Part shown: positions 1 through 20,000 of the stretch, piece by piece
Position numbering within the stretch: position 1 is the stretch's first letter
How the letters are laid out: each line of letters opens with the position of its first letter
Sequence record: DRR723986_618
Reading direction: 5' to 3' (one strand)
Length of the DNA: 20,000 nucleotides
Program-made: the position numbers and the translations under genes
Notes under the pieces: model-generated
Seen by the model: only the letters and a program-made list of their open reading frames with translations
Database searches by the model: none
What the model was told of the DNA's origin: nothing

Positions 1-100
1 CTCTGACATGCTGTTTCGAATGCTCATTGGGCGCACGGCAATGAAAAACTATATTGTCGACCCCAGTCGCTCTTACTGTGCGAGCGAGCCCCAGCCTTAA
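1..100 (+). CDS. 3' end of a RimK-associated putative ATP-dependent zinc/aspartyl protease (RimB-like), partial
   Basis: Manual translation from nt 2 gives [32 protein letters not shown], stop TAA at 98-100. It matches the family C-terminal motif M.FRMLLGR.A....VDP..SY and lies directly upstream of rimK. Confidence 0.8.
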
Positions 101-137
101 CCCACTGCGCACCGAAGGTGCACGGAGAGTACCGACT

Positions 138-1043
138 ATGAAAATCGCCATACTGTCACGCAATAGCCGCCTTTACTCCACCCGGCGACTGGTCGAAGCC
201 TGCAAGGAAAGGGGCCACGAAGTGCGCGTGCTCGATACACTCAAATGCTATATGGAGCTGAGCTCTAACGAGCCTGCGGTGTGGTACAAAGGCGAAAAGC
301 TGGAAGATTTCGACGCCATTATTCCGCGCATCGGCGCCTCTATCACGACCTATGGTTTGGCGGTTATCCGCCAGTTCGAAATGATGGGCACCTACAGCCT
401 GACCGAGTCGGTGGCGCTAGGCCGCTCCCGAGATAAATTGCGCGCCCTGCAATTAATGTCGCGCAAAAATATCGGTATGCCCGTAACCAGCTTCGCCCAC
501 GACGTGCACAACACCAAGGAACTCATTAAATTGGTGGGCGGAGCACCGGTCGTCGTCAAACTGCTCGCGGGTACCCAAGGGCGGGGCGTGGTGTTAGCAG
601 AAACCGCCAAGGCCGCCGAAAGTGTTATCGATGCGTTTCGTGAGCTCAAAGCTGATTTTCTCGTCCAGGAGTTCATCAAAGAAGCGGGCGGCTCGGATGT
701 GCGCTGCCTGGTCATCGGCCGTAAAGTGGTGGCGGCCATGCAACGCACCGCGGCGAGCGGCGAGTTTCGCTCCAACCTTCATCGCGGGGGTAGCGCCGAA
801 CTCACCAAGCTGACGCCGGCGGAGCGCGCCACAGCGGTCAAGGCCGCACAAATTATGGGCCTGAATGTTGCCGGCGTAGATATATTGCGCTCCTCGCGTG
901 GCCCTCTGGTTATGGAGGTCAACTCCTCCCCCGGACTGGAAGGGATTGAAACGGCCAGCCGCAAGAACGTCGCCGGTGAAATCGTCAAGTTTATCGAAGA
1001 AAATGCTGGCCCTAATAAAACTAAAACACGTGGCCGAGGCTAA
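138..1043 (+). CDS. rimK: Ribosomal protein S6--L-glutamate ligase RimK (ATP-grasp)
   Basis: [22 protein letters not shown]-terminus and motifs [46 protein letters not shown]. The ATG at 138 has a GGAGAG RBS, so the ORF-track start at 54 is an upstream extension. Confidence 0.96.
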
Positions 1044-1074
1044 ACTCCGCCCTTTTGTTCCGGAGCCTTACTGA

Positions 1075-2178
1075 GTGTCTGAAAAACCCACAGCGAGCAG
1101 ACGGCGTAGCCGTCCACAGGCAAAACGCATTGTTATCGCCGGCACAGAGATTATTCCCGGCAGCCGCCAACAGCTGGCGCTGCCGGTCGCCAAGCTCTAC
1201 ACCCATACCGAGCTTTCCATCACCATCAAAACCGTGCGCAGCAAACGCGAGGGGCCAACCCTCTTTGTCAGCGCCGCCATTCACGGTGATGAAATTAATG
1301 GCGTAGAGATTGTCCGGCGCCTGCTCCAGCATCGCTCCCTGCGCTCATTGCGCGGCACCTTGGTCACCATACCCGTGGTCAATGTACACGGTTTTCTGAA
1401 CAACAGCCGCTACCTGCCCGACGGCCGAGACCTCAACCGGAGCTTCCCCGGCTCGCCCAAAAGCTCATTGGCGGGCCGTATTGCCCACAGTTTTTTCAAT
1501 GAAGTGGTTGCCCATTGCGACTACGGGATTGACCTTCACACCGGCGCTCGCCACCGCGGAAACCTGCCGCAAATTCGCGCAGACCTTCAAGACGAGCGCA
1601 CCCGCGCGATGGCCGAAGCCTTCGGCGCCCCGGTAATGCTGCACGCGAAAACCCGCGACGGCTCACTGCGCGAGGTGGCGAATGACCAAAAGATACCCAT
1701 TCTGCTGTATGAGGCAGGGGAAGCACTGCGCTTCGACGAGGTAGCCATTCGGGCCGGTGTGTCGGGGATTATCAACGTGATGCGACAGATTGGCATGTTG
1801 CCCGCGTCCCGCAGCAAGCGCCCAAAGCGCACGCCGATGGTGACCGATCAGTCTTACTGGGTACGCGCCAGGGTTAGCGGCGTACTGAGAGCACTCGTTC
1901 CCCTGGGCGCATTCGTCAAGAAAGATGAGGTTATTGCCGTTATCTCTGATCCTATCGGCGATAGTAGCGGGGACGTCGAGATCGTAGCAAATGATGCCGG
2001 CATCGTTATCGGCCGCACCTATCTGCCGCTGATCTACGAGGGCGACGCGCTCTTTCACATCGCCAAATATAAAGCGGATATCGACGAGGCCCTGCTGCAC
2101 TACAACGAAATCATGGAAGCTTTTGAGCCAGAGGCCTCCCCGCCCGCACCCGGCGAAGACCCTCCGATCGCCAGCTAA
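1075..2178 (+). CDS. Succinylglutamate desuccinylase/aspartoacylase family (M14 ASTE/ASPA-like) metallopeptidase
   Basis: Zn motifs AAIHGDEING, RDLNRSFPG, IDLHTG and catalytic YEAG, plus a C-terminal barrel-sandwich-like domain. GTG start with GGAG RBS at 1062-1065. Confidence 0.9.
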   Translation: MSEKPTASRRRSRPQAKRIVIAGTEIIPGSRQQLALPVAKLYTHTELSITIKTVRSKREGPTLFVSAAIHGDEINGVEIVRRLLQHRSLRSLRGTLVTIPVVNVHGFLNNSRYLPDGRDLNRSFPGSPKSSLAGRIAHSFFNEVVAHCDYGIDLHTGARHRGNLPQIRADLQDERTRAMAEAFGAPVMLHAKTRDGSLREVANDQKIPILLYEAGEALRFDEVAIRAGVSGIINVMRQIGMLPASRSKRPKRTPMVTDQSYWVRARVSGVLRALVPLGAFVKKDEVIAVISDPIGDSSGDVEIVANDAGIVIGRTYLPLIYEGDALFHIAKYKADIDEALLHYNEIMEAFEPEASPPAPGEDPPIAS

Positions 2179-3383
2179 GCCTGCGCTCGTTGTTGTAGGG
2201 TCTGTCCCTGGCAGTGGCTGTCCATAAAGCTCAGCATTAGCTTCAGGTATTCTTGGCGCCCCAGATGGATAACATGATTGCCGGGGAACCAGTGCAAATG
2301 GCTATCGGGCCAATGGCCGTGCAGTAGCCGCACAAAACGCGGCGGTGTAAAGCGGTCACCCGCACCACCAATAATCATCACTTTTTCAGGGTCTAGCAAA
2401 GGCTGATAACTCAAGGGGCTGTGTATCGCCATTCCTCGACGCAAGTCCATGGCCGAAAAGCCAGAACGCCGCTCGATCAACTCCATAATCTCGTGGGTCG
2501 GCTGCCAGCTTCGGATGGTATCTACCGGCGCAACCAGCGGGGAGTTGGGTATGCAAAAGGCCAGACGCGGCTCAACCGCCGCCAACAAGGCGCTTAGGTA
2601 GCCCCCCAAACTCAAACCGGAAATCCCGATATGCGGCGCACCGCGCCGTTCTAGGAAGTCTACCAATACTCGCAGGTCACAGATCGATTGCAGCATGCCC
2701 TCGGTCATCTGAGCAAAACCATCACTAAACAAACCCTGACCACTAAACAATGACAAACGCCCTGCACGCTGCCCATGAAAGGGAATAGTAAACAGAGCAA
2801 TGTCATAGCCGCGCTCGTAAAACCACGGCAACGAGAAGAAACGGCTATTGAACTCGTAGTCGCTGGCTACCACGCCGTGCACAAAAATCAGCGTCGGTCG
2901 CGGCCCCTCCGGGTGACTCCAGTACTGTACCTGCGCGCGACGATTGCGCTGATGGCTGAGGTAGCGGTCCACCATATCCGGGTTCAGTGGTTCAAAGGGG
3001 CTGTCGAAGCTGAGCTGAAGGGTGGGTACTTTCTTTCGCCATCCGGCCCAACGCGGTGTTTGCACGGCCTTTACATCCACCTGCGGGGGCGTCTTAAAAA
3101 CCTTCGTGACATCGCGCTGTGCGGCCAGTCCGGCGTAAAAGTCCATGAACCGGCGCTCATCTGCCAAGGCGCTGGGGTTTAACAGTAGTTTGGGCAACAA
3201 CGACGCACTAATCGCCGACCCCAACGCGGTGCGCAGCACACGGTCTACCGCAGCGGTTCCGTAAACTTGCAAGGGGGACTCACCGTCGAGCTCGGTACCG
3301 TCGGACTGACTGTAAAAATCTTCCGGGAGACTCAACCACCACGGCGGCATCTCCGTCACTTTGGGCAGCGCGTTATCAGTCAT
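2175..3383 (-). CDS. Alpha/beta hydrolase family protein (ABHD18/DUF2048-like)
   Basis: Nucleophile elbow GLSLGG, oxyanion FVHG, putative Asp in GDRF and His in PGNH. AAGGA RBS upstream. Its stop overlaps the M14 gene stop by 4 nt. Confidence 0.85.
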   Translation of the reverse strand: MTDNALPKVTEMPPWWLSLPEDFYSQSDGTELDGESPLQVYGTAAVDRVLRTALGSAISASLLPKLLLNPSALADERRFMDFYAGLAAQRDVTKVFKTPPQVDVKAVQTPRWAGWRKKVPTLQLSFDSPFEPLNPDMVDRYLSHQRNRRAQVQYWSHPEGPRPTLIFVHGVVASDYEFNSRFFSLPWFYERGYDIALFTIPFHGQRAGRLSLFSGQGLFSDGFAQMTEGMLQSICDLRVLVDFLERRGAPHIGISGLSLGGYLSALLAAVEPRLAFCIPNSPLVAPVDTIRSWQPTHEIMELIERRSGFSAMDLRRGMAIHSPLSYQPLLDPEKVMIIGGAGDRFTPPRFVRLLHGHWPDSHLHWFPGNHVIHLGRQEYLKLMLSFMDSHCQGQTLQQRAQA

Positions 3384-3474
3384 TGTTGTCCTTATTATTT
3401 ATCAGCGTCTCACCTCGTTTTATCATATTCTCCATTAAATGAAAGCCCGCATGTGTCGAGATAAGCTCCTAGCC

Positions 3475-3503
3475 TTGCCCACTGGCGCGCGACAACCTAA
3501 GCT
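3475..3503 (+). promoter_or_regulatory. Candidate sigma70 promoter for xerC
   Basis: TTGCCC (3475-3480), 17 nt spacer, TAAGCT (3498-3503), 26 nt before the xerC ATG. Confidence 0.35.
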
Positions 3504-3529
3504 GAGACCTTCGAACACAGGCCAACCGT

Positions 3530-4423
3530 ATGCTCGAACAGGAAATCCGGCAATTCCTTGACTATCAGCGCGATGTCCGACGGCTTTCCCCCCATACAGT
3601 GGAGGCCTACCAGCGCGACCTGAGCAAGCTCGCCAATTATTGCCAAGAGCGCAAACTGACGCACAGCGACGCGCTCGACGCCGCCCATATCCGCCAGTTA
3701 ATTGCCCAGCAACGAAGCAGTGGCGCCTCTCCGGCGAGCATCCAGCGGCAACTGTCATCACTGCGCAGTTTTTACCAGCATCGCCAGCGCGATTTCGGTG
3801 CGAAGAAAAACCCCGCCAGTGGAATCGCCGCGCCGCGACGGGGGCGCCCCCTGCCTAAAACACTCAATGCAGAAGCGATAGCGCAATTGCTTGCCTTTCC
3901 GGGAAGTGAGCCGATTGATCTGCGTGACCGCGCCATAATGGAGTTGTTTTATTCATCGGGCCTGCGTCTCGCTGAGCTTGCCGACCTAGATGTCAACGAT
4001 ATTGATCTGCGCGAAGGACTAGTTGCGGTCACCGGCAAAGGGCGCAAGAGCCGCACACTCCCTGTGGGCCGGCTGGCATGCCAGGCAGTTAAGAGCTGGC
4101 TGCGCTGTCGCCCCCAGCCGGAAGACACCGCCCTCTTCACCAGCATGCGCGGCGGGCGCCTCGGCCACCGCGCAATTCAGGGTCGCATCAAACTTCGTGC
4201 CCGGCAACAAGGTATCCCTGAAAACCTTCACCCACATATGCTGCGGCACTCCTTTGCCAGCCACCTATTGGAATCCAGCAGCGACTTGCGCGGCGTACAA
4301 GAATTACTGGGTCACGCAAACTTATCCACGACCCAGGTATATACGCACTTGGATTTTCAGCACCTCGCCAAGGTTTATGATCAGGCTCACCCCAGAGCGG
4401 GACGCAAAACCAGAAAGGACTAG
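3530..4423 (+). CDS. xerC: Tyrosine recombinase XerC
   Basis: SPHTVEAYQRDL, RDRAIMELFYSSGLRLAEL, GKGRK and HPHMLRHSFASHLLESSSDLRGVQELLGHANLSTTQVYT (R-K-H-R-H-Y catalytic set), C-terminal YDQAHPRA, followed by a YigB-like HAD gene as is typical. Confidence 0.95.
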   Translation: MLEQEIRQFLDYQRDVRRLSPHTVEAYQRDLSKLANYCQERKLTHSDALDAAHIRQLIAQQRSSGASPASIQRQLSSLRSFYQHRQRDFGAKKNPASGIAAPRRGRPLPKTLNAEAIAQLLAFPGSEPIDLRDRAIMELFYSSGLRLAELADLDVNDIDLREGLVAVTGKGRKSRTLPVGRLACQAVKSWLRCRPQPEDTALFTSMRGGRLGHRAIQGRIKLRARQQGIPENLHPHMLRHSFASHLLESSSDLRGVQELLGHANLSTTQVYTHLDFQHLAKVYDQAHPRAGRKTRKD

Positions 4424-4425
4424 CC

Positions 4426-5133
4426 ATGGCACGCATTCGCGCAATTAGCTTTGATCTCGACGACACACTCTGGCCAAGCCGCCCGGTGCTGGAGTCCGCA
4501 GAGCGCGTGTTTCAGCAAAAAGCACTAGAGCTTGCACCAAAGCTCGCGGAACATTACCCCGCCGAAGCGCTGCGCGAGCATCGCCTGGCGTTATTGAAGC
4601 AGCAACCCGCACTGCGTCACCAGATCAGTGAATGGCGTCGACTCAGTTTGGAACTTGCCCTGCGCGATTGCGGCTATGGCGAGCAGAGTCCCGAGATCGC
4701 TGCCGAAGTCTTTACTCACTTCATTGCAGCTCGCCAAAATGTTCAACTCTTTCAGCATGTGGAAGAGGTGTTACGCGCGCTTAGCGAGCGATTCCTTTTG
4801 GTCAGCTTAACCAATGGCAACGCGGACCTGCGCATGCACCCCTGCAGTCGACATTTTCACGCCTGCATAAAAGCGGAGGACATCGGCATTAGTAAACCCG
4901 ACCCTGCTGCCTTTCACGCCGCGCTTGCTGCCGCCGGCTGCGCTAAGGGTGAGTTGCTTCATATTGGCGACCACCCACGGGATGATATTGACGGCGCGCA
5001 GGGGGCGGGCTTAACCAGCATTCAAGCACTTATGCCCGGGATTGGCCGCGAAAAGCACACGGGGGCTCACGGCCACTTTACAGATTGGCGCGAGCTACCC
5101 ACGCTTATCGAGCAGATTGAAAATATGCGTTAA
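4426..5133 (+). CDS. HAD-IA family hydrolase (YigB-like phosphatase)
   Basis: Motif I FDLDDTLW, motif II LTNGN, motifs III/IV KPDP...HIGDHPRDD. Starts 2 nt after the xerC stop. Confidence 0.92.
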   Translation: MARIRAISFDLDDTLWPSRPVLESAERVFQQKALELAPKLAEHYPAEALREHRLALLKQQPALRHQISEWRRLSLELALRDCGYGEQSPEIAAEVFTHFIAARQNVQLFQHVEEVLRALSERFLLVSLTNGNADLRMHPCSRHFHACIKAEDIGISKPDPAAFHAALAAAGCAKGELLHIGDHPRDDIDGAQGAGLTSIQALMPGIGREKHTGAHGHFTDWRELPTLIEQIENMR

Positions 5134-5327
5134 ACGCCGTCTTGATCAGCATCCGCATGCCCGCTGCGCATATGCGGCTCAAGCTCAGTAATATGACCAC
5201 CGTGCGCCAGGAATTCAGCGACGTCCCTAGCGAGTTGCTCCCGCATACGGTCGTGACTCGTCAGCGGCTCATTCACGCCTAAGCCAAGGTGTTTTTTTGT
5301 ATCACCGCCTCGAACTTTTGATCCCAT
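5130..5327 (-). CDS. Small SutA-like RNA-polymerase-binding protein (65 aa)
   Basis: REQLARDVAEFLAHGGHITELEP resembles the SutA core RDALAKAMEEFLSRGGKVQEIEP (recalled). The ATG at 5327 has a GGAGGG RBS. Position between xerC-HAD and amtB-glnK matches sutA in Pseudomonas. Confidence 0.7.
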   Translation of the reverse strand: MGSKVRGGDTKKHLGLGVNEPLTSHDRMREQLARDVAEFLAHGGHITELEPHMRSGHADADQDGV

Positions 5328-5368
5328 CAGCTTACCCTCCGCGTTGGAGAACAATCAGTCGTCACCGC

Positions 5369-5398
5369 TTTATACTGCGACCCCAGCCGGGCTGACAA
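5369..5398 (-). promoter_or_regulatory. sigma70-type promoter for the SutA-like gene
   Basis: Minus strand TTGTCA, 18 nt spacer, TATAAA. Confidence 0.5.
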
Positions 5399-5482
5399 GC
5401 GCCTTATTAGGCTTTTTCGTTATGTCACTCAGGCAATATCTACTCAAACAATAATAATGCGTTGATTGACGAACATTCAGGC

Positions 5483-5508
5483 AAAAAAAATGGCGCCGAA
5501 GCGCCATT
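5483..5508 (-). terminator. Rho-independent terminator after the second PII gene
   Basis: Minus strand AATGGCGC-TTCG-GCGCCATT running into a T8 tract, with a C(UUCG)G tetraloop. Confidence 0.9.
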
Positions 5509-5527
5509 CACTAAAAAGCTCTGCCGG

Positions 5528-5908
<381 letters not shown>

Positions 5909-5926
5909 CTAGGCCCAGTACCCTTG

Positions 5927-5941
5927 GCAAGCATAGCGCCA
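5927..5941 (-). promoter_or_regulatory. sigma54 (-24/-12) promoter upstream of the second PII gene
   Basis: Minus strand TGGCGC-TATGC-TTGC with exact GG-N10-GC spacing, 60 nt upstream of the ATG and just downstream of the amtB terminator. Confidence 0.6.
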
Positions 5942-5967
5942 TTGCTGCAGCCTATCCCTACAACGGC

Positions 5968-5991
5968 AAAAGGGCGCCGCAAGGGCGCCCT
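5968..5991 (-). terminator. Probable intrinsic terminator after amtB
   Basis: Minus strand AGGGCGCC-CTTGC-GGCGCCCT running into TTTT. The U tract is short, so it may be leaky. Confidence 0.65.
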
Positions 5992-6011
5992 GATCAAAAG
6001 GAGGCGTTGAC

Positions 6012-7271
6012 TTAGCTCTTCACAAATTCGGGGTATGCTTCCATACCGCAGTCTGCCAAGTCCATGCCTTCGTATTCTTCCTCTTCGGTAACACGGATAC
6101 CCATGACCATTTTCAGTACCAGCCACACTACCAGGCTTGCACCAAATACCCAGCCAAAGATGGTTGCAGCGCCGATCAGCTGACCGCTGAAGCTCGCACC
6201 GTCGTTGGTAACTGGCACCAGCAGCAGACCCAGAAGACCCACAACACCGTGAACAGAGATGGCACCAACGGGGTCGTCGATTTTCAGCTTATCCAGAGCC
6301 AGGATGCTGAATACCACCAGTACACCACCCGCAGCACCGAACAAGGTCGCTTGCAAGGCAGTAGGTGTAGAAGGTTCAGCAGTAATCGCTACCAGACCAG
6401 CAAGCGCACCGTTCAGCAGCATAGTCAGGTCAGCTTTGCCGAATAAGATGCGGGCTACCGCCAGGGCTGCTACGGCACCACCGGCTGCTGCCGCGTTGGT
6501 GTTCAAAAAGACCATGGCAACAGAGTGTGCGTTAGCAGCGTCGCCGAGTTTCAGTACTGAGCCACCGTTGAAGCCGAACCAACCCATCCACAGGATGAAG
6601 GTACCCAAGGTCGCCAGTGGCAGGTTTGCACCGGGGATCGCGTTAACCTGACCGTTTGCACCGTATTTGCCCTTACGAGCACCAAGCAGCAACACGCCAG
6701 CCAGCGCCGCAGCGGCACCTGCCATGTGTACTATGCCCGAGCCAGCAAAGTCAGAGAAGCCAAGGTCGCCGAGGTTATACAAACCGAATACGTCGTTGCC
6801 ACCCCAGGTCCAAGACCCTTCCAGCGGATAGATCACACCCGTCATCACAACCGCGAAGGCCAGGAATGCCCAAAGCTTCATGCGCTCAGCCACTGCACCG
6901 GATACGATCGACATTGCGGTTGCAACGAAGACTACCTGGAAGAAGAAGTCGGAAGCGCCAGAGTATACTGAACCGCCGTCAAAGCCGGCTTCTGCCGAGT
7001 CTGCCAACACGCCTTCAAGGTCGAAGTCGCCAATGCCACTTAGCAAGATGTCACCGCCGTACATGATCGCGTAACCGCACACCAAGTACATGATGCAGCT
7101 GATCGCAAACAACGCGACGTTTTTAGTCAGGATTTCTGTGGTGTTTTTGCTGCGAACCAAGCCCGCTTCTAGCATGGCAAAGCCTGCAGCCATCCACATT
7201 ACAAGTGCGCCACAGACAAGAAAGTAAAACGTGTCCATTGCGTACTGAAGTTCAAAAATTTGATTTTCCAC
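6012..7271 (-). CDS. amtB: Ammonium transporter (Amt family)
   Basis: GFAMLEAGLVRSKN, FFFQVVF, AERMK, DFAGSGIVH, WMGWFGFNGGS, DDPVGAISVHG (twin His), multiple hydrophobic helices. GTG start with GGAGG RBS. Confidence 0.96.
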   Translation of the reverse strand: MENQIFELQYAMDTFYFLVCGALVMWMAAGFAMLEAGLVRSKNTTEILTKNVALFAISCIMYLVCGYAIMYGGDILLSGIGDFDLEGVLADSAEAGFDGGSVYSGASDFFFQVVFVATAMSIVSGAVAERMKLWAFLAFAVVMTGVIYPLEGSWTWGGNDVFGLYNLGDLGFSDFAGSGIVHMAGAAAALAGVLLLGARKGKYGANGQVNAIPGANLPLATLGTFILWMGWFGFNGGSVLKLGDAANAHSVAMVFLNTNAAAAGGAVAALAVARILFGKADLTMLLNGALAGLVAITAEPSTPTALQATLFGAAGGVLVVFSILALDKLKIDDPVGAISVHGVVGLLGLLLVPVTNDGASFSGQLIGAATIFGWVFGASLVVWLVLKMVMGIRVTEEEEYEGMDLADCGMEAYPEFVKS

Positions 7272-7341
7272 TGGGATTCCTCCGGAAAAATTTGGGGGCC
7301 TACTGCTTTACCACCACCGCGTGGCGGGTAGCCCGCTACTC

Positions 7342-7692
<351 letters not shown>

Positions 7693-7741
7693 CTAATAGC
7701 CTTGAGGGCAGGCGGGCACTGGAGTACCCGCCGCGATCTAA

Positions 7742-8440
7742 TTACAGGCTTTTTGAGATAGAGAAGATGGCACGGTCTTCAGTGTTATCGTTGTCTGCGT
7801 CGATATCTGTTCCAACATAGGCCAGGGACAGAGTTACGCCGGCAACGTCATAATTCACGCCGATCAAGTAGTCGATGTAAGTGTCATCCGAGTCAACCTG
7901 ATTATCATCTTCGGTCATAGTTTGGCCAATATGAAAATCGACGCTCACGCCTTCCTGCACAGCCAGGCTGTAATCTAGGCTGATCACTGTGGCATCGCCT
8001 TTACCGTCGCCAAAGTACTCGGGTGAATAAACCAGACCCGCGGTGAAATCACCGTAAGATACTGACGCTACGTACTCCTGATAATTGGAAGCAGACTCCG
8101 CACCGGGGTAGGTAAACTGCCAGAAAGACAGATCGACACTAACGTTCTCACTGGCATCAAACGCGTAGCCAACGTAGTAGTCTGTCTCTGTGCTGTTTTG
8201 CTCGACTGAGCTCTTGCCGTCAGAAAAGTTAACGCTAGATGCCCAAACCCCGACATAAGCTCCAGATTCAAAGCCATAGTCGAACCCGCCTTGAATCGCC
8301 ATTTTTTCATTTGTTTGTGAAACACCACGGAACGAGTAATCACTAGTCCAAGTTACATTCCCGCTAATATCACCAGCGTGAACAATCATAGGAGCAGATG
8401 AAATCGCCGCTACACCAAGCATTTTTTTCCAAGTGTTCAT
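7742..8440 (-). CDS. TorF family (TIGR02001-type) putative outer-membrane porin
   Basis: Signal peptide ending VHA, N-terminal SDYSFRGVSQT...AIQGGFDY...GVWASSV motif, beta-barrel-like C-terminus FSISKSL. This family is commonly found upstream of glnK-amtB. Confidence 0.88.
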   Translation of the reverse strand: MNTWKKMLGVAAISSAPMIVHAGDISGNVTWTSDYSFRGVSQTNEKMAIQGGFDYGFESGAYVGVWASSVNFSDGKSSVEQNSTETDYYVGYAFDASENVSVDLSFWQFTYPGAESASNYQEYVASVSYGDFTAGLVYSPEYFGDGKGDATVISLDYSLAVQEGVSVDFHIGQTMTEDDNQVDSDDTYIDYLIGVNYDVAGVTLSLAYVGTDIDADNDNTEDRAIFSISKSL

Positions 8441-8518
8441 GTTCTAGTCTCCGATAGTCTTCTCTCGTTGAACGTATGCGGTTAAGGGAAGGCCCTGAAC
8501 ATCACATGCCTAGCTATA

Positions 8519-8534
8519 TGCATGGGGCGTGCCA
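8519..8534 (-). promoter_or_regulatory. sigma54 promoter of the porin-glnK-amtB operon
   Basis: Minus strand TGGCAC-GCCCC-ATGCA with GG-N10-GC spacing, about 80 nt upstream of the porin ATG. Confidence 0.8.
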
Positions 8535-8636
8535 GGTTTTAAAGCGCCCAAAATCAGGGCTTTCCCGCCACAAAACACCCCATCACACCCCTTTCCGCAC
8601 TATTTCAGATCACAAAACAACAACACACCTGAGTTA

Positions 8637-8653
8637 AGCACCATATCGGTGCA
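8637..8653. promoter_or_regulatory. NtrC-type enhancer site
   Basis: AGCACC-ATATC-GGTGCA versus consensus TGCACC-N5-GGTGCA, about 100 bp upstream of the sigma54 -24 element. A weaker second site CGCACT-ATTTC-AGATCA lies at 8596-8612. Confidence 0.78.
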
Positions 8654-8779
8654 ATTTCACATTACTCTCGTTTGCCGCCCCTAAACAGCGCAAACACCAC
8701 CGGGAACAAAAACTGTGCACGCTCTGCGACGCCGTGCAAAAGTGCGATAAACTGTCGCCAGCAACGAGAGAGTATCGCC

Positions 8780-9037
8780 ATGGCAAAACCCGACTTTATT
8801 TCCCAACTTGCTGAACAGGCCGGGCGCCTGATCAGCCAAGGCCCGGATATTCAGCAAGACATCGAAGCCAAACTGCAGGCACTACTACAAAGCGCCTTCA
8901 GCAAGATGAATGTGGTATCGAGAGACGAATTCGATGCGCAAACCGCGGTACTCAATCGCACCCGCGCTCGTCTGGAAGCCGCCGAGCGACAGCTGGCCGA
9001 GATTACTGCCAGTTTGGAAAGTGCCGAGAATAAATAA
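8780..9037 (+). CDS. ubiK: Ubiquinone biosynthesis accessory factor UbiK (BMFP/YqiC family)
   Basis: 85 aa from ATG 8780 with motif FSKMNVVSRDEFDAQTAVLNRTRARLEAAE and a coiled-coil end. Divergent from glnK-amtB and upstream of yifB, as is typical. Confidence 0.9.
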   Translation: MAKPDFISQLAEQAGRLISQGPDIQQDIEAKLQALLQSAFSKMNVVSRDEFDAQTAVLNRTRARLEAAERQLAEITASLESAENK

Positions 9038-9097
9038 ACCGTCTTGCGCGCAGCAGGACGGCTGCTCGCAATTGCAAAAATACTCAGGGATTGAGTT

Positions 9098-10576
9098 ATG
9101 CCACTGGCCACTGTACACAGCCGTGCGCGCCTCGGGGTAGATGCCCCGCTCGTCACCATTGAGGTGCACCTTTCCGCCGGGCTTCCGGCCTTTAATATTG
9201 TCGGGCTGCCGGAAGCAACCGTACGCGAAGCCAAAGACCGCGTGCGCTCGGCGCTGATCAACTCTCACTTTACCTTTCCCGTCAGCCGCATCACCGTCAA
9301 CTTAGCGCCAGCAGACCTGCCCAAAGAGGGCGGCCGCTTTGACCTGCCTATCGCCATAGGCATCCTCGTTGCCAGCGGCCAATTACAACAACGCGAGACC
9401 GAGTCCTATGAGTTCATCGGTGAGCTGGGGCTAAGCGGCGAGCTGAGAACGGTCAATGCCGCCCTGCCCACCGCCCTGGCAACCGCAGACGCATCCAGGC
9501 AATTGGTCTTGCCCGCCGGCAGCGCCTCACTGGCAGAGCTGCTCCCCCCGGATACATTGCAGGAGGCCACAGACCTGCTTGGCGTGGTGGCTTTTCTAAA
9601 GGGCCAGCAGAGTTTGGGGCCGCCGACAGACGCCGCCGATACACGGCCCGCTGCGTATCCGGACATGCGCGATGTACGCGGTCAGTTGTTGGCAAAGCGT
9701 GGGCTGGAGATCGCTGCAGCGGGATTTCACAGCCTGCTATTTAGCGGCCCTCCCGGTACGGGCAAAACGCTGTTAGCAAGCCGGCTGCCCGGTATCCTCC
9801 CGCCCCCAACAGAGCAGGAGTGTCGCGAAATCGCCATTGTCCAGTCGATCGTTGGCCAACCACTGCAGCTTCAGCGCCCATTTCGCAACCCACATCACAC
9901 CGCCTCGGCCGCTGCGCTTGTCGGCGGCGGTAGTAGCCCGCGCCCCGGCGAAATCAGCCTTGCTCATCGCGGCGTGCTTTTCCTCGATGAATTGCCAGAG
10001 TACCCACGCAAAGTGCTGGAAGTACTGCGCGAACCCATAGAATCGGGCGAGGTGGTCATCTCCAGAGCGCGCCATCAACTCCGATTCCCGGCTCGATTCG
10101 CTTTGGTAGCGGCAATGAATCCTTGCCCCTGCGGCTTTGACGGCGATCCCCAAAAAGCTTGTCGTTGCACCCCCGACCAAATACTGCGCTATCGCAGCCG
10201 TGTATCGGGGCCGTTGTTGGACAGGATTGACTTGCGCCTGCGCCTGAATCGCATGGCCGCCGGTGAGCTACAAGACAGCCCCGAGGGCGAACCCAGCGAC
10301 GCCATACGCGCCCGAGTGAGTGCAGCGCATCGGCGTCAGCTCAACCGCCAGGGCTGCAGCAACGCCTTACTTGATGCCGGCCAGCTCAGCCGGTTTTGCC
10401 CCTTGGATACCGAGGGTAAAGCCTTTATCCGGGACATCGAAGCGCGCATCAACCTCAGTGCGCGCGGCCAGCACCGCCTGATAAAGACGGCGCGCACCAT
10501 CGCTGACCTGGAAAGCAGCAACGATATTTGCCTTAAGCACTTGCGCGAGGCCGCGCTCTACCGCGGAGAGCTCTGA
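9098..10576 (+). CDS. comM: YifB/ComM family Mg-chelatase-like AAA+ ATPase
   Basis: IVGLPEATVREAKDRVRSA, ITVNLAPADLPKEGGRFDLPIA, Walker A GPPGTGKT, PFRNPHH, LFLDELPE, AAMNPCPCG, SGPLLDRID. Confidence 0.93.
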   Translation: MPLATVHSRARLGVDAPLVTIEVHLSAGLPAFNIVGLPEATVREAKDRVRSALINSHFTFPVSRITVNLAPADLPKEGGRFDLPIAIGILVASGQLQQRETESYEFIGELGLSGELRTVNAALPTALATADASRQLVLPAGSASLAELLPPDTLQEATDLLGVVAFLKGQQSLGPPTDAADTRPAAYPDMRDVRGQLLAKRGLEIAAAGFHSLLFSGPPGTGKTLLASRLPGILPPPTEQECREIAIVQSIVGQPLQLQRPFRNPHHTASAAALVGGGSSPRPGEISLAHRGVLFLDELPEYPRKVLEVLREPIESGEVVISRARHQLRFPARFALVAAMNPCPCGFDGDPQKACRCTPDQILRYRSRVSGPLLDRIDLRLRLNRMAAGELQDSPEGEPSDAIRARVSAAHRRQLNRQGCSNALLDAGQLSRFCPLDTEGKAFIRDIEARINLSARGQHRLIKTARTIADLESSNDICLKHLREAALYRGEL

Positions 10577-10667
10577 TCCCAGGTAGGTGACTATACGAAT
10601 CTATTTCACAGCCATCGGCACTTACAATCGAGCACTATATAAGAAGAACTTCTAGGATTTCGGAGTT

Positions 10668-11906
10668 ATGCCGAATGTTTTGATCGTCGAGGACAACCGC
10701 TCGCTGGCCAGCATGGCCAGAGCAATTATCGAGGATATTCCCGGCTTTCAGGCCTGCGTCGCTGCCAGCGGCGCCGAAGCAAAACAGTTAATACGCGACA
10801 CCAAAACGCCCTTTACCGCCGCCCTCGTCGACTTGAACCTACCTGACGCCCCCAATGGCGAAGTGGTGCCAGTGGTGCAATCCTTTGACATCCCCGTGGT
10901 GGTGCTAACCGGCTTCTTCGGCGACGAGTTGCGCAACCGCATGATCGAGCTCGGTGTTGTCGACTATGTGCTAAAGAAGAACATTAGCGCCTATGACTAT
11001 GCCAGCCGGCTGGTCGAGCGCATTCATCGCAATCGCAGCACGCAGGTATTAGTTGTCGATGACTCGCCATCGACCGCCGCCATGCTGAAGCGCCATTTGG
11101 AAATTCAATGCCTGAATGTGTTGGTTTGCCACAACGGCCAAGAGGCCCTCGACTGTATTCGCGAGCAACCCAATATCCGCCTGGTACTGACTGACTACAA
11201 TATGCCGGTTATGGACGGCTTCGACTTTATTCAACAAGTGCGCGCCAAGTACGCAAAGGATCAACTGGCCATCATTGGCCTGTCCAGCTCTAGCGACGCG
11301 CGGCTGTCCGCTCATTTTTTAAAAAGTGGCGCCAATGACTTTATTAGCAAACCCTTTGGCTACGAGGAGCTGCTCTGCCGGGTAAACCAAAACCTGGAAT
11401 ACATGGATCGCATCGACGAGATACGAGACGCGGCAAATCGCGACTACCTGACCAAACTCTACAACCGCCGCTATTTTTTCAGTGAGGCGCAATTGCGTCA
11501 TCAGCAAGCGCAATTTCACGACCTTCCCCTGTCGGTTGCCATGCTGGATATCGACCATTTCAAGCACATTAATGACAGCCTCGGCCACGACGCCGGCGAC
11601 ACGGCGCTAAAACATATCGCTGGGCTGCTGCAGTCGGCCTTCCCCGACGACCTGATCGCCCGTTTCGGCGGCGAGGAGTTTTGCATACTCAGCGAGCAAA
11701 ATGCCGAACACACCTTTGATCGACTCGACGACTTTCGCCGCAAGCTGGCGAGTAATCCCGTTAAAGAAAACGGCTACGATATTACGCTGTCCGTCAGCGG
11801 CGGCCTGAGTAATGGCCAAGATGACAGCCTGGATACACTGATAAAAATGGCTGACAGCAAGCTGTACCTAGCGAAAGAATCCGGTCGCAATCGCATTGTT
11901 GTGTAG
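10668..11906 (+). CDS. Response-regulator diguanylate cyclase (REC-REC-GGDEF)
   Basis: Two receiver domains (VLIVEDN..LVDLNLPD..LTG..VLKK and VLVVDDS..LTDYNMP..LSS..ISKP), then DYLTKLYNRR, DIDHFKHIND, GHDAGD, ARFGGEEF, KESGRN. Confidence 0.93.
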   Translation: MPNVLIVEDNRSLASMARAIIEDIPGFQACVAASGAEAKQLIRDTKTPFTAALVDLNLPDAPNGEVVPVVQSFDIPVVVLTGFFGDELRNRMIELGVVDYVLKKNISAYDYASRLVERIHRNRSTQVLVVDDSPSTAAMLKRHLEIQCLNVLVCHNGQEALDCIREQPNIRLVLTDYNMPVMDGFDFIQQVRAKYAKDQLAIIGLSSSSDARLSAHFLKSGANDFISKPFGYEELLCRVNQNLEYMDRIDEIRDAANRDYLTKLYNRRYFFSEAQLRHQQAQFHDLPLSVAMLDIDHFKHINDSLGHDAGDTALKHIAGLLQSAFPDDLIARFGGEEFCILSEQNAEHTFDRLDDFRRKLASNPVKENGYDITLSVSGGLSNGQDDSLDTLIKMADSKLYLAKESGRNRIVV

Positions 11907-11909
11907 GGC

Positions 11910-12902
11910 TTAAGCCAATTGCTTGCGCCACTGGCTTGGCGACACCCCCGTCCACACTTTGAAGGCCCGACTAAATACCGCCAGCTCAGAATAACCCAAG
12001 CTCAAAGCCAGCGTTGTCAGGTCAATATCGCTGTGCGCTAAATGCTCGCAGGCCAGGTATTGGCGGCGCGCGGACAGCACCTCGGCAAAGCTGCTTCCCT
12101 CGCGCTGCAGGCGCTGCTGAAGACTCCTCGGGTGCAAACCCATCACCCTAGCCACCATGCTTAAGCTGCACTCTCCCGTTGGCAGCAACGCCGTTATCGT
12201 TTGATCCAACTGCTGGCGCAGGCTTAACGAGGCCGGCTCAGATGCGCCCCGCCACTGCGCGCTTAAGCGTGAGCGCAGGCCGGGCTCTACATCGACCGGC
12301 GAGCTCATCAGCGACAATGGATAACGCAGTGCATCGCAGCCCTCATCGGGCTCTACCCGGCAGCCAAACAGCGCCGAAAGCTCCGCCGCCGCAGGTGCCT
12401 GCGCTCGCAGGGCCAGGGAGTCCGGACGCACGGGGGAGCTCTGCAACTGCTCCAAGCAACGCGCCAACAACGCCAAACTCAAGCCTGCCAGCTGCCCGCA
12501 ATCCACCACCGAGGCGAAAGCAAAGTCCATGCGTATCTCGATGAATCGCTCGCTGGATATTGCGCTAACCACCACACCCCTGGCATGAAAATCGAGGTTA
12601 CGCTGCATCATTCGCAGGGCATCGGCTATAGTTGCCTGCAAACACATTGCCGAACCCAGCGCCCCCACTGCCTCTAACCCCTGGCGCATTCCCAACTGCA
12701 CCCCAAAATCCTCGCGCCCACAGCGTTCGGCGGCAGCCGTCATTAACTGTGCTAAGACGGTGTAGGAAAGGTATAGATCCGGGTCTTGCACCACCGCCGG
12801 CGTCAAACCAAATTCCGCCATCAGCGCATTGGGATTCTGACCGCAATCCCGTACCCACTCAGAAAAGCCCAGTAGGGCGCCACTTCGAACAAAATGCTGC
12901 AC
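11910..12902 (-). CDS. AraC/XylS family transcriptional regulator (Arabinose_bd_2/OruR-like N-terminus)
   Basis: C-terminal double HTH: LSMVARVMGLHPRSLQQRL...LALSLGYSELAVFSRAFKVWTGVSPSQWR. The start is probably GTG 12902 because the alternative TTG 12923 lies inside the putative operator. Confidence 0.9.
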   Translation of the reverse strand: MQHFVRSGALLGFSEWVRDCGQNPNALMAEFGLTPAVVQDPDLYLSYTVLAQLMTAAAERCGREDFGVQLGMRQGLEAVGALGSAMCLQATIADALRMMQRNLDFHARGVVVSAISSERFIEIRMDFAFASVVDCGQLAGLSLALLARCLEQLQSSPVRPDSLALRAQAPAAAELSALFGCRVEPDEGCDALRYPLSLMSSPVDVEPGLRSRLSAQWRGASEPASLSLRQQLDQTITALLPTGECSLSMVARVMGLHPRSLQQRLQREGSSFAEVLSARRQYLACEHLAHSDIDLTTLALSLGYSELAVFSRAFKVWTGVSPSQWRKQLA

Positions 12903-12906
12903 GGCA

Positions 12907-12945
12907 GACTCGTGTTTTATCAAATAATGACTCGCAATATATCAA
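12907..12945 (+). promoter_or_regulatory. Tandem direct-repeat operator (putative AraC-family binding site)
   Basis: GACTCG-TGTTT-TATCAA (12907-12923) and GACTCG-CAATA-TATCAA (12929-12945), 22-bp period, between the regulator and its divergent operon. Confidence 0.7.
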
Positions 12946-13011
12946 GCCTAACCATAAAAACGTAGATAAGCTCCAGTCTGCAATAACGCTAATAATTAGG
13001 AGGCGCTCACC

Positions 13012-13530
13012 ATGCTCCCCAAACCCGCTATGGATCACAAAGCATTACTCACGCTAAACACCCACGAAATGCCCATGTACAAAGATGCCTTGCCAGGCGT
13101 TCCTGGTGTTGATGCGCAACCCCTGTTCCTCGATCCCCATCAGGGCATTTGGGTGCTACGCGCCGTCTTTCACCCCGGCGTCGTCTTGCCCAAGCACTAC
13201 CATACCGGCACGGTGCATCTGTTCACCCTGTCGGGCAGCTGGAACTATGTGGAATACCCCGACCAACCCCAAACTGCAGGCAGCTACCTCTATGAACCCG
13301 GCGGCTCTATTCACCAATTTACGGTGCCCGCAGACGCCAGCGAGCCAGCCGTTGCCGTGATGGTGGTTTATGGCGCCAACGTCAATTTCGACGATGAAGG
13401 CAACTACCTCGGTATTATGGATGCGAGCGATATCATGCATATGTTTGACGAGCTAGTCGCCGAGCGCGGCATGGAACCCGCCCGCTATATTCGCCCCGCC
13501 GCTGCCGACTACACGTGCCCCACAGCATGA
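13012..13530 (+). CDS. 2,4'-dihydroxyacetophenone dioxygenase-family (ChrR-like cupin) protein
   Basis: Cupin metal motifs LPKHYHTGTVHLFTLSGSWNY and GSYLYEPGGSIH. Strong AGGAGG RBS. Confidence 0.8.
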   Translation: MLPKPAMDHKALLTLNTHEMPMYKDALPGVPGVDAQPLFLDPHQGIWVLRAVFHPGVVLPKHYHTGTVHLFTLSGSWNYVEYPDQPQTAGSYLYEPGGSIHQFTVPADASEPAVAVMVVYGANVNFDDEGNYLGIMDASDIMHMFDELVAERGMEPARYIRPAAADYTCPTA

Positions 13531-14513
13531 CCACAGCGCCACTGCCAAAGCGGGTATTCATCACCGGCGCACAAGGCTTTATCGGCCAGCAGTTAATGAC
13601 GCGCTACCGGGACCTCGGCTGTGACGTGCGCGGCATGGACTTGCAGGGCAATCCAGAGCAAGGCATCGTCGCCGCCGACCTCTGCCAGCCCAAGCAGTGG
13701 GCCCACCATGTGGAGGGTTGCGAGCTATTCATACACACCGCAGCGGTCGTGTCACTGTCGGCATCATGGGCAGACTATCGGCGCATTACCGTTGACGGCG
13801 TGCGCCACGCCTTGGCAAATGCGCAACGCGCTGGCTGTCGGCGCTTCGTGCACTTCTCTTCGATTCTTGCGATGGGCTATGACTACGTTGATGGCGCTGA
13901 CGAGCAGGCTCCTGTCGTGATTGGCAAGCATTGCCGCTATGGTGTTGCCAAAGGTGCCAGCGAACACCTGGTGCTCGCCGCCCACGCCAGCAGCAACATC
14001 GACTGCTGCATTATTCGCCCTGGCGACGTTTATGGTCCTGGGTCGCGAGCCTGGCTGCTCGAGCCCCTTAAAATGGCGCGATCCGGCAGGCTTTTGTTGC
14101 CCAATGGCGGTCGCGGTATCTTTACGCCCATCTATATCGACGATCTGATAGACGGCACGCTGCTCGCGGCGCACAGCGAGGTGGCCAGCGGGCAAATTTT
14201 CATCCTGTGGGGAGAGCAAGCCGTCAGCTGCGGGGAGTTTTTCAGTTACCACTGGCGCTGGGCGGGGCGCCGCGGTCGACCACCCAGCCTGCCGCTGCAG
14301 GCCGCCATTCCCCTAACAAAAGCAATACACACCTTTAATCGATGGCGCGGCGTGCGCGATGAGGCCTGCCCGGATACGATGCGCATGTTCAACCGAAAAG
14401 GGGCCTTTAATGGCCGTAAAGCCCGGGAATTATTTGGATTTGAGCCCAAAGTCTCCCTCGCTGAGGGCATGGAATATTCAGCGCAGTGGCTTCGTGAGAT
14501 CGGCGAGCGCTAA
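13527..14513 (+). CDS. NAD-dependent epimerase/dehydratase (extended SDR, 3-beta-HSD-like)
   Basis: ITGAQGFIG, HTAA, VHFSS, YGVAK (YxxxK), IRPGDVYGPG. ATG 13527 overlaps the cupin stop (ATGA). Confidence 0.9.
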   Translation: MTTAPLPKRVFITGAQGFIGQQLMTRYRDLGCDVRGMDLQGNPEQGIVAADLCQPKQWAHHVEGCELFIHTAAVVSLSASWADYRRITVDGVRHALANAQRAGCRRFVHFSSILAMGYDYVDGADEQAPVVIGKHCRYGVAKGASEHLVLAAHASSNIDCCIIRPGDVYGPGSRAWLLEPLKMARSGRLLLPNGGRGIFTPIYIDDLIDGTLLAAHSEVASGQIFILWGEQAVSCGEFFSYHWRWAGRRGRPPSLPLQAAIPLTKAIHTFNRWRGVRDEACPDTMRMFNRKGAFNGRKARELFGFEPKVSLAEGMEYSAQWLREIGER

Positions 14514-14528
14514 AGGCGAAATAACACT

Positions 14529-15347
14529 ATGAAAACACCCCCTCATTGTATTATCTCCGGAGGCGCCAGCGGTCTCGGCCTTGGACTGGCACTTCGTTTG
14601 CTCGAGCGCGGCTACTGCCTCAGTATTCTCGACCTCTCATTTGGCGAAAGCGCCAAGCAGCAGCTGTCACAAGCCGCCGCATCAAGCGCGCATTGGCAGG
14701 CCTACACCGTGGATATTCGCAATGCGCAGGCCTGCGCAGAAGCCGCTGCCAGAGCGGCAGACAACTATGGCACTATCGAGCTGGCAATCAACTGTGCCGG
14801 GGTCATACTCAACTGCCGGTTTGCAGAGATGACCGCCGAGGACTTTGCCCGCGTTGTTGAAATCAACCTCTGCGGCAGCGTGCACTTTGCCAGTGCGGTA
14901 TTGCCCCACATGTCGGCGGGCAGTCGCTTAGCACTGGTTGCTTCAATGGCAGGGCTGGTCAGCAACTATGGCTATGCTGCCTATGGCGCGTCCAAGTTCG
15001 GGGTTGTCGGCTTAGCGACCACACTGCGCTATGAGTACGAGCCTCTTGGAATTGGCATCTCCTGTATTTGCCCACCCGAGGTCGAGACGCCCATGGTTGA
15101 GAGTGAGCGCCAGCATGGGGACCCGATCTCTCTGGAGCTTAAAAAATTCGCCGGTTCACTGGATACCAACACCGCACTTAACGGCATAATGCGCGGACTG
15201 GATACGGGTCGCTGGATGATCATTCCCGGTGTGCGCAGTCGTTTTACGGCGTCCCTTGCCAGATACTTTCCGTGGCTTTTTAACCGAGTTATGCAGTCCA
15301 TGATCCGCCGCCTGCTGCACAAAGGCCACCATAGGAGTTCACCGTGA
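14529..15347 (+). CDS. Classical SDR oxidoreductase (3-ketodihydrosphingosine reductase-like subgroup)
   Basis: SGGASGLG, INCAG, ASMAG, YGYAAYGASKF (YxxxK), CPPEVETPM. The ICPP.V.TP segment is typical of KDSR-like SDRs. Confidence 0.85.
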   Translation: MKTPPHCIISGGASGLGLGLALRLLERGYCLSILDLSFGESAKQQLSQAAASSAHWQAYTVDIRNAQACAEAAARAADNYGTIELAINCAGVILNCRFAEMTAEDFARVVEINLCGSVHFASAVLPHMSAGSRLALVASMAGLVSNYGYAAYGASKFGVVGLATTLRYEYEPLGIGISCICPPEVETPMVESERQHGDPISLELKKFAGSLDTNTALNGIMRGLDTGRWMIIPGVRSRFTASLARYFPWLFNRVMQSMIRRLLHKGHHRSSP

Positions 15348-16171
15348 CACCCGAACGCCATACTTTCAGCCACCGAGGACTTCACCTGTCCTATTTAGAC
15401 TCCGCTCCAAATGATCACCTACGCCCGGCTGTACTGCTGCTGCATGGTTTCCCTGACCACGCGGAAATGTGGCAGCCGCAAATACAGGCTCTGCACCAAG
15501 CGGGCTTTCGCTGCATTGCCCCGGACACCGTAGGCTGTGGCCATTCCGAGATTGCCCCCAAACAAAGTGATTATCATGCCGACAACATTATCAGCGATCA
15601 TCTGGCACTGCTTAAGCACCTAAAAATCAACCAGAGCCATGTGGTCGGCCACGACTGGGGAGCCGTTATCGCTTGGCTATTGGCGGCGAAGCATCCTAGC
15701 AGTGTCCAGCGCCTGGCGGTTATGTCGGTCGGCCACCCCACCGTTTATGCTCGCGCGGGTTGGGGCCAAAAACGCGCGGGCTGGTATACCTTGTTTTTCC
15801 AGCTGCGCGGCCTGGCGGACAGGCTACTCGTCGGCAACGGGCGCTTCTCCCTCCGCCAGATCTTTGGGTCCCACCCGAATATGGACGAGGTGATGTCGCG
15901 TTTACGCCAAGCCGGCAGAATGCGTGCCGCAGTGCGCATTTATCGCGCCAATTTTGCCGAAATACTACTGCGCAAGCAGCCGCCTGTTACCGCGCCGACA
16001 CTCGGTTTGTGGAGTGCACGAGATGCTTTCTTAACCGAGGATCAAATGCGCGACTCTGCAGCGTGGGTTAACGGGCCGTGGCGCTACCAAAAGCTCGACG
16101 GTGGACACTGGATGAGCCTCAGCCAGACCGAGACCGTAAACGCGTTATTGCTCGAGCACTTTTGCACTTGA
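15344..16171 (+). CDS. Alpha/beta hydrolase, epoxide hydrolase-like
   Basis: HGFP oxyanion motif, GHDWG (Asp nucleophile), lid tyrosines in GWY and IYRA, acid Asp in RDAFL, His in GGHW. GTG start overlaps the SDR stop (GTGA). Confidence 0.88.
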   Translation: MTPERHTFSHRGLHLSYLDSAPNDHLRPAVLLLHGFPDHAEMWQPQIQALHQAGFRCIAPDTVGCGHSEIAPKQSDYHADNIISDHLALLKHLKINQSHVVGHDWGAVIAWLLAAKHPSSVQRLAVMSVGHPTVYARAGWGQKRAGWYTLFFQLRGLADRLLVGNGRFSLRQIFGSHPNMDEVMSRLRQAGRMRAAVRIYRANFAEILLRKQPPVTAPTLGLWSARDAFLTEDQMRDSAAWVNGPWRYQKLDGGHWMSLSQTETVNALLLEHFCT

Positions 16172-16240
16172 CGTCCCGCCCTCAGTAAAGAAACAGCTGC
16201 GCTCAGCGCGTGGATAGCGGTGTCGAATTAACGATGGCAC

Positions 16241-16249
16241 TGCTACAAT
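16241..16249 (+). promoter_or_regulatory. Extended -10 promoter candidate for rep
   Basis: TG-C-TACAAT, 31 nt upstream of the rep GTG. Confidence 0.45.
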
Positions 16250-16280
16250 TGCCAGCCTTTTTTCGGCCCAGTGATTTAGC

Positions 16281-18287
16281 GTGAGCAAACTCAACGATCG
16301 ACAACGCGAGGCGGTTCTGTACATCGACGGCCCGCTGCTGGTATTAGCCGGTGCAGGCAGCGGCAAGACCAGTGTTATCACGCGCAAGATGGCCTATTTG
16401 ATCGAAAAATGCGGCATTCCCGCCCGGCATATCGCGGCGGTTACCTTCACCAACAAAGCGGCCCGCGAAATGAAGGAACGAGTGGGCACACTCGTCAAAG
16501 GCAAAGCCGCTCACGGCCTCACCGTGTCGACCTTCCACAACCTCGGCATGAATATCCTGCGCCGTGAATACGCCGCACTGAAATACAAATCGGGCTTCTC
16601 AATTTTTGATGCGCAAGATGCCCAGGCCCTGATTCGCGACCTACTTATTCAAGAACACGGCAGTGACGGCGATCAAGCAGACCGTATCCAGCAACGTATT
16701 TCCCATTGGAAAAACGAGTTCGTTATGCCCGAGCAGGCCGTCGCTGAGGCGGAAGGCCCCGCTGACATGCTCTGCGCCCAGGCTTACATTCGCTACCAAA
16801 AAGCGTTGAAAGCCTATAACGCCCTGGACTTCGACGATCTGATCCTGTTGCCAGCGCTGCTGTTTGAGCAGCACCCCGACATCCTCGACAAGTGGCGCAA
16901 TAAAATTCGCTACATGCTGGTCGATGAATATCAGGATACCAATAGCGCGCAATATACGCTGGTGAAGCAATTGGTCGGCGACCGGGGCGGCCTCACCGTG
17001 GTGGGGGATGACGACCAGTCCATTTACGCCTGGCGCGGCGCAAAACCGGAAAACCTGTCACTACTAGGCAAGGACTACCCTCACCTGAAGGTCGTCAAGC
17101 TCGAGCAAAACTACCGTTCTACCGCGCGCATTCTTAAAGCGGCCAATACCGTTATCGCCAACAATCCCCACGAGCTGAACAAGGCACTGTGGTCCGACCT
17201 GGGCTTTGGCGACCCCATCCGCATTATTCGCTGCCGCAATGAAGATGCCGAAAACGAGCGGGTGGCAGTCGAGATTCTCGACCACAAGATTCGCACCGGC
17301 GGTCGCTTTGGTAATTACGCCGTGCTGTATCGCGGCAACCACCAGTCACGCCTGCTGGAACTCAAACTACAAAGCCACCAAATACCTTACAAGCTGAGCG
17401 GCGGTACCTCCTTCTTTGGTCGCAACGAGATCAAGGACATCATGGCCTATCTGCGGCTTATCATTAACCAGAATGATGACAACGCCTTTCTGCGCATCGT
17501 CAACGTGCCGCGCCGCAAAATTGGTACCTCAACACTCGAAGCCCTGGGGAGCTACGCCACCGAGCGGGAAATTAGCCTATACAGCGCCTGCGAGGAAATG
17601 GGCTTGGCTCAACGACTGCCGGAATCGGCCATCACCCGCCTGCGTGAGTTCACTCAATGGCTGGACGGGATGCGGCGGCGCTGCTACGAAGATGACGCCA
17701 TCGCAGCCGTTAAACAGCTCTGCAACGATATCGACTATCTGGACTGGCTGATACAAAACAGCTCATCGGTCGCCGTCGCCGAACGACGCATGAACAATGT
17801 GCACACCCTTATTGCCTCGCTGGAGCAAAACCTCAACGACGAGGAACGCGACGAGAGCTTTGAGGAAGCGATCAGCCGACTGGTGCTCCGCGATTTAATG
17901 GAGCGCCAGGCCGACGAGGAAGAAAGTGCCGACCAAGTGCAGCTGATGACACTGCACGCTGCAAAAGGCTTGGAGTTTCCCCACGTGTTTATGATCGGCA
18001 TGGAGGAAGGGCTACTACCTCACCAAAACAGTATCGACGATGACATGGTGGAAGAGGAGCGACGGCTCTGCTACGTCGGTATCACTCGCGCCCAGCGCAC
18101 GCTGACGATGACCTACTGCGCCAAGCGCAAAAGCTTCGGTGAATTTACCAGCTGTGACCCCAGCCGCTTTTTAGCTGAGCTGCCGCAGGATGATGTCGAG
18201 TGGGAAGGTCGCGCCGATGCCGACCCGGCGCAAAATCAAAAACGCGGCGGTGAAACCTTGGCCAGCCTGCGCGACATGCTTGGCTGA
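16281..18287 (+). CDS. rep: ATP-dependent DNA helicase Rep
   Basis: 668 aa with LVLAGAGSGKT, AVTFTNKAAREMKERV, VDEYQDTN, VGDDDQSIYAWRGA, LEQNYRS, LYRGNHQSR, LMTLHAAKGLEF and YVGITRAQ. Rep-specific signatures, no UvrD C-terminal Tudor tail. Confidence 0.96.
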   Translation: MSKLNDRQREAVLYIDGPLLVLAGAGSGKTSVITRKMAYLIEKCGIPARHIAAVTFTNKAAREMKERVGTLVKGKAAHGLTVSTFHNLGMNILRREYAALKYKSGFSIFDAQDAQALIRDLLIQEHGSDGDQADRIQQRISHWKNEFVMPEQAVAEAEGPADMLCAQAYIRYQKALKAYNALDFDDLILLPALLFEQHPDILDKWRNKIRYMLVDEYQDTNSAQYTLVKQLVGDRGGLTVVGDDDQSIYAWRGAKPENLSLLGKDYPHLKVVKLEQNYRSTARILKAANTVIANNPHELNKALWSDLGFGDPIRIIRCRNEDAENERVAVEILDHKIRTGGRFGNYAVLYRGNHQSRLLELKLQSHQIPYKLSGGTSFFGRNEIKDIMAYLRLIINQNDDNAFLRIVNVPRRKIGTSTLEALGSYATEREISLYSACEEMGLAQRLPESAITRLREFTQWLDGMRRRCYEDDAIAAVKQLCNDIDYLDWLIQNSSSVAVAERRMNNVHTLIASLEQNLNDEERDESFEEAISRLVLRDLMERQADEEESADQVQLMTLHAAKGLEFPHVFMIGMEEGLLPHQNSIDDDMVEEERRLCYVGITRAQRTLTMTYCAKRKSFGEFTSCDPSRFLAELPQDDVEWEGRADADPAQNQKRGGETLASLRDMLG

Positions 18288-18288
18288 G

Positions 18289-19188
18289 TTAGAGATCACC
18301 GCCGGGGCGAAAGTCTGACCAGGTAATCAAGCTCAACCCCTTGTCGACAAAGCCGTTGTCCTTGGCATAGCGCAACGCCCGATCAAGATTAACAACGCCG
18401 TTTCTCAGCGGATCGAGTCGCACCCCAACAGAAAGCACACTGGTGGCTGCCAGCGCTCGGCCCTGACTGTCTAATACCGGCCCGCCACTGTCTCCCGGCA
18501 CCGCAGGCGTATCGGTAGATACGCTGTAAGACCAGCCGCCACCCTCAACCGCAACAATACTCCCCACCATCGTTTCTAACTCCCGAACACCAAAGTGCAG
18601 CGACGAATGGCCGTAGAGAAAAATATCCTCTCCCACGTCAGCGGTGCCAGTAGCCAGCGCAACGGGGCCACCAAAAGCGACGGTGGCAGGATGAATATTC
18701 GCAATATCATCGGGGTGCAGTTTTACCAGGGCAAAGTCGTTGTAGCGGCACGCATCTGAACCGGGGGTTTCACCCACCTCTTGCATCGCCCGCCAGCTGC
18801 TATATACCAGCTCCGCTGGCTGCTGAGCATTTTCGACTATCACCTGATTAAAGCCGATATCCAAGCTGCGGCTCTCACAAGGGTCAACCCCGCTGTTGGT
18901 GTCGGGACTAAAGCAATGCGCAGCCACCCCAAGAAACACCGTTTCGGCGTTGAGCTGGTAAAGAAAATTACTCGTGCAGCTGGAGCCGTCGGCAACAACC
19001 TCAACACCGGGACGTATCTGAGTCGCCAGCGGCTCGCCAAAGCTCACGGCTCCACCGCCACTCACCGGCGGCTGACTGCCCCCTGTTGGGGCCTCCGGTG
19101 AACTCGGCGTATTACCGCCGCTCGAGGAGGAGCCACCACAGGCGGCTATCAAGCAGCCTGCCGTTATCAGAATGAGTACCTTGTTCAT
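18289..19188 (-). CDS. Trypsin-like (S1/PA clan) serine protease lipoprotein
   Basis: MNKVLILITAGCLIAA-C lipobox, G/S/P linker, catalytic His (AAHC), Asp (NDFAL) and Ser (GDSGG). Start at ATG 19188 or GTG 19191 rather than 19263. Confidence 0.85.
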   Translation of the reverse strand: MNKVLILITAGCLIAACGGSSSSGGNTPSSPEAPTGGSQPPVSGGGAVSFGEPLATQIRPGVEVVADGSSCTSNFLYQLNAETVFLGVAAHCFSPDTNSGVDPCESRSLDIGFNQVIVENAQQPAELVYSSWRAMQEVGETPGSDACRYNDFALVKLHPDDIANIHPATVAFGGPVALATGTADVGEDIFLYGHSSLHFGVRELETMVGSIVAVEGGGWSYSVSTDTPAVPGDSGGPVLDSQGRALAATSVLSVGVRLDPLRNGVVNLDRALRYAKDNGFVDKGLSLITWSDFRPGGDL

Positions 19189-19297
19189 CACGTTTCGCCT
19201 GCCTCGCTCGCTAGTTACTGCATAATGTACGCAGCTATTACTCAAAACTCTACGAAATGTCACAGTATGCAGATGCCGCCAGTACCTTTTTCAACGC

Positions 19298-19324
19298 AAA
19301 AAAAAGCCGCGACTAGCGCGGCTT
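19298..19324 (-). terminator. Rho-independent terminator after cytochrome c5
   Basis: Minus strand AAGCCGCG-CTAGT-CGCGGC followed by T8. Confidence 0.88.
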
Positions 19325-19342
19325 CGGCAGACTGAATAGCAA

Positions 19343-19771
19343 TTACTTGCTGTTCTCAATCATGTAGTCGACGGCGGCAATCACCTCGTCGTCTGAGCAG
19401 CTCATGCACAGGCCTTTCGCCGGCATCATGCCAATATTGCTGAAACCGTTAATAGCATTAGCATAGACGGCGTCCAAACCTTTTTCCGTGCGCGCCGCCC
19501 AGTCAGCAACGTCACCCAACTTTGGTGCACCGCCCGCGCCAACCGCATGACAGCCCTGACAGCTGCTGGTATACACTTCTTCGCCTGATTTCGCCGCGCC
19601 GCCCGCAGCCGCCACGGTGGCGCCACAGCTGCTGTCGCCGTGCAAGCAAACTTGGCCAGCTGGCGCGATGCGAGACTCAACCTCTGCACGCTGCTTATCA
19701 GTCATTGCCCATGCTGAAACACCGGCCAGCAACGCAACGACCACTACCAGCATTTTACCCATCTGATTCAT
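19343..19771 (-). CDS. Cytochrome c5 family protein
   Basis: Signal peptide ending AWA, RIAPAGQVC motif, haem site CQGCH, GAPKLGD..W, axial Met in MMPAKG and the c5 disulfide CMSC. Start could be 19774, 19771 or 19762. Confidence 0.93.
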   Translation of the reverse strand: MNQMGKMLVVVVALLAGVSAWAMTDKQRAEVESRIAPAGQVCLHGDSSCGATVAAAGGAAKSGEEVYTSSCQGCHAVGAGGAPKLGDVADWAARTEKGLDAVYANAINGFSNIGMMPAKGLCMSCSDDEVIAAVDYMIENSK

Positions 19772-19927
19772 CACGATTTTCCACCCTCTCGAAATTGCGG
19801 CTGCTCAGCCTAAAAATTCTGCTGCGCATTATATCCACATGCTGCCTATTACTCCACTGACCAAAATGCCGCAGCCCAAGACCCGCGCAGAACCGGTGGC
19901 AAGGTGTGAATCTGCCGAAATTCCAAA

Positions 19928-19956
19928 TTGAGAGTCCCACCTTGCTCTGCTATAGT
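19928..19956 (+). promoter_or_regulatory. sigma70 stable-RNA promoter with GC-rich discriminator
   Basis: TTGAGA, 17 nt spacer, TATAGT, followed by TGCGCGC, 14 nt upstream of the tRNA. Confidence 0.75.
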
Positions 19957-19970
19957 TGCGCGCTGCTAAA

Positions 19971-20000
19971 CCGCCCGTAGCTCAGCTGGATAGAGCGTCG
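19971..20000 (+). tRNA. 5' part of tRNA-Arg (anticodon outside the window, probably CCG)
   Basis: CCGCCCG-TA-GCTC-AGCTGGATA-GAGC-G-TCG gives the acceptor 5' strand and D-arm with the Arg A20 identity element. Nearly identical to argX-type GCGCCCGTAGCTCAGCTGGATAGAGCG. Confidence 0.85.

Follow-up and report, generated by a model that had tools for sequence, protein, structure and literature searches.

The question raised by this locus is whether four adjacent enzyme genes, facing the gene of a regulator, make up a catabolic pathway and, if so, for what kind of compound. The locus lies in a 20,000-nucleotide stretch of DNA (the window) that is Spongiibacter marinus-like, i.e., that of a marine bacterium, and it is laid out as follows:

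9098-10576, flank: YifB-type Mg-chelatase-like ATPase gene (Pfam)
10668-11906, plus strand: two-receiver GGDEF response regulator gene, between yifB and the AraC gene (open reading frame and Pfam)
11910-12923, minus strand: AraC gene (open reading frame listing)
13012-13530, plus strand: cupin gene, 172 aa (open reading frame listing)
13527-14513, plus strand: extended SDR (eSDR) gene, 328 aa (open reading frame listing)
14529-15347, plus strand: classical SDR (cSDR) gene, 272 aa (open reading frame listing)
15344-16171, plus strand: alpha/beta hydrolase (EH) gene, 275 aa (open reading frame listing)
16281-18287, flank: UvrD/Rep helicase gene (Pfam)

An earlier note on this DNA had described four co-oriented genes with a divergent AraC gene, and all are present and intact at these coordinates, with Pfam matches exceeding the gathering scores for all five products. 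Its reading of the junctions was likewise correct by sequence inspection: the cupin and eSDR genes overlap in an ATGA (13527-13530), the eSDR and cSDR genes are separated by 15 nt (14514-14528), and the EH start overlaps the cSDR stop in a GTGA (15344-15347), some 7 nt after a GGAG. The eSDR gene has an alternative GTG start at 13515. The note had also placed the unit between yifB and rep; both do flank it, but the GGDEF regulator gene had been left out. Four-base overlaps are frequent in operons and weak proof taken alone; it is the conservation of the five-gene arrangement in other species that shows it is not due to chance. Contigs from four marine metatranscriptome runs span parts of every gene, with some running across the junctions of cSDR with eSDR and with EH, although this support is weak, as it consists of contigs only and DNA carry-over is possible.

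The regulator is, from its domain content, an AraC/XylS-family protein with an Arabinose_bd-type sensor (PF12625, 87.5 bits, N-terminal) and a C-terminal double helix-turn-helix (HTH_18, PF12833, 65.8 bits). Its top NCBIfam model was QhpR (162 bits vs. a cut-off of 250), and membership in QhpR, GliR or CypR was rejected, all three scores being under their cut-offs. The true start may be an in-frame GTG at 12902 (codon 8); the Pfam domain starts 7 residues later than in a Marinobacter homologue. Two direct repeats of the pattern TCGnRwwwwATCAA, 22 bp apart from start to start, occur in the divergent promoter region:

12910-12923, plus strand: first direct repeat
12932-12945, plus strand: second direct repeat

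The block is conserved in an alignment of five Spongiibacter intergenic regions, and the pattern, which was derived after inspection of the data, has two matches in the window vs. 0.01 expected. It was matched in 23 of 167 fetched loci; in the subset of loci that were mapped, matches that could be placed fell in the intergenic region on the AraC side, immediately ahead of the cupin operon. The repeat at 12910-12945 is therefore a likely candidate for the AraC operator, and its conservation backs the AraC control that had been proposed for the operon.

All enzymes of the operon belong to known families, and the family-level assignments made previously for the four genes held up, with Pfam matches and intact catalytic residues in each case. 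Classical SDRs are defined by a Gly-rich cofactor motif, an NNAG-type motif and a Ser-Tyr-Lys triad, and extended SDRs by TGxxGxxG and Tyr-x3-Lys. On these motifs, the 14529-15347 product is a classical SDR (PF00106, adh_short, 141.6 bits), with SGGASGLG at residues 10-17, NCAG at 88-91, Ser139 and Tyr152-x3-Lys156; no specific equivalog was found for it. The 13527-14513 product is, by the same kind of evidence, an extended SDR of the NAD-dependent epimerase/3-beta-HSD family (PF01370, Epimerase, 90.7 bits; PF01073, 3Beta_HSD, 67.9 bits), with TGAQGFIG at 13-20 and YGVAK at 138-142 (Y138-x3-K142). Its NCBIfam scores against the HpnA and OleD models were far under the cut-offs, no equivalog reached its cut-off, and the solved relatives retrieved by a structure-sequence search were all distant.

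Two ring-opening tyrosines in the cap separate epoxide hydrolases from haloalkane dehalogenases, and the 15344-16171 product has both. It matches Abhydrolase_1 (Pfam), the solved structures closest to it are those of epoxide hydrolases, with 5ng7 scoring best (E 2.1e-33), and its residues identify it as an alpha/beta-hydrolase-fold epoxide hydrolase with a full catalytic set. The HGXP oxyanion motif (H34-G-F-P37) is kept in 13/13 homologues, the nucleophile D104 and the charge-relay residues H255 and D227 correspond to Asp101, His270 and Asp241 of CH65-EH, the lid residues Y148 and Y200 align with its Tyr148 and Tyr209 (PMC6198070), and the nine columns checked are identical across all 13 homologues. 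CH65-EH and Sibe-EH (PDB 5NG7, 5NFQ) thus share all these features with it (HGXP, nucleophilic Asp, the pair of lid tyrosines and the Asp-His relay), but in the available text they figure as stand-alone metagenomic biocatalysts without pathway context, whereas the window EH is the last gene of a conserved operon (PMC6198070). Its closest longer relatives are fusions with an FAD-monooxygenase domain (four proteins, 40-42% identity), an architecture compatible with an epoxide produced by an oxygenase.

A pairing of epoxide hydrolase and classical SDR is also found in EphD of Mycobacterium tuberculosis, a fusion of the two that acts on the lipid epoxides epoxymycolates and 9,10-epoxystearate and for which the accessible part of the report gives no cupin partner (PMC7998700). 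The NCBIfam model PRK05855 (578 positions), which from its two-domain layout we infer to represent EphD-like fusions, was the top match of EH (116 bits, positions 6-283) and also matched cSDR (96 bits, positions 317-506). An EphD-like fusion was nevertheless rejected: the window has two genes with the SDR first, and the scores of 116 and 96 bits compare with a cut-off of 455. Unlike EphD, the closest long fused relatives of EH join a hydrolase to an FAD-monooxygenase and not to an SDR, and no hydrolase-SDR fusion occurred among its seven long relatives at E <= 1e-20.

The remaining enzyme, the cupin, has a Cupin_7 domain (PF12973, 52.8 bits vs. a cut-off of 27) and is a stand-alone protein without an anti-sigma domain (open reading frame and Pfam). 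Its closest solved relative is PDB 3CJX (E 1.1e-46, residues 10-167), which places it in the 3CJX subfamily. The latter entry is a structural-genomics "protein of unknown function with a cupin-like fold"; the literature searched names it only as a molecular-replacement model and yielded no subfamily member with a published function. The sole characterized relative is 2,4'-dihydroxyacetophenone dioxygenase (DAD) of Alcaligenes sp. 4HAP (PDB 4P9G, 5BPX; PMC4219425), likewise a Cupin_7 protein, and so it is DAD that sets the predicted chemistry; the match is significant but distant (5bpx, E 6.4e-14; 4p9g, E 1.2e-13; about 120 residues). As described in the available DAD text, the iron ligands are His76, His78 and His114, and the second sphere includes Tyr93, invariant in DADs, and Glu108 (PMC4219425). 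H62, H64 and H101 of the cupin align with the three ligands, and mapping of the printed alignment by hand equates Y79 with Tyr93, E95 with Glu108 and W47 with Trp61. W47, H62, H64, H69, Y79, E95 and H101 are invariant in 27/27 family sequences. In contrast, the five DAD pocket residues Phe129, Leu135, Trp137, Phe148 and Tyr153 correspond, on the same hand mapping, to M117, N123, N125, M136 and I141 (PMC4219425), and N123 and N125 are nearly invariant within the subfamily. We predict that the cupin is a non-haem Fe(II) C-C-cleaving dioxygenase of the DAD/3CJX family. The label "DAD-type" given to it in the earlier note is apt for residues at the level of chemistry and not for orthology, given the nearer relationship to 3CJX (E 1e-46 vs. 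~1e-13) and the different predicted pocket. Because of that pocket, the substrate may not be a DAD-type alpha-hydroxyketone; as far as the mapped positions go, the differences argue against 2,4'-DHAP as the substrate but not against DAD-type chemistry.

It is conceivable, if very unlikely, that the cupin is no alpha-hydroxyketone dioxygenase at all and performs another metal-dependent reaction (diketone or enediol cleavage, isomerization, decarboxylation) on the dehydrogenase product. The low identity to DAD (E ~1e-13), the unlike pocket residues, and the invariant fourth histidine (H69) and E81, for which the DAD text available states no role, would fit such a reaction, and two dehydrogenases could carry a diol through to a diketone. 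Cupin_7 moreover takes its name from the cupin-like domain of ChrR, a non-enzymatic anti-sigma factor, but here the cupin is a stand-alone 172-aa protein with no anti-sigma domain, and the first and second spheres mapped from DAD (three His, Tyr, Glu, Trp) are invariant across the family.

The pocket also bears on a second alternative, an aromatic substrate as for DAD, whereby a styrene-oxide-type epoxide would be converted via phenylethanediol and 2-hydroxyacetophenone to benzoate and formate, or a lignin-derived phenylpropanone would be used. DAD itself acts on an aryl alpha-hydroxyketone (PMC4219425), and in Novosphingobium sp. MBES04 the gene most strongly induced by a lignin beta-O-4 model compound is DAD-like. 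According to the portion of that study available, this gene is the first of a four-gene cluster, G-II (PMC10866074), which resembles the present operon in gene number, in the DAD-like gene at its head and in induction by a specific substrate; the other three genes are called hypothetical there (PMC10866074). The Novosphingobium cupin loci that we fetched (43-47% identity; possibly other than G-II) lack eSDR, cSDR and EH partners. Some ring-cleavage and ring-hydroxylating genes do occur in cluster-bearing genomes. Three markers of aromatic catabolism gave a mixed picture, PF00775, PF00848 and PF02900 being present in 1/5, 3/5 and 5/5, respectively. Nonetheless, the aromatic pocket residues of DAD are replaced in the cupin (hand mapping), an intradiol dioxygenase occurs in one of the five genomes, and no locus examined has aromatic-catabolic genes beside the operon. 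The neighbors point instead to lipids (PqiA/MlaD, DUF1302/DUF1329, START-like, FA_desaturase, acyl-CoA ligase and enoyl-CoA hydratase). Many hosts of cupin clusters are Alcanivorax, Marinobacter and Oleiphilus, which are marine degraders of aliphatic hydrocarbons. Taken together, we consider an aromatic substrate unlikely.

Our favored reading, held tentatively and at a little less than an even chance, is that the operon serves an AraC-activated "unmask, dehydrogenate, cleave" catabolism of a vicinally oxygenated, largely hydrophobic compound. What was observed is the gene content, the intact catalytic residues, the joint conservation of the genes, the repeat resembling an operator and the occurrence of contigs in marine RNA libraries, and from these we infer every chemical step, the order of the steps and the substrate. 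EH would first hydrolyze an epoxide, giving a vicinal diol; the probable source of that epoxide is one of the host's many monooxygenases (host genomes have 11-22 P450 matches each) or the environment. Next, one SDR or both, using NAD(P), would oxidize a carbinol to an alpha-hydroxyketone. This route, already put forward in the earlier note, requires just one dehydrogenase while two are always present, and the second may act on the other stereoisomer or on a further alcohol or ketone. Finally, the DAD-like Fe(II) cupin would cleave the carbonyl-carbinol C-C bond with O2, giving carboxylic acid(s), or an acid and formate from a terminal diol, and these products would feed into central or beta-oxidation metabolism. 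The earlier note knew of no described pathway of such composition, and our literature searches agree, in that no characterized pathway combining a cupin, two SDRs and an epoxide hydrolase was found. Nor were SDR, epoxide hydrolase or AraC partners found described for DAD in the parts of the literature available.

How far the gene set travels together was judged from other genomes. An orthologous cupin (at least 70% identity) was present in 6 of 25 genomes of the genus, and all six have AraC facing the cupin, eSDR, cSDR and EH in identical order, with amino-acid identities of 45-88% in four of them, the other two being near-identical to the window. Flanking yifB and rep genes are retained in the nearly identical relatives of the window and in genome G009 only. 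The earlier note had made its proposal depend on co-conservation in other genomes, and this check came out partly in its favor: the five-gene unit is conserved wherever the genus has the orthologous cupin, but beyond Spongiibacteraceae the four-enzyme set does not hold together, and only the combination of cupin, eSDR and a third dehydrogenase persists there. Of 52 cupin loci, 24 have the eSDR gene immediately after the cupin gene, and all of these are among the 27 loci with a cupin identity of at least 59%. In Pseudomonas and Shewanella loci the third dehydrogenase is a Zn-ADH, whose best NCBIfam models, all below cut-off, are scyllo-inosose, threonine and idonate dehydrogenases, enzymes that oxidize a secondary alcohol beside another functional group. 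Cupriavidus loci (cupins 51-54% identical) have another context, with LacI, SDR, glyoxalase, TctC, SnoaL and MFS genes.

EH is therefore a lineage-specific partner in cupin clusters, and this raises a third alternative, in which the compound broken down by the conserved cupin-SDR core is a diol, polyol or hydroxyketone not derived from an epoxide, and the Spongiibacter EH joined later, having a role of its own (e.g., epoxide detoxification) and only a transcript in common with the core. We rate this as rather unlikely. EH adjoins the cupin in merely 4 of 52 loci, the majority of core clusters do without it, and only 3 of 80 EH-homologue loci have a cupin within 6 kb (none in 77); the nearest non-Spongiibacter relatives (L055-L059, 57-63% identity) have no cupin nearby, indicating that the epoxide step is not intrinsic to the module. 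On the other hand, the place of EH at the operon end, its order and its strand are kept in six species at 57-93% identity, its start overlaps the cSDR stop, and its adjacency to these partners arises independently in other lineages, cSDR-EH in one MAG each of Oleiphilus and Salinisphaerales and cupin-EH in Fluviicoccus. As a point against our favored reading, one Oleiphilus MAG has the eSDR-cSDR-EH trio beside a fatty-acid-desaturase-family gene and no cupin. Hydrolases also recur without being EH: four other genomes of the genus possess a paralogous cluster in which a 54%-identical cupin is followed directly by a serine hydrolase, together with two SDRs, and 11 of the 52 cupin loci, 10 of them Pseudomonas-type, have a sulfatase gene close to that of the cupin.

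Returning to the "unmask, dehydrogenate, cleave" reading, the ancestral and widespread module would be AraC, the cupin, eSDR and a third dehydrogenase. The hydrolase would be an exchangeable "unmasking" front end, namely an epoxide hydrolase here, a serine hydrolase in the paralogous Spongiibacter cluster and, conceivably, the nearby sulfatase in Pseudomonas-type loci.

The cluster consists of an AraC-family gene facing a cupin gene, which is followed by genes for an extended SDR, a classical SDR and an epoxide-hydrolase-type hydrolase. All five open reading frames were found at the coordinates claimed in the earlier note, and each encodes a product with Pfam domains above the gathering score, listed here together with a neighboring regulator gene:

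11910–12923, minus strand: AraC-family gene (Arabinose_bd and HTH_18)
13012–13530, plus strand: cupin (Cupin_7)
13527–14513, plus strand: extended SDR (Epimerase/3Beta_HSD)
14529–15347, plus strand: classical SDR (adh_short)
15344–16171, plus strand: alpha/beta hydrolase (Abhydrolase_1)
10668–11906, plus strand: two-receiver GGDEF response regulator, between yifB and the AraC gene

The compact junctions claimed for the operon were likewise seen, namely an ATGA at 13527–13530, a 15-nt gap between the SDR genes, and a GTGA at 15344–15347 with GGAG before it. The cupin gene has a strong AGGAGG ribosome-binding site. Genes for a YifB-type ATPase and a Rep/UvrD helicase flank the cluster, as the same note had described, but the GGDEF gene on the yifB side of the AraC gene was left unmentioned there. 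The GGDEF protein is PleD-like and scores 234 bits against the CbrR model, under the cut-off of 600. Its gene gave the longest and deepest contigs in four RNA-library runs (depth of 19–411 vs. at most ~40 over the operon), a contig depth that cannot rank genes. The remaining genes of the window are of a housekeeping type (RimK, a desuccinylase-like protein, a XerC/D-type recombinase, a HAD hydrolase and an ammonium transporter), and an Rfam scan of the window gave no matches at gathering thresholds. Since base composition across the cluster displays no clear anomaly, we do not claim a recent foreign origin for it. The window comes from Spongiibacter marinus or an organism very close to it, and its cupin is 100% identical to that of one fetched locus (L001).

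When 25 genomes of the genus were compared, six were found to encode a cupin 70–100% identical to the window's and four a paralogue of 54–57% identity, while the other 15 had no cupin match at E ≤ 1e-20. All six genomes with the 70–100% cupin carry the AraC gene facing the cupin, extended SDR, classical SDR and hydrolase genes, in a single order. Four of the six are not near-identical to the window; their proteins have identities of 45–62% for AraC, 69–88% for the cupin, 61–73% for the extended SDR, 47–66% for the classical SDR and 57–71% for the hydrolase. Because the five-gene set is intact in every one of these genomes and its flanks vary, the cluster is an accessory unit, one that relocates and persists with all five genes together. 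The yifB–rep junction (10577–16280 of the window) is a variable site in the genus. One genome (G009) has the cluster between yifB and rep and lacks the GGDEF gene, which thus lies outside the conserved unit; in the other three non-near-identical genomes, yifB and rep were not within the fetched 11–15 kb. Where the cluster is missing, G003 has 106 bp between yifB and rep, and G010 and G007 have other DNA there, 2.7 kb and 4.0 kb long, respectively. The yifB match in G013 is in two pieces with ~7.3 kb between them, a pattern resembling an insertion into the gene.

Among cupin loci at large the unit is looser. We fetched 52 loci with relatives of the cupin and searched them with the window's proteins. 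The extended SDR directly follows the cupin in 24 of them, all within the 27 whose cupin is at least 59% identical, and a classical SDR (47–95% identity) comes third in 12 of the 52, in Spongiibacter, Solimonas, Oleiphilus, Marinobacter and Alcanivorax. Thirty of the 52 contain, by ORF clustering, an AraC gene with the same domain architecture. Thus, the co-conservation expected from the earlier note holds for the whole unit among genus members with the orthologous cupin but not for the hydrolase across cupin loci at large, where it occurs near the cupin in only four of 52, all Spongiibacteraceae. Starting from the hydrolase, a cupin was found within 6 kb in at least three of 80 loci, two of them from the window's own species and one from Fluviicoccus, in which a 32%-identical cupin lies directly upstream of a 48%-identical hydrolase. 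These reverse searches used exact peptide patterns and missed loci of the S. pelagi type, so their counts are lower bounds. The nearest relatives of the hydrolase beyond the genus (57–63% identity, L055–L059) have no adjacent cupin.

The closest solved relative of the cupin is PDB entry 3CJX (E = 1.1e-46), ahead of two solved forms of 2,4′-dihydroxyacetophenone dioxygenase (DAD; E of about 1e-13). DAD is, to our knowledge, the sole characterized enzyme of its family; hundreds of the cupin's relatives carry the label "DAD family protein" in public records by transfer. Residues were mapped by hand from a printed alignment to those described for DAD in its structural report, in which His76, His78 and His114 are the iron ligands and Tyr93 is invariant (PMC4219425). 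By this mapping, H62, H64 and H101 of the cupin correspond to the three ligands, Y79 to Tyr93, E95 to Glu108 and W47 to Trp61. All six residues, and likewise H69 and E81, are the same in each of 27 aligned family members, whose identities go as low as 33%. In contrast, the DAD cavity residues Phe129, Leu135, Trp137, Phe148 and Tyr153 map by the same hand alignment to M117, N123, N125, M136 and I141, of which N123 and N125 are nearly invariant in the cupin's subfamily. With its catalytic residues retained and its pocket residues replaced, the cupin has, as judged from sequence, a DAD-like catalytic machinery, but it is not an orthologue of DAD and its substrate is probably other than 2,4′-dihydroxyacetophenone.

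The best solved relatives of the hydrolase are epoxide hydrolases: 5NG7 ranks first (E = 2.1e-33), and EphA of mycobacteria and the soluble epoxide hydrolases of mammals come next. Its HGFP motif (34–37), Asp104, Tyr148, Tyr200, Asp227 and His255 align with the catalytic set published for CH65-EH and Sibe-EH (PMC6198070), and the nine columns checked are identical in 13 of 13 homologues (41–71% identity). The protein is therefore a putative epoxide hydrolase by every sequence feature compared. Both SDRs possess the cofactor motif and the Tyr-x3-Lys motif, and neither matched a specific equivalog. Four long proteins of ~760 aa (P0122, P0123, P0125 and P0126), the two with organism names being from the actinomycetes Kribbella and Flindersiella and the other two from JGI records, join a hydrolase of this type (40–42% identity) to the FAD-monooxygenase domains PF01494 and PF01266, and look like natural fusions of an epoxidase with an epoxide hydrolase. 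We also considered whether the classical SDR and hydrolase might derive from a split EphD. NCBIfam scores fell far under the cut-off and the closest long relatives included the FAD-monooxygenase fusions, so that EphD is retained as an analogy; fusions of hydrolase and SDR were not found among the sampled candidates of the long-protein search, a weak absence. The pair is like the fused EphD of M. tuberculosis in composition only (PMC7998700).

Related clusters differ mainly in what accompanies the cupin. The form seen in Pseudomonas and relatives (L003–L017) consists of the cupin, the extended SDR and, in third position, a Zn-dependent alcohol dehydrogenase (Zn-ADH), and in Shewanella, where an extended SDR is missing, the Zn-ADH adjoins the cupin. 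For these Zn-ADHs, the highest-scoring NCBIfam models, all below cut-off, are those for scyllo-inosose, threonine and idonate dehydrogenases. In the four genus genomes with the paralogue (G011, G025, G008 and G004; L164–L167), AraC faces the 54–57%-identical cupin, a serine alpha/beta hydrolase and two SDRs; this hydrolase contains a Ser nucleophile elbow, and its relatives are GrgF- and dienelactone-hydrolase-like. Other variants, with AraC facing the cupin and two SDRs or a single SDR, occur in Marinobacterium and Photobacterium, respectively. A sulfatase gene lies within a few kb of the cupin in ten Pseudomonas-type loci and one Variovorax locus, often together with DUF1254/DUF1214, DUF1302 and DUF1329 genes; in the Pseudomonas version these neighbors suggest a sulfated substrate and an outer-membrane uptake system. 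Related clusters have either an epoxide hydrolase or a serine hydrolase, and Pseudomonas-type ones have a sulfatase close by, all of which supports the idea of an exchangeable front-end hydrolase that feeds a constant core for dehydrogenation and cleavage.

Other neighbors of the clusters are lipid-flavored. They include PqiA/MlaD in Marinobacter, an acyl-CoA ligase in S. pelagi, and an enoyl-CoA hydratase and a CoA-transferase in G005. In an Oleiphilus metagenome-assembled genome (L137, 4511–8722), a fatty-acid-desaturase-family gene adjoins the extended SDR (59%), classical SDR (53%) and hydrolase (42%), and no cupin is present there. In Fluviicoccus (L065, 1555–8556), an AraC gene, a desaturase/hydroxylase-family gene and a weak START-like protein precede an AraC gene facing Cupin_7, the hydrolase, a 219-aa protein and a Zn-ADH. 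The 219-aa protein after the hydrolase recurs in a Sphingomonadales locus (L067) and has no Pfam or NCBIfam match. Five cluster-bearing genomes of 3.3–4.1 Mb (G001, G005, G009, G012 and G015) yielded 11–22 P450 matches each, some partial and hence not gene counts, in agreement with the P450 enrichment already described for this ecological group (PMC4391266). Searches for aromatic-catabolism markers in five cluster-bearing genomes gave mixed results, favoring neither an aromatic nor an aliphatic substrate. Judging from neighbor genes and hosts, an aliphatic or alicyclic substrate seems likelier than an aromatic one.

With respect to regulation, alignment of five Spongiibacter intergenic regions revealed a common block, which in the window contains a direct repeat, TCGTGTTTTATCAA (12910–12923) and TCGCAATATATCAA (12932–12945), 22 bp apart. 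The derived operator-like pattern (TCGnRwwwwATCAA), made post hoc, occurs only at these two places in the 20-kb window vs. 0.01 expected. It is found in 23 of 167 fetched loci, including those of Spongiibacter, Solimonas, Shewanella and the paralogous clusters, with no match in the other 144; where matches could be placed, they lie just upstream of the cupin operon. Among the paralogous clusters, L164 and L166 have one copy upstream and L165 and L167 have no match. The clusters of Marinobacter, Alcanivorax and Pseudomonas, whose AraC proteins are 25–29% identical, lack the pattern. With the annotated TTG as its start (within 12900–12923), the AraC gene overlaps at that end with the first repeat. 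Starting instead at an in-frame GTG at 12902 (codon 8), it would match its homologues, whose N-termini are shorter, and both repeats would be intergenic. Scans of 11700–16400 gave two promoter sites (vs. 2.1 in shuffles) and two terminator sites (vs. 4.6), none of either in the divergent region; these numbers do not exceed those of the shuffles, and we claim no promoter from them. Contigs from four marine metatranscriptome runs (95 to over 99% identity) cover parts of every gene, some spanning the junctions between the two SDRs and between classical SDR and hydrolase; gaps in this coverage are no sign of silence. Since such contigs cannot prove a single transcript and may include DNA carry-over, they lend weak support to expression of the operon.

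We find the cluster to be real, conserved and regulated, with enzymes that all come from known families. We regard it as quite probable that its genes form a co-regulated operon whose substrate is a single oxygenated hydrophobic compound. The reading with the best support is an inducible catabolic operon that would work in three steps: the hydrolase would unmask a vicinal diol from an epoxide, the SDRs would oxidize the diol to an alpha-hydroxyketone, and the cupin would split the C–C bond with O2. DAD itself is described as yielding 4-hydroxybenzoate and formate from 2,4′-dihydroxyacetophenone and O2 (PMC10866074). By analogy, a terminal diol would give a carboxylic acid and formate and an internal diol two acids, and the four-electron balance of the route may be reasoned from the same reaction. 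This complete mechanism has, in our estimation, slightly less than an even chance of being correct. Several points count against it: a hydrolase is missing from most cupin clusters, the route would need fewer than two dehydrogenases, the cupin and DAD differ in their pockets, and no member of the cupin's subfamily is known to have been characterized. The route proposed in the earlier note is chemically sensible and partly supported, but its epoxide step is a lineage-specific addition to a broader module of cupin and dehydrogenase.

A search of the openly accessible literature found no characterized pathway with this gene set and no paper joining DAD, cupin and "gene cluster." Titles and abstract openings on Alcanivorax, alkenes, epoxide hydrolases and diols yielded only reviews. 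In Novosphingobium sp. MBES04, a lignin model compound induces a cluster of four genes with a DAD-like gene at its head, and the partners of that gene are called hypothetical (PMC10866074). The Novosphingobium cupin loci that we fetched lack the SDR and hydrolase partners.

Should an ordinary diol prove to be the substrate, the cluster would be a catabolic operon of a routine kind. A more far-reaching reading, which we consider unlikely, is that the 3CJX-type cupin is the first aliphatic acyloin dioxygenase and defines a widespread modular route of unmasking, dehydrogenation and cleavage. A swappable hydrolase (epoxide hydrolase, sulfatase or esterase) would free a vicinal diol on a lipid or terpenoid, an SDR or Zn-ADH would make the acyloin, and O2 would yield two acids without a Baeyer–Villiger monooxygenase or CoA activation. 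Alpha-hydroxyketone quorum signals of the CAI-1 type are produced by marine vibrios, and such an enzyme, if real, could also destroy them; a non-exhaustive literature search on CAI-1 and quorum quenching, together with terms looked up in one review, found no enzyme that degrades these signals. Relatives of DAD, here and in many marine and soil gammaproteobacteria, belong to a conserved, regulated module with dehydrogenases, for which the conserved operator-like repeat and the AraC sensor offer a direct route to the inducer. Once established, the substrate would give a function to 3CJX, an orphan of structural genomics, and to a gene cluster that recurs, and could reveal O2-dependent cutting of vicinally oxygenated lipids or terpenoids, which would be relevant to how hydrocarbons and lipids turn over in the sea and to C–C cleavage in biocatalysis.
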